In this document: piece after piece, positions 1-51,978 of the stretch | Position numbering within the stretch: the first letter of the stretch is position 1 | Layout: each line of letters starts with the position of its first letter | Assembly: GCA_032249395.1 (NCBI GenBank) | Contig: JAVVFY010000004.1 | Coordinates: 1 to 51,978 of the forward strand | Origin: Candidatus Aenigmatarchaeota archaeon | GTDB lineage: Archaea > Aenigmatarchaeota > Aenigmatarchaeia > CG10238-14 > SpSt-28 | Length of the DNA stretch: 51,978 bases | Direction of reading: 5' to 3' | Made by a program: the position numbers and the translations under genes | Notes under the pieces: generated by a model | The model's input: the letters and a program-made list of their open reading frames with translations, nothing else | What the model was told of the DNA's origin: nothing | The model's database searches: none

Positions 1-1968
1 CAACTCTTTAGCGTTTTCTACTTTCTTAACAAAGTCCTCAAGAAACTTAAATCTCTCTTTTTCATCATCCGGAATTAGTTCTTTAAGAGGAACTTTTATT
101 TTAACAAACTTAACAAGATTATTGTTTCTTTCATTCTCATCACCACATTTCTCCAAAATTGTTATTACTGTGTTTATGTCAGCATCAGGAAAGACTCTTT
201 CTTTTGTTTCAATTATTGCAACTATTTTACAATGCTTCAAGAAGAATTCTTGCAAGTGTTTTCCATAATCAACATCCAACCACGCATTTGATGTAATATA
301 ACCAAATCTTCCTCCATTTTTCAAAAATCTCAAACCATGAATGAAGAAGTATGCATAAATTCCTGCCCTCTTGCTCAACTTTATGTCTTCTCCCCAATCT
401 TCTTTTAATGTTTGTTGTAACTTCTCCTTATAGTTTTCAACATAAGCATCCAATTCTTCTTGTCTTGTATAAGGAGGGTTGCCAACAACAGCGTCTAACT
501 CATCGGGAACTTCAACTTTTATATTTTCTTTTCCTATACCTTCAGCTAAAATTTTCATAAATTCTTTCCATTCCTTGAATTTGCTCACTTTTATATCAAA
601 GAAATCTTTGCAAATTACAATAGGATTTTCTATTGTACTCAAATCTCTGGCAGCAAGATTAATCATCGTTAAATGTGCAGCAAATTTTGATATATCTACT
701 CCAATTAACTGCTTTACTATTTCTTTATGAGATCTGTAAGGAGAAAGATACTTTATTCTAGCATAAGCTCTAACTAAAAATGTTCCAGCACCACAACCAA
801 AATCTGCAATTTTTGCATTAGGACTTTTTATGCAAAATGTGTTAATTATATCAACTACGTCAGGATTTGTGAAATATTGTCCAAGCTTATGTCTTTCTTC
901 ATCAGGAATTAATCTATCAAATATATGCCCAACATCTTTGTATCCGAGTTTAGAAAAATCATATTTAGAGAAACCATTGATAAAGCTCCTCAAGCTTGGA
1001 ACTATTGATTTTGGTATTGGCACTCTTTCTAAGAAATCAAATCCAAAAATTGCTTCAAAATCTTTTGTCGTTTTCTCAGCTTCATCAAAATACTTTTGCA
1101 ATTCCTTCTTGAGAAGCTCACCATCTTCAATACCTTCTTCTAATTTTATTGGCTCTAAGGATGGGAAATTTCTTCTAAGAGTATTGTAAAACATTACTTT
1201 GTTTAAAAGTAAGTATAAGAACTGTCTGGCAACTTTCTCAAATGGTTCGATATCATCAATAATTGGTGCATTCCAACCTTGAGATACAAACCATTCAATA
1301 AGTCTTTCTCTAAATTCTTTATCTTCCTTGGATTTTTTCCTAACTTCGAGAGCAATAGGATAATAAGAAGCATCTACAATATTTCTAAGAGAATAGATGA
1401 AAAATTCATCAATTGGTAGTGTTGGTAGTTCTTTCTTTCCTTCCAAAAACTCAACAAGCTCTTTCAAGAATTTTCTTAGACCTTCTTTAATTTTCTTTTG
1501 AATTTCGGGGTCATCCATTTCTCTTAGGTCTTTAATTTTGACAAACTCGTATCTGCTCTTTCTTTTCTCTTCCCATGATGTAGCCTCTTCATACGTTTTC
1601 CATAGAACCAATTCATTAACATTCCATGTAGCAAAAAATGGGCTTGTAGGAGGAAGATTGGCTTTAGCTTGAGCATCGTTAATTAATTCCCAGTCATAAG
1701 GAGTCCAACCTTGCGTAGGATCTTTCAATTCAATATGGCAAACTGGTTTTATTCTGACGCTTTTCCATATGACAATATCGGGAAATCTTCTTGACTGACC
1801 ATCTGGCAATTTTTTCTCAACGTCCACATCAGCTCTTTCAAAAGGCAAGCCTTCTTCCTTTATAATCTCGTTTATCATCTCTACAAGTCTTTGTCTAATA
1901 GTGTTTTCTACATATCCAATTGGTTCAGAAGTATAGAACCTCTCAGAAGGTGTAGAATATTTGCTCAT
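1..1968 (-). CDS. Type IIG-like restriction-modification enzyme: N-terminal PD-(D/E)xK nuclease module fused to a gamma-class N6-adenine DNA methyltransferase. The C-terminal part (target recognition) lies beyond the window start.
   Basis: Absent from the ORF track because there is no stop inside the window. Minus-strand ATG at 1968-1966, open for 656 codons to position 1. My translation shows RRFPDIVIW...CHIELKD (PD...ExK, about 1720-1790), the SAM motif ADFGCGAGTF (about 781-810) and the catalytic VVGNPPY (revcomp of 469-489). This nuclease-then-methylase order is typical of MmeI/Eco57I-like enzymes. Confidence 0.75.
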   Translation of the reverse strand, partial: MSKYSTPSERFYTSEPIGYVENTIRQRLVEMINEIIKEEGLPFERADVDVEKKLPDGQSRRFPDIVIWKSVRIKPVCHIELKDPTQGWTPYDWELINDAQAKANLPPTSPFFATWNVNELVLWKTYEEATSWEEKRKSRYEFVKIKDLREMDDPEIQKKIKEGLRKFLKELVEFLEGKKELPTLPIDEFFIYSLRNIVDASYYPIALEVRKKSKEDKEFRERLIEWFVSQGWNAPIIDDIEPFEKVARQFLYLLLNKVMFYNTLRRNFPSLEPIKLEEGIEDGELLKKELQKYFDEAEKTTKDFEAIFGFDFLERVPIPKSIVPSLRSFINGFSKYDFSKLGYKDVGHIFDRLIPDEERHKLGQYFTNPDVVDIINTFCIKSPNAKIADFGCGAGTFLVRAYARIKYLSPYRSHKEIVKQLIGVDISKFAAHLTMINLAARDLSTIENPIVICKDFFDIKVSKFKEWKEFMKILAEGIGKENIKVEVPDELDAVVGNPPYTRQEELDAYVENYKEKLQQTLKEDWGEDIKLSKRAGIYAYFFIHGLRFLKNGGRFGYITSNAWLDVDYGKHLQEFFLKHCKIVAIIETKERVFPDADINTVITILEKCGDENERNNNLVKFVKIKVPLKELIPDDEKERFKFLEDFVKKVENAKEL

Positions 1969-1992
1969 TAATTAATGATTGTTTTGAAAGGT

Positions 1993-2457
1993 TTAAATTT
2001 TAGAAGAGTTTAGATAACTTTGGACTTGTTGATTTCTTTTTATCTCCAATACTTCCTTAATCTTAAATCCCATATACTTTCCTTTTTCTTCTACTGAAAT
2101 GTTGAGTAAATTTAAGCAAAACTTCTGAAGAGTCCTCCCATCGTTCATTCCAAAATTATCTATCACAAAGTCTACTTTTTTCTTTAAATCTTCATCTAGC
2201 TTAACCTCTTCTTTAAGATCTTCTTCTTTCAGCCTATCAAACTCTTTTGAGACTTCGAAAGAGAATGGTCCTAAGTAGTAAATGTAATATTCATTTCCAA
2301 GCAAACTATCTTCTCTTATCGTTTTTGAATCAGCATCATAATGTTCTATTAAAAACATTAGTTTCATGACTTGCAATTTCCCGAAGAAACTCTTTCTTTT
2401 CATCAGTTTTTTTATAAGGTAGATTAAAACTTCCCTATTCTTTTTGTTATTTTTCAT
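1993..2457 (-). CDS. Panacea/SocA (DUF4065)-like domain protein, putative antitoxin-type module
   Basis: 154 aa. The pattern GKLQVMKLMFLIEH...YYIYYLGPFSFEV resembles the KLQKLLYF...W.yGP core of DUF4065/GepA. It lies 24 nt upstream of the R-M gene on the same strand. Confidence 0.45.
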   Translation of the reverse strand: MKNNKKNREVLIYLIKKLMKRKSFFGKLQVMKLMFLIEHYDADSKTIREDSLLGNEYYIYYLGPFSFEVSKEFDRLKEEDLKEEVKLDEDLKKKVDFVIDNFGMNDGRTLQKFCLNLLNISVEEKGKYMGFKIKEVLEIKRNQQVQSYLNSSKI

Positions 2458-2487
2458 GAGATCACCATCCTACCGCACCAACCAATA

Positions 2488-3156
2488 TTAAATTCTTTTT
2501 AAACAATTTATTACTTCAGTAAGGCGTTCTATGAGCTTAAACAAGCTGTAGTTCTTTGTGCATTTCTTTGTGATATACTGACATAAAACCCTAATGTTGT
2601 CGTTCTGTATCTTTAATTTCAAATATTCTTCAACAATATAGTAGATTTCTATCAATTGTGAAATTCTTTCATAATTTTCGTTTTCAAATTGAGGGAAAAT
2701 AAGCAAAACTATAATTTTTTCATTTTTGTTTGTGTATTTCTCGACTATATCTTCTACGTATTCTAAAAAATTGCTTCCACTTATTATTCTTTTAATCTCA
2801 ATTGTAATTTCACTAGTCTTTAAATCCATATTCTCTAAAAGATAAGCATTCAATCTTTTCTTTTCTAATTCTTTTTTTATGATTAATCTACACAATCTAT
2901 CAGCATAGACATTCTTTTTCATGAACTCTTCGAAATTTTCAATTTTCTTCTTTTTAAAAAGAGGATTAAACACAAAACGGATTTTTTCTATTACATCCTT
3001 TTCTATTTCCCTAAATTCTTTCATTCTTCTACCAACTTGCCGTTCATCTATAGAGGTAATGTCAAATAAACTGCAATAGAATAACTCATGTTTATTTTCA
3101 TCATTCTTAATCTTATCGTAATATTTCTCAAATTCTTCAAATGACAGCAATTCCAT
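2488..3156 (-). CDS. Hypothetical protein, 222 aa, probably all-helical, no recognisable motif
   Basis: Long ORF with protein-like charged and hydrophobic periodicity. Its start is 1 nt after the RadC stop and it ends 30 nt before the Panacea-like gene. Confidence 0.55.
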   Translation of the reverse strand: MELLSFEEFEKYYDKIKNDENKHELFYCSLFDITSIDERQVGRRMKEFREIEKDVIEKIRFVFNPLFKKKKIENFEEFMKKNVYADRLCRLIIKKELEKKRLNAYLLENMDLKTSEITIEIKRIISGSNFLEYVEDIVEKYTNKNEKIIVLLIFPQFENENYERISQLIEIYYIVEEYLKLKIQNDNIRVLCQYITKKCTKNYSLFKLIERLTEVINCLKRI

Positions 3157-3157
3157 T

Positions 3158-3835
3158 CTAAAAACTCTCCTTCACACTTTTAAAAGAATTACTTCCTATA
3201 ATCAAATGATCTAAGACATTAACTCCTAAAAGCTCCCCTAATCTCATAATTCTTTTCGTCATTTGAATATCAGCATCGCTAGGTTCAGCATCTCCAGAAG
3301 GATGGTTGTGAACTAAAATTATTGAAGCAGCATTATAATCAAAAGCTAGCTTGAAGATTTCCCTACCTGAGAAAACACTTTCATTCAAGCTTCCTTTAAA
3401 CACATCTTCAACTTTAATCAACCTATTTCTCGAATCTAACAACAAAACTTTCAAAACTTCTTGTTCCAAATCTTGCATCTCGCTTCCAACAATTTTAAAA
3501 ACATCTTCAGGCTTTTCAATTATTGGACTTACATCTTCAACATAAGAATTAACTCTTCTCGCTAACTCAAAAATTGCTTGAATTTGGGCAGCTCTAACTT
3601 TTCCAATTCCAAAGAATTTTTCTAATTCGCCAATGCTAGCTTTTGCCAATCTCTTCAAATCATACTTTCTCAAAACTTTTTGAGTCAATTCTAAAGCTGT
3701 AATTTTCCTTCCTTTCCAATTGACATCTTTACCAAAAATTATTGCTAAGAGTTCAGCGTTAGATAAACTGCTAACTCCTTTTTGAAGCAATCTTGTTAAT
3801 GGTCTGTCTTGAAGTTTTTTTGAATAACTTTTCAT
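3158..3835 (-). CDS. radC: RadC-like JAB/MPN+ domain protein
   Basis: N-terminal HhH-like LSNAELLAIIFG and the C-terminal JAB motif ILVHNHPSGDAEPSDADIQMTKRI. Confidence 0.85.
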   Translation of the reverse strand: MKSYSKKLQDRPLTRLLQKGVSSLSNAELLAIIFGKDVNWKGRKITALELTQKVLRKYDLKRLAKASIGELEKFFGIGKVRAAQIQAIFELARRVNSYVEDVSPIIEKPEDVFKIVGSEMQDLEQEVLKVLLLDSRNRLIKVEDVFKGSLNESVFSGREIFKLAFDYNAASIILVHNHPSGDAEPSDADIQMTKRIMRLGELLGVNVLDHLIIGSNSFKSVKESF

Positions 3836-3957
3836 TTAAAGTTTTTAAGTTTGGGAAAGAGGTTAATTGCTATAAGATGGTTATAAGATAGTTTATTTTT
3901 AACTTAAATTTTTTAGCAGAGTATTAGACTTAATAACTACAAACAAAATAATATAAA

Positions 3958-6270
3958 ATGGAAATAGATCTAGAACTAAAAGAAACAATAGAGAGAATTA
4001 GAGCCGATTGGAGAGATGTAATATCTAAAAAAGTTCCTAGAGGCACGTTAATAGGAACTTTGAGAAATTTGTTTAAAGAATTTAATGTAGAAAATTTAAA
4101 CGATGTATTCAGGTTCGTAAAAGAGTTTATACAGAATGCTGATGATGCTGAAAGTAGTGAGATTAAATTTAAAATTGAAGAAGATTTTGTAACAGTTTTT
4201 AATAATGGCAAACCATTTACAAAAGACGGTATTGATAGTATATGTGGAAAATATTTCTCAAATAAAACTCCAGCTCTCCATATAGGTTTTTTAGGTATAG
4301 GTTTCAAGTCAGTTTTTTTAATCTCAGAAAGCGTGAGTATAGGATCTGTTAATAGAGAATCCGGAAAATTTATATTTTTCTCTTTTGATAAAGAGAAACT
4401 AAAGCAAGAAGCAATAAATGAAGTGTGGGAAGATGCTATAGATGAAAAGTTTCTCAAGGCCTTTTTCCAAGTATATCCGTTATTAATAAATGAGGAATCT
4501 TTTGAGATTCCACCAGAGTATAATGTCGGTTTTAGAATAAAACTAAAAAATAGAGAAATGATAAAAGAATTAACAAATTGGATGTTGAGCGAAAATAGCA
4601 TTAATCCTCGAATATTATTATTTCTTCCACACCTTCAAAGGATTATTATAGAAACTTCAGAAAGAAAAATTACGTATGAGAAAAAACTAATTGAAAACGG
4701 AGAAAACTACGAAATTTTTTCCATTAGTGGTGGAAAAGAGAATTTGTATTATCTTATCTTCAGAAAAGAATACGAAGTACCCCAAGATATTTTGAAAAAA
4801 GAAAATGAACTACTAGAAGAATACAAACGAGATAAAATTGCTAAGAGAGAGATTTATGTGGCCTTTAAACTAAGAAAAGATCAAAATGTAACACTAGAAA
4901 AAGAGAACCAGGCTACACTCCATATTCTTCCATATAGTTTTGTACCATTGAAGCAAACACCTTTGAGTAATTTACACTTCATACCTGCTGGAGATTTTCT
5001 TGCTGATATATCGAAAAGTAGAATCATTTTAGAAGGAGAATGGAACAGGTCTATTCTTTTGAATATATCAAAATTTATAAAAGAAGAGATAGTGCCATTC
5101 TTTAAGAGAGACGAAAGATTTAAATATAACTTCCTATCAGTTTTGTGGGCGGAAAAAACCTACCAAAACATCATTGATGAGAATCTTATTCTAAAAATTC
5201 AAGACTTTATAAATTCTGGTGATGTGTTTCTAACTATAGATGGTAAGTGGGTTTCGAAAGATAAAATAGTAAGAGTGCCTCCAGAATTATTTGAAATTTT
5301 TAAGATTAATAAAGATCCGATAAACAAAATTAAAGAACTGATAAAGGATAAGGAAATATTAGATCCAAGATTTGAGTTGCCAGAGAGTTTAAATGAAGAA
5401 CTTGAATCACGACTTTCTGAAAATATATTTTATTACCTTAAAGAATATTTTAGATCATTAGTTGAAAAATTCGAAACATTACCTGAAGAGGAAAAGAAAG
5501 ATACCATTTTATTGATTTCCGAATTGTATGTTAATTATCTCAAAAAAATTCGAGATTCAAATAAGAAGATATTGGTAGATGAATTAATAGAAGAATTAAG
5601 AGGATTGAAATTTAAATCAAAAAGTGGTAAAATTATTTCAATAGGGGAATTGTTTCTACCTTCAGAAATTTCTGAATATAAACTGGAAGAGATTGTAAAT
5701 AAGTTAAGAGAACAACTTGGAGAATTCTTTACCGAATATGTAGAAACTGGAGAAGAAAAAAGAATAAGCTACGAATTTTTAGATATAGCACCGTTTAAGG
5801 ATATTATAAATAATGAAAATGTTAAGACATTTTTAAGAAGAGTGAGCAGAGAATCTAAAATAGATAACCAATTAGGAGCTTTGAGAGAAAACTTAAGCTA
5901 TAACATTGCTTTATTATTTATAAAAAAGAAAAAGGCAGGTAGTAAAAATGTCAGATTCGAATTAATTCTGAATCCAACGGATTTTTTGACTTTAATGGGT
6001 AATGACCAAATTTATGTTGAAGTAAAAAGCTCTATTAATAAAGAATTTGTTCTTGAAAGAGCTCAAATAGATTTCATTCTAAATCCATCTAATAAGGTAG
6101 AATTAATTTTTGTGGATTATTCTTTAAATGAAGATTTGAAATATGATATTGAGTGGATCAAAGTATACGAAATTAATATAAATAATTTGAGTTATTATCA
6201 ATGGAAAGTGAAAATGGAAGATGAAATAAAAGCTGGCGAATGTAATCTAAGAGAATTATTGAATGAATAG
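3958..6270 (+). CDS. Sacsin/Hsp90-like GHKL ATPase fused to a C-terminal DUF3883-like PD-(D/E)xK (restriction endonuclease-like) domain
   Basis: 770 aa. N-box EFIQNADDAES, then FNNGKPFTKDGIDSI and IGFLGIGFKSVFLISE (sacsin-type G-boxes). The C-terminal 100 aa carry TDFLTL...IYVEVKSS...LERAQIDF, matching the D...EVK...nE pattern of DUF3883. Confidence 0.65.
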   Translation: MEIDLELKETIERIRADWRDVISKKVPRGTLIGTLRNLFKEFNVENLNDVFRFVKEFIQNADDAESSEIKFKIEEDFVTVFNNGKPFTKDGIDSICGKYFSNKTPALHIGFLGIGFKSVFLISESVSIGSVNRESGKFIFFSFDKEKLKQEAINEVWEDAIDEKFLKAFFQVYPLLINEESFEIPPEYNVGFRIKLKNREMIKELTNWMLSENSINPRILLFLPHLQRIIIETSERKITYEKKLIENGENYEIFSISGGKENLYYLIFRKEYEVPQDILKKENELLEEYKRDKIAKREIYVAFKLRKDQNVTLEKENQATLHILPYSFVPLKQTPLSNLHFIPAGDFLADISKSRIILEGEWNRSILLNISKFIKEEIVPFFKRDERFKYNFLSVLWAEKTYQNIIDENLILKIQDFINSGDVFLTIDGKWVSKDKIVRVPPELFEIFKINKDPINKIKELIKDKEILDPRFELPESLNEELESRLSENIFYYLKEYFRSLVEKFETLPEEEKKDTILLISELYVNYLKKIRDSNKKILVDELIEELRGLKFKSKSGKIISIGELFLPSEISEYKLEEIVNKLREQLGEFFTEYVETGEEKRISYEFLDIAPFKDIINNENVKTFLRRVSRESKIDNQLGALRENLSYNIALLFIKKKKAGSKNVRFELILNPTDFLTLMGNDQIYVEVKSSINKEFVLERAQIDFILNPSNKVELIFVDYSLNEDLKYDIEWIKVYEININNLSYYQWKVKMEDEIKAGECNLRELLNE

Positions 6271-6287
6271 TATTTACTTTTAAGTCT

Positions 6288-7145
6288 TCATCTTTCCTTT
6301 CCAACTTTTTCAATCATTTCTTTTATTGTGTTTCTAATGTTCTCATCTTTTATTTGTCTTACTAATTCCTTCCAGCTTTCAATTATTTTCTCTTCACCCA
6401 AGCTATCTAACATAAACCAAAACAATGGGATAAGTCTTTTTCTTAAAGCAGATTTTTCTTTGAATTCTTTTATCATTTCTGGATACAATGAGCCCGCAAG
6501 AACCCTTTTCTTATCTTCATCCCATCTTATATAGTAAGAATCTCCTGTAAATGGTGAAACACTCGTATCAACTTCACTGACACAATCTATTAAAAATGAT
6601 GAAAATAATCCTCTATCACCAATGAACTTTATAGGATCATAATCAAATAGTTTTAACAATAATAAACCGCCTGTTAATGTTCCGGAACCTATTAGTGCAT
6701 ATCCCGGATTATCGTGAAGAGGTTCACACAAACCTCTGTCATCAAACTTATACAACTTTGGATTTCCCTCTTGAGTTACACTTGCGAGTAGCATTGTAGT
6801 ATCTACTTCAATGCCAGCGTTTTTCAACTCAGAATATCTATTTATCAAATAATTTTCAATTTCATGAACTATCTTCTCCATCTCATCTTCTTTGGGGCTT
6901 CTCGGTTTTTGTAGAGATATAAACCAGTTTTCAAAAATTTTTTGAATATTTTCCATGTTTTGTTTTATAATTGTTGCATCTCCAGAACCTGCCAATAATG
7001 CTAAATCATATTCTTCTCCATTTATGTAAAACCCTATTGGAAAAATTTTCTTTTCTTCTCTCATTATTCCTATCATGCTTGAAACTCTGGTATCAGCTGT
7101 AACCAAAATTCCATTACCCCATCTCAATGCAATGATGAAAGTCAT
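6288..7145 (-). CDS. Divergent proteasome-beta/HslV-like Ntn hydrolase with insertions and a C-terminal helical extension
   Basis: The ORF track gives 6288-7223. I prefer the internal ATG at 7145, which yields M-TFIIALRWGNGILVTADTR...KKIFPI...LLAGSGDAT...ALIGSGT. Thr1, Asp17 and Lys32/33 line up with archaeal PsmB (TTTVG...ATE/DRR...GKKLFQI). An A/T-rich TATA-like stretch lies 20-35 nt upstream of 7145. Confidence 0.6.
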   Translation of the reverse strand: MTFIIALRWGNGILVTADTRVSSMIGIMREEKKIFPIGFYINGEEYDLALLAGSGDATIIKQNMENIQKIFENWFISLQKPRSPKEDEMEKIVHEIENYLINRYSELKNAGIEVDTTMLLASVTQEGNPKLYKFDDRGLCEPLHDNPGYALIGSGTLTGGLLLLKLFDYDPIKFIGDRGLFSSFLIDCVSEVDTSVSPFTGDSYYIRWDEDKKRVLAGSLYPEMIKEFKEKSALRKRLIPLFWFMLDSLGEEKIIESWKELVRQIKDENIRNTIKEMIEKVGKER

Positions 7146-7337
7146 ATATAGTAATTGCATTATTATAAATATAATTCTTTTAAGACTACTAGCAAGAATA
7201 AGTATACAGAAATAAGGCTTCAATTACCCTTTAATCTTTATAATAATATTCATTCTCCTTTAAGAACAAAGTCAATGCTACAATAGAAATAAGATTTAGA
7301 GCAACTTCAATCAAAATAATCAAAGTCTGTTTTTATG

Positions 7338-7640
7338 TTATTTTTTATTTTCTTTTGCTTTCTTCTTTTCCAATTCATCCAAAACTTCTATCTTCACTTT
7401 CTCCAAAGCAAGAAAAGCTTCAATTCTTCCAATCGTCTTACCTATATTGTAAACCTTCATCTTCTCTTCATCATAATTTCTAATAAGCCTTTGCTCACAT
7501 TCTTTAATTTGACTAACTATTTTCATCAATCTCTCTTTAGTCATTGCCCTAGAAAAGAAATCCTTAATGAACAAGCCAGTTATCTTTTTTATTTTCTCCA
7601 ATTCTTCATACAATCTGTCATCACTCACTTTTCTCACCAA
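7338..7640 (-). CDS. Hypothetical coiled-coil protein (100 aa)
   Basis: Charged, heptad-like sequence. It is more protein-like than the overlapping plus-strand ORF 7335-7643, which is F/L/S-rich. Same strand as the flanking genes. Confidence 0.4.
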   Translation of the reverse strand: MVRKVSDDRLYEELEKIKKITGLFIKDFFSRAMTKERLMKIVSQIKECEQRLIRNYDEEKMKVYNIGKTIGRIEAFLALEKVKIEVLDELEKKKAKENKK

Positions 7641-7656
7641 TAAATCCCATTAAAAC

Positions 7657-8409
7657 TTAACTCTTAAATCTCTTTCTGTCTTTGTTTTGAATTTTTCTTA
7701 TAATCAAAAACATTGTCTCTAAAAATGAAGCTAAAGTGAAGAGAGAAACTAAAGATGGAGAAATTTGGATTAAATCGTCAAACTCTATTTCAATAGGACC
7801 AACTATCTCTTCTTTCTTTATTTTCTTATGCCACTTAAGATAATGCTCTCTTTGCATTTTCCTATAAGATTTCTCATATGTCATCGATTTTCTAAGATAA
7901 TACAAAGCTTTCATATATTCTTCCCAGCAGCACCAATCTTTCTTGTATAGTAATAAGAATTCATCGTCTTCATCTGTCTCATTAAGTACAGAAAGCTCTT
8001 GTGTTTTCACCTTTTCCTTGATAAGAGTTCTTATATCAATAAGGAAATCTTGAGTAGTGTAGATTTTATTCTTATTAGCAAAAGAACCTATTCCTCCCAT
8101 TATTCCCTCATACTTAGAAGTAAAACCCCAGTACCATTCATTATCTCTTTCCACATCTTCCCAAGGAAGTTTATGACCAGCATAAGAAAGAACTATTGAA
8201 AATTCTGGGTCAAAATGGAAATTCCATCTATCAAAATAAGGACTGCCTTTTGGAATTTTTACGTAGATTCTAGTCGGTTAACCAAATTTTATGAGAGTGT
8301 AGATTACATAATCTTCCCATTTTGACTGGAATAAAACGTACTTAAATTTCATTTCTTCTAGCTTAGCGAATATTGCTTTAAGTGCTTTTTCTAATGTTGA
8401 AGCCTTCAT
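7657..8409 (-). pseudogene. Hypothetical protein gene interrupted by one in-frame TAA
   Basis: ATG at 8409-8407 is in the same frame as ORF 7657-8154. The reading frame is continuous (MKASTLEKALKAIFAKLEEMKFKYVLFQSKWEDYVIYTLIKFG*PTRIYVKIPKG...WEDVERDNEWYW) except for TAA at 8280-8278. Confidence 0.5.
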
Positions 8410-8731
8410 GAAATAGATTGAGAGAAAATCTTTAAATCATTGTTTTGGGAACTGTCTAACTTTAATGTAATGAAATCTTATTTGGATAACATCTGTCTTT
8501 GAATTATAGGCTTATAAAGTGTGCAATACAAGTGCAAACTTTTGGATATTCGACTCACATATTCTCTAATTCATTTCCTCCACTTTTTATTTACGGCTAG
8601 CAAACAAATCTAAGATAGCATCTAAAAAATTTTTCTTAATATTTGAACATAATGAAACCAACTATAAATAAAATTGGGGGAGCAGATTTCCTTGTATAAA
8701 TATTTAAAAACGCGGGGCAAATTAATAAAAA

Positions 8732-9359
8732 ATGGAGGTTAGAGAAATTATGGATGAGAGTACAAAAGAAGTAAAAGTTGGCCAAAAAGTGCCTGACTTT
8801 AAAATCACATACTACGATCCAAATAAAAAAGGTTTCGGACAAATTAATCTTTATGACATTCTTAAGCAAGGCAAATTGGTAATTTTTTTCTTCTATCCAG
8901 CGGACTTCACTTTTGTTTGTCCCACCGAACTTGCGGACATTAATGCTAAATACGATGAGCTAACAAAAGAAAACGTTGAGGTAATAACCTGCTCGACTGA
9001 CACACAATACGTTCATCTTGCTTGGTGTAGAGATGAACCTTTATTAAAAGATTTCAAAATGGAAGATGGCAGCAGACCCAACAGGAACGATCTCAAGAAT
9101 TTTTGGTGTATACGATGAAAGCTCAGGACTCGCTTTAAGAGGAACGTTCATAATAAATCCGGATGGAATATTAGTAGGTTCTGAAATAAATCATTATTCC
9201 GTTGGTAGAAATGCTGAAGAGCTTGTAAGAAAAATAAAAGCTTTCCAATATGTGTATAAACATCCTGATGAGGCTTGCCCAGCAAAATGGGAGCCTGGTA
9301 AGAAAACGTTAAAACCTGGGCCAGAGATAGTAGGAAGAGTAGGGGAAGTTCTTAAGTAA
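8732..9359 (+). pseudogene. 2-Cys peroxiredoxin (AhpC/Prx1 type), frameshifted
   Basis: ORFs 8732-9118 and 9066-9359 together give a full Prx: FFFYPADFTFVCPTE (peroxidatic Cys) ... ADPTGTISRIFGVYDE...LRGTFIINPDG...DEACPAKWEPG. The frame changes at about 9060-9066. Confidence 0.8.
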
Positions 9360-9424
9360 AACTTAATAATTAGCTGTTATTTCTATTATTCAAACTTTTA
9401 TTTTTCAAAATCAAACAACTCTCA

Positions 9425-10609
9425 ATGAAGCTAAACCTAAGCAAGAAAATGTTCAAAGTTCTCATTTTTCTTTCTCTAGTTTCTCTTTTTGCAGATATGA
9501 CTTATGAAGGCGGAAGGTCAATCTTTGGTTCTTACGCTAAAGTTTTAGGTGCTTCAGCTTTTCTCGCAAGTTTAGCAACGGCTGGAGAATTTTTAGGTTA
9601 TGTTTCAAGATTCATCAGCGGAATGATAGCAACAAGATTAAAGTCAAGCAAAGTCTATTGGAGTTTAACAATTTCTGGCTATGTGATAAATTTAATTGCA
9701 ATTCCTCTTTTAGCATTCTCAGGAAACTGGTTTATTGCCATTCTTTTAATTTTCCTCGAAAGAATAGGAAAAGGTCTGAGGTCTCCAGCAAGAGATGTTA
9801 TTCTCGCTGAAGTTACAGAAAAGATGGGAAGAGGAAAGGCTTTTGGGTTGCATGAAGCTTTAGACCAAATAGGGGCTGTAGCAGGTCCATTAATAGTTTC
9901 AATTTCTCTTTTTGTTACAAACTCAAACTATCCAATAACTTTTCTCATTTTAGCAATTCCAGCTTTTCTCGCTCTTTTCTTCTTATTTGGAGCTTACTTT
10001 GAATATCCAAACGTTAAAGCGGCGGAGAAAACTTTTAAGAATAATTTGAAAAGCAAAAACAACATGAAAATCTTTTGGCTTTACTCAATTGCTATGTCTT
10101 TAGTTGCTTTAGGTTTCATTTCTTGGGTAAACGTTTCTTACATTTTAAAAGCAAGTAATGTATTTCCAGATTATTCTATAGCAACATTTTATTTGATAGC
10201 AATGTTAGCAGATGGCTTGCTAGCATTGCCCATTGGTTTAATGTACGATAAATTTGGTTTAGTTAGTTTGGTTTTTGCACCAATAGCTTCAATTCTAATA
10301 ATTCCATTCCTCTTTACTCAAGATTTCATCTCAGTTGCAATTGCTAGCGTTTTCTGGGGAATTGTTATGGCAATATATGAAAGCAACGCAAGAGCAGCCA
10401 TAGCTGATATTCTTCCAGAAAACAAAAGAGCGTTCGGATACGGAGTTTTTGGTTTAGGTTTTGGAATAGCTTGGATGGTTGGATCAGCAATTTATGGTTA
10501 TCTTTATGAAATTTCTCCATCTTCGATGATTTATTTTGCATTAACTACAGAAATTCTAGCTCTTATTTTGCTATTTATTGTTGTTAAATCATTCAAAAAT
10601 AAAAGATAA
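9425..10609 (+). CDS. MFS transporter
   Basis: 394 aa, about 12 hydrophobic helices, with an MFS loop motif LERIGKGLRSPARD between TM2 and TM3. Confidence 0.7.
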   Translation: MKLNLSKKMFKVLIFLSLVSLFADMTYEGGRSIFGSYAKVLGASAFLASLATAGEFLGYVSRFISGMIATRLKSSKVYWSLTISGYVINLIAIPLLAFSGNWFIAILLIFLERIGKGLRSPARDVILAEVTEKMGRGKAFGLHEALDQIGAVAGPLIVSISLFVTNSNYPITFLILAIPAFLALFFLFGAYFEYPNVKAAEKTFKNNLKSKNNMKIFWLYSIAMSLVALGFISWVNVSYILKASNVFPDYSIATFYLIAMLADGLLALPIGLMYDKFGLVSLVFAPIASILIIPFLFTQDFISVAIASVFWGIVMAIYESNARAAIADILPENKRAFGYGVFGLGFGIAWMVGSAIYGYLYEISPSSMIYFALTTEILALILLFIVVKSFKNKR

Positions 10610-10647
10610 ACTACCAATACAATTTTTCTCCAATCTTTACTTTTAAG

Positions 10648-10947
10648 TTAAAAGGCGTTTCCAAAACGTATTTGCATTTTTCTCTTCGGAGAATAAATTT
10701 TCCATATTTTCGGATTTAATGTTATTGGTTCAGCAAACTTCACATCAACAACCCCTTTGTTTCTATCAATGAAAATAATCTTTATTGGATATCTAACTAA
10801 AAACATCCAAAAAGACCACTTATCTTCATATGGCATTACAAAAAGCAAATTTTTCTTTTTAGAAAAACTTAAGCCAATGAATCTTTTCCAAAAATTATCA
10901 GCTACATTAGCTTTTATTTCCTTTTTGCCAATTTTGATTTTTATCAT
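10648..10947 (-). CDS. DUF192 family protein
   Basis: RFIGLSF...LLFVMP...FWMFLVRYPIKIIFIDRNKGVVDV matches the GLM...gmlF...fwMkntl.pLDiiFid pattern of DUF192 (COG1430). Confidence 0.7.
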   Translation of the reverse strand: MIKIKIGKKEIKANVADNFWKRFIGLSFSKKKNLLFVMPYEDKWSFWMFLVRYPIKIIFIDRNKGVVDVKFAEPITLNPKIWKIYSPKRKMQIRFGNAF

Positions 10948-11010
10948 CTAATTTATGAGATTGCAAGAATTTAACTTAAGTTTAAATTTAGGCTTGATTA
11001 AAAATCTTCA

Positions 11011-11517
11011 ATGGTTAGCAAGAAAATAAAAAACACCTTTTTGTACAAAGTTTTCGAAAGCCATTACTGCAAAATCGTTTTTGTTATAGGTTTGCTAATT
11101 TCATATTTTTTAATTCCAAGAACAGTTTTTGAAACCAAGTATGCTTATCTAGCAATAATCTACATGATTCTCTTCAGTATAGTCCTCACTTGCATCGTTA
11201 GAACAATCAAAGAAAGGATTAAATCAGCTAGAACATACGAAAAATCTATACTAGGAATTTTAGCTTCTGGTATTGGATTAGCTGCACTGCAAGCTTGCAC
11301 TCTAAGCGTTTCTTGTAGCGCATCTGTTGGCCTAAGCATACTATACTTGATATTCCCTCAATTCTTCGTTTCGTTTCTCATAGATTACAGTCAATACGTT
11401 TTGATAGCAGCAATTTTAATACAAGCAATCTCAATTTACTTGATGGGTTGCTTCAAAGAAGTTTTAGATTTATCCAAAAACAAAATTAAGACAATTCAAT
11501 TAACGAAAAAGAGTTGA
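11011..11517 (+). CDS. Hypothetical integral membrane protein
   Basis: 168 aa with about 4 hydrophobic segments. No family recognised. Confidence 0.45.
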   Translation: MVSKKIKNTFLYKVFESHYCKIVFVIGLLISYFLIPRTVFETKYAYLAIIYMILFSIVLTCIVRTIKERIKSARTYEKSILGILASGIGLAALQACTLSVSCSASVGLSILYLIFPQFFVSFLIDYSQYVLIAAILIQAISIYLMGCFKEVLDLSKNKIKTIQLTKKS

Positions 11518-11526
11518 TAAAAATTC

Positions 11527-11718
11527 TCATTTTGCTTTTTTCTTCTCATCATCTAAATCTTCGCTAAAAGCCTTTTCAAGTTTCCGATATTCTCTCCAAA
11601 ATTCTCTGTATTTTTTTGGATTATGTTTTTTCCAATAATCTAACCTTTTCAAAACTATTTTTGCAAACTCCATCCAAACTTCTTCTCTCTCCTCTTTAGT
11701 TAACTCTTCTGATTTCAT
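11527..11718 (-). CDS. Hypothetical small highly charged protein (63 aa)
   Basis: Starts 5 nt downstream of the PIN gene on the same strand. K/E/W-rich and helical. Confidence 0.35.
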   Translation of the reverse strand: MKSEELTKEEREEVWMEFAKIVLKRLDYWKKHNPKKYREFWREYRKLEKAFSEDLDDEKKKAK

Positions 11719-11723
11719 TCAGT

Positions 11724-12233
11724 TCACCCTATATTTAAATTTGAATAGAATCTTCTTAAATCCCTATAACTCCATATTCTTGGATAGAATTCTTTACATT
11801 TTTTCAAAACTTCATCATCTCCTGTGACAAAAATTAAATCCTTTTTCTTCGCTATTATTAGATGCTCCAGGTTAGTTACTCTTTTTCTTATAGGAATTGA
11901 TGAGACAATTCTTAGTATCTCTTTGTATAGTTCTGAGACATTAATGTTAACCTCTATTTCTGTACAATTAACATCTAGAATAAAAGACTTCCAAATTTTT
12001 TCTATTAATGTATTGTCAAGCAAGAACTCACTTTTAAGTTTTCTAACTATTTCAACTTTTGTCAAAATAGAAACATTGTAGTTTATCTTATCTTTTGATT
12101 CAATTAAAAACTCAGCAACTTTAGAAGACTTAACCTCGCCTTTTAATTCTGATACTTTCTTAAGAAAGTATCCAAAAATTATGTTTGTATCTAGGTAAAA
12201 TTTTTCATCCACTTCTTTTTTTAATATGCCCAA
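11724..12233 (-). CDS. PIN-domain protein (VapC-like ribonuclease)
   Basis: FYLDTNIIFGYF near the N-terminus, TKVEIV in the middle, and LIFVTGDDEVLKKC near the C-terminus. This is the typical spacing of the acidic residues of PIN domains. Confidence 0.55.
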   Translation of the reverse strand: MGILKKEVDEKFYLDTNIIFGYFLKKVSELKGEVKSSKVAEFLIESKDKINYNVSILTKVEIVRKLKSEFLLDNTLIEKIWKSFILDVNCTEIEVNINVSELYKEILRIVSSIPIRKRVTNLEHLIIAKKKDLIFVTGDDEVLKKCKEFYPRIWSYRDLRRFYSNLNIG

Positions 12234-12286
12234 AAAGCAAACAATTGCTATAAGATACTTATAGATTGCTTATTTTTAATAAGCGA

Positions 12287-13739
12287 CTATTTGAAGAACA
12301 ATTCTGGTTTTTCTGTATGTATTGGAATCAACTTCTTTGGTCCAATCTCTTTAATCATTTCTCTAATTTCTATTCCATTCGCATGCCCAGAAGCATGAAT
12401 TTGATGCATTGGCAAATTAAAGTGTGTAAGCCAGTTTCTAACTCTGTTTTCTTCTATAACCATATCGTCATCAAAAGGCTCCGTTTTAGATCTAATGTAA
12501 ACTCCATTTTTTGGCTTTATGTCAATTAACTCTTGCAACTCAAAATTATCACATCTAAAAATGAATTCTTCTTGTCTATCTCTTATGTCTTCAGCAGTTA
12601 CCATGTTGTCTAATTCTAAAAACTCTCTTTCCCACTTATCATAATCGGCTTCTAAAAATCTTCTCTCAACTTCTGAACTTTTAACCCAGCCGACATCTTG
12701 AAAATGATAAAAATAATCTTTACCTAAAATTCCTCACCCTTTTTTTTCAACATAGACAACAGCATCAGAAAGCTTTGGATATCCTTTTATTCCCGCTTCT
12801 TCAAAAAGTTTCAAAAGATAAGCTTGTCTTGTATTAACAACAAGCTTTCTACCAGTTTTCTTAGCAACATTGAAAAAACTCACCATTCTATCCAAATCTC
12901 TGGCAGGATAATTTACTACAACTAAGCCATCAGTCTTCTCAACTATTTCTCTAGCCCTTTTTTCAACATCTTCCTCGCTTTGAACATCTTCTTCATCGAT
13001 CCTCGTTCCTTCGCAAAAAAAGATATCTAAACCTTCAGTTTTTGCTCGAGAAACAAATTCTCTTGTTTGACTTCCTTTTCTTCCATGAAATCTTAAATCT
13101 CCGGTATAGCCAATCTTCTCTTCATCCCCATAAACAACAAAAGCTAAAGCACCTGGAATAGAATGATCTACAGGAAAAGCTTGAAATTCTATGTCATTTA
13201 TGTGATATTTTTTGTAAGGTTCTATAATTTGATAATTTCTTTCTACAATAGCATCGTCTCCAACCAATCTTTTATAACCTTCTCTTCCATGAACGAAATG
13301 AAATCTCAAGCTTAAAGTAACTAAATCAGAAAGAAGTGTTTGAGAAGTATCTTCAATGGCTTTCAATATTAGGTAAGTTTCTTTGCTACAAAATATCGGA
13401 ATGTCTTCTCTCAAAAAATGAATTAGAGCTGAATGATCCGAATGTGCATGCGATAATAGTAAGCCGTCTAAGAATTTTTCTTTTGGTTGATCTATTCCAA
13501 GATGTCCCAAAAAATCTTTTCTATATATTGGCAAATCTAAATGACTTGGCAACAACCCCCATCTCAACCCAATCTAAAAACCCATTTAACATTCTTGGTT
13601 TCAAAAATTCTGAAAAGTATTTTTTCTCTTGAGTGAAACTCAAACCAAAATCGAGCATTAATCTCGTGTTTTTGAATTCTAAAAGAATTTTATTACCTCC
13701 AATCTCTCGTTCTCCTCCAAAAATTTTTATGTTCACCAT
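12287..13739 (-). pseudogene. Metallo-beta-lactamase/beta-CASP ribonuclease (RNase J-like), broken by one frameshift and one in-frame TGA
   Basis: Three ORF pieces. MVNIKIFGGEREIGGNKILLEF...MLDFG (start ATG 13739), LLLSHAHSDHSA (HxHxDH), GYTGDLRFHG, and C-terminal QIHASGHA...IPIHTE. The frameshift is at the C5/G5 run 13556-13560. TGA at 12736-12734 is in frame with both flanking pieces (VEKKG*GILGKDYFYHF...). Confidence 0.75.
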
Positions 13740-13771
13740 AAAATTTTTAAGTAATTTTGAAAATATATCAT

Positions 13772-14395
13772 ATGTCCACTTTGAGAAGCGGGGCAGTAAT
13801 TCTTGGAGCCTATGCATCAAAAATAAGAAAGACGCTCTTTGCTCAACTAAAAGATAAAGTAAAAGCCGGAGAACTCTCAAGCCAAGAAATTGCTAGATCA
13901 GCAGGCGAATTAAACAAAGCACTTTATACTCTTTTTGTGGAAAGGCTAAAACTCGAAAAAGGAGATGTTGTTAGAATTTCAATAGATTATGAAATAGATG
14001 AGCAAAGGATAAACTGGAAATGGGATACAATTAAAATCGAATGTTTTAAGAGAGTTCCAGAAGAAGAAATAATGAAAAATCTTTTCGATATATTAAAAAG
14101 AGAAGAAGCAAAATACACCGTAAGAAAATTGAGAGAAACTAAGCTTGGTGATTTAATATTTGAGATTTTGGAAAACGAAAAGCAAATAGGCGTAGTAGTT
14201 GTTACTCCTTTAGACAACGAAGCTATAATAAGAGGAGCCATAAGACCAACAACCATAATTCAAAAAAGAAGAGTTAATATAGAAGGAGATATAGAAGAGT
14301 ATTTCTCAAATTCTTTAAAAGAAATTTTAGAATCTGGTAAGCAAGCAGAAAAGGAGGAAGTTGAGAAAATAATTAATGAAATTTCGTCTCTTTAA
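13772..14395 (+). CDS. Conserved archaeal hypothetical protein (possibly DUF2258-like)
   Basis: I prefer the ATG at 13772 (MSTLRSGAVILGAYASKIRKTLFAQLK). The N-terminal motif recalls the archaeal DUF2258 family, but from memory only. Confidence 0.35.
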   Translation: MSTLRSGAVILGAYASKIRKTLFAQLKDKVKAGELSSQEIARSAGELNKALYTLFVERLKLEKGDVVRISIDYEIDEQRINWKWDTIKIECFKRVPEEEIMKNLFDILKREEAKYTVRKLRETKLGDLIFEILENEKQIGVVVVTPLDNEAIIRGAIRPTTIIQKRRVNIEGDIEEYFSNSLKEILESGKQAEKEEVEKIINEISSL

Positions 14396-14561
14396 AGAGA
14401 AAGCTTTTTATATTTGTGCGACAAAAAAATAATTAGAGTCATTTATTTTCCTATCTAATCTTTAAAGTATCTTAAGACTATCCATATTTTATATTCACTA
14501 AAAATTTGAATAGGATCGGTGAGAAGCATGAGTGATCCATCGTCATCGAAAGGTGAATGGT

Positions 14562-15110
14562 ATGAGGAGAAATCTCTATTTGCTAGCATTAGCCCAGATT
14601 TTGATAGCCACAAGTATGGGAATTATTGGACCTGTCTACGCCATATACTTCGAAAAAATTTCTGGAAGCTTGAAAGACGTTGGAATAATACTTGGAATTT
14701 ATTGGATAGTTGTAGGAATTTTAGAAATTCCATTTGGAATCCTATCTGATAAAATTGGAAAGAAAAAAGTATTCACAATTGGTGGAATTCTCGTTTCGTC
14801 TTCGATTTTCCTTTATCCATTCGTGTCGAACTTTTATCAAATATTATTTGCTGAGATAATTGGTGCAGTAGGGTATGCTATGCAAATGCCTTCATTCTAC
14901 TCTTTATTAGCTGAGTGTACAAAAAGAGAAAGAAGAGGATTGGAGATGGGATTAATTGACTCTAGCTGGAACATATTTTATGGTGCAGCATCAATAGTTT
15001 CAGGAATGTTAGTAATGACATTTGGATTTTCACTAATTTTTAGTTTAGCAGCCTTTCTCCACCTTACTTCAAGTATTCTCATTGGAAGGAAAATGAAACA
15101 AGCAATCTAA
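14562..15110 (+). CDS. Half-size MFS-like membrane protein (N-terminal six-helix half only)
   Basis: ATG at 14562 is preceded by AAGGTGA. It has the MFS signature GILSDKIGKKKVF and stops after about 6 helices with no continuation in any frame. Confidence 0.5.
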   Translation: MRRNLYLLALAQILIATSMGIIGPVYAIYFEKISGSLKDVGIILGIYWIVVGILEIPFGILSDKIGKKKVFTIGGILVSSSIFLYPFVSNFYQILFAEIIGAVGYAMQMPSFYSLLAECTKRERRGLEMGLIDSSWNIFYGAASIVSGMLVMTFGFSLIFSLAAFLHLTSSILIGRKMKQAI

Positions 15111-15176
15111 TCTATTTCCCTCAAGATATATTTTGGAGTGCGGAAAAAATAAAAAGGTTAAAGTTATAAAGTTTAA

Positions 15177-17288
15177 ATGAATAGAAATAAAGAGATGGAA
15201 CTTTCAGAAAAATTATACAACATTTTATTAAAGGTAGATAAAATTTCTATTTCTAAGTTGACGGATGAATTGGGCGTAAGCAAGTATCGCCTTCTTATTC
15301 TTGCAGATAATATTAGATTCTTAGATAATTCTAAAAGAGTTTATGTAAGTAGAAAAAGAGACATGCTAAAATTGGCATCTAAAGATTTTTCGTCAGATGA
15401 ATACATTCCTGTTGAGGAAAAGTTGAGAAAATTTATAATAGGATTAGCGTCAGAAACTCATATAGGAAGTAAGTATTCTTCTGCTAGTTTTTTAGGAGCC
15501 GCCTGGAAAGTATTTGATAGTTATAACACAGATCTAATAATACTTGTTGGAGATCTATTTGCTGGTAAGGAATATAAAAGAAAGTTTGGAGAAATTTTGG
15601 TTAAATCTCCATCAGATCAGATAGAATTAGCGAGGAGAATCTTTCCCCATTCTAATATTGGTTTGAAGACTCATGTAGTTGCAGGTCCACAAGATGTATT
15701 GTATGAGAGGGGGAGAACAATAAATCTAGTTCAAGAGTTAGGAAAAGTAAGAAAAGATATAATTCCTGAAGGTGTTGGTATACACAAATTTACAATATAT
15801 GATACAAATGTACAAATAATAGCAGAAAATCCTGTAACCTATGAAAAAAACCCTGTTGGAAAAACTTATGATCTTCAAAGAAGAATGGAAAATCTAGAAG
15901 TTGAGAAAGGTAAAAAGACTATTTTAGCTCTCGGGGGATATCACTCTTTTTCTATAATTCCGTACAGAAACGGAATTGTATATGGTATATTGTTACCATC
16001 TCTAATTTCTCAAACGCCGTCTCTAGCTAGAAAAAATATAGATCCAATAATTGGTGTAGTTGTAGTAGAATTATCCTTGGGTAGAAAGAATGATGAAAAT
16101 GATGTAAGATATTTGCAATACGCAAGAGTTAAATTCTTTCCACTTAAGGAATATTGGAGAGAAAAAGATTTTATAAAAGAGCCTAACTACAATGGTTTGT
16201 CGGAACTTGAAAAAAGAGCTGTATCAATTCTCTATAGAAAGGGAGAATGTTCAATGGGGGAACTCTCTAGAGAACTTAGAATAAGCAAAAAAAAGGTAAA
16301 AGAGATAATGAGCAACCTAGAGAAAAAACAAAACGTCTCTAAATCAAGAATAATTTATGATGAAGTTTCGGACAAGTATTTTTATGATTATAGAGATTTT
16401 ATCGATAATAGCATAGCACCAACTGAAATGGATTTTGGTAAAGAAAAAATAAAATTAATGGCAATTTCTGACACTCATTTAAACAGCAAATACCAAAATC
16501 TAAAACTTTTATATAAATTATACATAACTGCTGAAGAAGAACAAGTAGATTTTATTACACATTCTGGAGACATAACAGATGGTAGAGGTCACAGATTTGA
16601 TGATGTGATACAAGATGTGTCTACTTTGATAGATTATGTTGTAGACGTTTATCCTAGATCCAAAGTTCCAACTTATATAATTTCTGGAAATCATGATCAA
16701 TGGTATAAAAAAGATACCGGATTAGACATTGGAAGAGAAATAAGTAAAAGAAGAGACGATTTAATTTATCTTGGAGAAGAATTTGGAGTTATAAACGAGG
16801 GAGGAATATTAATCGCTCTTCACCATCCAAATAAGGGCGCACCTTATACACTAGGCTACGATCTAGTTAGATTCTCCAAATATTTAAAGAGATTTGGAGA
16901 CTTTAAACTTGTTTTACTTGGTAATTACCACAAGGCGGCTGTTTTATTAGATAACGGTCGTATAGGAGTTTTGGTACCAACATTAAAATCTCCAGACAAC
17001 TATGCTATCACTAAAGGTCTTACGGATTGGATAGGTTCTTGGATAATAGATTTGAGAATAACTGATGGAGAAATAAGAAGTGCAGAATTTTTGTATCTCG
17101 ATTTATCAAATGAAATAGATCCATCTGACTATAAACAAATTTATGATTGGTTGAAGACTCGTGAAGAAACGCAACTTGAGAAAATATACAAAATAATAAA
17201 TAAAAAACAAGAGACACAATATAGAGAGGTTAGTAAAACTCGAGAGGAAAAAAAGAAAAAGACACTATTAGACTATCTTAAAAAATGA
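15177..17288 (+). CDS. Tandem-duplicated wHTH + calcineurin-like metallophosphoesterase protein (first module degenerate, second canonical)
   Basis: 703 aa. Module 2: wHTH (LSELEKRAVSILYRKGECSMGELSRELRISKKKV) then AISDTH, HSGDITDG, ISGNHD, ALHHP, LGNYH. Module 1: wHTH (ISISKLTDELGVSKYRLL) then ASETHIGS, VGDLFAG, AGPQD, GGYH at equivalent spacing. Confidence 0.65.
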   Translation: MNRNKEMELSEKLYNILLKVDKISISKLTDELGVSKYRLLILADNIRFLDNSKRVYVSRKRDMLKLASKDFSSDEYIPVEEKLRKFIIGLASETHIGSKYSSASFLGAAWKVFDSYNTDLIILVGDLFAGKEYKRKFGEILVKSPSDQIELARRIFPHSNIGLKTHVVAGPQDVLYERGRTINLVQELGKVRKDIIPEGVGIHKFTIYDTNVQIIAENPVTYEKNPVGKTYDLQRRMENLEVEKGKKTILALGGYHSFSIIPYRNGIVYGILLPSLISQTPSLARKNIDPIIGVVVVELSLGRKNDENDVRYLQYARVKFFPLKEYWREKDFIKEPNYNGLSELEKRAVSILYRKGECSMGELSRELRISKKKVKEIMSNLEKKQNVSKSRIIYDEVSDKYFYDYRDFIDNSIAPTEMDFGKEKIKLMAISDTHLNSKYQNLKLLYKLYITAEEEQVDFITHSGDITDGRGHRFDDVIQDVSTLIDYVVDVYPRSKVPTYIISGNHDQWYKKDTGLDIGREISKRRDDLIYLGEEFGVINEGGILIALHHPNKGAPYTLGYDLVRFSKYLKRFGDFKLVLLGNYHKAAVLLDNGRIGVLVPTLKSPDNYAITKGLTDWIGSWIIDLRITDGEIRSAEFLYLDLSNEIDPSDYKQIYDWLKTREETQLEKIYKIINKKQETQYREVSKTREEKKKKTLLDYLKK

Positions 17289-17303
17289 GAGATTTCGTTT
17301 TGC

Positions 17304-18377
17304 CTATCGATATTTAACTTCTTCTATTTTTTTCCATATGATTTTATCTTTTTCCTTAACATCGTCATAATATACTGTTCCTAGAATTTCTGGAGTAGGA
17401 ATATTGACATTAACGTAAATTTCTCCTCTCAGAGTATAGAGTAGCTTTTTAATATCAGTAGTGAATGGTATCTTCTTTTCCAACAATCTACAAACGATTT
17501 TATACATTCTTTCATCAATATAATCGATATAAACTGCAAACCTCCCTTTTATTGGAGGATATAAAAGTATTCCATTATACGAATAACCAGCAACAACTTC
17601 AAATGGATGTAAACCACATCTATTTTCCTCTTTCCATTTCATAAAAGCATATCTGTCATCTAAGGGAAGATCTAAAAGACCACAATCTCTAAAGTCTCCA
17701 ACTTCCTTTCTTACCTTTAAAATATCCTCTACACTAGCTTTAGAAATATCTAGCAAACCCAAAGCATCATAGACTAACCCAACAACATTCAGATATTCTC
17801 TTAGAGATATTTCATCAGAAGGCAGTCTTCTACTTCTATTAAGTTTATATTCCATTAAAACCCTTTCTGCTTCTTCTCTTGTTATGATAGGTTTAAATTC
17901 GTTCACATATTTCAATTTAACCTTTCCTACTCTGAAATTTGGAGAAATATCAGAATCATTTATTTTAACATCGCTTTTTGATCTTATTCTAGCAGTTTCG
18001 TATAATAAGTCGATTAGATTGAGCAACTTTTTATCGACATCATTGCTTCCCCTAGTGACTATTAAATTAATTATAGTTGGTGACACAATTCCATACTCTT
18101 CTAATTTAGGAAGATTCACTAAAGTAAAAGTAGCTAGCTTCACGCTATTGTCTTTATATATGAATGGAAGAAGTAAATGTTCATAAACCTTTCTATCTTT
18201 TCTTTTTTCTGTTGGCAAGAGTAAGGCTTCTAATTTTTGTAGTTTTTCATAGGCATCCGTGTTTTCTATCCAAACCTCTACTTTATGTCCATATAAAATC
18301 GAGATTTCATAAGGATCGACTTTATACTTTTCAATTAACTTTATTAAGTTCTCTTTAAGCTCTATAGCTGGATCCAT
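17304..18377 (-). CDS. Hypothetical protein (357 aa)
   Basis: Long ORF that begins 8 nt after the stop of the upstream phosphoesterase gene. No motif recognised. Confidence 0.55.
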   Translation of the reverse strand: MDPAIELKENLIKLIEKYKVDPYEISILYGHKVEVWIENTDAYEKLQKLEALLLPTEKRKDRKVYEHLLLPFIYKDNSVKLATFTLVNLPKLEEYGIVSPTIINLIVTRGSNDVDKKLLNLIDLLYETARIRSKSDVKINDSDISPNFRVGKVKLKYVNEFKPIITREEAERVLMEYKLNRSRRLPSDEISLREYLNVVGLVYDALGLLDISKASVEDILKVRKEVGDFRDCGLLDLPLDDRYAFMKWKEENRCGLHPFEVVAGYSYNGILLYPPIKGRFAVYIDYIDERMYKIVCRLLEKKIPFTTDIKKLLYTLRGEIYVNVNIPTPEILGTVYYDDVKEKDKIIWKKIEEVKYR

Positions 18378-18385
18378 ACATTAGG

Positions 18386-19135
18386 TTAAAGACTAATCTT
18401 AATATCTTTTATCTTTCCGAATCTTAGAGCACCAACTTCTTTATCTATTGCAATGACTTCTAATTCATCAACATTTACCTCTTCTTTTAACATCGGACTC
18501 AACAAATCTTCTTTATCAACAGCATTGATCTCTGTACCGCTAGAAAGAAAAGAAAAAGCTGGCAAGCAAACTATTCTCTTACCATTCTTCATCTTACCAT
18601 AAAGCAAGGCCGGCAATTTAATCTTATCAAATCCTTCCTTCAAAACGATAGCTGGTTCTTCATGGCCGATTATTAAAGTATGGAAATCCTGCGGATAAAC
18701 TATCTTTTTATGTCCATGAGTGAAGAGATAACCTTCCTCTAAATAATAAGGGTCAAAAACTCTCAAGTTAATTTTAGAGGCTATATTTAATAAATAATTA
18801 TCGTGATTCCCTCTAACTACTATTATTTCTTTTGTTTTCTTTCTTAAGAATTCGACCAATTCTATAACTTCTCTCCACTCTTGGCTACTGGCTTCTCCGA
18901 ACTCATGCTTAACATCGCCATTAATTAAAATTCTTTTCGATTTTACTTTTTTGAAAATATTGTTCAATTCTTTTTTTATCTCTTTAAGCTGAACCTGTGG
19001 GACAAAAATTCCTTTCTCTTCTGCTAAGTACAATTCTTCCCCAAGTTGCAAATCAGAAATTACAATTAAATCAAGGCTTTCAATAAAAATAGCTTTATGT
19101 CCGTTAATCACTTCTATATCTTCAAAAATTTTCAT
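18386..19135 (-). CDS. Metallophosphoesterase, COG1407/MJ0037-type (PdeM-like, SbcD/Mre11-related)
   Basis: LVISDLQLGEE, ILINGDVKHEF, VVRGNHDNYL, FTHGHK, IIGHEEP. Confidence 0.7.
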   Translation of the reverse strand: MKIFEDIEVINGHKAIFIESLDLIVISDLQLGEELYLAEEKGIFVPQVQLKEIKKELNNIFKKVKSKRILINGDVKHEFGEASSQEWREVIELVEFLRKKTKEIIVVRGNHDNYLLNIASKINLRVFDPYYLEEGYLFTHGHKKIVYPQDFHTLIIGHEEPAIVLKEGFDKIKLPALLYGKMKNGKRIVCLPAFSFLSSGTEINAVDKEDLLSPMLKEEVNVDELEVIAIDKEVGALRFGKIKDIKISL

Positions 19136-19212
19136 AGTATAATTTGAGTAAAAAAAACTAAATTAACATAAAAATTTATGCTATATGTGTAGATTTTTGA
19201 AGGGGTTGCATA

Positions 19213-19228
19213 AAAGCTTATAAGCTTT
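19213..19228. promoter_or_regulatory. Perfect 16-bp palindrome AAAGCTTATAAGCTTT in a divergent promoter region
   Basis: Read directly. It is self-complementary and contains a TTATAA core, 17-32 nt upstream of the ATG at 19245. Confidence 0.35.
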
Positions 19229-19244
19229 ACCTCCAAATAGTAGT

Positions 19245-19649
19245 ATGTTGGCTGAATACAATAGTGAAATAAAAGAATTGATAAATTTGGCCCTTAGGTT
19301 AGGGGGTAAAACCGAAAAACCGGAATGTAGAGGAAAGAAGATTAGAAGTTTATATGGAGCTGTTAAATTTTTAGAACAATGTGGTACCCATGAAGATATA
19401 GAAATATATAAAGAATATCTAATTCTTCTGATTAAAATAAATTTGGCCAGGATTTATGGTTATCCTACTTGTTTTCCGGAAGATGAATTGAGGAAAGGAT
19501 CTTTAAGGTGGGTAGCATGTCTATACGAACAAATTTTGGGAGCTATAAAAAGAAGAGATTTTTTTACAATAGAAAAAGTTTTTGAATTATATGAAAAGCT
19601 TAATGAATATAAAAGGCCGGAATGTCGTTATCTTGATGAAATTTATTAA
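19245..19649 (+). CDS. Hypothetical helical protein (134 aa)
   Basis: ORF with KPECR and RPECR motifs near the two ends. No family recognised. Confidence 0.4.
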   Translation: MLAEYNSEIKELINLALRLGGKTEKPECRGKKIRSLYGAVKFLEQCGTHEDIEIYKEYLILLIKINLARIYGYPTCFPEDELRKGSLRWVACLYEQILGAIKRRDFFTIEKVFELYEKLNEYKRPECRYLDEIY

Positions 19650-19670
19650 TTATTAAGTTATTTTTTATTA

Positions 19671-19922
19671 ATGCCAGAGGAAAAGTATCTTACTTTAAAC
19701 TTAAGAAAAACTCTAGTTAAAAAGCAAAACTGGAGAAGAAGCGAAGTAGCAATGCTTTTACTCAAAAGAATTTTGAAGAGACACCTTAAAACAGATAAAA
19801 TAAAGATATCTACCAGATTGAACAACTATATTTGGAGAAGAGGAATAAAAAATCCGGTAACAAAAGTAAGAGTAAAAATTGTAAAAGAGGGCGAATCTTT
19901 TAACGTAGATCTAGCAAGTTGA
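19671..19922 (+). CDS. rpl31e: 50S ribosomal protein L31e (eL31)
   Basis: LNLRKTLVKKQNWRRSEVAMLLLKRILKRHL...KISTRLNNYIWRRGIKNPVTKVRVKI matches the eL31 signature (lN..vW.rGi...p.riRV). Confidence 0.85.
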   Translation: MPEEKYLTLNLRKTLVKKQNWRRSEVAMLLLKRILKRHLKTDKIKISTRLNNYIWRRGIKNPVTKVRVKIVKEGESFNVDLAS

Positions 19923-19926
19923 TATA

Positions 19927-20568
19927 ATGAAGAAGCTTTTTGACTATTTTGGAGACTATAACATTGGATTTTTTGGAAGAGCAAGTGATAAAATTTTTAT
20001 TTCGAGTTTTGAGGAAGATTTCTACGATGTTTTAAAAGTTGATAACAAAAAAATGACAATAGGAGGAACAAAATTTATTGGGTTATTTTCTGCGATGAAC
20101 TCGAACGGGATAGTATTACCTTATCTAATAAAAGATTACGAATTGAAAGAAATTAAAAAAATTGGGTTGGATGTTTGTGTTTTAAAGGAAAAATTTACTG
20201 CAATAGGGAACTTAATAGTAGCTAATGATAAAGGCGCAATAGTTAGTGTATTGCTTTCTAAAAATAGTATAAAAAAAATTGAAGACACTCTAAAAGTTGA
20301 AGTAGTCAAGACGAAACTAGCAAATTCTAATGTTGTTGGTAGCGTTTGTTTCGCAACAAATAAAGGAGCAATTATACATAGAGAAGCTACTGATGAAGAC
20401 TTAATGTTAGTTAGAGATGTTCTAAAAGTAGATGTAGAGAGAGGTAGTGTAAATTTTGGTTCTCCATTCGTATCTAGCGGAATAATAGCAAATAGCTATG
20501 GTGCTATTATTGGAAGTAAGACTTCCGGTTATGAATTGGATGTAATATTTAGAGCTTTGAAGATTTAG
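19927..20568 (+). CDS. eif6: Translation initiation factor 6 (aIF6)
   Basis: Five-fold pseudo-repeat with IGLFSAMNSNGIVLP, GNLIVANDKGAIVS, VGSVCFATNKGAIIH and SSGIIANSYGAIIG. Directly follows rpl31e, as in many archaea. Confidence 0.9.
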   Translation: MKKLFDYFGDYNIGFFGRASDKIFISSFEEDFYDVLKVDNKKMTIGGTKFIGLFSAMNSNGIVLPYLIKDYELKEIKKIGLDVCVLKEKFTAIGNLIVANDKGAIVSVLLSKNSIKKIEDTLKVEVVKTKLANSNVVGSVCFATNKGAIIHREATDEDLMLVRDVLKVDVERGSVNFGSPFVSSGIIANSYGAIIGSKTSGYELDVIFRALKI

Positions 20569-20579
20569 AATTAATTCTT

Positions 20580-20639
20580 ATCAACTAAAATTTTCAACAA
20601 ACGGTAATGTTTCTAAGTATCTGACCATCAACTAAAATT
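20580..20639 (+). repeat. 13-bp direct repeat ATCAACTAAAATT (20580-20592 and 20627-20639)
   Basis: Read directly in the spacer between eif6 and the tRNA. Confidence 0.6.
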
Positions 20640-20739
20640 AGTATGCATGAAGTAAAAACTGTCTGTAGGAAATTATAATAGATTTCAGCGTACATAAATA
20701 AAATAAGCCAAAACCTGTATCAAATTGAAAGCTTCAAAT

Positions 20740-20841
20740 TGCCTGGGGCGGGATTCGAACCCGCGACCTCCGCGTTTCTTATCATCAATTCAAAGCTCAT
20801 TTATTATGAGCGCGGCGTTTTAACCACTCAACTACCCAGGC
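20740..20841 (-). tRNA. tRNA with CAU anticodon (elongator Met, or Ile2 if modified) containing a 29-nt intron at the canonical 37/38 position
   Basis: Revcomp: GCCTGGG TA GTTGAGTGGTTAAAAC G CCGCG CTCATA [ATAAATGAGCTTTGAATTGATGATAAGAA] A CGCGG AGGTC GCGGG TTCGAAT CCCGC CCCAGGC A. The intron spans 20804-20776. Intron ATGAGC pairs with exon GCTCAT (BHB-type helix). G1:C72 and the anticodon stem argue against an initiator. Confidence 0.85.
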
Positions 20842-20935
20842 AATTCAATATATTTTTAAATTTTGATTTTTATTATTCTTTTAACAACAAGATTTCCAAC
20901 ATCCTACTTTAAAATAAATTTAGATGCTTTCCGAA

Positions 20936-21028
20936 CCTTTTCCCTTTCTCACTAAACTATTCTTTAAAACTTCGTATACGCTCTATAATATTCAAGTGTA
21001 ATCCTTTCCTTATATCCTACTAAACTAT
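20936..21028. repeat. Imperfect direct repeat of about 25 bp (CCTTTTCCCTTTCTCACTAAACTAT / CCTTTCCTTATATCCTACTAAACTAT)
   Basis: Copies at 20936-20960 and 21003-21028 share the exact ACTAAACTAT end and a pyrimidine-rich body. Confidence 0.5.
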
Positions 21029-21200
21029 GCAATCTTTTTATAAAATCTATCCCTATCCTAAATATTGGATCTGGAAACTTCGCTTAGGTTTTTTACATAC
21101 ACGAAAGATTTAAAGATTTAAATATTTTTAATTTAGAAATTTATTTTGGGATCTTCATGGAAATCGAAAAAATCAACATGAAGAATTCTGCCAATATATA

Positions 21201-21512
21201 GTGAGTAATGTTCTAGAATATTTAGTAGTTCATTCAAGAAATCTGACAGATGGTCCAAACGGAGGAATATTGGTAAAGGAATTGCCTGCAGGTTTAGTAG
21301 TAAAGCTTTCAAAAAAAGCGTTTAATGAAGTATGTAAAAAAGAGCACTCAAGTAATCCAACTTTAGAAGTAATATCTTATTTGGAAGAATATTTTAGGAT
21401 AGAGACCGAAAAAATTCTAAAAACTACGAAGAACTATAAAAGTAATGACCTTCTATCTTTATATGGAAATGCTCTAGAATTACTCGAAAGACTAAAAAAC
21501 AGCAATCTATAG
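21201..21512 (+). CDS. Hypothetical protein (103 aa, GTG start)
   Basis: ORF only; no motif recognised. Confidence 0.35.
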   Translation: MSNVLEYLVVHSRNLTDGPNGGILVKELPAGLVVKLSKKAFNEVCKKEHSSNPTLEVISYLEEYFRIETEKILKTTKNYKSNDLLSLYGNALELLERLKNSNL

Positions 21513-21692
21513 ATTCCTTAGGATTCTTTTTTATTTTTTCTTTATTTCTTATTTCTCTTAACACCAATGTAAATTTTACAATTATCGTAGGCGGGGCTCA
21601 AAATTAGGAGTTTTGGGTGGTTATAAATCTCATTCAAAATTGATACACAAAAATTAAGCTAATCTATTTTTATTTTAAAAACAATTTTCACA

Positions 21693-22475
21693 ATGAGAGC
21701 TATTTTAAATGGCAACATAATTTTTGGCTTAATTTCAATTCCTGTAAAGCTTTACTCAGCAACTCAATCTAGAGCAATTTCTTTCAATAACTTACATTCT
21801 ATTTGTCACACAAAGATAAAAAGCAAAAGATGATGCCCCCAAATGCCAAAAGGAAGTTCCTTGGAATGAAGTAGAAAAAGGATTTAAGATTTCAAAAGAT
21901 CAATGGGTTATTTTAAGTAAGGAAGGAATTGAAAGAATAAAATTGACAACAAGCAAAAACATAGAAATTGCTTATTTGGTTGATGCTTCTTAAATTGACC
22001 CAATTTTCTTCGAGAAAACTTATTATTTAGTTCCAACAGAAGCCGGTTTAAAGCCTTGTTCTCTTTTTGTTGAAGCTTTAAGGATTGCTAATAAGGTGGC
22101 AATAGGAAAGATGATTTTAAGGAATAAAGAATATGTGGTTGCTTTGAGAGCTTTTAAAAAAGGTATCGCATTGCATACTTTATTCTATAAAGATGAAGTT
22201 AAAGATATTAATGAGTTAGATGAAATAAGAAAGCTTGTTGTTGTTAGCAAGGAAGAGTTAGAACTTGCAAAAATTTTGATTTCACAATTAACAAACGAAG
22301 ACTTTTAGATAGAAGAGTTCAGAGATAGATACACAGAAGCTTTTAAAGAGTTAATAAAAGCTAAGCTTGAAGGAAGGAATTTAAAGTGGAGGAAGAAAAA
22401 CCAAAAGTGGAAGAAAAAAGCCTTTTAGAAGCTTTGAAAGCAAGCGTAGAAGTTACAAAAAAGAAAAAGAAATAA
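21693..22475 (+). pseudogene. ku: Ku (NHEJ DNA end-binding protein) remnant with 2 frameshifts and 2 in-frame stops
   Basis: MRAILNGNIIFGLISIPVKLYSATQSRAISFNNLHSIC... (Ku N-terminus), then PKCQKEVPWNEVEKGFKISKDQWVIL, IDPIFFEKTYYLVPTE and VAIGKMILRNKEYVVALR. Lesions: frameshift at the A-run around 21818-21831, TAA at 21991-21993, TAG at 22306-22308, and a frameshift near 22371-22378. Confidence 0.8.
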
Positions 22476-22517
22476 GAGTAAATAGAAAATTCTTATTCTA
22501 TTAATACTATTTTTCTT

Positions 22518-23003
22518 ATGAATAAGAAAGCTCTAATAGAAGCTGCATTTTTCGTTTCAAATAAACCATTAAGTGTAAGATATCTTTCTAAACTATTTTC
22601 TATCCCTGAAGAAGAAGTCCAAAAAATAATTGAAGAAATTTCTAGCGAACTAAAAAATGAAAACAGAGGAATAATGCTAATTCAAACTTTAGACGGCTAT
22701 GAACTTGTTGTTAAACCTGAATACAGAAGCCTAGTATCTAAAATTGCTCCTTTTTCTGAACTATCAGAAGGTGTAAAAAGAACTTTGGCAATAATAATAG
22801 CTAAGCAGCCGGTAAAACAATCAACAATAGTAAAAATTCAAGGTAATAAGGCTTATGATTATTTGAAGATACTCGAGAAGAAAGGATTGATAAAAGCGGA
22901 AAAATTCGGAAGAACAAGAATTATAAGCTTAACTAAGAATTTTGAGGAATATTTTGGAAAGAGCATAGAGGAAATAAAAAAAGAAATTCTTTCCAAAACT
23001 TAG
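22518..23003 (+). CDS. scpB: Segregation and condensation protein B (ScpB)
   Basis: ALIEAAFFVSNKPLSVRYLSKLF...GIMLIQTLDGYELVVKPEY...LSEGVKRTLAIIIAKQPVKQSTIVKIQG. Two wHTH repeats typical of ScpB. Confidence 0.8.
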   Translation: MNKKALIEAAFFVSNKPLSVRYLSKLFSIPEEEVQKIIEEISSELKNENRGIMLIQTLDGYELVVKPEYRSLVSKIAPFSELSEGVKRTLAIIIAKQPVKQSTIVKIQGNKAYDYLKILEKKGLIKAEKFGRTRIISLTKNFEEYFGKSIEEIKKEILSKT

Positions 23004-23320
23004 TTTATCAGTATAAATTCTTGAATAATTCCTAATTCATTCATTCATGTGTTAATCGTATTATATTTTATTCATCTGAGAAAGACATTCTTCCATCAAT
23101 CTCCAGGGCGCTTTTTTTATGCTATATGCTAATGAAGAAAATCTCACATTAATTTAGATATGGTAACCATTTATATTGCTTCACTAATGTTGGTAAAAGA
23201 TAGTCAAAATGGTTTAATGAAACAATTATCATGACTATCGCAAGTAGAATACAGAGAACTGCATAAAGCTTTGGTTTGTCATAAGATACTTTAATAAATA
23301 TTTACATTCTAAAAATTGTT

Positions 23321-23515
23321 ATGGAGATTGAAACCTTGATTAGTATGCTTAAAAGGTATAAGAAAGAGATTGAGACAACTAATCAAATAACCATTATAGA
23401 GAATGTTTATTATGACGAGGAAAGCCAAACAGTTAGAAGGCAGATAATTATCGATTACCCCACCGAGTATAGGAAAAAAGGAAACAGGGAGAAAAAGGAT
23501 TCAATTCACCTTTAA
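23321..23515 (+). CDS. Hypothetical small protein (64 aa)
   Basis: ORF only. Confidence 0.3.
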   Translation: MEIETLISMLKRYKKEIETTNQITIIENVYYDEESQTVRRQIIIDYPTEYRKKGNREKKDSIHL

Positions 23516-23565
23516 ATCTTAAAAATATTATTTACCTTTCATTAACTCTTCATCATCCACAGCTT

Positions 23566-25794
23566 TTAGTTTCCTCCCCACCTTCTTTTCAGCTTTTCAT
23601 ATTCATCCATCAATGGAGTTGGTAGGAATAAATAGATTAATATTGCTATAATCGTCAAAACAATAATTACAATGAAAACAAAAAGCCACGGAAATCCGGA
23701 TCTAACTTCTCCTACTATAGAAAAAAGCGAAAGAGACGTCAGCTCAGCTTCATAATAGACGGCATTTTCGTCCTCAGATATTTTTTTAGTAGGTTTCGCT
23801 ATCCAGCTATTGTTTTCAAACTTATACAAATATACTTTTCTATCATCGATATTGTTCGCAGATATCCACACCTTTTCTACTTTAAACCTTATTTTGACAT
23901 TTGCTATTTTGTCGCTAGATACATTGGATACAATCTTGAAGTAAGTTAGTAAAATTTTATTTTTTTCTAAAAACTCTTTTTGTATTTCGGTTGGAGAGGC
24001 TATTTCAACCTTAACTTCTACATTCTTGATGTCCTGTATAGATGTTATTTCTATCTCGGTTACTTTTAATAGATCTGGATTTTCAGTTTTCATAATGAAA
24101 GGAGTGTTAGCTTTTAAATCTATAATATTTTTTGAAGATGGCAAGTATAGTTGTTGAGAGGCTGGCGATTGTGAGACATTTTGAGAAAAATTGGTAACTA
24201 TTGTTGTAGTTGTTGTTTCAACTTCTTTTGGTGGATATACTGTTAGAGTTTTTGTTATTGAAGCTGCTGAATAGTTTGCATTTCCGCTAGTGTTATAAGT
24301 GAAAATGTAATAGCCGGCTTTATCTGTTATTAGCTCATAATATCGATTCGGTAACTCAGTATCATTCAAATAAAGTTTACATACTAACTGAGGAGGACAT
24401 CCTACTCCAATTATTGTTTTATTAACTGGAGCTACATAATCTTGAACGTTTATTATATTTAATTGAGGAACAGCTTGGCTTATTGAGAAACTGCCAGAAG
24501 TGCAACTCATTTCATTTTGGGTATCGTTAGCGCAAAACTTCCAATTATAGTTTCCTGCAGCTAAATCTCTAACAGTAAAACTATACGTTTCGTTATCTTG
24601 CCTAGTAACAGGCAAATAGTAAGTTTGACCGTTGAAAATAAAGCTTACATTTGAAATGTTGTTCAAAGGATAAGCCAAAGAGTAAAAGGTTATTCTAAAA
24701 GTATAGCTGGCTCCAGGGGAATAAGTTGTAGAAGAAGGAACTTGCAGATCTTTGAACTTTAATCTAGGATATATTATTTTAACAAAAAAAGTTATTCCTG
24801 TTGAATTTGATGTATAGTTAGAGTTGGTAGAAGAAACATTAATCTTAGCTTCGTAAAATCCTACATCACTGTCATTTAAACTAACAATAACTTCTAATTT
24901 ATTTTCGTTGTACAGTTGAGGGGTGCCATTCACGAATAAATATAGTATTCCTTTTGCAATTGCTGTTAAGTTGAGAGTAGTTCTAGATTCTATTGTTTGA
25001 GTATCTCTTACTTCTACACCATTAATATAAACAGATATTGGAGTATCAGCAAGCTGAATTACATATGTAATATTTTGAGTAACATTCCAATTGCCGGAAG
25101 TATCATTAGCATACCATACAAACCAATAATTTCCTGCAGGCAGGTCTGTAAAATTAACAACATATATTCCTCTATTGTTGCTTCCAGCGAACAAAGGCAC
25201 TGTTAAATTTATAGATGAGTTGAAATTTGAAGAAAATATAACGGTTGAAATATTAACGTTATCTTCGAATGTTATTTGAAAACCATAATTTGATCCTTGA
25301 GAATATTTTGTATTATTAGCTTTAGAATAAGATAAGTTAGAAAAAATTGGGGCATCAACATCATAAATGGTAACATTTATTTCAAACAATTCTTCGGTAG
25401 AATTCAAATAAGTTAAGTTTACAAAAATTGTTAAAGTTGTGTTCGACGGTAGCGAAGGTACTTTAGAGCTGAACCAAAAATACTCAACTTTATTACTTTC
25501 TACAAATCCTTCAGGAGTTTTGTTAGTCCAAATTAAAAGATTCGATGGAGATGGATTATTTACTAATGAAATGTTTGCCGAAGTTCCTATGTTTGCAATG
25601 TTTGTAAAACCATAAGGCAAAAGTACTGATACTCTTGAAATGTTTAAAATTTCAGTATTGTTTACAGTAATATTAATTAGAGTAGTTTGAGTAGCATTTA
25701 AGGTAGAAGGTGTTATTTCTACTGTAGATGCAAAAGATGGAAAACACAAAACTAAAAAGAAAAGAATTAAAGATATTATTATTTTACTCTTCAT
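23566..25794 (-). CDS. Large secreted surface glycoprotein with a PGF-pre-PGF-like domain and a C-terminal membrane anchor
   Basis: Signal peptide MKSKIIISLILFFLVLCFPSFA, very many N-x-S/T sequons, a TTTT linker, a PGF-pre-PGF-like segment (YFKIVSNVSSDKIANVKIRFKVEKVWI...VYLYKFENNSWIAKPTKKI...YYEAELTSLSLFSIVGE), then the TM helix WLFVFIVIIVLTIIAILIYLF. Confidence 0.65.
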   Translation of the reverse strand: MKSKIIISLILFFLVLCFPSFASTVEITPSTLNATQTTLINITVNNTEILNISRVSVLLPYGFTNIANIGTSANISLVNNPSPSNLLIWTNKTPEGFVESNKVEYFWFSSKVPSLPSNTTLTIFVNLTYLNSTEELFEINVTIYDVDAPIFSNLSYSKANNTKYSQGSNYGFQITFEDNVNISTVIFSSNFNSSINLTVPLFAGSNNRGIYVVNFTDLPAGNYWFVWYANDTSGNWNVTQNITYVIQLADTPISVYINGVEVRDTQTIESRTTLNLTAIAKGILYLFVNGTPQLYNENKLEVIVSLNDSDVGFYEAKINVSSTNSNYTSNSTGITFFVKIIYPRLKFKDLQVPSSTTYSPGASYTFRITFYSLAYPLNNISNVSFIFNGQTYYLPVTRQDNETYSFTVRDLAAGNYNWKFCANDTQNEMSCTSGSFSISQAVPQLNIINVQDYVAPVNKTIIGVGCPPQLVCKLYLNDTELPNRYYELITDKAGYYIFTYNTSGNANYSAASITKTLTVYPPKEVETTTTTIVTNFSQNVSQSPASQQLYLPSSKNIIDLKANTPFIMKTENPDLLKVTEIEITSIQDIKNVEVKVEIASPTEIQKEFLEKNKILLTYFKIVSNVSSDKIANVKIRFKVEKVWISANNIDDRKVYLYKFENNSWIAKPTKKISEDENAVYYEAELTSLSLFSIVGEVRSGFPWLFVFIVIIVLTIIAILIYLFLPTPLMDEYEKLKRRWGGN

Positions 25795-25824
25795 TCATTT
25801 TATTTCTTTCGTCTAAATAAAAAT

Positions 25825-26658
25825 ATGATTTATGTTACTAAGGCTGATGGTAGCAAACAACCTTTTGATAAACAAAAAATCATAAACACTTGTTTAAGGT
25901 TACAAGCAACTCCAGAACAGGCTCAATCTATTGCAGATAAGATTGAAGCAAAAGCCTATGATGGCATTCCTACTAAAAAAATTCTTCAAATGGTTTTCCA
26001 ATACATGAAAAAATATAGGCCAGCCATTGGTTATCAAATTGATTTAAAGCAGGCAATAGCAATGCTTCGCTCTAAACCAGATTTTGAAATTTTTGTGGCT
26101 AAGCTTTTTGAAGCAATGGGTTATGAAGTGGAGACAAATTTGATAATTCAAGGAAAATGCATAGAGCATGAAATTGATGTTGTTGCCAGGAAAGGAAATG
26201 AAATAATTCTTTTAGAGGTAAAGCATCATGTGAATCATCATACCTATTCTGGTTTAGACGTTTTCCTGCAATTGAACTCAACCCTAGAAGATTTGAAATT
26301 GGGATATGAAAATGGGAAAAATAGCTTCAAGTTTACCAGAGCAATTTTAATCTGCAATACGAAAGTGTCTGATCATGGTAGAAGGTATGCTTTGTGTAAA
26401 GGACTCGAATTTATAGCTTGGAAGTTTCCCCCAGAAAATGGATTAGAAAGATTGATAGAAGAGTATAAACTATATCCGATAACATTTCTTAAAGAAATAG
26501 AAAGAGACGAAGCTTACAGTCTTGCAAATGCTGGTATAGTTACTGTTGAGCAGCTTTTAGATAATGCTGAAAAAATTTCGAGAAAAAGTGGTATAAGCAA
26601 AAATAGAATTTTACAACTACAAAAAGCGGCAAAAATTGTTCTTGGAATTTCTGACTGA
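25825..26658 (+). CDS. ATP-cone + Mrr-like restriction endonuclease (PD-(D/E)xK) + C-terminal helix-hairpin-helix protein
   Basis: N-terminal VTKADGSKQPFDKQKIINTCLR (ATP-cone). The middle is FEIFVAKLFEAMGYEVE...EIDVVARKGNEIILLEVKHH (Mrr_cat D...ExK). The C-terminus is ANAGIVTVEQLL...GISKNRILQLQKAAK (HhH). Confidence 0.65.
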   Translation: MIYVTKADGSKQPFDKQKIINTCLRLQATPEQAQSIADKIEAKAYDGIPTKKILQMVFQYMKKYRPAIGYQIDLKQAIAMLRSKPDFEIFVAKLFEAMGYEVETNLIIQGKCIEHEIDVVARKGNEIILLEVKHHVNHHTYSGLDVFLQLNSTLEDLKLGYENGKNSFKFTRAILICNTKVSDHGRRYALCKGLEFIAWKFPPENGLERLIEEYKLYPITFLKEIERDEAYSLANAGIVTVEQLLDNAEKISRKSGISKNRILQLQKAAKIVLGISD

Positions 26659-26662
26659 ATTT

Positions 26663-27178
26663 CTATAACTCTGGGTATTCGTAAGAGACAAAAACTATTG
26701 CAACTATTGCTGTACCGTACTTCTTCTTTGGTATGAAACTTCTAATGTAGATTTCAACATCTTTAAGCTGATAGTTAGAGTGAAATCTTGATTTAAACAT
26801 TTCCTCCATACTTTTTCTTAAAATTTCTTTAGCCTTTTCTTCTTCATCATTCCCATGATACTCTGCAACTAGTCCACCAACCTTATTTCCTTTGTCGTCA
26901 TAAACCCATCCTATTATTATACCTGCTGTTACTCTTTGTCCCTTCTCTCCATTAGCTACTGCCATTATTGTCTCTGCCACACTTCCGAACTTCAGTTCTC
27001 TCTTTTCTACCTTTCTGGCCTTCTTAGGCATTATTGAAGAATAAGTAATTATATTAACGTTCTGAATTCCTGCATCTCTTAAAGCCTGATCAAAAGAACC
27101 AGCGTGGATAGCTATATCGCTTTCTCCTACTCCACTTGTTATGAAGTATTCATACGGAATTCTATTACCTACCAACAT
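26663..27178 (-). CDS. pdaD: Pyruvoyl-dependent arginine decarboxylase
   Basis: FITSGVGESD...HAGSFDQALRDAGIQNVNIITYSSIMP, containing the self-cleavage Ser-Ser site context. Confidence 0.8.
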   Translation of the reverse strand: MLVGNRIPYEYFITSGVGESDIAIHAGSFDQALRDAGIQNVNIITYSSIMPKKARKVEKRELKFGSVAETIMAVANGEKGQRVTAGIIIGWVYDDKGNKVGGLVAEYHGNDEEEKAKEILRKSMEEMFKSRFHSNYQLKDVEIYIRSFIPKKKYGTAIVAIVFVSYEYPEL

Positions 27179-27237
27179 TTCTTTTCAGCCTCTTTTGATG
27201 GAAATATATTAAAAATCAAGGTATTTAAATCTTTTTT

Positions 27238-28128
27238 ATGGACGTCATAGTATCTCACGCCGATGCCGATGGGATAATATCTGCTTCGTTTATTCTGAAG
27301 TATAAACCAAAAGCTTATCTACATTTTTCTTCGCCTTCAATATTACATAAAACTTTGTGCAAGATTTTAGACTTAGATCCAGAAACTTTGTACATTTTGG
27401 ATATTTCAGCTAATACGAAATCTGCTGTAATCGCCTCTCTTTTTAAAAAAGTAATATGGATAGACCATCATCTATGGGAAAACTTAGATATTCCAAAAAA
27501 TGTTGAAGTTTTTGTTGAAGAGGCTGAGAGCGCAGCGAAAATTGTCGCGAAAGTATTGAGAATAGATACTCCTCTTGTTAGAATAGCGAACGAAATAGAT
27601 ACAAATAGTATTAAAAGCGAGGAATCAAAATTTTTTAGAGATTTAATTTCCGCCATAAAATGGAAGTATAACAAATTACAAATAATTAAGTTTAGGCAGA
27701 TTTCAAAAATTCTCGCTTTTAAGGGATTAGAAGAATTAGAGAAAAATTTGGAAAATACAAAAATTATAGAAGAACATTTAAATTGGCTAAATTCTCTAAC
27801 TCCAGAAATTCTAGAAAAAACTCAAGAGTTTGAAGTTAATGGAAAGAAAGTTTTAATTTTTGAAACTAATAAAAGTCTACCAGTTTACTTCATTTACGAA
27901 AAATTAAATGAAGCAAAGAATTTTGATATTCTTTGTGTGTTTTATAGAAAGGTTGATATGAAAAGAAAAATCCCTGTAACTAAAATTGAATTAAGAAGTA
28001 AAAACGACGATTTATTAAAAGTAGCTAGATATTTCAACGGTGGTGGACACAGGTTAGCTTGTGGAGTAACTTTGCCTAGATATTTAAGTGTAGATGAGTT
28101 CCTTCAAAAACTTAAAGAAAGTATTTAA
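27238..28128 (+). CDS. DHH/DHHA1 family phosphoesterase
   Basis: VSHADADGIISA, WIDHHLW, and C-terminal FNGGGHRLACG. Confidence 0.75.
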   Translation: MDVIVSHADADGIISASFILKYKPKAYLHFSSPSILHKTLCKILDLDPETLYILDISANTKSAVIASLFKKVIWIDHHLWENLDIPKNVEVFVEEAESAAKIVAKVLRIDTPLVRIANEIDTNSIKSEESKFFRDLISAIKWKYNKLQIIKFRQISKILAFKGLEELEKNLENTKIIEEHLNWLNSLTPEILEKTQEFEVNGKKVLIFETNKSLPVYFIYEKLNEAKNFDILCVFYRKVDMKRKIPVTKIELRSKNDDLLKVARYFNGGGHRLACGVTLPRYLSVDEFLQKLKESI

Positions 28129-28605
28129 GGTATTATCGCATCTAAGAAACTCTAATAAGCTTATTTTTGTATAATCTTCATTTCTCTTTTGAGTTACTAA
28201 AAGTGCAACATATATTTACATGCGTATAAGCCTGATATAAACATTTTTTACGTCATATTACAAAGAAAATTAAAATACACAAAAAAAGTAGCACGAAGTT
28301 TTGCTACGGAAAAAATGGTATTTATTGGCCTCAAGACGAGATGAGGAAAATTGCTTAGATGAAAGATAAAAAAAATTTATGAATAAGCATAAAAAGATAC
28401 AATAAGTTTCTGGGAGAATTTTGGCTCAGGAAGAAATAACTTGGTTTAAGTCTTTGGACAAGCCTTACTTAGAAGAACCTCCTTACTTCTACATTAATTA
28501 AGTTTCTTTCGAAACTTTTTCAATAGTTGGCTTCTAATAAATATGGTATTTGGATTCTTGATTGAATTGTTCCAAATAACTTAAGTTTAAAAATAAAAAA
28601 TATAT

Positions 28606-29034
28606 ATGGTAAAAATAACTCTGGCTGAACTAACCCCAGTTGCTCTTTGTATACAAACGGATGACCTTTTTGACTTCAAGACATTTCAATCAAGCTTTGG
28701 AGATCATATAGTTTTAAGAGAGAGAGATCAGGAATTGAGCGAGCTGATAATACAAACTAAAAGGGAGTTGAATTCAACATTGCAACAAACAAAATTCTTA
28801 GATGGTTATAAACTAGTTTTAGTCAGGAATCTAGATAGAATAATGTCTTTAGTTCAATCCAGATATTCATCAATAGACAAAGACGCTACAGATAAAGTCT
28901 TAATGTCATGTAGAAATTTAATTAAAAAAGTTTTGATAGCTGAAAACTTCCAAAAGATTCAAGAACTAGAGCCAATTTTCAAAAGAGAAGTTTTGCTCAA
29001 GGTCTATGCTTTGTTTTCGCAAACTCAGAAATAA
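28606..29034 (+). CDS. Hypothetical protein (142 aa)
   Basis: ORF after a 477-nt non-coding stretch. No motif recognised. Confidence 0.4.
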   Translation: MVKITLAELTPVALCIQTDDLFDFKTFQSSFGDHIVLRERDQELSELIIQTKRELNSTLQQTKFLDGYKLVLVRNLDRIMSLVQSRYSSIDKDATDKVLMSCRNLIKKVLIAENFQKIQELEPIFKREVLLKVYALFSQTQK

Positions 29035-29178
29035 ATAAAAGCAAGAATTAGTAAACATCGTATTGTTTACTCATAAATTTATTCAAAACAAAACCAATTA
29101 TAATTATTAATCCAGACATATGAACTCTAAACCGATGATGGCTGATGGGCGAATTGATTTAATGATTAATCGGCTGGC

Positions 29179-29649
29179 TCAGAGGGGAGATATGTAAGTA
29201 TCTTTTGTCCCACTCGCAACAATCTCTATTTTATAATAATTATTCTCTTTCCATTTTACTTCTATACTTCCTTCTCGGCTTGGAAGCAAAATAATAATAT
29301 TTTTGATTATCTCGACGTCTTTATCGTCTATTTTAACATTAAAACCATATAATGGCAATATTCCCTCGTTTTTTACAAAAATTATTAACTTATCATCATA
29401 TTTCGTTACATTAGAAATTTCTAAATCATAAAAAATGTTTTTGATTGTATCTGCTGGCGCTTTTAAAAAGTTTCCAAAAAGCCGCTGAGAATATTCGGAT
29501 GAAGAGTTAGGCAGATAAGATAATATTAAGTAGTAAGCGAGAAATGCAAAAAACAAAAGCATTACTCCTCTTACAATGCTAACAACTCCTTTAATAACTA
29601 GAAATAGAAATATTCCAACAGCAATTAAAGTTAGTAACGCTTCAAACAT
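29179..29649 (-). CDS. Hypothetical membrane-anchored protein (156 aa)
   Basis: Two N-terminal hydrophobic helices followed by a beta-rich domain. Confidence 0.45.
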   Translation of the reverse strand: MFEALLTLIAVGIFLFLVIKGVVSIVRGVMLLFFAFLAYYLILSYLPNSSSEYSQRLFGNFLKAPADTIKNIFYDLEISNVTKYDDKLIIFVKNEGILPLYGFNVKIDDKDVEIIKNIIILLPSREGSIEVKWKENNYYKIEIVASGTKDTYISPL

Positions 29650-29756
29650 CTTCTATTTTAGATAAAAAAATATTAATGTTTTTCAGAATGGTTAAATATT
29701 GTTTAAAAGAGTTGTTTCTCTCTTTATATTTTTCGTATAATTAATCTTATTAGAAT

Positions 29757-29831
29757 GGACCCGTAGCTCAGCTTGGATAGAGCACCTGCCTCCTAAGCAG
29801 GGGGTCGCGGGTTCAAATCCCGCCGGGTCCG
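29757..29831 (+). tRNA. tRNA-Arg (anticodon CCU)
   Basis: GGACCCG TA GCTC AGCTTGGATA GAGC A CCTGC CTCCTAA GCAGG GGGTC GCGGG TTCAAAT CCCGC CGGGTCC G. Clean cloverleaf, no encoded CCA. Confidence 0.9.
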
Positions 29832-30040
29832 AACCTTTTGAATAAAGGATAGAAATCTTCTCACGCAGAAAACTAGAATAACACAAAGCAAAATATACTG
29901 AATTTCTCCTTATTGTATTTTAATTTTAGTAAGGACTTTTTATTGTGCTTTAATTATCAATTGATGATTAATAGGATGTTAAGGATCATTTAGATTTTTT
30001 TGAAACTACATAGATGAAACATTAAGTATTGTTGCGCAAT

Positions 30041-31351
30041 TCATTTAGTGAATCTTAGAATTATTTTCTCGAACTCTGCATCTAAAGGCATAAGTTCATA
30101 AGTAACTCTAACTATAGGCTTGTTGAATTTAATATTTTTTATATAAGCGTAACTGGCGAATACTATTGTATCGCATTTTACATTATTAATTGTTTTTATA
30201 AAATCTTCCTTTTCTTTTTCGCTATATCCCATGGTAGGTATTGTTTTTAAATGAGTATATTCTTTAAAAACTTTTTTCATAAAGCCAACAGCATAAATTT
30301 TTGGGTCTACTATCTCTTTTGCCCCATATTCAATAGCTGCAGAATATGCAGCAGAGATTGTAGATCCACCATGAGTAACAGTAGGGGCGTCGTCCACTAA
30401 AACAACTTTCTTGCCTTTTATCAATTCAGGTTTATCAACTTTTATTACGCTTTTAGCTTTTATTATTTTTGCTTTTGGATTTATTTTTTTAATCTCTTCT
30501 TCAAATTTTTTAACAACACTGCTATCAACTAAATTTACTTTGTTAATTATTATAACGTCTGCTAATCTAACATTAACTCCACCAGGATAAGAATATATTC
30601 CATCTGGTCTTGTAGGATCAGCTACAGTAATATATAAATCTGGTTTAAATAAAGAGATATCATTATTTCCTGACTCAAAGACTATGATATCTGCATCTTT
30701 TTCCGCCATTCTAATTACTTTCTTGTAATCTATTCCCGAATAAACTGTAACACCCCTCTCTAAATACGGAACGTATTCTTCTTGTTCTTCAAATGTTGTG
30801 TCATATTTCTCTAAATCTTCAAAACTTGAAAATCGTTGAACTTCTTGACTCAATAAATTTTTAGAATAAGGCATGGGATGCCTTATCACAACAACTTTTT
30901 TATTTCTTTCTTTTAGTATATCAATAATTTTTCTACAAACTGTTCCCTTTCCTGAACCAGTCCTAGTTGCGCAAACAGCTATTAGTTTCTTTTTAGATTT
31001 AATCATCGTATCTCGAGGTCCAATTAATTTAAAGTTTGCTCCAGCTGCTAATACCGTACTAATTTTGTTAATCAGATCTCTTTCTGTTAAATCAGAATAA
31101 GCTAAAACAACTTCATCAATATCAAACTTTTTAATAAGTTCAGGTAGCATACTTTCAGGATAAATTGGTATTCCATTTGGATATAATTTTCCTGCTAATT
31201 CTTTTGGATATTTCCTTTTTTCTATTTCTGGTATTTGAGAAGCTGTAAACGCAACTACTTGGTATTTTGGATTGTCGCGATATACCATGTTGAAATTATG
31301 AAAATCTCTTCCTGCAGCACCCATTATCAACGTTTTTATTCTCTTAGACAT
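30041..31351 (-). CDS. COG2403-family P-loop protein (annotated in databases as cyclic 2,3-diphosphoglycerate synthetase / predicted GTPase)
   Basis: IMGAAGRDFHNFNMVYRDNPKYQVVAFTASQIP... and the P-loop CATRTGSGKGTV ... VVVIRHPMPY, characteristic of this family. Confidence 0.6.
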   Translation of the reverse strand: MSKRIKTLIMGAAGRDFHNFNMVYRDNPKYQVVAFTASQIPEIEKRKYPKELAGKLYPNGIPIYPESMLPELIKKFDIDEVVLAYSDLTERDLINKISTVLAAGANFKLIGPRDTMIKSKKKLIAVCATRTGSGKGTVCRKIIDILKERNKKVVVIRHPMPYSKNLLSQEVQRFSSFEDLEKYDTTFEEQEEYVPYLERGVTVYSGIDYKKVIRMAEKDADIIVFESGNNDISLFKPDLYITVADPTRPDGIYSYPGGVNVRLADVIIINKVNLVDSSVVKKFEEEIKKINPKAKIIKAKSVIKVDKPELIKGKKVVLVDDAPTVTHGGSTISAAYSAAIEYGAKEIVDPKIYAVGFMKKVFKEYTHLKTIPTMGYSEKEKEDFIKTINNVKCDTIVFASYAYIKNIKFNKPIVRVTYELMPLDAEFEKIILRFTK

Positions 31352-31488
31352 TAGAAATCACTAACATATTTTAAACGGGTTTAATTTAAATTATTAATTA
31401 AAAGTAAAGTTTTCAGTTAATAATTCTTTACTACTCCCCTTGCAATTTTTAATTACAAACCTTTAAAAACTATTTTTTACGATGGAGA

Positions 31489-32634
31489 ATGTATAAAATG
31501 GAGGTTTTAGTAAGATATGGGGAAATATTCTTGAAGTCTGAGCCTGTAAGAAAAATTTATGAAAAAATATTGGTTAGAAACATAAAGCGCGCATTAAAAA
31601 GAGATGGGATAGAGTTTACTATAAGAAGAGAGAGAGGTAGAATATTCATAAATGGTGATGTTGAAAAAATAATTGAGGCATTAAAAAATGTTTTTGGTAT
31701 AGTTTCTTTTTCTCCCTGTTATCATCTGGAAACTTGCGATATCGAAAAAATAAAAGATTTTGTAAAAAGTAACTATGAAAATTGGATAAAACCGGAGCAA
31801 ACTTTTGCTATTAGAGCTAAAAGAATTGGATATCATGAATACACAAGCAAGGATTTAGAAAGGGAAATTGGTAAAGTTGTGGATAGAAAAGTTAATTTAG
31901 ACAATCCAGACGTTACAATATTTATTGAAGTTAGAGGGAATGATACCTATATCTATACTCAATTTATAAAAGGACTAGGAGGAATGCCGGTTGGAAGCAG
32001 CGGGAAAGTACTATCTCTTCTTTCTGGGGGTATAGATTCTCCTGTAGCTTCCTTCCTAGCAATGAAAAGAGGTTGTAAAGTTTCTTTCATTCATTTTCAC
32101 AGCTATCCTCTAGTTTCAAACAGAAGTATAGAAAAATCAAAAGAAATAGTAAAAATTTTGAATAAATATCAGTTTAGAAGTGTGCTCTACCTAGTTCCTT
32201 TTCATGAAATTCAAATGAAAATAAAGGCAACAATAATTCCGAAATATAGAATAATTCTTTACAGAAGATTTATGCTTAGAATAGCAGAAAAAATTGCTAA
32301 AAGAGAAAATGCAAAAGCTTTAGTTACAGGTGAAAGTCTAGCACAAGTTTCTTCACAAACTTTGGATAACATAGCAACAATAGAAGAGGTAACTAAAATG
32401 CCAATCTTGAGACCGTTGATAGAAATGGACAAGGAAGAAATTATCCAAATTGCAAAGAAAATAGGGACTTATGATATTTCTATTTTGCCTCAAGAAGATT
32501 GTTGCACCCTTTTTATTCCTAGACATCCTGCAACTAAATCTGATGTTAAAACAATAAAAGAAATGGAAAAGAAGCTTGATGTTAGAGGGATGGTGAATAA
32601 AGCTTTGAAAGAAACAGAAAGGGTAGTTATATAG
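31489..32634 (+). CDS. thiI: tRNA 4-thiouridine synthase ThiI (THUMP + PP-loop ATPase, no rhodanese domain)
   Basis: VRYGEIFLKS (ferredoxin-like/THUMP N-terminus), the PP-loop LSLLSGGIDSPVA, and LVTGESLAQVSSQT. Confidence 0.85.
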   Translation: MYKMEVLVRYGEIFLKSEPVRKIYEKILVRNIKRALKRDGIEFTIRRERGRIFINGDVEKIIEALKNVFGIVSFSPCYHLETCDIEKIKDFVKSNYENWIKPEQTFAIRAKRIGYHEYTSKDLEREIGKVVDRKVNLDNPDVTIFIEVRGNDTYIYTQFIKGLGGMPVGSSGKVLSLLSGGIDSPVASFLAMKRGCKVSFIHFHSYPLVSNRSIEKSKEIVKILNKYQFRSVLYLVPFHEIQMKIKATIIPKYRIILYRRFMLRIAEKIAKRENAKALVTGESLAQVSSQTLDNIATIEEVTKMPILRPLIEMDKEEIIQIAKKIGTYDISILPQEDCCTLFIPRHPATKSDVKTIKEMEKKLDVRGMVNKALKETERVVI

Positions 32635-32664
32635 ATATTTTAATCTTGACAAAAACATACCATT

Positions 32665-33020
32665 ATGAAAAATAGATATGTTGGAGTTATGTTAATAATC
32701 ATAGCTAGTATAATTGGCTTTATAGTATTTCCGGACATGCTCCACTAATAACTTCTGAGCTCAAGTCTATTAGTGGGGTAATTAACGTCAAATATAGTTT
32801 TCCGAATATTTTCGATGTATATTATGATGCATCTAAAACGTCTAAAGAGCAAATATTGTCTTTAGAAGTATTTAAAACTTATAAAGCGAGTGTTTTAGGT
32901 AGTGTATCTTTAGAAGGTTTTGGTGCTCAACCAGATTCAAACAATAATCAAAATCTTAATGGATTGGGTTGTGGAGTTGGAAACTGTGGGTGTGGGGAGA
33001 AGATAATTTTAAATACCTAA
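32665..33020 (+). pseudogene. Possible frameshifted membrane-anchored HMA-like / Cys-rich metal-binding protein
   Basis: ATG at 32665 gives the TM helix MKNRYVGVMLIIIASIIGFIVF, then a stop at 32746. The +2 frame continues SGHAPLITSELKSISGVINVKYSFPNIFDVYYDASKTSKEQILSL...GLGCGVGNCGCGEK to TAA at 33018-33020. The shape is beta-alpha-beta-beta-alpha-like but lacks the CxxC. Confidence 0.3.
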
Positions 33021-33049
33021 TGCTTAATTAATCTTATTGGTGGCATAAG

Positions 33050-33226
33050 GTGGGGGAAATTGTTGTAAAAATTGAAAAAGATCAGATATTTTATGCTCTT
33101 GTAATCATTGCAATAATATTGTCAATAATAAAAACTTTTAATTTATTCTCTAATGGAATAAAAGCTATTGGAGCACAACCATACAGCATGGTTGAACAAA
33201 TAATTGAAAAAGAATTAAATAAATAA
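33050..33226 (+). CDS. Possible small membrane protein (58 aa, GTG start)
   Basis: Below the ORF-track cutoff. AAGGTGGGGG overlaps the start. One hydrophobic helix, IFYALVIIAIILSII. Confidence 0.3.
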   Translation: MGEIVVKIEKDQIFYALVIIAIILSIIKTFNLFSNGIKAIGAQPYSMVEQIIEKELNK

Positions 33227-33243
33227 AATAAGGTGGGATTTCC

Positions 33244-33606
33244 ATGAAAGTAAAGATTAATACTTTGATAATAATTTTTGTAGCAGTATTGTTATCAATA
33301 TCACTTTACTACATATTTTTTGGTTCTGGTATCACCGCTGGAAAATATGATGAATTTGCTAAATGTTTAACTGAAAAAGGAGTAAAAATGTATGGAACTG
33401 ATTGGTGTAAATATTGTCAAATGCAAAAAGAGTTGTTTGGAAGCTCTTTCAAGTACATAAATTTTGTTGATTGTGATAAAAATAGACAAGAATGCTTAGA
33501 AGCTGGAGTAAATGCTTATCCTACTTGGAGAATAAATGGAAAAAATTATGTTGGGGTTCAACAATTAGTAACCCTATCTCAACTATCTGGGTGTGAGTTA
33601 AAATGA
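33244..33606 (+). CDS. Membrane-anchored thioredoxin-like protein (VKOR-associated Trx-like type, CxxC)
   Basis: N-terminal TM helix, then GVKMYGTDWCKYCQMQKELFG...YINFVDCD...AYPTWRINGK. Closely resembles the Trx-like domain fused to VKOR homologues. SD AAGGTGGG lies 8 nt upstream. Confidence 0.75.
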   Translation: MKVKINTLIIIFVAVLLSISLYYIFFGSGITAGKYDEFAKCLTEKGVKMYGTDWCKYCQMQKELFGSSFKYINFVDCDKNRQECLEAGVNAYPTWRINGKNYVGVQQLVTLSQLSGCELK

Positions 33607-34208
33607 AGAAAAATTTTAATTACAAACTTTTACTTATAGGAATTATACTCGGTGTTGTCTTTGGATCTTTATTTAACTTTCTCTTTTTCAAGTTTTATGT
33701 TTTAGATAAAACCGAAGAAGAGCTTATTAAAGATTTCTATTTAACAGAAAATGCAGTTTACGTTAGCCCGCATTCACTACGAGTAAAAATGGATAAAGGA
33801 ATTAATGATTATATTCTTGTTGATTTGAGAAGCAGAGAAGAATATGAAAAAGGACATATTGTTGGGGCTATAAACATTCCTGCTTATGAAGATCCAAGAA
33901 CTCCAGCTTATGAAGATGTTGATAGAATAGTTAAAGCTTTTGCATCTCTTCCAAAAGATAAAGAAATTATAGTTTATTGTTATAGCATTCCATGCATGAC
34001 AGGAAAAAAAATAGGAAAGATTTTAGCTGAGCATGGAATTTACGTTAAGCATTTGGGAATAGGATGGAATGAATGGCGATACTTTTGGACTCTTTGGAAT
34101 CATGATTGGGAATGGAATATCACCAACCCTGAAGATTACATCGCTTATGGTCCTGAACCTGGGATTCCAAAAGCTAGAAATATAACTACAGCGTGTATAG
34201 AGTGTTAA
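33603..34208 (+). CDS. Membrane-anchored rhodanese-domain protein
   Basis: N-terminal TM helix, YILVDLRSREEYEKGHIVGAINIP, and the active-site-like loop IIVYCYSIPCMTGKK. There is a 4-nt overlap with the upstream Trx-like gene. Confidence 0.65.
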   Translation: MKKNFNYKLLLIGIILGVVFGSLFNFLFFKFYVLDKTEEELIKDFYLTENAVYVSPHSLRVKMDKGINDYILVDLRSREEYEKGHIVGAINIPAYEDPRTPAYEDVDRIVKAFASLPKDKEIIVYCYSIPCMTGKKIGKILAEHGIYVKHLGIGWNEWRYFWTLWNHDWEWNITNPEDYIAYGPEPGIPKARNITTACIEC

Positions 34209-34242
34209 AAAAATTTAAATATTTGAACAACTATTCAAATAC

Positions 34243-34569
34243 ATGATAAAAGAAGAAATAAAGCAAAAGCTACTTAACTTCTTTTCTAGTCTTTCTGACG
34301 AAACAAGATTAATGATATTGCTAGCTATTGCTAAAGGTCCAAAAACCGTTAGTGAAATACATGAGGCTGTTGGAAATAGTAAAATAACTATATCAGCAAT
34401 TTCTCATCAGTTAAAACTGTTAAGAAGTATGAAGATAGTTGTCGCTAAAAAGAAAGGAAAGGAAAGATTTTATGAACTATCTGATGAATATTGTTGGTGT
34501 ATTCTAAGAGATGCTTTGAGAAAATTTGGCCATAAAATAGATATAAAATGTAAGAGGTGTGGAAGATGA
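34243..34569 (+). CDS. ArsR/SmtB family metal-responsive transcriptional regulator
   Basis: FFSSLSDETRLMILLAIAKGPKTVSEIHEAVGNSKITISAISHQLKLLRSMKIV. The stop overlaps the copA ATG (ATGA). Confidence 0.8.
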   Translation: MIKEEIKQKLLNFFSSLSDETRLMILLAIAKGPKTVSEIHEAVGNSKITISAISHQLKLLRSMKIVVAKKKGKERFYELSDEYCWCILRDALRKFGHKIDIKCKRCGR

Positions 34570-37019
34570 AGAATAAAATATCTTTGAGAATAACTGGAAT
34601 GCATTGCAATAGTTGTGCTGTAAGCATAGAAAAAGCTTTGAATAAGTTGCCAAGCGTTAAAGCAAACGTTAATTTCGCATTATAAAAAGCTTTTATTGAG
34701 TTCGATCCAAATAAGGTTGATCTAGAAAAAATAAAAGAAACGATTAGAGATGTTGGCTACGATGTTTTAGAAGAAGAAAAAGAAACAGAGTTTAAAAGTA
34801 TAAGCTTGAAAATAGAAGGAATTTCCTCTAAAAAGCAGATATATTTTATAGAAAGCGAATTAAAGAAAACAAAAGGAATAAAAGATATAAAAATCGATTT
34901 TGAGAGAAAGAGAGTTATTGTAACTTTCGATCAAAAATTGGTTAAAATATATCAAATAATTAAAGTCTTAGAAAATCTAGGTTTTAAAGCCAGAGAAGAA
35001 ACATCTTTGGAAAGAGAAAGAGAAATTAGAGAAGAAGAAATAAACGATTGGAAGAAAAGAGTATTGATTTCCCTAGTTTTCCTTATACCTTTATCTTACT
35101 TAACAATGGGAAGAATGATAGGTTTACCAATGCCATTTTCAGAAAACGATTCATTAATTGCTCTGCTTCAATTCTTACTTTCTATTCCAATAATAATTTC
35201 TGCTTCAAGAATTTACATTTCTGGAATAAGAAGCTTGTTGAAGTTTATCCCAAACATGGACTCTTTAATTTTTATTGGAACTTTTGTAGCTTATGTTTAT
35301 AGCTTAGCAATTTCTTTTGCCATTTGGTTTAATCTAGGAAATTACGGGGCTCACGATTTGTATTATGAAGTAGGATCTTTCATAATCTTCTTCATTTCTT
35401 TAGGAAAATATTTAGAAAGTGTAGCAAAAGGAAAAGCTTCTTTTGCTTTAGAAAAGTTAATAGGGTTACAACCTAAAAAAGCAACTGTAATTAAAAGTGG
35501 TAAAGAAGTTGAAGTCCCTGTTGAAAATGTAGAAGTTGGAAATATAGTTGTTGTTAAGCGTGGAGAAAAAATTCCGGTTGATGGAGTAATAATAGAAGGA
35601 ACTTCCTCAATAGATGAAAAAATGATAACAGGAGAGAGCATGCCAATTACAAAAAAGAATGGAGATAAAGTTATAGGTGGGGCTATAAACAAAACTGGAT
35701 TAATAAAAATTAAAGCTACAGCAGTTGGCAAAGAAACTGTTTTAGCACAAATTATTAAATCGTTGAAGAGGCAATGCTTTCAAAAGCACCAATTCAAAAG
35801 TTGGCTGATAAAGTTTCCCAGTATTTTGTTCCAAGCGTTATTGTAATATCAATTATAACGTTTGTATTTTGGTATTTTATAGCAAAAATGCCTTTAACTT
35901 TTGCTCTAACCACATTAATAGCGGTTCTAATAATTGCTTGTCCTTGTGCTCTTGGATTGGCGACACCAACAGCAATAATGGTTGGTAGCGGATTAGCTGC
36001 AAAAAAATGGAATTCTAATAAAAAGTTCAGAAGCTCTTGAGAAGATTCACAAGGTTGATACAGTCATTTTTGATAAAACCGGAACTTTAACAAAAGAGGA
36101 GCCAAGCGTTGTTGATGTTATTCCTGCTAAATCTTATGATAAAAAAGAAGTCATCAGAACCGCTGCAATAGCTGAAGTTGGAAGCAGGCACCCAATTGGA
36201 GAAGCAATAGTTAACTATGCTAAAAAATTGAAAATAAAAATTCCAAAAGCATCGAAATATGAAACAGTAGCTGGAAAAGGGGGGGGGTAAAAGCAAAATA
36301 TCTTGATGATTGGATCTTTGTTGGTAGTAGAAGATTCATGAAAGAGAATGGTATATATAGGAAATTTTGAGAAGAAGATGGAAGAATTGGAAGAAGATGG
36401 AAAAACTTGTGTTATAGTTGCATGGAAGAAAAAAGCAATAGGAATTATAGCAGTAGCTGACACTTTAAAAAATTTTCCAAGGAGACAGTAGAAATTTTGC
36501 ATAAAATGAAAATAAAAGTTGGAATTATTACTGGTGATAACGAAAAAGTTGCCAAGGCTATAGCAAGGTAGCTAAACATAGATTATGTGCTTGCGGAAGT
36601 CTTGCCTGCTGATAAAGCCAATGAGATTAAAAAACTTCAGAAAGAAGGAAGGATAGTTGCAGCTGTTGGTGATGGAATAAATGATGCTCCAATGCTAGCT
36701 CAAGCTGATGTAGGAATTGCAATTGGTTTTGGAACTGATATACCGATGGAAACCGGAGACATAATTTTGATTAAAGATGATTTAAGACGATGTAGTTAAA
36801 GCTATAGATATAAGTAGATATACTATCAAAAAAATAAAACAAAATCTTTTTTGGGCGTTCTTTTATAATGTTGCAGCAATACCAATAGCTGCAGGCATAT
36901 TATACCCATTTTTTGGAATATTGTTGAACCCCATGATAGCAGCAGCTGCGATGGCTTTTAGTTCGGTAAGTGTGGTTACAAATTCATTGCTCATGAGAAG
37001 ATATAAACCTAAAATATAG
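34566..37019 (+). pseudogene. copA: Copper-translocating P1B-type ATPase (CopA), heavily degraded: 2 in-frame stops and about 5 frameshifts
   Basis: Motifs spread over several frames: [57 protein letters not shown] and [21 protein letters not shown]. Lesions: TAA 34683-34685; frameshift about 35757-35761; A7 run 36001-36007; G9 run 36279-36287; about 36467-36476; TAG 36569-36571; extra C near 36788. Confidence 0.9.
36279..36287. repeat. G9 homopolymer inside the copA remnant
   Basis: Read directly (aaaa ggggggggg taaa). It coincides with one of the copA frameshifts and is unusual in this AT-rich sequence. Confidence 0.9.
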
Positions 37020-37027
37020 GTAGAAAA

Positions 37028-37630
37028 ATGGGAAGGAGACATATTGAGATATTAAAAGAAAATTTGAAAGTCTTTAATAAAGTTGCTGAACTTTACGATT
37101 TGACTAACTTTTGGTTTGAGGCTATTTTACTTAGGTTAATAAAAGAGGTTAAAATAAAAAACAACTCAACAATCTTGGATGCAGGTTGTGGTACTGGAAC
37201 CTTCTTGAATATTCTCTCAAAAAACAAAACTTTAAAGTTATATGGAATTGATGTTTCTCCAAAAATGCTAGAAATTGCGAAGAAAAAACTAAAAGATAGA
37301 GCAAAATTAAGTTTAACTCCAGTAGAAAAAATTCGCTACAGGAATAAATTCGACTATGTATTTTCAATAATATCTATGCATCACTATTATGACCAGGAGA
37401 AGGCAATAAAGAATTTTTATAAGAGTTTGAAGAGTAATGGAAAAGTAGTAATATTGGATGTCGATCTGGGAAAGAATTTAAACAGAATTCTTAATATAAT
37501 ACATCGAGCTATTGTTAAAATAAATTCAAAAAGGGAAATTTATGATCTACTTAAAAAATATAAATTCAAAAACATTCAGCAAAAAAGAATATTCGTATTT
37601 TTCCTATTGAGCATTGGAAATAAATCATGA
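37028..37630 (+). CDS. Class I SAM-dependent methyltransferase
   Basis: Motif I ILDAGCGTGTF and motif post-II FDYVFSI. Confidence 0.7.
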   Translation: MGRRHIEILKENLKVFNKVAELYDLTNFWFEAILLRLIKEVKIKNNSTILDAGCGTGTFLNILSKNKTLKLYGIDVSPKMLEIAKKKLKDRAKLSLTPVEKIRYRNKFDYVFSIISMHHYYDQEKAIKNFYKSLKSNGKVVILDVDLGKNLNRILNIIHRAIVKINSKREIYDLLKKYKFKNIQQKRIFVFFLLSIGNKS

Positions 37631-37853
37631 TTAAAATTTAGATAGTGTAAGTACAAAAACTAAGAATAGTAGAAAAAAGTTTTATAAAAATAAAGAGTAT
37701 TATGACAATAAAATCTCCTTGAAAAATCTTTTAAATATAACATGTTATATTTTTATTAATGAAACCGGACTGTTGAATAGAGAATCAATATTGAAATATT
37801 TAATATACTTATTCGAATGACTAGACAATTTTACACTAGAAAATTACAATCAA

Positions 37854-39152
37854 TTGTGTAAAATTAATTGGAGTGATAGAACATGGTTTACACCAATTCC
37901 TAGAAATTTCGAAGAAAATATACAACCTTTGAGAATTGATGAGTACAAAAGGCTAATTAATGAATTAGAAATAGGAAACACAGGAATTTACGAGCTTCCG
38001 GAAGAGATAAATCCGTATTCTAAATATGGAATTAGAATATACGTTAAGGAGGAGTACACAAATCCTGGTCAAAGCGGTAAAGGTAGGCCAGCTTCTTTCA
38101 TGCTATGGGCTTATAAGCGTTTAGGATTTTTGAACAAAACAAATAAAATAACGACAGCCGGTGCTGGAAACTTTGCAAAAAGTGTAGCAATATATTCAAA
38201 AAAATTAGCACCATGGATAAAAGTATATGCATATGTTGGTAATTTAGCAGTTAGAAGAAATCCGGAGATTTTCGATGAACTTAAAAGACTTGGTGTAGAA
38301 GTTGTAGAAGTAGAAGATGGTCAATGTCCTCATGTTCCGATAATAGGCGGAAATGCAGGAACTTATAGAGGCGTGGCTATTACCCAGGCTTTCTTGCAAG
38401 AAGGCTTTCTTCCAGAACACTTATATGAATTTAAAAAATATGAAGTAGACATTTTTGATATTTTCTCTCGCAGAAAGACTATATTTCTAGACCAACATTC
38501 ATATTGGAAGCCATTCGATGGAATTTTAAGCGCAGGTAGCTACTATCACACACTTGGGGGAGAGCTAGTAGATTTCATCGGAAGTCTAACAAAAGGTGAA
38601 AATACCAGTATTTATTTTGTCCATGGTTTGGAAACAAGAAGTAGCCTCCTAGGAACATCCGTAAGATTACTTAGAGAATTAAAGAACGTTAAAGTAGTTG
38701 CTCAAATTCCAAAAGCCCTAAATGGATCGAATAGTCTTAGGATTTCTCGCAGCAGTCCAACTCCAACATTTCAGTTCGGCTTAAGAAGATTTAGTGAGTT
38801 GGGGGAAGGTCATATACTCTCGCATGCTCATCATCTTGCAAATGAATTATACGAAATTTCGGATGAAGATGCCGCAAGAATGTTTGTAAAATTAATAGAA
38901 TATGGAATCCAAGCTGCCCAAGTTTTGCTGGCAATGTTGTCGCAAGTCTTAATTTAGCAAAAACGCTCCATGAGAAAGGAAAAGAAGCAATCATAATTAC
39001 AATAGCTTTTGATACTCCTGAACACTACAGAACATTTTTAGAAATTAATTTGCCTGAACTAATTGGAGAGCCCTTCAGCAGATATGAAAGAGTTTTCGAG
39101 GATGTTGTTGATTTGAGTAGAAAAAGAAAGAAAGGAGATTTATATGTATTAT
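37854..39152 (+). pseudogene. Fold-type II PLP-dependent enzyme (cysteine synthase / O-phosphoserine sulfhydrylase-like), C-terminal frameshift
   Basis: KEEYTNPGQSGKGRPASFML (PLP-lysine region), TTAGAGNFAKSVA, and after a frame change near 38913-38917 PSFAGNVVASLNLAKTLHEKGKEAIIITIAFDTPEHY (the G-rich phosphate loop and C-terminus typical of CysK). The only in-frame start candidate in the current frame is TTG, so the 5' end is uncertain. Confidence 0.6.
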
Positions 39153-39563
39153 AAAGTTGAAATTGTTGAAATAAACAAGCTTAAAGAGCATGAAGAGATA
39201 GATGCTAATCACCTTAAGAAACTCATTAAAGAAATAAAAAGTGATAAAATCTTGAAAAGACCAATTGTTGTTGATAAAAATACGAATATTATTTTAGACG
39301 GAGCTCATAGATTTAACGCACTAAAAGCTCTCGGATGCAAAAAAATCCCTGCAGTTCTTGTTAATTATCGATCCCCAAAAATAAAAGTTCTGTCATGGAG
39401 AAAAGGAGAAAAAATTGATAAAAAAGATGTTATCATTGCTGGAGTAACAGGAAATAAAATGCCACCAAAAACTTCTAAACATATGATTTTAATAAATGGT
39501 AGGTTAAAACATATTTCCTTTATAGAAAAGACAATAAACTTTCCAATAGAAAAATTAAAATAG
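39144..39563 (+). CDS. ParB/Srx-fold (ParB N-terminal-like) domain protein
   Basis: INKLKEHEEID...RPIVVDKNTNIILDGAHRFNALKALGCKKIPAVLV, the ParB/sulfiredoxin-type DGxHR motif. The start overlaps the end of the PLP-enzyme reading frame. Confidence 0.6.
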   Translation: MYYKVEIVEINKLKEHEEIDANHLKKLIKEIKSDKILKRPIVVDKNTNIILDGAHRFNALKALGCKKIPAVLVNYRSPKIKVLSWRKGEKIDKKDVIIAGVTGNKMPPKTSKHMILINGRLKHISFIEKTINFPIEKLK

Positions 39564-39730
39564 AATTTTTCAGTGATCTAACAAAAATAATTGAGATAAT
39601 AAATCATTAAATCTATCAACTTTTATTCTTTTGACTTTCCTAAAATTTTTAAAACACTTATCACAATAATAAAGGGTCTAACTTTAATAAACTCTTCCTC
39701 CACTTGATCTATTCCTTTAATATTAAAGGA

Positions 39731-40341
39731 CTATTCACTTTTAATTCTATAAATTTTTATTTTTGAAAAAATCAACGACAAAAACTTAGATGTATAAAAC
39801 TCTAACCAATCTATTAAGCTTCCAAATATTTTAATTTTATCCATGACGCATTCTGAAGTAATTTTAAAGTCTTCCTGAATTTTTTGCGGTTTTATTGTTA
39901 TATAATGGTCTTGTAGCCCGTATAAATGCCCTATCTCATGCAAAATCCTATTCGCTAAGCTATCATAAAGAACATTATGTTCTTTATCTTTTAGGTATAA
40001 TGTAGAAACTATACTAATTCCATAGGATGGAAGTGAAACTCCTTTAATTTTCATTGGAGGAATAGTTGCTGTATATATTTCACTATCAGTAATTACCAAA
40101 AAATTTCTTCATTAAAATTTTTCAAATACTCATCTAGTAGCTCGTTAAGAAAAATATAAGGAGGCTTGTTATGATTCCTCCTATTAACAACTCTTTTTAG
40201 TTTTCTAATTTTATCCTCTTCATTATAATTATAAAATTCTATACTTATTCCTTGTGCTTTCAATATTTTTCTAACTAGTTCTATAGATGAAGATAAGTCC
40301 ATTTTTTCTTCCAACAGTAAAACAACATTAATCCTATCCAT
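39731..40341 (-). pseudogene. Archaemetzincin-like zinc metalloprotease, frameshifted at an A6/T6 run and lacking the terminal CxxC
   Basis: ILHEIGHLYGLQDH (HExxHxxGxxH-like) followed by SECVMDKI (the CVM motif of archaemetzincins). The N-terminal piece 40093-40341 joins 39731-40099 if one base is added at the run 40098-40103. Confidence 0.55.
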
Positions 40342-40396
40342 GTTAATCCTTGGATAAAAATTATTAATATTCGCAATTTTACATCTTTTATTGGTA

Positions 40397-40468
40397 GGGT
40401 CCGTCGTCTAGTGGCTAGGACGCCACCCTGACGCGGTGGAGGTCCCGGTTCGATTCCGGGCGGACCCA
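40397..40468 (+). tRNA. tRNA-Val (anticodon GAC)
   Basis: GGGTCCG TC GTCT AGTGGCTA GGAC G CCACC CTGACGC GGTGG AGGT CCCGG TTCGATT CCGGG CGGACCC A. Confidence 0.85.
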
Positions 40469-40497
40469 AAAATTTAATATTTGTTACAATTTTTCTT

Positions 40498-41091
40498 ATG
40501 GAAGATATCGAGAAAGAATTGGAAAAATTATCTTTGCAAATAAAAAGTTGCGATAAATGTCCTTTATATAAAAACAGAAAAAATGCCGTTCCGGGGGAAG
40601 GGAATTGGAAAAACAGAATAATGATAATAGGAGAAGCTCCTGGCTTTAATGAAGATGAACAAGGAAGACCTTTTGTTGGAAGAGCCGGAAAATTGTTAGA
40701 AGAGTTTTTAAGTTCTATTGGAAAGAGGAGAGAAGATCTTTTCATAACTAATGTTGTCAAATGCAGACCTCCTAATAATAGACAGCCTGACGAAGATGAA
40801 ATAAAGATTTGCACGTGTTTATATTTAGATAAGCAAATAGAATTGATTAAACCCAAATTGATAATTTGTCTTGGAAATGTCTCTGCAAATTACATTTTCA
40901 AAAAATTTGGATTGAAATTTGAAAGTATGAATAAACAACACGGAAAAGTTTCTTCGGTATCTAATCTTTTCATCCAAACAAAAATTATAGCAACTTATCA
41001 TCCTGCAGCAATCTTAAGAAATCAAAATTTAATGCCTATAGCAAAAGCTGACTGGGAAATTATAAAAGAAGTAATCGATAGCTTGTCCTAA
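40498..41091 (+). CDS. udg: Family 4 uracil-DNA glycosylase
   Basis: CDKCPLYKNRKNAVPGEG, IMIIGEAPGFNEDEQGRPFVGRAGKLL, FITNVVKCRPPNNRQP, ATYHPAAILRN. Confidence 0.85.
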   Translation: MEDIEKELEKLSLQIKSCDKCPLYKNRKNAVPGEGNWKNRIMIIGEAPGFNEDEQGRPFVGRAGKLLEEFLSSIGKRREDLFITNVVKCRPPNNRQPDEDEIKICTCLYLDKQIELIKPKLIICLGNVSANYIFKKFGLKFESMNKQHGKVSSVSNLFIQTKIIATYHPAAILRNQNLMPIAKADWEIIKEVIDSLS

Positions 41092-41214
41092 GATTGATTA
41101 GATATGGATATGACTTTGTCTGAGATATTTCTAAGTTTGAAATTTCAAAAGTTTGAAATAAAAGGTTGTTCTAAGTCTATTATTTTCAAAAACTTCCATA
41201 ATAAAAATTAAAGG

Positions 41215-42540
41215 TTATGGGTATAGCCAACCTTCTCTCAACCTTGGGAAAGGCAAAGTATCTCTTATGTGTTCTAGCTTGCAAACCCACATTAACAATC
41301 TTTCTGTTCCTAAACCCATTCCACTATGTGGAACTGAACCAAATCTTCTCAAATCTAGATACCATTCATAAGCAGAAATTTCTTTATCTCCAATTTTAAC
41401 TTTAAGTTTATCCAAATTCCACTCTTTAATTTTCTTCTCTAAAACATCAAACCTCCATTCTCTTTCTGAACCACCAACAATTTCACCATAACCTTCTGGT
41501 GCTAACAAGTCAAAATTCTTTACAACATTTTCATCTTTATCGAACATGTAAAATGCTTTTAACTTTCTCGGATATTCTATAACAAAAATTGGAGTTTCAA
41601 ACTGTAAAGTTAAAACTCTTTCCTCATCAGCACCCAAGTCGCTTCCATACTCAACGTTTAATCCCTTCGACTTTAAAATATCAATTGCTTGTTTGTAAGT
41701 TATAACCTTCCATGGTTTTTCAACCATCGCCTTTAATTCTTCAACATTTCTGCCAGTTTTTTCTTTTATTATCTGAAATTCTTCTTTTCTCTCTTCAATA
41801 GTTTTTCCAATAGCATACTTTAAAGATTCTTCAACTGCTTTCATCAAATCTTCCATTGTATACCAAGCGGCTTCAATTTCAAAATGCCAATATTCGTGTA
41901 AATGTCTTCTTGTTCTAGATTTCTCTGCCCTAAAGCTTGGAGTCAAAGCAAAAACTTTTCCTAAAGAAAAAATCAAAGCCTCTAGATATAGCTGAGCAGA
42001 TTGAGATAAATACGCTTTTTGATCAAAATACTTCACTTCAAATAAAGTTGTTGTTTCTTCGCACGCATTTCCAACTAAAATAGGTGGGAATACCTCAAAC
42101 CATCCATCTTTTACATACCACTCTCTCAAATTCTTTAGCAAAGAGTGCTTAATTTTTTGAGCCGCTGAAAACCATCTTGACCTTATCCACAAATGCCTAT
42201 ATTTTTGGATTGTATCTGGCTCTTCTCTACCTCTCAAAGGAAATGGTTTTCCATAATCAAAAACTTCAATTTCCCTAGCCTCAACCTCATAGCCACCAGG
42301 AGCTCTTTTATCTTCATGAACTATTCCTTTTACAGCTAGAGATCCTTCTATTTGAATTGGTTGTATTTTCTCAACAAGCTTATGATCTTTAATAACGACT
42401 TGAACTATGCCATTAGCATCTCTTACAACAAGGAAAATCTTATCTCCAATTATTCTTCTTCTATAAACCCATCCTCTAAAATAAACTTCTTTTTCGACAT
42501 TTTCCTTTGAGAAGATATCCCTTATCTCTATTGGCTTCAT
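41215..42540 (-). CDS. asnS: Asparaginyl-tRNA synthetase
   Basis: HEDKRAPGGYEVEA, YLSQSAQLYLEA, PSFRAEKSRTRRHLHEYWHFEIEAAW and GMGLGTERLLMW. Very close in pattern to archaeal AsnRS rather than AspRS. Confidence 0.85.
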   Translation of the reverse strand: MKPIEIRDIFSKENVEKEVYFRGWVYRRRIIGDKIFLVVRDANGIVQVVIKDHKLVEKIQPIQIEGSLAVKGIVHEDKRAPGGYEVEAREIEVFDYGKPFPLRGREEPDTIQKYRHLWIRSRWFSAAQKIKHSLLKNLREWYVKDGWFEVFPPILVGNACEETTTLFEVKYFDQKAYLSQSAQLYLEALIFSLGKVFALTPSFRAEKSRTRRHLHEYWHFEIEAAWYTMEDLMKAVEESLKYAIGKTIEERKEEFQIIKEKTGRNVEELKAMVEKPWKVITYKQAIDILKSKGLNVEYGSDLGADEERVLTLQFETPIFVIEYPRKLKAFYMFDKDENVVKNFDLLAPEGYGEIVGGSEREWRFDVLEKKIKEWNLDKLKVKIGDKEISAYEWYLDLRRFGSVPHSGMGLGTERLLMWVCKLEHIRDTLPFPRLREGWLYP

Positions 42541-42672
42541 AGAACACTCACCCCTATGAAAATCATAAAAGAAAAAGTTTTAGTTATTTTGTTGACCACT
42601 TGCCATTAAATTTTATGATATTTTGGATTTAAATGCTTTTTCACACTTAAATAACTGATACAAAATCTTTAT

Positions 42673-43011
42673 ATGAATTGGAAAATTGTAGCTATAGCAG
42701 TAGTCATTTTGATCGTTTTATCTCTGCCAATAATTTTAAATCTAAAATCTCAAAAGAATAAAAAAGATATAGCAATACAAAAATGCATAGAAGCTTGCAG
42801 AAGCGCGACTATTTCAGGAATTGATTTATCAAATGGTCCTTGTTTGCTAAATCCAATACCAGATTTGAAAGATTGGGTCTGTGACGTTGCTCACAATCCT
42901 AGACAACAAATTGATAATTTACCTGAAAATCAATGCTCTTCTTTTAGAGAAGGAAAAGCATCTCATTTTGTTGAAGTAGACCCATCTTGTAATTTTATTA
43001 GAGCTTATTAG
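42673..43011 (+). CDS. Hypothetical membrane-anchored Cys-containing protein (112 aa)
   Basis: N-terminal TM helix, 7 Cys, and the motif GPCLLNP...WVCDVAHNPRQQIDNLPENQC. Confidence 0.45.
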   Translation: MNWKIVAIAVVILIVLSLPIILNLKSQKNKKDIAIQKCIEACRSATISGIDLSNGPCLLNPIPDLKDWVCDVAHNPRQQIDNLPENQCSSFREGKASHFVEVDPSCNFIRAY

Positions 43012-43340
43012 CCGTAACTTCTCCAAGTATATCCGCATTTCTTACATCTATAGAAAGTTGTTGGGGGTTCATCTGAACTTCTAGTCTGTTGAACCCACCA
43101 ATGAGCTTCTTCGTTTCCGCATTTAGGACACATTACTTTAGCTACAGGAAATTGTTCTAATTCTTCGCCTTTTCCAAAGACAACTACTTTTTTTGTTCTC
43201 TCATTTGAGGATGCCTCTTTTAGAATCATCTTCTCTCTTTTAGCTTCCTCTTTATAATTACAATTAGGGCAAACGAAGTACTTTTTCCCTTTTATTTCTT
43301 CTATTTTCATCAAACTCTCACACTTTTTACAAAACTTCAT
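43008..43340 (-). CDS. tfs: Transcription factor S (TFS / RpoM-like)
   Basis: N-terminal Zn ribbon FCKKCESLM...CPNCNY and the C-terminal TFIIS-type ribbon CPKCGNEEAHWWVQQTRSSDEPPTTFYRCKKCGYTW. Confidence 0.9.
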   Translation of the reverse strand: MKFCKKCESLMKIEEIKGKKYFVCPNCNYKEEAKREKMILKEASSNERTKKVVVFGKGEELEQFPVAKVMCPKCGNEEAHWWVQQTRSSDEPPTTFYRCKKCGYTWRSYG

Positions 43341-43936
43341 ATCCCAATCAACCTCACGAAAAGAACCTTTATTAAACCTATATATGGAAATATAAATATA
43401 ACTTTTCCGTGAATTTCATCTTTTTTTATGCTATATTCGTAAGGAAGTTGCGCAAGATTATGGTCACCTTTAGTTTGATAGGTTCCATCATCATTTAAAG
43501 CAACTACTCTATGAATGATAGGATAGGAAGATTCTTTAGTAGAATAGACAATTATATCCCCTATTTCATATTTTTCGCTTCCTTTAATTAGAGCTACATC
43601 TCCCACATTTAAACCATTTTTGAATGGGAATTTCATAAATTCTTCTTTTGTTATTCCAAGATTTTTAAAACTTTTTTCACAATACTTCCAATAATCTTCG
43701 AAAGTGTTTTTAAAGTCAGTTACTAATTCTCCACATAAAATACCATTTACTGGTTTGTGAGTCATAGAATTGCTGACAACAACAACTAAAGGTAAATCGG
43801 TTTTTAATAATATACCGAGAACAAAGTTTGTAGCGTATGCTAAAATTATTCCTAACAAAGCATAAGTTATCCATCCTATCCACCCTTCTGTAGCTTTTCT
43901 CCAGTATTTACTAATTATTTTAAGCATGGCCTTCAC
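43337..43936 (-). CDS. Signal peptidase I (archaeal Sec11/S26 type)
   Basis: TM helix, then VVVSNSMTHKP, GDIIVYS, IIHRVV and TKGDHN. Confidence 0.75.
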   Translation of the reverse strand: MKAMLKIISKYWRKATEGWIGWITYALLGIILAYATNFVLGILLKTDLPLVVVVSNSMTHKPVNGILCGELVTDFKNTFEDYWKYCEKSFKNLGITKEEFMKFPFKNGLNVGDVALIKGSEKYEIGDIIVYSTKESSYPIIHRVVALNDDGTYQTKGDHNLAQLPYEYSIKKDEIHGKVIFIFPYIGLIKVLFVRLIGI

Positions 43937-44498
43937 TCTCTCCTTTGACTATTCCTGAAGCTATTAAATGTGCGACTCTCAAAGGCTCTGGAATCTGAGC
44001 ATGTTTAGTAGAAAGTATTATAATCTCTTCAGCTTCTTCATCTTCCAAACCTATGTTTTGGTAATAAATAGAAAATTTTTCAAGCTTAAGTTGTTTAATT
44101 TTCCCGGCGTTAAGTATCATTTTCCATCTTTTTTCAAAATCTAAAAAGTTTTTCTCCAAAGCCTTTTTTATACTTTTTAAATCTGGCATCCTTCTATTTA
44201 TAACTATTATCGGAATTTTAGTTTCATTGTAAAGCTCTTTTAAATCTACTATATTAAAACCACCAAGCGTTATCCCATCCAACATTATAACTTTAAGTTG
44301 GTTTTTATGCCTACTTGAATTAATCATTTTTGAAAGTTTTTCAGTAGCATCCAAGCCGTCTACAACAACATAAGTTCTTAACACACCGTCCAAAAAATTA
44401 CCTCCTCTAAAAATAACACCAACTACAATAACCTCTTTATCATTATTTGTAAAAGGACCATCGTCTATTCCAAGAATTCTTATCTCTTCTTTGACCAT
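43920..44498 (-). CDS. DUF99/UPF0215 family protein (endonuclease dU-like)
   Basis: ILGIDDGPF...VVGVIFRGGNFLDGVL...VVVDGLDATEKL...PEPLRVAHLIASGI. Confidence 0.65.
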   Translation of the reverse strand: MVKEEIRILGIDDGPFTNNDKEVIVVGVIFRGGNFLDGVLRTYVVVDGLDATEKLSKMINSSRHKNQLKVIMLDGITLGGFNIVDLKELYNETKIPIIVINRRMPDLKSIKKALEKNFLDFEKRWKMILNAGKIKQLKLEKFSIYYQNIGLEDEEAEEIIILSTKHAQIPEPLRVAHLIASGIVKGESEGHA

Positions 44499-44766
44499 AA
44501 TTAGGAAAATTTTGCTATTTGATATTTAAATGTTTAAAAGTTGACAATAAGAATTAGTGTAAGAATTACCGTCTAGCCACAATTCATGGCTATTTACAGG
44601 AATGTCTATACCGCTATACATAAACTCCTCATTGGTACCAACTAACTATAATAATTTTCTTATCACATACTTAAAATTACTAAAAGTTATATTTGGCTAT
44701 TCTTGAGAAAATTTCTTGTTAAATGTGCTCATGTAGAGTGTCTTCTTTGTCTCCCAGAAAGTTTTA

Positions 44767-45399
44767 TTAGCTTTTACCAATCTCATATAATATCCTTTTG
44801 ATGTGAACGAACTTAGCACCACTCATTATAGAGACAAATATATCTTCATCAGTATCAGCAACATAAATTAGATGAACGTCTCCATTTTCTCTCTTCCTAT
44901 TTTCTCTTAATTTTTTAATAGCTTCAGATTTGGCATCGATGTATTTTTCACCATATACAGTAATAACTTCAATATTATATCCAAGTAACCTTAAAGTAAG
45001 TTCGGCAGCAAAATTCGCTGTAACCACAACTTTCTCATCTGCCTTTAATCTTTTGTCAACAAACTTTAGAATTGCATCTATTCTCTCCTTCTCTTTCTTA
45101 ATAGACTCATCTGACGCTATAATATTTCCGACATTATATAGATAGTACAAGAATATTTTTGGGTATTCTGTTTTCACTCTCAAAAGATTCGAATAGGAAT
45201 ATTCTCTTAACTCTCTAGGAAATGTTGCTCCTTTTCTTTCAGATTCTAAAATTGCGCGTTCGTAAGCTTCCTTGTTTATTTTTCTGCTAACCTTCTCGTC
45301 TATTAAAACTCCATCGTAATCAATGGCCGCTAATGTATAGGGTTTATTTAGAGGCTTATTTCCGTAAATGTTAGATCGATCTGTCATAATCCCACCCAC
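44767..45399 (-). CDS. HAD-superfamily hydrolase
   Basis: Motif I AAIDYDGVLIDE and motif IV-like IYVADTDEDIF. Confidence 0.5.
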   Translation of the reverse strand: MGGIMTDRSNIYGNKPLNKPYTLAAIDYDGVLIDEKVSRKINKEAYERAILESERKGATFPRELREYSYSNLLRVKTEYPKIFLYYLYNVGNIIASDESIKKEKERIDAILKFVDKRLKADEKVVVTANFAAELTLRLLGYNIEVITVYGEKYIDAKSEAIKKLRENRKRENGDVHLIYVADTDEDIFVSIMSGAKFVHIKRILYEIGKS

Positions 45400-45731
45400 A
45401 CGATATCTCTAAATCCTACCTTTACACCACTTTCAAGAAAGGAATTTGAAAAGCAATTCAAAACAAATCTAATATGCTGGTCCCCACAGCGCAAATTATG
45501 AGTAGGATCATCCCTTAGAGCCCCAAAGCAAAAATAGATGCAGCAATAACTATAGAAGAAATATCAGCTTCTTCCTTATCAAATATTAATGAGGCTCTAC
45601 AGTTCATTATCTTAATTTTACTGAAAGATTTTTAAACTTTTATCATGTATTTTTTGAACTAAGAATGACGATATTACTAACAAAAAATAAAAAACTAAAG
45701 CTTTTTAAACCTGCGTATAATACTAAACATC

Positions 45732-46139
45732 ATGGCAAAAGAATTCAGATGGAGAGGATTGACTTTAGAAGAATTAAAAAATATTTCATTAGACCAATTT
45801 ATTAAGCTGGTCCCTGCTAGAATAAGGAGAACTTTGAAAAGAGGATTAACTGAAGAACAAAAAAAGCTTCTAGAAAAAATAAGAAAAAATCCGAACAAGT
45901 TCCACAAAACTCATTTAAGAGATATGGTCATTTTACCAGAAATGATTGGAGCCAAGATAGGAGTTTATATTGGGGGTGCAAAACAAGGAGATAAAAGTGG
46001 GAAATGGCAAGTAATAACAATTACTCCAGAAATGGTTGGGAGAAGACTTGGTGAGTTTGCGATCCCTATAAAAAGAGTTCAACATTCGGCACCAGGAATT
46101 GGAGCATCCAAAGGCTCTAAGCACATAGCATCCAAATAA
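45732..46139 (+). CDS. rps19: 30S ribosomal protein S19 (uS19)
   Basis: FRWRGLTLEELKNISLDQFIKLVPARIRRTLKRGL, THLRDMVILPEMIG and GEFAIPIKRVQHSAPGIGASKGS. Confidence 0.85.
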   Translation: MAKEFRWRGLTLEELKNISLDQFIKLVPARIRRTLKRGLTEEQKKLLEKIRKNPNKFHKTHLRDMVILPEMIGAKIGVYIGGAKQGDKSGKWQVITITPEMVGRRLGEFAIPIKRVQHSAPGIGASKGSKHIASK

Positions 46140-46142
46140 TTT

Positions 46143-46706
46143 TTAGCATATATATTTCCCAACTTCTTTAGCTAATGTTTCATTTATGTAGATTGGAGCT
46201 TTTGTTCTTATAGCAATTGCTGTTGCGTCGCTTGGTCTACTATCCAAAATTAAAACTTTATCTTTTTGTTGAATAATTAGCTGTCCTATAAATGTATTTT
46301 CTCTCATCTCAACTATTTTTACAGCTAATACATTTATACCCAAATTTCTAAAAGCATCTAAAATAACATCGTAAACAGTAGGTCTAAAATCGACTTTTCC
46401 TTCTAAGCCTTTAAGGATTGCATTACCAACGTAAGCGTCTGTTGTAGCTTGAATTAAATAACAGCCCGCTTTCAAACTTATTTGAGCTCTATCTAGTAAA
46501 ATGGCATCAACACTTACGTTTGCAGGAATAAACCCCTTCGTAGAAACTTCTGCAATTGGATATTCTGAAACGTTAAAATTTCTATCTATAACTTCGATTT
46601 TTGCTCTAGTTAAAAAAGTTGTAGAGATGAGAGGATATAAATAGTCATATGACAAAGAAAAAATAGCAATTAACAATAATACAAAAAGTATCGCTCTTTC
46701 GCTCAT
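46143..46706 (-). CDS. Membrane-anchored bifunctional nuclease (DUF151/BFN) domain protein
   Basis: N-terminal TM helix. C-terminal LILDSRPSDATAIAIRTKAPIYINETLAKEVG matches the DaRPSDAiAlA...PIyV signature. Confidence 0.6.
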   Translation of the reverse strand: MSERAILFVLLLIAIFSLSYDYLYPLISTTFLTRAKIEVIDRNFNVSEYPIAEVSTKGFIPANVSVDAILLDRAQISLKAGCYLIQATTDAYVGNAILKGLEGKVDFRPTVYDVILDAFRNLGINVLAVKIVEMRENTFIGQLIIQQKDKVLILDSRPSDATAIAIRTKAPIYINETLAKEVGKYIC

Positions 46707-46861
46707 TTAAAATTTTTCAATTTCTGTTTAAAAATGCTTTTAGATTTAGTCTTTTATGTTAAACGCTAGTATTTATCAAAAATGTTTACAGTAATATATA
46801 TTTTATTTCACCGCAATGCTTTTATTGTGAAGCATAAACTATTATTAGCTATAACGTTGTG

Positions 46862-46890
46862 GGGGCTTGCGGAAAAATTTGGGGCTTGCG
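46862..46890 (+). repeat. 10-bp direct repeat GGGGCTTGCG x2 (46862-46871, 46881-46890), with a third partial GGGCTTC at about 46933
   Basis: Read directly. It lies in a relatively GC-rich patch of the 312-nt divergent intergenic region upstream of ftsZ. Confidence 0.6.
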
Positions 46891-46949
46891 TCAGCATACA
46901 GTGACATCGATTTGAACCAGTTATCGTTGAGTGGGCTTCTTCTAAATAT

Positions 46950-46983
46950 AGATCGAAAACCTGCTTTAAAAGGTTTTCGATCT
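46950..46983. promoter_or_regulatory. Perfect 12-bp inverted repeat AGATCGAAAACC-N10-GGTTTTCGATCT immediately upstream of the ftsZ TATA-like box
   Basis: Arms at 46950-46961 and 46972-46983 are exact reverse complements. AAAATATAT follows at about 46986-46994 and the ftsZ ATG is at 47019. Confidence 0.45.
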
Positions 46984-47018
46984 TAGAAAATATATGATGT
47001 GATAAATAGGTTGGTGCG

Positions 47019-48179
47019 ATGACAATGGATTCGATCGTTGCTAATGCATTAAGAAAAACGCTTGGTAGCGCTGATGAAAAAATTGGAAGATTTAGAATAG
47101 AGTCAACAAGTGGAGCAACTTTTAGCAACGTAGATTATTTCAAATTAGCAGAACAACAGTTCGGAATTCAAGTGAAAAAAGCAAAAATAGTTGTTGTCGG
47201 ATGTGGAGGGGCTGGTTGCAATAGCGTTACTAGATTAACTGAAATGGGAATCCAAGGTGCATATACTGTTGCTTTAAATACTGATGCTAAAGCTTTAGCA
47301 GTCACAAAAGCTGATAAAAAGATACTCATAGGAAAGGAATTGACCAAAGGTTTAGGATGCGGTGGATATCCTGAAATTGGTAGAAAAGCAGCAGAGGAGT
47401 CACGAAATGAAATCAAAGAAGCAATAGAAGGGGCGGATTTAGTATTCGCAATAGCTGGATTGGGAAAAGGAACAGGAACTGGTAGCATTCCTGTTGTTGC
47501 GGAAATAGCTAAGTCGATGGGTGCTCTAGTTATTGCTGTAGTAACGATGCCTTTCAAGATAGAAGGAGCTAGAATTTCTAAAGCTGAAGATGGATTAGCC
47601 GTTTTAAGACAGCATGCTGACACGGTTATAGTAATTGAAAATGATAAGCTATTAAAATATGCTGGTAATCTAACAATACAACAAGCTTTCGCAGTTGCCG
47701 ATGAGCTAATAGCAAGCATGGTTAAGGGAATAACAGAAACTATAACATTACCAAGCTTGGTTAACCTAGATTATGCAGATGTTAAAGCCGTGATGTCTAC
47801 AGGAGGAGGAGTGGCAGCTATTGGAGTTGGAGAAAGTAGTTCTTCAGACAGAGCAAAAGATGCTGTAATGAAGGCTTTACAAAATCCTCTACTAGAAGTA
47901 GATTATACAGGCGCTGCTGGTGCGTTAGTTCACATAACAGGTGGACCAGATTTGAGACTAGAGGAAGTTAATCTTATAGGAGAAACTGTTGCTCAAAGTT
48001 TAGATCCGTCAGCAATAGTTTACTGGGGCGCACGAATATTGCCTGAGTTTGAAGGAAAGATTCAAGTAATAACAATAATAACTGGTGTTAAATCACCATA
48101 CATACTAGGAAGTGCGCCAAGGGAAATGCCATTAATAAGAGAAACTAACCCGTTGCTAGGAATAGACATCATCAAATGA
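47019..48179 (+). CDS. ftsZ: Cell division GTPase FtsZ
   Basis: VVGCGGAGCNSVTRL, the tubulin signature AGLGKGTGTGSIPVVAEIAK, and NLDYADVKAVM. Confidence 0.95.
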   Translation: MTMDSIVANALRKTLGSADEKIGRFRIESTSGATFSNVDYFKLAEQQFGIQVKKAKIVVVGCGGAGCNSVTRLTEMGIQGAYTVALNTDAKALAVTKADKKILIGKELTKGLGCGGYPEIGRKAAEESRNEIKEAIEGADLVFAIAGLGKGTGTGSIPVVAEIAKSMGALVIAVVTMPFKIEGARISKAEDGLAVLRQHADTVIVIENDKLLKYAGNLTIQQAFAVADELIASMVKGITETITLPSLVNLDYADVKAVMSTGGGVAAIGVGESSSSDRAKDAVMKALQNPLLEVDYTGAAGALVHITGGPDLRLEEVNLIGETVAQSLDPSAIVYWGARILPEFEGKIQVITIITGVKSPYILGSAPREMPLIRETNPLLGIDIIK

Positions 48180-48226
48180 ATTCCTTTCCCTCTTTCTTTT
48201 TCTTCTTAAAAAAAGAGGTGGTAAAG

Positions 48227-48298
48227 TTGAAAGAGGAAATGGATGAAGTCTGGGATCCGTTAGAAGACAATGTATACTTCGATGACGAGGGTTTCTAG
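48227..48298 (+). CDS. Possible micro-ORF encoding a 23-aa acidic peptide (MKEEMDEVWDPLEDNVYFDDEGF)
   Basis: TTG start 5-6 nt after AAGAGGTGG. The stretch is noticeably more GC-rich than typical spacers here. It lies between ftsZ and the convergent cysS. Confidence 0.3.
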   Translation: MKEEMDEVWDPLEDNVYFDDEGF

Positions 48299-48318
48299 AA
48301 TTTATTTTAGAATCTTTT

Positions 48319-49884
48319 TTAAATTTTTTTCCAAACGACTCCTTCTTTAGTATCTTCTAGCAAAATTCCATACTCGTTTTTCAATTTTTCTCTAATTTTA
48401 TCTGCTTCTTCAAATTTTCCTTCTTTTCTCAACTTTTCCCTTTCTTCAATTAGCTTTTTAACTTCCTCTGGCAATTCCTCTTCTTTTAAGAATTCTTCAA
48501 GCTTTAACCCAAGAACTTTATCAAAAAATAACATTAGCTCTATAGCTCTTTCTGCATCTTTTTTAGTTAACATTTTCTCAGCAATTAGTTTGTTTGTTTC
48601 GCTGATGAAATTGAACATAGCAGCTAAAGATTTTGGCATATTGAAATCATCGGCCAGAGCTTTCAAGAAATCTTTTTTGGTTTGACTTAAAAGTTTGGTA
48701 AATTCTTTTGAATGTTTTCCTTCTTTCACATTTTTCAAAGCGTGTAAAAAGTTTCTAATTCTTTCAATACTACCTTTAGCTGCATTCAATGCTTCAAACG
48801 TAAAGTTTTGTTCATCTCTGTAATGAGCTGAAATAAACAAAAATCTAATCTCTCTCCATGAATATCCCCTATCGAGTAAATCTTTTAAAGTGTAATAATT
48901 TCCTAAACTTTTGCTCATTTTTTGTCCGTTAACAAGCAAGAAGTTGCAGTGAATCCAATAGTTAACAAATTTTTTGCCAGTCGCTGCCTCGCTTTGAGCT
49001 ATTTCGTTTGTATGATGAATTGGAATATGGTCTATTCCACCAGCGTGAATATCAAATGTTTCTCCTAAATACTTCATGCTCATGGCAGAACATTCTATAT
49101 GCCATCCTGGAAATCCAACAAAATTGAATTTAACTCTATACTTCTCTCCTTCCTCTTTAACTTCAAGAATTTTTATATTCGGGTTTTCTTTTGACCATTT
49201 CGAAACATTTTCGTATTCTTCTTTAGTTAAAACCCATTCAGTTATATAATCCCATTCCATGTGCCTTTTTTTGTCGGCGGGAGAGAATTTCCATAGAGCA
49301 AAATCTGTTATATTTCTTTTTCCCTCTACTGGCTCTACCCTAGCTCCCTCAATCAAGTACTTGTTCAATTTTTTGAAAGACATTCCAGTTAATTTTCCGT
49401 AATCTTTGAATTTTGAGGTATCGTAATAAATTCCGTCTTTCAAAATGTAAGCATATCCTTTTTCTTTAAGTTTTTCTATTAAATCTTGCATTTCTTTTAT
49501 GTGTTGAGTTGCTTTTGGAATGATATGAGCTTTTTGTATGTTTAAAGTTTCTATATCTTTGAAAAACTCTTGAGTAAAGAATTCTGCAATCTCCCAAGCA
49601 GTTTTCTGTTTTTCTCTGGCTGCCATTTCTACTTTATCTTCTCCTGTATCTGCTTGACTAGTTAAATGACCTACATCAGTTATGTTCATGACATGAATGA
49701 CTTTATAGCCAAAAAGTTCAAGAGTCCTCCTTATCACATCTTCATTCACATAAGTCCTCAAATTTCCGATGTGAGCGTAATCATAAACAGTTGGGCCACA
49801 AGTATACATTCTAACTTCTTTATCGTTTATTGGTTTGAAAACTTGTTTTTTTCTTGTTAGCGTGTTAAATATTTTTATCTTCAT
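48319..49884 (-). CDS. cysS: Cysteinyl-tRNA synthetase (with an insertion of about 40-45 aa before the GWHIECS motif)
   Basis: MYTCGPTVYDYAHIGNLRTY (HIGH), GFPGWHIECSAM and KMSKSLGN. Confidence 0.9.
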   Translation of the reverse strand: MKIKIFNTLTRKKQVFKPINDKEVRMYTCGPTVYDYAHIGNLRTYVNEDVIRRTLELFGYKVIHVMNITDVGHLTSQADTGEDKVEMAAREKQKTAWEIAEFFTQEFFKDIETLNIQKAHIIPKATQHIKEMQDLIEKLKEKGYAYILKDGIYYDTSKFKDYGKLTGMSFKKLNKYLIEGARVEPVEGKRNITDFALWKFSPADKKRHMEWDYITEWVLTKEEYENVSKWSKENPNIKILEVKEEGEKYRVKFNFVGFPGWHIECSAMSMKYLGETFDIHAGGIDHIPIHHTNEIAQSEAATGKKFVNYWIHCNFLLVNGQKMSKSLGNYYTLKDLLDRGYSWREIRFLFISAHYRDEQNFTFEALNAAKGSIERIRNFLHALKNVKEGKHSKEFTKLLSQTKKDFLKALADDFNMPKSLAAMFNFISETNKLIAEKMLTKKDAERAIELMLFFDKVLGLKLEEFLKEEELPEEVKKLIEEREKLRKEGKFEEADKIREKLKNEYGILLEDTKEGVVWKKI

Positions 49885-50015
49885 GAATTCACCTCCCCAG
49901 CAAATAGAAAACTAAATAGAAAAGAGATAAGAACTAGCTTAACAAAGATGACCAACCATTTTTCTAATAGTTGATTCAAATTTAAAAGCTTTTTGTAGAT
50001 AAGGGAAATTCTAAA

Positions 50016-51077
50016 ATGAAGGAAGCAATTCTATACAAAAAATTAAACGGAAAAGTTCAATGTACAGCTTGTAGAAGGAGATGTGTTTTGGAAGAAGGTC
50101 AAATAGGTTTTTGTGGTGTAAGAAAAAATATTAGAGGAAAATTAAGGCTTTTAGTTCATTCCTTACCGAATGCTGTAAATATTGATCCAATAGAGAAAAA
50201 ACCATTATTTCATTTTTTGCCAGGAACTTTAGCTCTTTCAATCGGAACTCAGGGATGCAATTTTGCTTGTCAGTTTTGTCAAAATTATGATTTAAGCCAA
50301 AGAAGAGAAATAATTGGATTTAGATTAACTCCAACACAAGCTGTGAAAATGGCTTTAGATTATGGATGTAAATCAATCAGCTATACTTACAATGAGCCAA
50401 CAATTTTTATAGAGTACGCTTATGATGTTGGTAAACTCGCTAGGAAAAAAGGTTTAGCAAACACTTTTGTTACTAATGGTTATGAGAGTGAAGAATCTAT
50501 TGAGCTAATGAGAGAATTTATAGATGCTGTCACAGTAGATTTTAAAGGAAATGGAAATCCTCAATTTTACTTGAAATATATGAGCGTTCCTAAAGAAGAA
50601 GAGATTTATCAAACTTTGCTAATGATGAAAGAAGCTGGATTTCATATTGAAATAACAGATTTAGTAGTTCCAAAAATTGGTGATAGTTTAGAAGATGCCA
50701 AAAAACTTGTTAAGTGGATTGTAGAAAATTTAGGAGAAGAAACTCCAATTCACTTTTTAAGATTCTTCCCACACTATTTACTTAGCAATCTGCCACCAAC
50801 TCCAGTTGAAACTTTAGAAAAACATGCTAAAATAGCAAAAGAGGAAGGCATGAAATTTGTTTATATAGGAAATGTTCCTGGTCATCCGTTAGAGCATACT
50901 TATTGTCCTAAATGCGGAAAACCCCTAATTGAAAGATATGGCATAGAAATTGTTGGTTGGCATTTGGATGAAAATTTTAGATGCAAATATTGTGGATACA
51001 AGCTTCCAATAAAAGGAGAAAATTTTCTCAAAGAGAAACTTGAGAATTTAAAGAAAGAAAGCCAAAATAGAGAATGA
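50016..51077 (+). CDS. amrS: AmmeMemoRadiSam-system-type radical SAM enzyme
   Basis: N-terminal VQCTACRRRCVLEEGQIGFCGVRKN, the radical SAM cluster motif GCNFACQFCQNYD, and a C-terminal Zn ribbon CPKCGKPL...CKYCGY. Confidence 0.8.
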   Translation: MKEAILYKKLNGKVQCTACRRRCVLEEGQIGFCGVRKNIRGKLRLLVHSLPNAVNIDPIEKKPLFHFLPGTLALSIGTQGCNFACQFCQNYDLSQRREIIGFRLTPTQAVKMALDYGCKSISYTYNEPTIFIEYAYDVGKLARKKGLANTFVTNGYESEESIELMREFIDAVTVDFKGNGNPQFYLKYMSVPKEEEIYQTLLMMKEAGFHIEITDLVVPKIGDSLEDAKKLVKWIVENLGEETPIHFLRFFPHYLLSNLPPTPVETLEKHAKIAKEEGMKFVYIGNVPGHPLEHTYCPKCGKPLIERYGIEIVGWHLDENFRCKYCGYKLPIKGENFLKEKLENLKKESQNRE

Positions 51078-51978
51078 GGAAATTAGAAACATTTTTGACT
51101 CTCGCACTTCTTTCTATCTTTGTTTTTAACTGGGCTTATTCCTTAGATTGCAAAATTGTCACCGGTTCTTGTCCTTCTGGATACTCCTGTCTATTTTCTC
51201 TTTATTCCACTCAAAATTCTCATGCTGGAGCCTGCGGCTATTACACATATTCTGTTTGTTGTGATGAAATATTTTCTTACATGAATCAAACTTGTAACTC
51301 TTCTACTTCAGCCATATTGTCATTTTATCAACAAAACAACACTCACGTAGCCGAACCAAATTACTATAATAATTGGAAGCTCTGTGCAGGTTATTCCACT
51401 TATCCTTTGGAATGTACAATAAGACAAGGTCCATGTTATGATGATGAAACATGCTTAGTTTCGCTTTATAATACTGTAAATTCTCATGTTGCTAATTGTA
51501 GCTATTACAACAATAGTCTTTGTTGTAAAAAACTTAGCGATTTGATGGTTAATTCTTCTTCATTTCAATTTCCATCTAATTTAATTTTTGGCAGCAATGT
51601 AACAATAAACATAACTATTTGGAACATTGGAGATACAACAGCTTATAATGTAAACGTTTCTTGTTATGAGAATGGTAAATTGTTTGACTCAAAAATAATT
51701 TCTTCAATACCAGTAGGATCGAGTTATCAAACATCTTGTAATTGGACTGTTAGTTGTTTAACAAACATTTCGGTTAAAGTCGATCCAAACAATTTGATAA
51801 AAGAATTGAATGAAAGTAATAACGAAGCTTGGAAGCAAGTCTCTATAATTGAATATTTAAACGTTACAATAGATTATCCGGCGGACGAACAAAGGTTTTA
51901 CAGAGGGCAAACAATTTGGTTGAATTCTACAATAAATTCTTCCTGTGGTAATCCAACGTCTTATGATGTTTATTGGTA
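51074..51978 (+). CDS. Secreted Cys-rich repeat protein with a CARDB-like domain (3' end beyond the window)
   Basis: Absent from the ORF track (no stop). The ATG at 51074 overlaps the amrS stop (ATGA). Signal peptide MRKLETFLTLALLSIFVFNWAYS. Repeated module C..GSCPSGYSCLFSLYSTQNSHAGACGYYTYSVCC / CTIRQGPCYDDETCLVSLYNTVNSHVANCSYYNNSLCC. Then CARDB-like NITIWNIGDTTAYNVNVSCYENGK...VKVDPNNLIKELNESNNEAW. Confidence 0.7.
   Translation, partial: MRKLETFLTLALLSIFVFNWAYSLDCKIVTGSCPSGYSCLFSLYSTQNSHAGACGYYTYSVCCDEIFSYMNQTCNSSTSAILSFYQQNNTHVAEPNYYNNWKLCAGYSTYPLECTIRQGPCYDDETCLVSLYNTVNSHVANCSYYNNSLCCKKLSDLMVNSSSFQFPSNLIFGSNVTINITIWNIGDTTAYNVNVSCYENGKLFDSKIISSIPVGSSYQTSCNWTVSCLTNISVKVDPNNLIKELNESNNEAWKQVSIIEYLNVTIDYPADEQRFYRGQTIWLNSTINSSCGNPTSYDVYW

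Follow-up and report, generated by a model that had tools for sequence, protein, structure and literature searches.

A RadC-led restriction-modification locus of a DPANN-type archaeon that probably contains a separate Panacea-type toxin-antitoxin-like pair

Introduction

Four co-directional minus-strand genes, encoding RadC, a 222-aa protein (X), a Panacea-like protein and a type IIG restriction-modification (R-M) enzyme, lie at one edge of a 51,978-nt stretch of archaeal DNA (hereafter the window), with intergenic gaps of exactly 1, 30 and 24 nt (Table 1). Do these genes form one defence system, or do they belong to separate units that share a site? The initial annotation regarded them as a single cassette, probably expressed as one transcript. 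We consider it reasonably probable that the locus instead consists of two nested modules at a recombination-prone R-M locus of a DPANN-type archaeon with a probable affinity to Aenigmatarchaeota.

Table 1. Genes, motifs and candidate regulatory elements of the locus (window coordinates).
Feature	Position	Strand	Description
RadC upstream region	3836..3898	-	~62 nt, conserved; ATCTTATA twice, 11 nt apart
RadC	3835..3158	-	225 aa, full-length HhH-type UPF0758_N + JAB/MPN+; heads the unit
RadC metal motif HNHPSGDAEPSDAD	3269-3310		aa 176-189
X (222-aa orphan)	3156..2488	-	small uncharacterised family, predicted toxin
X motif LFYxSLFD	3061-3084		aa 25-32, near N-terminus
X D111	2818-2829		candidate PD-(D/E)xK core
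X E120-x-K122	2785-2802		candidate PD-(D/E)xK core
Panacea (DUF4065/SocA)-domain protein	2457..1993	-	154 aa, predicted antitoxin of X
Panacea-like motif KLQVMKLMFLIEH	2341-2379		
Panacea-like motif YYLGPFSFEV	2251-2280		
TATA-like TTTAAA	1992..1997	-	overlaps Panacea stop codon; centre ~26 nt 5' of IIG ATG
Type IIG R-M enzyme	1968..1	-	N-terminal 656 aa; open frame without stop, cut by window edge
IIG nuclease motif, PD	1765-1785		
IIG nuclease motif, ELK	1720-1734		
IIG motif FGCGAGTF	778-801		gamma-class N6-adenine methyltransferase
IIG motif NPPY	469-480		gamma-class N6-adenine methyltransferase

Results and discussion

Gene content of the locus

Open reading frame calls bore out the four-gene arrangement and its gaps as first described, every motif quoted in the initial annotation was located in the sequence, and profile HMM searches supported three of the four assignments (RadC, Panacea-like and IIG), that of the Panacea-like protein at the family level. 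An archaeal host, also proposed earlier, is consistent with an aIF6 match above its cutoff and with a 102-nt tRNA, presumably intron-containing, which was called by Rfam alone. The surroundings of the locus are defence-rich, with a TmtA-like gene next door, and only one of the ~52 genes in the window encodes an N6-methyltransferase.

RadC matched PF04002 (1.2e-42) and UPF0758_N (PF20582, 1.5e-15), and scored 224 bits against the NCBIfam equivalog PRK00024, whose cutoff is 180. Its HxHx7Sx2D JAB/MPN+ metal motif is intact. The RadC/JAB identity therefore stands, but the suggestion that the gene is of the mobile-element or anti-restriction cargo type does not, since a full-length HhH+JAB protein passes the NCBI equivalog cutoff. 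The window protein resembles the RadC family (bacterial UPF0758; 'RadC, a misleading name?') in the HhH and JAB domains, the metal motif and the equivalog score. However, that family is described as mainly bacterial, whereas the window RadC is archaeal and its kind systematically heads R-M loci. A nucleic-acid-processing role has been proposed for RadC, and fusions to the anti-restriction protein ArdC are known (PMC3239186, PMC5512222). As the family is poorly understood, R-M adjacency in archaea offers a testable functional context for it.

The IIG enzyme is 1136 aa long in identical public contigs (L003:11189-14599). Its matches to Eco57I (2.7e-24), N6_Mtase (1.6e-18) and PADLOC REase_MTase_IIG (4.3e-48), together with a sub-threshold match to MmeI_Mtase (20.8 vs 27), agree with the nuclease-then-methylase type IIG assignment made earlier. 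As in Eco57I/MmeI-like enzymes, one polypeptide starts with the PD-ExK nuclease, continues with the methyltransferase (motif I before NPPY) and ends in a C-terminal region. What sets the window-type gene apart is the RadC gene in front of it in several archaeal lineages, an arrangement for which we found no description in the literature.

X and its Panacea-like partner

X had no match in Pfam, NCBIfam or PADLOC and belongs to a family of seven clusters, with 72 representatives among 1.84e9 proteins. Its description as an orphan was correct in that it fits no known domain family, but a conserved D...ExK motif had been missed: K122 is invariant, and D111 and E120 are each conserved in at least 90% of sequences. 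The structure model adopts an alpha-beta-beta-beta-alpha-beta topology and places D...ExK on predicted beta2/beta3. The combination of motif and core makes X a candidate PD-(D/E)xK nuclease toxin. This candidate assignment is not statistically confirmed, as Foldseek searches with the model found nothing significant in the PDB (best E 0.05) or BFVD (best E 0.013), a sequence profile search of the PDB found nothing, an hhalign nuclease comparison gave a probability of only 1.8%, and the Pfam similarities (NOV_C, DpnII-MboI and AHJR-like) all had E>=0.02.

The 154-aa protein scored 22.3 bits against PF13274, under the Pfam gathering threshold of 25.7, and 32 of 40 homologues matched this family at E<=1e-3; the Panacea-like assignment thus holds for the family, while the window sequence itself falls below the threshold. 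Foldseek comparison of its model (pLDDT 94) returned one meaningful fold match, the DarT-DarG chains 7yk3_D and 7yk3_B (probability 0.98 and 0.94; E 0.12-0.18; TM 0.48-0.54), and the NCBIfam DarG profile matched weakly. A toxin-binding type of helical domain is all that is shared with DarTG; the window pair has neither a macrodomain nor a DarT-like partner.

In 28 of 28 X loci with downstream sequence (26 non-redundant), a Panacea-family gene lies directly downstream of X in the same orientation, at gaps of -50 to +181 nt. The earlier proposal of a PanA-type toxin-antitoxin (TA)-like pair agrees well with this constant linkage. The antitoxin function of the Panacea domain has been established by experiment (PMC8832971). 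In the PanAT survey of RefSeq genomes, which lists no DPANN lineages, the antitoxin PanA (Panacea/DUF4065) is paired with a variety of PanT toxins, and the toxin gene comes either first or second (T|A or A|T; Kurata et al. 2022, PMC8832971). The X-Panacea pair resembles PanAT in that, across many species, a small Panacea-domain gene lies no more than 100 nt from a conserved partner, in its mobility and in its swappable partners; third 'accessory' genes occur in a minority of PanAT genomes only (PMC8832971), and RadC here resembles such a gene. It differs in that X matches no known domain family, its Panacea protein falls short of the Pfam threshold, toxicity is a prediction from sequence, and the window pair has RadC on one side and an R-M gene on the other and behaves there as an allelic cassette. 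X was disrupted in four loci from metagenome assemblies, all of which retained an intact antitoxin gene; this count (4 vs 0) is only suggestive of a toxin.

An autonomous, allelic cassette

Most X-Panacea loci lack RadC or R-M genes. The neighbours of the pair in distant archaea are either housekeeping genes (for MetRS, archaeal SAM synthetase and homoserine dehydrogenase) or an IS transposase gene; genes on the opposite strand often enclose the pair, and RadC and R-M genes are absent there. Within the window lineage, whose close relatives were all drawn from a few related metagenomes, three X-Panacea alleles were found, between which X is 42-49% and Panacea 50-56% identical, in surroundings where RadC is 96-98% and HsdM 94% identical. 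Between loci L001 and L002, DNA identity is 90-99% in RadC, 56-70% over exactly X-Panacea and mostly 90-96% in hsdM. X-Panacea is therefore an allelic cassette exchanged between flanks that are >90% identical. Cognate specificity would account for the joint replacement of X and its antitoxin.

A very different role, as an R-M accessory, could be imagined for the pair, in which X, non-toxic by itself, would be a nuclease that processes DNA ends and its partner a regulator, or the two would act as an anti-restriction/immunity pair. The nuclease-like motif of X and the position between RadC and the R-M genes would fit such a role, as would the different accessory genes that other lineages carry there (L043 encodes an EVE-domain protein, and L038 a split nuclease subunit). 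However, the majority of X-Panacea pairs have no R-M gene nearby, Panacea has its established antitoxin function, and joint allelic replacement with recurrent disruption of X fits a toxin/immunity pair. We regard the accessory role as highly improbable.

On the favoured reading, X-Panacea would be the inner of the two modules, a self-contained mobile type II TA-like pair inserted between RadC and the R-M gene. The Panacea protein would bind and neutralise X, most likely a nuclease of the PD-(D/E)xK type. Loss of the antitoxin, either with the locus itself or by shut-off upon infection, would free X and arrest the cell, which would stabilise the R-M island, back up restriction with abortive infection, or both.

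RadC and R-M genes across archaeal lineages

In a small sample of eight archaeal lineages, an R-M system neighbours RadC in all eight, from 99% down to 45% RadC identity, and X-Panacea is absent in five. R-M genes adjoin RadC in all six archaeal homologues that were chosen solely on how long their contigs were (88, 76, 60, 55, 55 and 45% identity). Because X-Panacea occurs without either RadC or R-M genes, and RadC-R-M without X-Panacea, the deeper linkage appears to be that of RadC with R-M, the TA-like pair being an insertion. The R-M partner is also interchangeable: in near-identical backgrounds it is type IIG, type I or PLD-SNF2, while the RadC-X-Panacea trio stays >90% identical. The notion of one co-inherited cassette does not survive this distribution.

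The same data have already weakened the view that RadC, X, Panacea and IIG form one four-component system, in which a single transcript couples a TA or abortive-infection pair to restriction. This view draws on the tight co-directional packing, the defence-rich neighbourhood with its adjoining TmtA-like gene, and the recurrence of the order RadC-X-Panacea-R-M in two lineages (the window clade and L018) whose RadC proteins are 56-59% identical. Given the separate occurrence of its parts and the swapping of unrelated R-M types, we consider it improbable.

The variability extends to the upstream side of the trio, where near-identical strains carry TmtA-like, AAA_14/DUF4143 or ParE genes. Perhaps RadC is simply an ordinary chromosomal gene bordering an integration or recombination site of a defence island, with the R-M, X-Panacea and other defence genes unrelated to it or to one another. 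Variation on both sides would fit such a hot spot, as would a variable segment bounded by conserved RadC and a 281-aa gene (95% identical in L038) and recombination breakpoints located in conserved motifs, that of L038 lying right after the JAB motif (~3267). RadC and the R-M operon converge in L040, an orientation more in keeping with a hot spot than with an operon. However, adjacency persists at 45-55% RadC identity and into another named phylum, Altiarchaeota (L043), while the rest of the surroundings differs. RadC is co-directional with the next gene in five of the six homologues, at gaps of -11 to +7 nt. Moreover, RadC co-diverges with two IIG families: a full-length IIG orthologue abuts RadC in L042, which lacks X-Panacea, and is 51% identical over 1140 aa where RadC is 55% identical to that of the window, and the corresponding values for the second family (L039 vs L041) are 54% and 57%. 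The one bacterial RadC homologue of similar identity that was sampled had no R-M neighbour and lay among housekeeping genes. A hot spot alone is thus rather unlikely. We favour RadC as the conserved gene that heads an R-M locus, the outer module, whose cargo (Eco57I-like type IIG in the window, a second IIG family, type I or a PLD-SNF2 nuclease-helicase) would be exchanged by homologous recombination.

Bacteria offer well-known cases of allelic R-M loci with conserved flanks, such as the E. coli immigration control region, where recombination in the flanks likewise substitutes one R-M family for another at a single chromosomal site; in our case RadC, the left flank, remains R-M-linked across deep divergence. 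Toxin genes also occur within type I operons, as does prrC in the EcoprrI locus. That arrangement shares with ours a latent toxin gene inside an R-M operon, but the element embedded here comprises two genes, a Panacea-type pair that has an allelic turnover of its own. Cryptic prophages of the CP4 type in E. coli carry RadC-like JAB genes (yeeS, ykfG, yfjY) upstream of CbtA/CbeA-type TA pairs. The position just 5' of a TA pair, in a conflict island with anti-restriction genes, is similar; those JAB-only proteins are short, however, the TA pairs are of unrelated families, and there is no R-M enzyme gene after them.

Transcription and translation signals

No oligo-T terminator was found between the four genes, which would suit a single transcript. 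However, TATA-like hexamers in the window are most frequent at -26..-23 relative to start codons (13 vs 0-5 in other bins), and the IIG gene has such a box at this genome-typical distance. The short gaps therefore need not mean a single transcript, contrary to what had been proposed. TTTAAA is a candidate separate leaderless promoter, and the R-M gene probably has a promoter of its own besides any shared one. In relatives, the R-M genes after every junction have a similar TATA-like box and no Shine-Dalgarno (SD) sequence, and in allele C loci a palindrome separates the Panacea gene from hsdM, both of which argue against one integrated unit.

The stretch upstream of RadC is near-identical in L001, L010 and L015, and beyond it, still further upstream, the DNA is unrelated; homology to relatives starts at 3893-3898. 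This region is probably the promoter or operator of the RadC-led unit. RadC and X are predicted to be translationally coupled, with the SD-like AGGAG of X lying inside the RadC 3' end. An SD-like GGTGAT occurs at -10..-5 before the Panacea-like gene.

Gene organization and host of the locus

The first 3.9 kb of the window carry four co-directional minus-strand genes, encoding RadC, the 222-aa orphan protein X, a 154-aa Panacea-like protein and a type IIG restriction-modification (R-M) enzyme, separated by gaps of 1, 30 and 24 nt. The motifs quoted for these genes in the initial annotation were all found at the locus. The type IIG frame has no stop codon inside the window and encodes 1136 aa in identical public contigs (L003). 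The host is archaeal, as indicated by an aIF6 gene scoring above its curated cutoff and by archaeal SbcD-related and PRK00766 proteins, and RadC relatives of 53-56% identity carry the label Candidatus Aenigmatarchaeota, a part of DPANN in which the window probably originates. A tRNA matched by Rfam (64.6 bits) was not called by ARAGORN; at 102 nt it presumably contains an intron, which fits an archaeal host.

Positions of the genes and sequence elements described in the text
Feature	Contig	Position	Strand	Length
RadC	window	3835-3158	minus	225 aa
Orphan X	window	3156-2488	minus	222 aa
Panacea-like protein	window	2457-1993	minus	154 aa
Type IIG R-M enzyme	window	1968 to beyond base 1	minus	656 aa inside window
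ATCTTATAGCAATT, RadC copy	window	3865-3878	minus	14 nt
TmtA-like gene	window	3958-6270	plus	770 aa
Proteasome-like ORF	window	6288-7223	minus	311 aa
Unannotated ORF	window	7338-7640
Unannotated ORF	window	7657-8154
AhpC/peroxiredoxin gene	window	8732-9359 (ORFs 8732-9118, 9066-9359)	plus
ORF behind second ATCTTATAGCAATT	window	11724-12233	minus	169 aa
ATCTTATAGCAATT, second copy	window	12243-12256	minus	14 nt
tRNA	window	20740-20841	minus	102 nt
P-type ATPase ORF	window	34806-35846	plus	346 aa
Extra gene, hsdM-hsdS	L001	6293-7915
Extra gene, hsdM-hsdS	L009	3174-4760
Extra gene, hsdM-hsdS	L002	3624-4379
Extra gene, hsdM-hsdS	L043	9198-10520
Panacea fragment	L019	1078-1281		67 aa
HepT/MNT pair	L039	2864-3647
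Palindrome	L016	1109-1183
Palindrome	L017	1202-1275
Palindrome	L018	8074-8147

X and the Panacea-like protein behave as a toxin-antitoxin-like pair

The 154-aa protein had been annotated as DUF4065/Panacea-like. This assignment holds at the level of the family, in which PF13274 (SocA_Panacea) is matched by 32 of 40 homologues with E<=1e-3, the lowest value being 8e-08, and for many a match was already precomputed, but the window sequence itself scores 22.3 bits, below the Pfam gathering cutoff of 25.7. Its structural model is confident (pLDDT 94), and the sole meaningful PDB fold matches were chains of the DarT-DarG toxin-antitoxin complex (probability 0.94-0.98), although at E values of 0.12-0.18.

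X is followed directly by a co-directional Panacea-family gene in all 28 loci whose sequence continues past X, 26 of them non-redundant. Spacing varies from -50 to +181 nt, 27 loci having <=77 nt and one 181 nt; Euryarchaeota, Woesearchaeota and the lineage of the window are among the hosts. X-Panacea thereby shares the neighbourhood that defines PanAT systems, a conserved adjacent partner within 100 nt in >=2 species (Kurata et al., PMC8832971). This adjacency supports the claim of a PanA-type pair, which is tempered by the sub-cutoff Pfam score of the window protein. The pair also shows a generic trait of type II toxin-antitoxin systems, two small adjacent co-directional genes found as a unit in unrelated contexts. 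Among distant archaea, which include one Euryarchaeota MAG and one Woesearchaeota MAG, its neighbours are genes for MetRS, archaeal SAM synthetase and homoserine dehydrogenase, or an IS transposase; it is often bracketed there by opposite-strand genes, and RadC and R-M genes are absent. X is broken in 4 loci (one premature stop, three frameshifts) with an intact partner in all 4, which is only suggestive because the data are metagenome assemblies.

These comparisons suggest that X-Panacea is the true unit and behaves as a mobile type II toxin-antitoxin pair, in which the Panacea protein would act as the antitoxin restraining X, a probable nuclease toxin; the pair may stabilise the island or add a layer of abortive infection. 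Indirect hints at neutralisation by direct binding are the fold match to the DarT-DarG chains and the replacement of both genes together as alleles. In the window it adjoins an R-M gene and could instead be a non-toxic R-M accessory, a reading that we disfavour because most X-Panacea pairs are far from any R-M gene.

X is a candidate PD-(D/E)xK nuclease

X had zero matches in Pfam, NCBIfam and PADLOC, and zero by tblastn in plasmid and phage collections. The family is small: clustering at 90% identity gives 7 groups, and a set of 1.84 billion proteins contains 72 representatives. An alignment of 46 members revealed an N-terminal LFYxSLFD motif and a catalytic-type motif, D111...E120-x-K122, in which K122 never varies and D111 and E120 each reach at least 90% conservation. 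In the AF2 model (pTM 0.77, from an alignment of only 6 sequences), helices at 86-99 and 130-141 and strands at 104-106, 112-114, 117-123 and 147-155 were predicted, which form an alpha-beta-beta-beta-alpha-beta core where D111 opens beta2 and ExK lies on beta3. This order of elements, with D on beta2 and ExK on beta3, is the layout of PD-(D/E)xK nucleases.

Structural searches with the 222-aa protein gave no significant fold match and were dominated by generic alpha/beta folds: Foldseek returned a best E of 0.05 in the PDB, where archaeal XPF stood at rank 12 (E 0.14), and a best E of 0.013 in the viral library BFVD, whose non-significant matches included a few endonuclease-like entries. The family profile found only noise among PDB sequences. 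A Pfam scan of the 46 members gave only weak matches, all at E>=0.02, those to PD-(D/E)xK families being NOV_C (3 members), DpnII-MboI and AHJR-like (E 0.02-0.05). With hhalign, the family reached a probability of <=1.8% against nuclease domains of type IIG enzymes and against Cas4-like proteins of the sampled loci; the alignment at 1.8% sets the D and ExK of X opposite the catalytic D and EVK of one type IIG nuclease domain. The similarity tests are concordant and all non-significant, so that a nuclease toxin is the leading hypothesis for X, not a finding, and X is a candidate rather than a member of the PD-(D/E)xK superfamily, having no statistically significant match to a known member. The supplement of the published Panacea survey gives accessions alone, none of them from DPANN. 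X appears to be a new partner family, not described before, in the Panacea antitoxin network of archaea, and it carries a clear catalytic-motif hypothesis.

The R-M gene encodes an Eco57I-like type IIG enzyme

The type IIG assignment was borne out by a PADLOC match to REase_MTase_IIG (4.3e-48, aa 50-651), together with matches to PF07669 (Eco57I, 2.7e-24) and PF02384 (N6_Mtase, 1.6e-18). One polypeptide carries PD/ELK (aa 62-83), FGCGAGTF (390-397) and NPPY (497-500), motif I preceding motif IV, consistent with an Eco57I-like enzyme that joins a nuclease to a gamma-class N6-adenine methyltransferase and for which site-specific cleavage and methylation are predicted. The C-terminal region is outside the window; the orthologue in contig L042 carries M_Eco57I_C, and no target-recognition model matched the 1136-aa L003 gene, identical to that of the window. 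Membership in MADS (MAD2, 55.8 versus an NCBIfam cutoff of 720) and in BREX (BREX-2 PglX, 35.9 versus 400; BREX-1, 30 versus 500) was rejected, and no other MADS or BREX genes were found nearby.

RadC is linked to restriction-modification genes in the sampled archaea

Assignment to the RadC family was confirmed by matches above cutoff in Pfam and NCBIfam. The protein has a JAB/MPN+ domain (PF04002, 1.2e-42) with the HxHx7Sx2D metal-binding motif HNHPSGDAEPSDAD at aa 176-189 and an N-terminal HhH-type UPF0758_N domain (PF20582, 1.5e-15; 57.5 bits versus 27.1), and over its whole length it scores 224.2 for PRK00024 (cutoff 180) and 201 for TIGR00608 (cutoff 133.85). A short JAB-only version is typical of mobile elements; the window protein is the full-length HhH plus JAB form.

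In the window's clade, the trio of RadC, X and Panacea genes is followed by a type IIG gene in the window and L010, by type I genes in L001, L002 and L009, and by a PLD-SNF2 nuclease-helicase gene in L015. DNA homology of relatives to the window stops at 2001, essentially the Panacea stop codon. We then compared RadC homologues of graded identity, selected solely by available sequence span.

Genes beside RadC homologues of graded identity
Contig	RadC identity	Neighbouring genes
L038	88%	353-aa nuclease subunit, then Eco57I-type methylase
L039	76%	979-aa type IIG after 4-nt gap
L040	60%	type I operon, convergent with RadC
L041	55%	966-aa type IIG after 7-nt gap
L042	55%	1137-aa type IIG, overlapping RadC
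L043 (Altiarchaeota)	45%	EVE-domain gene overlapping RadC, then type I
L044 (bacterial; RecO, RF-1, S16 nearby)	46%	no R-M

X-Panacea is absent from all of L038-L043, and R-M genes lie beside RadC in 8 of 8 archaeal lineages (L038-L043, the window clade and L018), a small sample from metagenomes. Only 1 of about 52 window genes encodes an N6-methyltransferase, which makes it very unlikely that the genes are neighbours by chance. The window enzyme has a full-length orthologue in L042 (51% over 1140 aa; RadC 55%), and L039 and L041 share a second type IIG family (54%; RadC 57%), matching identities that point to co-divergence of RadC and the enzyme as neighbours. The deeper linkage of the locus is, as judged from these comparisons, that of RadC with R-M, and X-Panacea is best explained as a pair inserted between the two. 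The initial annotation had proposed a four-gene cassette that couples an R-M enzyme to a PanA-type toxin-antitoxin or abortive-infection pair. The close spacing in the window accords with this proposal, but the distribution runs against it, the pair occurring without RadC and R-M and RadC-R-M without the pair, and we disfavour it. We consider it reasonably probable that RadC heads an R-M locus into which an autonomous toxin-antitoxin-like cassette of the Panacea type has inserted, and that the role of RadC would be linked to R-M. The component kinds are already known (Panacea antitoxin, type IIG enzyme, RadC, allelic R-M loci); no description of a RadC-R-M link was found in the limited set of papers covered, and the consistent adjacency of the two in archaea appears to be new.

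Contig L038 shares the window's genomic background, as shown by 97% identity in the MFS transporter and 95% in a 281-aa gene on the far side of the R-M segment. Its RadC is 97-100% identical to that of the window up to the HNHPSGD motif and then has an L039-type tail (86% to L039), and its 353-aa gene is 94% identical to residues 1-342 of the L039 type IIG enzyme, with only 53% in the methylase part. These mosaics indicate that blocks were swapped by recombination inside conserved motifs with RadC as one border, the breakpoints falling in the RadC JAB active-site region and at the nuclease-methylase junction. As the main alternative, RadC might do no more than border a recombination hot spot; set beside its co-divergence with two type IIG families, we regard this as less probable, and even then the locus would be a well-resolved case of defence-island exchange among DPANN archaea.

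Few prokaryotic proteins without an agreed function are as widespread as RadC, whose role has been disputed for decades. The biochemical activity of the family, peptidase or nuclease, is unresolved in the literature (PMC3239186, PMC5512222). We tentatively raise the possibility that full-length RadC is a dedicated R-M-locus component in DPANN and related archaea and that X is also a new nuclease toxin family neutralised by Panacea. Bound to DNA, RadC could serve as a JAB hydrolase that keeps the consequences of restriction under control or repairs them (restriction alleviation), or it could process DNA for the R-M enzyme; it would be kept at the operon head, with R-M cargo and accessories (X-Panacea, the EVE-domain protein, split nuclease subunits) being exchanged. 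If true, this would give the RadC family its first coherent functional context, and the linkage opens the way to concrete restriction-control experiments.

Type I operons downstream of RadC have an extra gene between hsdM and hsdS in L001, L009, L002 and L043, encoding respectively unannotated proteins of 540 and 528 aa, a DUF3800 protein and an SLFN_AlbA_2/HATPase_c_4 protein, and in L043 an EVE-domain protein stands between RadC and hsdM, which suggests that accessory or abortive-infection genes recurrently enter the locus here. Different toxin-antitoxin modules gather around the RadC locus: the 76%-identity lineage, L039, has a HepT/MNT (nucleotidyltransferase) pair ~2.5 kb upstream of RadC, and in L010 the gene immediately upstream encodes a ParE toxin.

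The X-Panacea pair is exchanged as an allele

Three X-Panacea alleles occur in the window's lineage: A (window, L002, L009, L010), B (L001, L015, L019) and C (L016-L018). Identity from one allele to another is 42-49% for X and 50-56% for the Panacea protein; between A and B loci, RadC is 96-98% and HsdM 94% identical. In DNA, L001 and L002 are 90-99% identical in radC and mostly 90-96% in hsdM, with a drop to 56-70% whose limits are exactly the radC stop and the hsdM start. The pair is exchanged as an allele between conserved flanks (>90% identical), which appears to be new. The alleles offer a natural set for cognate-specificity tests, and the locus shows reshuffling of defence modules in small-genome archaea at the base-pair level. 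Behind the allele-B pair of L019 lies a fragment 86% identical to the allele-A Panacea protein, an apparent recombination scar of cassette replacement.

Transcription signals

The initial annotation considered the four genes probably one transcript. At the RadC-X junction the genes are separated by 1 nt or 0 nt or overlap by 4 nt, with a Shine-Dalgarno-like AGGAG inside the RadC 3' end, and the Panacea gene has GGTGAT at -10..-5; both features would fit a polycistronic RadC-X-Panacea message. The type IIG gene has no Shine-Dalgarno-like site and has a TTTAAA centred ~26 nt upstream. TATA-like hexamers in the window peak in the -26..-23 bin (13 versus 0-5 elsewhere), six hits upstream of short-gap genes belong to this bin, and the R-M genes of relatives each have a similar box. 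Read-through is also possible because there is no oligo-T run between the genes, and the sequence is compatible with either a single transcript or a separate start for the type IIG gene.

In allele C loci, a palindrome, TTGATAAGT-N12-ACTTATCAA, lies between the Panacea stop and hsdM, followed by a TATA-like TTTAAAT ~30 nt ahead of the hsdM ATG; the palindrome might act as a terminator or operator dividing two units. A repeat element in the probable promoter region of the RadC-led unit is a hint of autoregulation. The exact 14-mer ATCTTATAGCAATT occurs twice in the window, in both cases shortly before a minus-strand gene, that for RadC and the 169-aa ORF; ahead of the RadC copy, at a distance of 11 nt, stands a second ATCTTATA. 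As a general regulatory motif the 14-mer did not exceed chance, with 5 occurrences at <=2 mismatches versus 2.1 expected. L038 also has paralogues of the 169-aa protein that border its R-M segment.

Neighbouring genes in the window

Divergent from RadC is a gene for a 770-aa protein whose PADLOC match to TmtA (Tiamat defence; 2.5e-41) is confined to the first ~540 of 1302 profile positions; the protein is about half the typical TmtA length and contains a sacsin-type ATP-binding domain (NCBIfam, 73 bits versus 50). Relatives have ParE or AAA_14/DUF4143 at this position, which marks the TmtA-like gene as variable defence-island cargo. The adjoining 311-aa ORF, followed by two unannotated ORFs, scores 21.7 bits for the proteasome subunit family PF00227 (cutoff 22.4) and may be a proteasome/HslV-like island component. 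The AhpC/peroxiredoxin gene consists of two overlapping ORFs in the window and in all identical contigs (L003-L008), the L010 homologue being intact (208 aa), and is likely a frameshifted pseudogene or recoding site. The 346-aa ORF covers only the N-terminal third of copper/heavy-metal P-type ATPases, with a CopZ-like metal-binding domain, and may be split or truncated.

What the first reader, a model, noticed from the sequence alone, without database searches (positions are those of the whole stretch)
3958..6270. Sacsin-like GHKL ATPase fused to a DUF3883-type nuclease domain, divergent from the RadC operon
Seen: EFIQNADDAES plus GIGFKSVF (sacsin/Hsp90-type Bergerat-fold boxes) at the N-terminus. 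About 500 aa of unassigned helical sequence follow. A C-terminal block has TDFLTL...IYVEVKSS...ERAQIDF (D...ExK). Established: GHKL ATPases of the MORC/sacsin type combined with restriction-endonuclease-fold domains are recurrent in prokaryotic conflict systems, and DUF3883 belongs to the PD-(D/E)xK superfamily. Inference: this is a single-polypeptide ATP-driven DNA sensor-nuclease, functionally uncharacterised in archaea. It is placed back-to-back (122-nt divergent spacer) with the RadC/R-M cassette.
Basis: partly seen in the sequence, partly recalled or inferred. Interest (0 to 1): 0.65.

Follow-up and report, generated by a model that had tools for sequence, protein, structure and literature searches.

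The report
Short Tiamat-like ATPase-nuclease defence gene
This hot-spring archaeal gene encodes a half-size relative of the bacterial anti-phage protein TmtA (Tiamat), with a sacsin/Hsp90-type ATPase joined to a restriction-enzyme-like nuclease; it sits as a swappable cassette in a defence island, so it is an uncharacterised variant of a known kind, not a new kind.

Summary
The ORF is real: 3958-6270 (+), 770 aa. The N-terminus is a sacsin-clade GHKL ATPase (NCBIfam NF047352, 73 bits against a cut-off of 50; family profile hits sacsin 5V47 at E 1e-11; the model matches Hsp90 N+M domains). The C-terminus is a divergent NOV_C/DUF3883 PD-(D/E)xK nuclease. Pfam does not detect it in this protein. 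It does pass threshold in a 40%-identical homologue. D675, E688 and K690 are invariant in 30 homologues, hhalign gives 90% probability, and the domain model's PDB matches are mostly PD-(D/E)xK nucleases, led by Hjc.

PADLOC matches TmtA (Tiamat, E 2.5e-41), but only over the first ~40% of the 1300-1800-aa models. This is a short form (~770-850 aa) that is common in archaea and bacteria and has no conserved partner gene. The window protein belongs to a tiny divergent clade: three other full-length relatives among 1.84 billion representatives.

A close relative keeps the flanking RadC and Ntn-hydrolase genes at 87-91% DNA identity but carries two unrelated genes in place of this one. A Type IIG R-M enzyme lies beyond RadC here, and Hma genes lie there in the relative.

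Best reading: an ATP-gated, dimerising defence nuclease. The activity and target are inferred, not shown.

The parts
3958..6270 (+). Complete gene for the 770-aa short TmtA-like protein (sacsin-type GHKL ATPase + NOV_C/DUF3883-like nuclease)
   Evidence: ORF list and translation. A 99%-identical copy lies on an independent JGI contig. PADLOC TmtA E 2.5e-41.
3958..4602 (+). GHKL (Bergerat-fold) ATPase domain, sacsin clade, residues 1-215. The low-confidence segment at ~100-113 may be the ATP lid (my reading).
   Evidence: NF047352 73 bits against a cut-off of 50. Pfam SACS 30.3 bits, just under its cut-off of 32.8. Family profile against sacsin 5V47 E 1.3e-11. Foldseek hits to Hsp90/GRP94 N-domains. 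pLDDT profile.
4123..4146 (+). GHKL motif I, E56-F-I-Q-N60-A-D-D63 (catalytic Glu and Mg-binding Asn by analogy with Hsp90/sacsin)
   Evidence: Invariant E56, Q59, N60, D63 in 31 sequences. Aligned to sacsin ELIQNAEDA. Coordinates checked.
4201..4218 (+). Sacsin-type motif II, N82-N-G84-K-P-F87, replacing the DxGxG of other GHKL proteins
   Evidence: Invariant N82, G84, F87. Aligned to sacsin 'YNN-AxF'.
4285..4308 (+). Glycine-rich ATP-lid hinge / phosphate loop, G110-F-L-G-I-G-F-K117
   Evidence: Invariant G110, G113, G115, F116, K117. Aligned to sacsin GRFGIGFNS.
4630..4992 (+). Beta-rich second domain (residues ~225-345), in the position of the Hsp90 middle domain / GHKL transducer. It carries invariant R297 and near-invariant E298.
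   Evidence: Secondary structure of the AF2 model, pLDDT mostly above 85. Foldseek alignments of 550-620 columns to full-length Hsp90, GRP94 N+M, and the TopoII and GyrB ATPase regions. R297 invariant. A ribosomal-S5 fold as such was not demonstrated.
5035..5937 (+). Mostly helical connector (residues ~360-660). It is shared with TmtA models up to residue 587, and it is ~100-150 aa shorter than in the 810-850-aa homologues.
   Evidence: AF2 model. PADLOC alignment 35-587 against model positions 26-539 of 1302. Gap block in alignment columns ~640-800.
5938..6267 (+). C-terminal PD-(D/E)xK nuclease domain, a divergent NOV_C/DUF3883
   Evidence: hhalign against PF13020-positive homologues: 90% probability, E 1.4e-6. 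PF13020 above threshold in P0003. [quoted passage not shown] Foldseek hits to Hjc, RecU, SPARDA nuclease, EcoRV and SwaI.
5980..6027 (+). Predicted catalytic triad D675 ... E688-V-K690
   Evidence: Invariant in all aligned homologues. D lies at the start of one strand and ExK inside the next strand of the model. Coordinates checked.
3894..6306 (.). Variable cassette: the only stretch between the conserved RadC and Ntn-hydrolase genes that is not shared with the close relative L083
   Evidence: blastn: window 3176-3893 = L083 6705-5988 (91%), and 6307-7199 = L083 3451-2564 (87%). Between these, L083 has two unrelated genes of 219 and 601 aa.
3836..3957 (.). 122-nt divergent spacer to RadC. Its RadC-proximal 58 nt are conserved with L083. 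The TmtA-proximal 64 nt belong to the cassette.
   Evidence: Sequence. blastn boundary at 3893. The bacterial-type promoter scan was not above shuffles and does not apply to archaea.
3158..3835 (-). RadC-like JAB protein: conserved flank of the cassette, not part of the protein's own system as far as shown
   Evidence: Pfam RadC 1.2e-42. 89% identical protein in L083.
1..1968 (-). Type IIG restriction-methylase, cut by the window edge; a defence-island neighbour
6288..7145 (-). Convergent neighbour: Ntn-hydrolase (proteasome-beta-like) protein, probable start at the ATG of 'MTFIIAL'. It recurs near all four lineages of this clade. A functional link is not shown.
   Evidence: Pfam Proteasome 21.7 bits against a cut-off of 22.4. 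Invariant M1-T2, D18, K33. Adjacency data. Family of 73 clusters.

Best explanation
The gene encodes a short-form member of the Tiamat (TmtA)-type protein family. It is one polypeptide with an N-terminal sacsin/Hsp90-type GHKL ATPase, a middle-domain-like module and helical connector, and a C-terminal NOV_C/DUF3883 PD-(D/E)xK nuclease.

Shown: the domain identities, conservation of the ATP-binding and nuclease catalytic residues, homology to TmtA over the first ~590 residues, and the gene's status as a replaceable cassette in a defence-gene hotspot of a hot-spring archaeon.

Inferred: ATP binding closes and dimerises the GHKL heads, as in Hsp90, MutL and MORC. This brings two Hjc-like nuclease domains together on DNA and licenses nicking or cutting of invading (viral or plasmid) DNA, or of the cell's own DNA as abortive infection. 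On this reading it acts alone as a single-gene defence system. The trigger and target are unknown.
For: - GHKL domain: NF047352 73 bits against a cut-off of 50. The family profile hits sacsin structures at E 1e-11, with motifs I-III aligned. The full model has pLDDT 85.5 and matches Hsp90 N+M at E 3.6e-9. All ATP-site residues are invariant.
- Nuclease domain: D675, E688 and K690 are invariant. PF13020 passes threshold in the 40%-identical P0003. hhalign gives 90% probability. The domain model matches Hjc, RecU, SPARDA and EcoRV.
- NOV_C activity: the NOV_C domain of HmaA is an experimentally shown nickase needed for phage defence (PMC11232893).
- Tiamat relationship: 8 PADLOC TmtA models hit, best E 2.5e-41. 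Longer homologues also match the TmtA C-terminus. Among the 146 best representatives retrieved, 62 of the 68 that are 700-899 aa long and 20 of the 25 that are 1100 aa or longer carry the same C-terminal domain. Tiamat is a single-gene system with a PD-(D/E)xK domain (10.1101/2024.10.26.620412).
- Context: the cassette swap against L083 has 87-91% identical flanks. A Type IIG R-M enzyme lies beyond RadC here and HmaC/DUF1156 genes lie there in L083. Group-B homologues sit next to GmrSD, R-M, transposase and TA genes in some loci.
- No conserved partner appeared among 100 immediate neighbours in 57 loci.
- Only 1 relative in 2.9 million viral contigs, so this is a cellular gene.
- In metagenome X5 the RadC region has depth 200-465 but the gene ~0-60. 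This is weak evidence, because it comes from contig depths.
Against: - There is no experimental or expression evidence: no RNA runs hold it.
- The window protein itself does not reach the Pfam thresholds for SACS (30.3 against 32.8) or NOV_C (no hit). An HMM built only from PF13020-positive homologues does not pick up its C-terminus above shuffles.
- It covers only ~40% of the TmtA models and lacks their central 500-900 aa. Tested Tiamat activity therefore cannot simply be transferred to it.
- Many homologues have housekeeping immediate neighbours such as aconitase, MCM, Hsp70 and gyrase.
- Its composition does not differ from the flanks, and no flanking repeats mark a mobile element.
- All four lineages of this clade have the same Ntn-hydrolase gene nearby. 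That fits vertical co-inheritance as well as it fits a mobile defence gene.
Confidence: 0.6

Rival explanations
1. Housekeeping DNA repair or recombination enzyme. This would be a MutL-like design (GHKL ATPase + transducer + linker + endonuclease) with an Hjc-like resolvase/nickase domain, acting on branched or mismatched DNA in a thermophile that lacks MutL.
For: The architecture parallels MutL. The nearest structural matches of the nuclease domain are Holliday-junction resolvases Hjc and RecU. NurA-HerA-like gene pairs lie beside the gene in two of the four lineages of this clade. Many homologues have housekeeping neighbours.
Against: In a close relative the gene is replaced by unrelated genes while both flanks stay 87-91% identical. 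The clade is extremely sparse: 3 other full-length relatives among 1.84 billion representatives. No MutL profile hit. The best-scoring family is a defence protein. The two NurA/HerA pairs are barely related to each other (E ~1e-6), and none is present in this window.
Confidence: 0.12
2. Two-gene module. The short TmtA-like nuclease of this clade works with the neighbouring Ntn-hydrolase (proteasome-beta-like threonine protease), for example through proteolytic activation or turnover of the nuclease.
For: An Ntn-hydrolase gene lies within 7 kb in 4 of 4 lineages and is directly adjacent in 3, in both convergent and co-directional arrangements. Pairwise identities of the two proteins rank the lineages the same way. 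The nucleophile T2 and D18, K33 are invariant.
Against: The Ntn-hydrolase family is far larger (73 clusters across Thermoprotei, Nitrososphaeria, Asgard and Pyrococcus) and mostly occurs without any such nuclease. In L083 (86% identical hydrolase) the nuclease is absent. The convergent orientation in 2 of 3 adjacent cases argues against an operon. The 57 group-B loci with at least one flank and the ~60 metagenome loci contain no such gene.
Confidence: 0.12
3. Accessory subunit of the adjacent island (Type IIG R-M / RadC / Panacea-like pair), for example a modification-dependent or R-M-assisting nuclease rather than an autonomous system.
For: It is divergently arranged 122 nt from RadC, with R-M and a Panacea-like gene behind it. 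A RadC gene also lies ~1.7 kb from a group-B homologue in a Methanosarcinales contig. GHKL proteins of the MORC type are known to be embedded in R-M operons (PMC2292703).
Against: RadC is kept in L083 without this gene, and the R-M is replaced there by Hma genes. RadC was found near only 1 of ~60 other homologues. No neighbour family recurs.
Confidence: 0.08
4. Non-nucleolytic, chaperone-like or DNA-clamping GHKL protein in which the C-terminal domain only binds DNA, or a decaying gene.
For: The NOV_C signature is degenerate in this clade, with no direct Pfam hit. Sacsin itself is described as a chaperone (PMC3710099).
Against: The ORF is intact. D/E/K and the ATP-site residues are invariant across 40-46% divergent relatives, which argues for purifying selection on catalysis.
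Confidence: 0.05

Closest known systems
TmtA of the Tiamat anti-phage system (Millman et al. 2022; PADLOC models PDLC03964-03972)
   Same: N-terminal sacsin-type GHKL ATPase plus ~350 aa of downstream sequence are homologous (E 2.5e-41, residues 35-587). The C-terminal NOV_C-type PD-(D/E)xK domain sits at the extreme C-terminus in both the long and the short forms. It is a single gene with no conserved partner in the wider short-form family.
   Different: 770 aa against model lengths of 1302-1782. Only ~40% of the model is covered, and the central 500-900 aa are absent. The C-terminal domain of this clade is too divergent to hit the TmtA or PF13020 profiles directly. The host is archaeal and from a hot spring. 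The mechanism of Tiamat itself is listed as unknown (PMC12926258). That the tested examples are bacterial is from my memory.
HmaA of the Hma system (SNF2 helicase + NOV_C nuclease)
   Same: Same class of C-terminal NOV_C/DUF3883 nuclease. In HmaA it is a nickase whose catalytic residues are required for defence against T4 (PMC11232893). Group-B homologues hit the HmaA C-terminus in PADLOC.
   Different: The motor/sensor is an SF2 helicase there and a GHKL ATPase here. Hma has methylase and AAA+ partners.
Sacsin repeat region (SRR) Hsp90-like domain, PDB 5V44-5V47
   Same: Closest solved relatives by sequence (E 1e-11). They share ExxQNAxDA, the N-N/D-G/A-x-x-F motif in place of DxGxG, and GxxGxGF.
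   Different: Sacsin is a giant eukaryotic protein with three SRRs, DnaJ and HEPN domains, and no PD-(D/E)xK nuclease (PMC3710099).
Plant NO VEIN (NOV), which gave its name to Pfam PF13020 NOV_C
   Same: The C-terminal domain family is shared. That NOV also has an N-terminal GHKL-like region is from my memory.
   Different: It is a large nuclear eukaryotic protein with a developmental role. It was not compared directly here.
Prokaryotic MORC / paraMORC GHKL proteins of R-M-like systems
   Same: GHKL plus second-domain ATPase module linked with nucleases in conflict systems (PMC2292703).
   Different: The MORC-type profile HATPase_c_3 is not met (14.2 against 25 bits). The motifs are those of the sacsin clade. 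The nuclease here is fused rather than a separate gene.
MutL
   Same: Overall logic: a GHKL ATPase that dimerises on ATP, then a linker, then a C-terminal endonuclease.
   Different: There is no MutL profile hit. The endonuclease fold differs: PD-(D/E)xK here, not the MutL C-terminal metal site.

Membership tests
GHKL ATPase, sacsin clade | Motif I ExxxNAxD, with catalytic Glu and Mg-binding Asn | tested here: met
   E56-F-I-Q-N60-A-D-D63. It is invariant in 31 sequences and aligned to sacsin ELIQNAEDA.
GHKL ATPase, sacsin clade | Sacsin-type motif II (N-N/D-G/A-x-x-F) and glycine loop GxxGxGF | tested here: met
   N82, G84, F87 and G110, G113, G115, F116 are invariant. They are aligned to sacsin 'YNN-AIF' and 'GRFGIGF'.
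GHKL ATPase, sacsin clade | Curated profile above its cut-off | tested here: met
   NCBIfam NF047352 P_loop_sacsin scores 73 bits against a cut-off of 50. Pfam SACS PF25794 scores 30.3 against 32.8 for this protein, just under threshold, but it matches all 31 family members at E<=0.01.
GHKL ATPase, sacsin clade | Bergerat fold followed by a middle/transducer domain | tested here: met
   AF2 model pLDDT 85.5. Foldseek hits to Hsp90 full-length and N+M structures at E 3.6e-9 to 7.5e-6, and to TopoII/GyrB ATPase regions. A ribosomal-S5 fold specifically was not resolved.
GHKL ATPase, sacsin clade | ATP binding and hydrolysis | not testable with these tools
   Needs biochemistry.
NOV_C / DUF3883 (PF13020), PD-(D/E)xK superfamily | Pfam PF13020 hit at or above the gathering score | tested here: not met
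   There is no hit for the window protein or its isolated C-terminus even at E<=10. The criterion is met by P0003 (28.9 against 22.1 bits; 40% identical) and nearly met by P0002 (20.9). 29 of 31 family members match at E<=0.01.
NOV_C / DUF3883 (PF13020), PD-(D/E)xK superfamily | Homology of the domain to PF13020-positive domains by a non-circular test | tested here: inconclusive
   hhalign of this clade's C-terminus against the group-B C-terminus gives 90.4% probability, E 1.4e-6, over 97 columns, with D and ExK in register. A group-B-only HMM finds P0002 and P0003 (E 0.002 and 0.008) but not the window protein above 1000 shuffles.
NOV_C / DUF3883 (PF13020), PD-(D/E)xK superfamily | Catalytic D ... 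(D/E)xK conserved | tested here: met
   D675, E688 and K690 are invariant in 30 of 30 sequences that reach the C-terminus.
NOV_C / DUF3883 (PF13020), PD-(D/E)xK superfamily | [quoted passage not shown] | tested here: met
   The domain model has pLDDT 86 with the element order H-E-E-E-(E)-H-E. The listed Foldseek hits are mostly PD-(D/E)xK nucleases: Hjc at E 4e-3 and probability 0.98-1.0, plus RecU, SPARDA, EcoRV, SwaI and HincII. E-values are modest.
NOV_C / DUF3883 (PF13020), PD-(D/E)xK superfamily | Nuclease activity | not testable with these tools
   Shown for the NOV_C domain of HmaA only (PMC11232893).
Tiamat (TmtA) | Significant match to TmtA profiles | tested here: met
   8 PADLOC TmtA models hit, best PDLC03972 at E 2.5e-41 and 139.8 bits.
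Tiamat (TmtA) | Full-length coverage and size of TmtA (models 1302-1782 positions) | tested here: not met
   Only model positions 26-539 of 1302 are covered. The protein is 770 aa and the central region of long TmtA is absent.
Tiamat (TmtA) | Architecture: N-terminal GHKL, C-terminal PD-(D/E)xK, in one polypeptide | tested here: met
   The long relatives have the same two ends.
Tiamat (TmtA) | Stand-alone single-gene system | tested here: inconclusive
   No recurrent neighbour appeared among 100 flanking genes of group-B homologues. This clade, however, always has an Ntn-hydrolase gene nearby.
Tiamat (TmtA) | Protection against phage or virus | not testable with these tools
   Needs infection assays.
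MORC / paraMORC | MORC-type GHKL profile (PF13589 HATPase_c_3) at threshold | tested here: not met
   14.2 bits against a cut-off of 25. 19 of 31 relatives match at E<=0.01, which reflects general GHKL similarity.
MutL | MutL ATPase, transducer or C-terminal domain profiles | tested here: not met
   No MutL family appears among the Pfam or NCBIfam hits at E<=1.

The most novel reading that the evidence does not exclude
In this small archaeal clade the short TmtA-like nuclease and the recurrent neighbouring threonine-protease-like Ntn hydrolase form a functional pair, that is a protease-gated or protease-cleared GHKL nuclease. That would be a defence design not described so far, and it would give a function to a widespread but unstudied archaeal Ntn-hydrolase family.
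Probability: 0.12. Interest if true: 0.65.

Novelty: new variant of a known kind. Interest (0 to 1): 0.4.

Why it matters
Tiamat is a validated anti-phage system whose mechanism is still listed as unknown. This protein, and the ~800-aa family around it, keeps only the two conserved ends of TmtA (ATPase head and nuclease tail). It is a natural minimal version from a thermophile, and thermophile proteins are often easier to handle for biochemistry and structure work. It also extends the family into hot-spring archaea, where few defence systems have been tested. It documents a clean cassette-exchange hotspot, bounded by RadC on one side and an Ntn-hydrolase gene on the other, that could be mined for further archaeal defence genes. 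The unknown 219- and 601-aa genes that occupy the slot in the relative are one example. None of this overturns current ideas; it is a useful, moderately interesting variant.

Tried and rejected
- Direct Pfam or PADLOC detection of DUF3883 in the window protein or its isolated C-terminus: no hit.
- HMM built only from PF13020-positive homologues: it did not detect the window C-terminus above shuffles.
- Profile search of PDB sequences found nothing for the C-terminal domain.
- The whole-protein Foldseek list was filled by Hsp90 hits, so the domain was modelled separately.
- MORC membership: rejected, because HATPase_c_3 is below threshold.
- The Pfam NLE hit (20.8 bits, below its cut-off) was treated as noise.
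- Search for a conserved partner among 100 immediate neighbours of homologues: none found.
- Flanking direct or inverted repeats, and promoter or terminator motifs around the cassette: nothing above chance.
- Compositional anomaly of the cassette: none.
- RNA-seq evidence: no runs.
- Viral carriage: 1 locus in 2.9 million contigs.
- Identity of the neighbouring Ntn hydrolase: the PDB profile search gave only a spurious designed-protein hit. The assignment rests on sub-threshold PF00227 hits, precomputed PF00227 hits in several homologues, and source names.
- Shared partners of that hydrolase across loci: only two weak pairs.
- The Millman et al. preprint text does not contain the word Tiamat. 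Details of the tested Tiamat genes therefore rest on secondary papers and on memory.


Full report
**Observation.** The window has an uninterrupted ATG-initiated ORF at 3958..6270 on the + strand, 770 aa. Coordinates were checked by translation. The spacer to the divergent RadC gene (3158..3835, minus strand) is 122 nt. The 'R-M' part of the neighbouring cassette is also real. The minus-strand reading frame that runs off the window start (1..1968) carries Eco57I and N6_Mtase domains and matches PADLOC Type IIG restriction-methylase models at 4.3e-48. A 222-aa unknown and a 154-aa weak SocA/Panacea-like protein lie between it and RadC. The organism is an archaeon: the window holds a ThermoDBP-related archaeal protein and an intron-length tRNA. 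It comes from hot-spring metagenomes, and the GC content is about 30%.

**N-terminal two thirds.** Pfam gives only sub-threshold GHKL hits: SACS 30.3 against 32.8 bits, HATPase_c 17.9, HATPase_c_3 14.2. NCBIfam's sacsin ATP-binding model passes clearly, at 73 bits against a cut-off of 50.
- In an alignment with 30 homologues, the residues of the three nucleotide-binding motifs are invariant: E56, Q59, N60, D63; N82, G84, F87; G110, G113, G115, F116, K117.
- A profile of that alignment finds the solved sacsin Hsp90-like domains (5V44-5V47) at about 1e-11, with these motifs in register. This includes the sacsin-specific N-N/D-G/A-x-x-F that replaces DxGxG.
- An AlphaFold model built on the alignment has mean pLDDT 85.5. 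It shows a Bergerat-type domain (1-215), a beta-rich second domain (~225-345), a long helical region (~360-660) and a small alpha/beta C-terminal domain.
- Foldseek aligns 550-620 columns to full-length Hsp90 and to GRP94 N+M (E 3.6e-9 to 7.5e-6), and also to TopoII and GyrB ATPase regions.
- So a middle/transducer-like domain does follow the ATPase. I could not show that it is specifically an S5 fold.

**C-terminal domain.** The assignment is nevertheless supported.
- The full-length homologue P0003 (40% identical, 99% coverage) scores 28.9 bits against a cut-off of 22.1. P0002 (46% identical) scores 20.9. 29 of 31 family members match NOV_C.
- D675, E688 and K690 are the only invariant columns of the domain.
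- hhalign of this clade's C-termini against those of the PF13020-positive homologues gives 90.4% probability and E 1.4e-6, with D and ExK aligned.
- An HMM built from the PF13020-positive sequences alone does not find the window protein above 1000 shuffles. I record this limitation.
- Its listed PDB matches are mostly PD-(D/E)xK nucleases: Hjc (E 4e-3, probability 0.98-1.0), RecU, the SPARDA nuclease, EcoRV, SwaI and HincII. tRNA-splicing endonuclease and Bax1 also appear further down the list.
- The NOV_C domain of HmaA has been shown experimentally to be a nickase required for phage defence (PMC11232893).

**What family it belongs to.** PADLOC matches eight TmtA (Tiamat) models. The best is E 2.5e-41, with residues 35-587 on model positions 26-539 of 1302.
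- The 810-850-aa homologues match the same models more strongly (E down to 4e-93). They also match the C-terminal ~90 positions of a 1563-position TmtA model and of HmaA.
- Long TmtA and these short proteins therefore share both ends and differ by a central 500-900 aa.
- An exhaustive phmmer search of 1.84 billion representative proteins found 1598 relatives at E<=1e-3 and 51 at E<=1e-30.
- Of the 146 best representatives retrieved, 68 are 700-899 aa long, and 62 of those have the C-terminal domain. 25 are 1100 aa or longer, and 20 of those have the domain at the very end.
- In GTDB representative genomes I found 59 distinct full-length short forms in Halobacteria, Methanobacteriota, Nitrososphaerota, DPANN groups, Chloroflexota, Planctomycetota, Acidobacteriota and others.
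- The window protein itself belongs to a very small divergent clade. Only P0002 (48%), P0003 (44%) and P0042 (42%) align over the full length. Everything else is at most 36% identical and aligns only in the N-terminal half.
- Tiamat is described as a single-gene system with a PD-(D/E)xK domain (10.1101/2024.10.26.620412), and its mechanism is listed as unknown (PMC12926258).
- The Millman et al. preprint text does not name it. That the validated examples are bacterial and 1300 aa or more is from PADLOC model lengths and my memory.

**Context.** The strongest evidence comes from contig L083, from a close relative.
- blastn aligns window 3176-3893 (RadC plus 58 nt of the spacer) at 91% and 6307-7199 (the gene downstream) at 87%. 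Nothing in between aligns.
- The window's 3894-6306, which is exactly this gene with 64 nt upstream, is replaced in L083 by two unrelated genes of 219 and 601 aa.
- Beyond RadC the content differs too. The window has the Type IIG R-M, the Panacea-like gene and the 222-aa gene. L083 has a 216-aa gene, HmaC (E 4.7e-157) and a DUF1156 protein.
- This is the pattern of a defence-gene hotspot with conserved anchors.
- In one large hot-spring metagenome (X5), contigs covering RadC have depth 200-465 while the gene region has ~0-60. This is suggestive only.
- For the wider short-form family, 100 immediate neighbours from 57 loci show no recurrent partner. They mix housekeeping genes (aconitase, MCM, Hsp70, gyrase, ligase) with ResIII, GmrSD_N, Eco57I/N6_Mtase, HEPN/MNT, NrS-1-type polymerase and transposase genes.
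The family looks like a scattered single-gene system.
- Only one relative was found in 2.9 million viral contigs.
- No flanking repeats, compositional shift or RNA evidence were found.

**A recurrent neighbour.** The convergent gene at 6288..7145 (minus strand; probable start at 'MTFIIAL') gives sub-threshold proteasome hits (21.7 against 22.4 bits).
- Homologues lie directly downstream of the three other sampled loci of the clade for which flank is available: L003, co-directional, 55% identical; L001/L088, convergent. In the fourth lineage (L148) the homologue lies 6.6 kb away.
- T2, D18 and K33 are invariant, as expected for an N-terminal-threonine hydrolase.
- The family is large, however: 73 clusters in Thermoprotei, Baldrarchaeia, Nitrososphaeria, Njordarchaeota and Pyrococcus. 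Some carry PF00227 hits or the name 'Ntn hydrolase family protein'.
- It usually has other neighbours. In Pyrococcus kukulkanii it heads a different four-gene operon. Its partners are not homologous between loci.
- I therefore treat the association as most likely conserved synteny at a hotspot border. A functional pair remains a minority possibility.

**Mechanism.**
- Shown: a complete GHKL ATP site and a complete PD-(D/E)xK site in one chain, both under conservation, and homology to a validated defence protein.
- Inferred from established GHKL behaviour (Hsp90, MutL, MORC, GyrB): ATP binding closes the lid and dimerises the N-terminal domains.
- Inferred from the Hjc-like fold: the nuclease works as a dimer. 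ATP-driven head closure would then assemble or position the nuclease pair on DNA.
- Not known: whether it nicks or cuts, what it recognises, and whether it kills the virus or the cell.

**Verdict.** The clade is sacsin rather than MORC. DUF3883 is detectable only indirectly. The architecture is that of the known Tiamat/TmtA family, of which this is a short, divergent, archaeal variant. Novelty: new variant of a known kind. Interest is moderate (0.4).

Noticed in passing
window 6288-7145 (-); also L003 2992-3834, L088 3701-4495, L148 10353-11174, L083 2613-3464: Ntn-hydrolase (proteasome-beta-like, ~270 aa, invariant Met-Thr start, D18, K33) found within 7 kb of all four lineages of the short TmtA-like clade. 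It belongs to a 73-cluster family of thermophilic archaea with no described function. In Pyrococcus kukulkanii it heads a 4-gene operon of unknowns. The listed TTG start at 7223 is probably wrong; the ATG at 7145 fits all homologues.
   Followed up: partly
window 1-1968 (-): Type IIG restriction-methylase (Eco57I/N6_Mtase domains, NPPY motif) cut by the window edge. By eye it has an N-terminal PD...ExK-like motif (FPDIVIW...HIELKD).
   Followed up: partly
window 1993-2457 (-) and 2488-3156 (-): A 154-aa protein with a weak SocA/Panacea antitoxin-domain hit (22.3 against 25.7 bits) lies next to a 222-aa protein with no hits. This may be a toxin-antitoxin pair between RadC and the R-M gene. Both are 100% identical in contig L002.
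   Followed up: no
L083 3452-5987 and 6775-11464: In the close relative, the slot of the TmtA-like gene holds two genes of 219 and 601 aa with no Pfam or PADLOC hits. The 601-aa protein is weakly similar to a 558-aa protein next to the Ntn hydrolase in L084. Hma genes (HmaC, DUF1156) replace the window's R-M side. The 219- and 601-aa genes are candidate unknown defence genes.
   Followed up: partly
L001 3985-7786 and L148 5493-8538: NurA-like + HerA/DUF87-like gene pairs lie beside the TmtA-like gene in two of the four lineages of the clade. The pairs are only distantly related to each other, and the L001 NurA is 634 aa with an HTH. None is present in this window.
   Followed up: partly
L004 12192-12878 (Methanosarcinales contig): A RadC gene also lies ~1.7 kb from a group-B homologue, in an island with GmrSD_N, ThiF and an SNF2+N6_Mtase fusion. 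RadC was not seen near the other ~60 homologues.
   Followed up: partly
window 3871-3878 and 3882-3889: Two copies of TATAAGAT spaced 11 nt apart, in the RadC-proximal part of the divergent spacer that is conserved with L083. This may be a TATA box or operator of RadC.
   Followed up: no
window 6118-6132 (residues 721-725, DYSLN): The 99%-identical copy on JGI contig L002 (P0001, 765 aa) lacks these five residues. They lie in a low-confidence loop of the nuclease domain.
   Followed up: no
window 8732-9359 (+) and 12287-13880 (-): A peroxiredoxin-like gene appears split into two overlapping ORFs. A metallo-beta-lactamase / beta-CASP (RNase J-like) gene appears split into three ORFs. These are frameshifts, pseudogenes or assembly errors; judged by eye from the translations only.
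   Followed up: no
window 20740-20841 (-): Rfam finds a 102-nt tRNA (64.6 bits) that ARAGORN does not report. The length fits an intron-containing archaeal tRNA.
   Followed up: no
window 3930-4601 (-): A 223-aa antisense ORF lies entirely inside the TmtA-like gene. Its sequence is low-complexity and Ser/Leu/Phe-rich. It is taken as a by-product of the AT-rich coding strand, not a gene.
   Followed up: no
window 2500-8000 in metagenome run X5: Contig depth over RadC is 200-465, against ~0-60 over the TmtA-like gene and ~6 over the Ntn hydrolase. RadC-bearing relatives seem far more abundant there than carriers of this cassette.
   Followed up: partly
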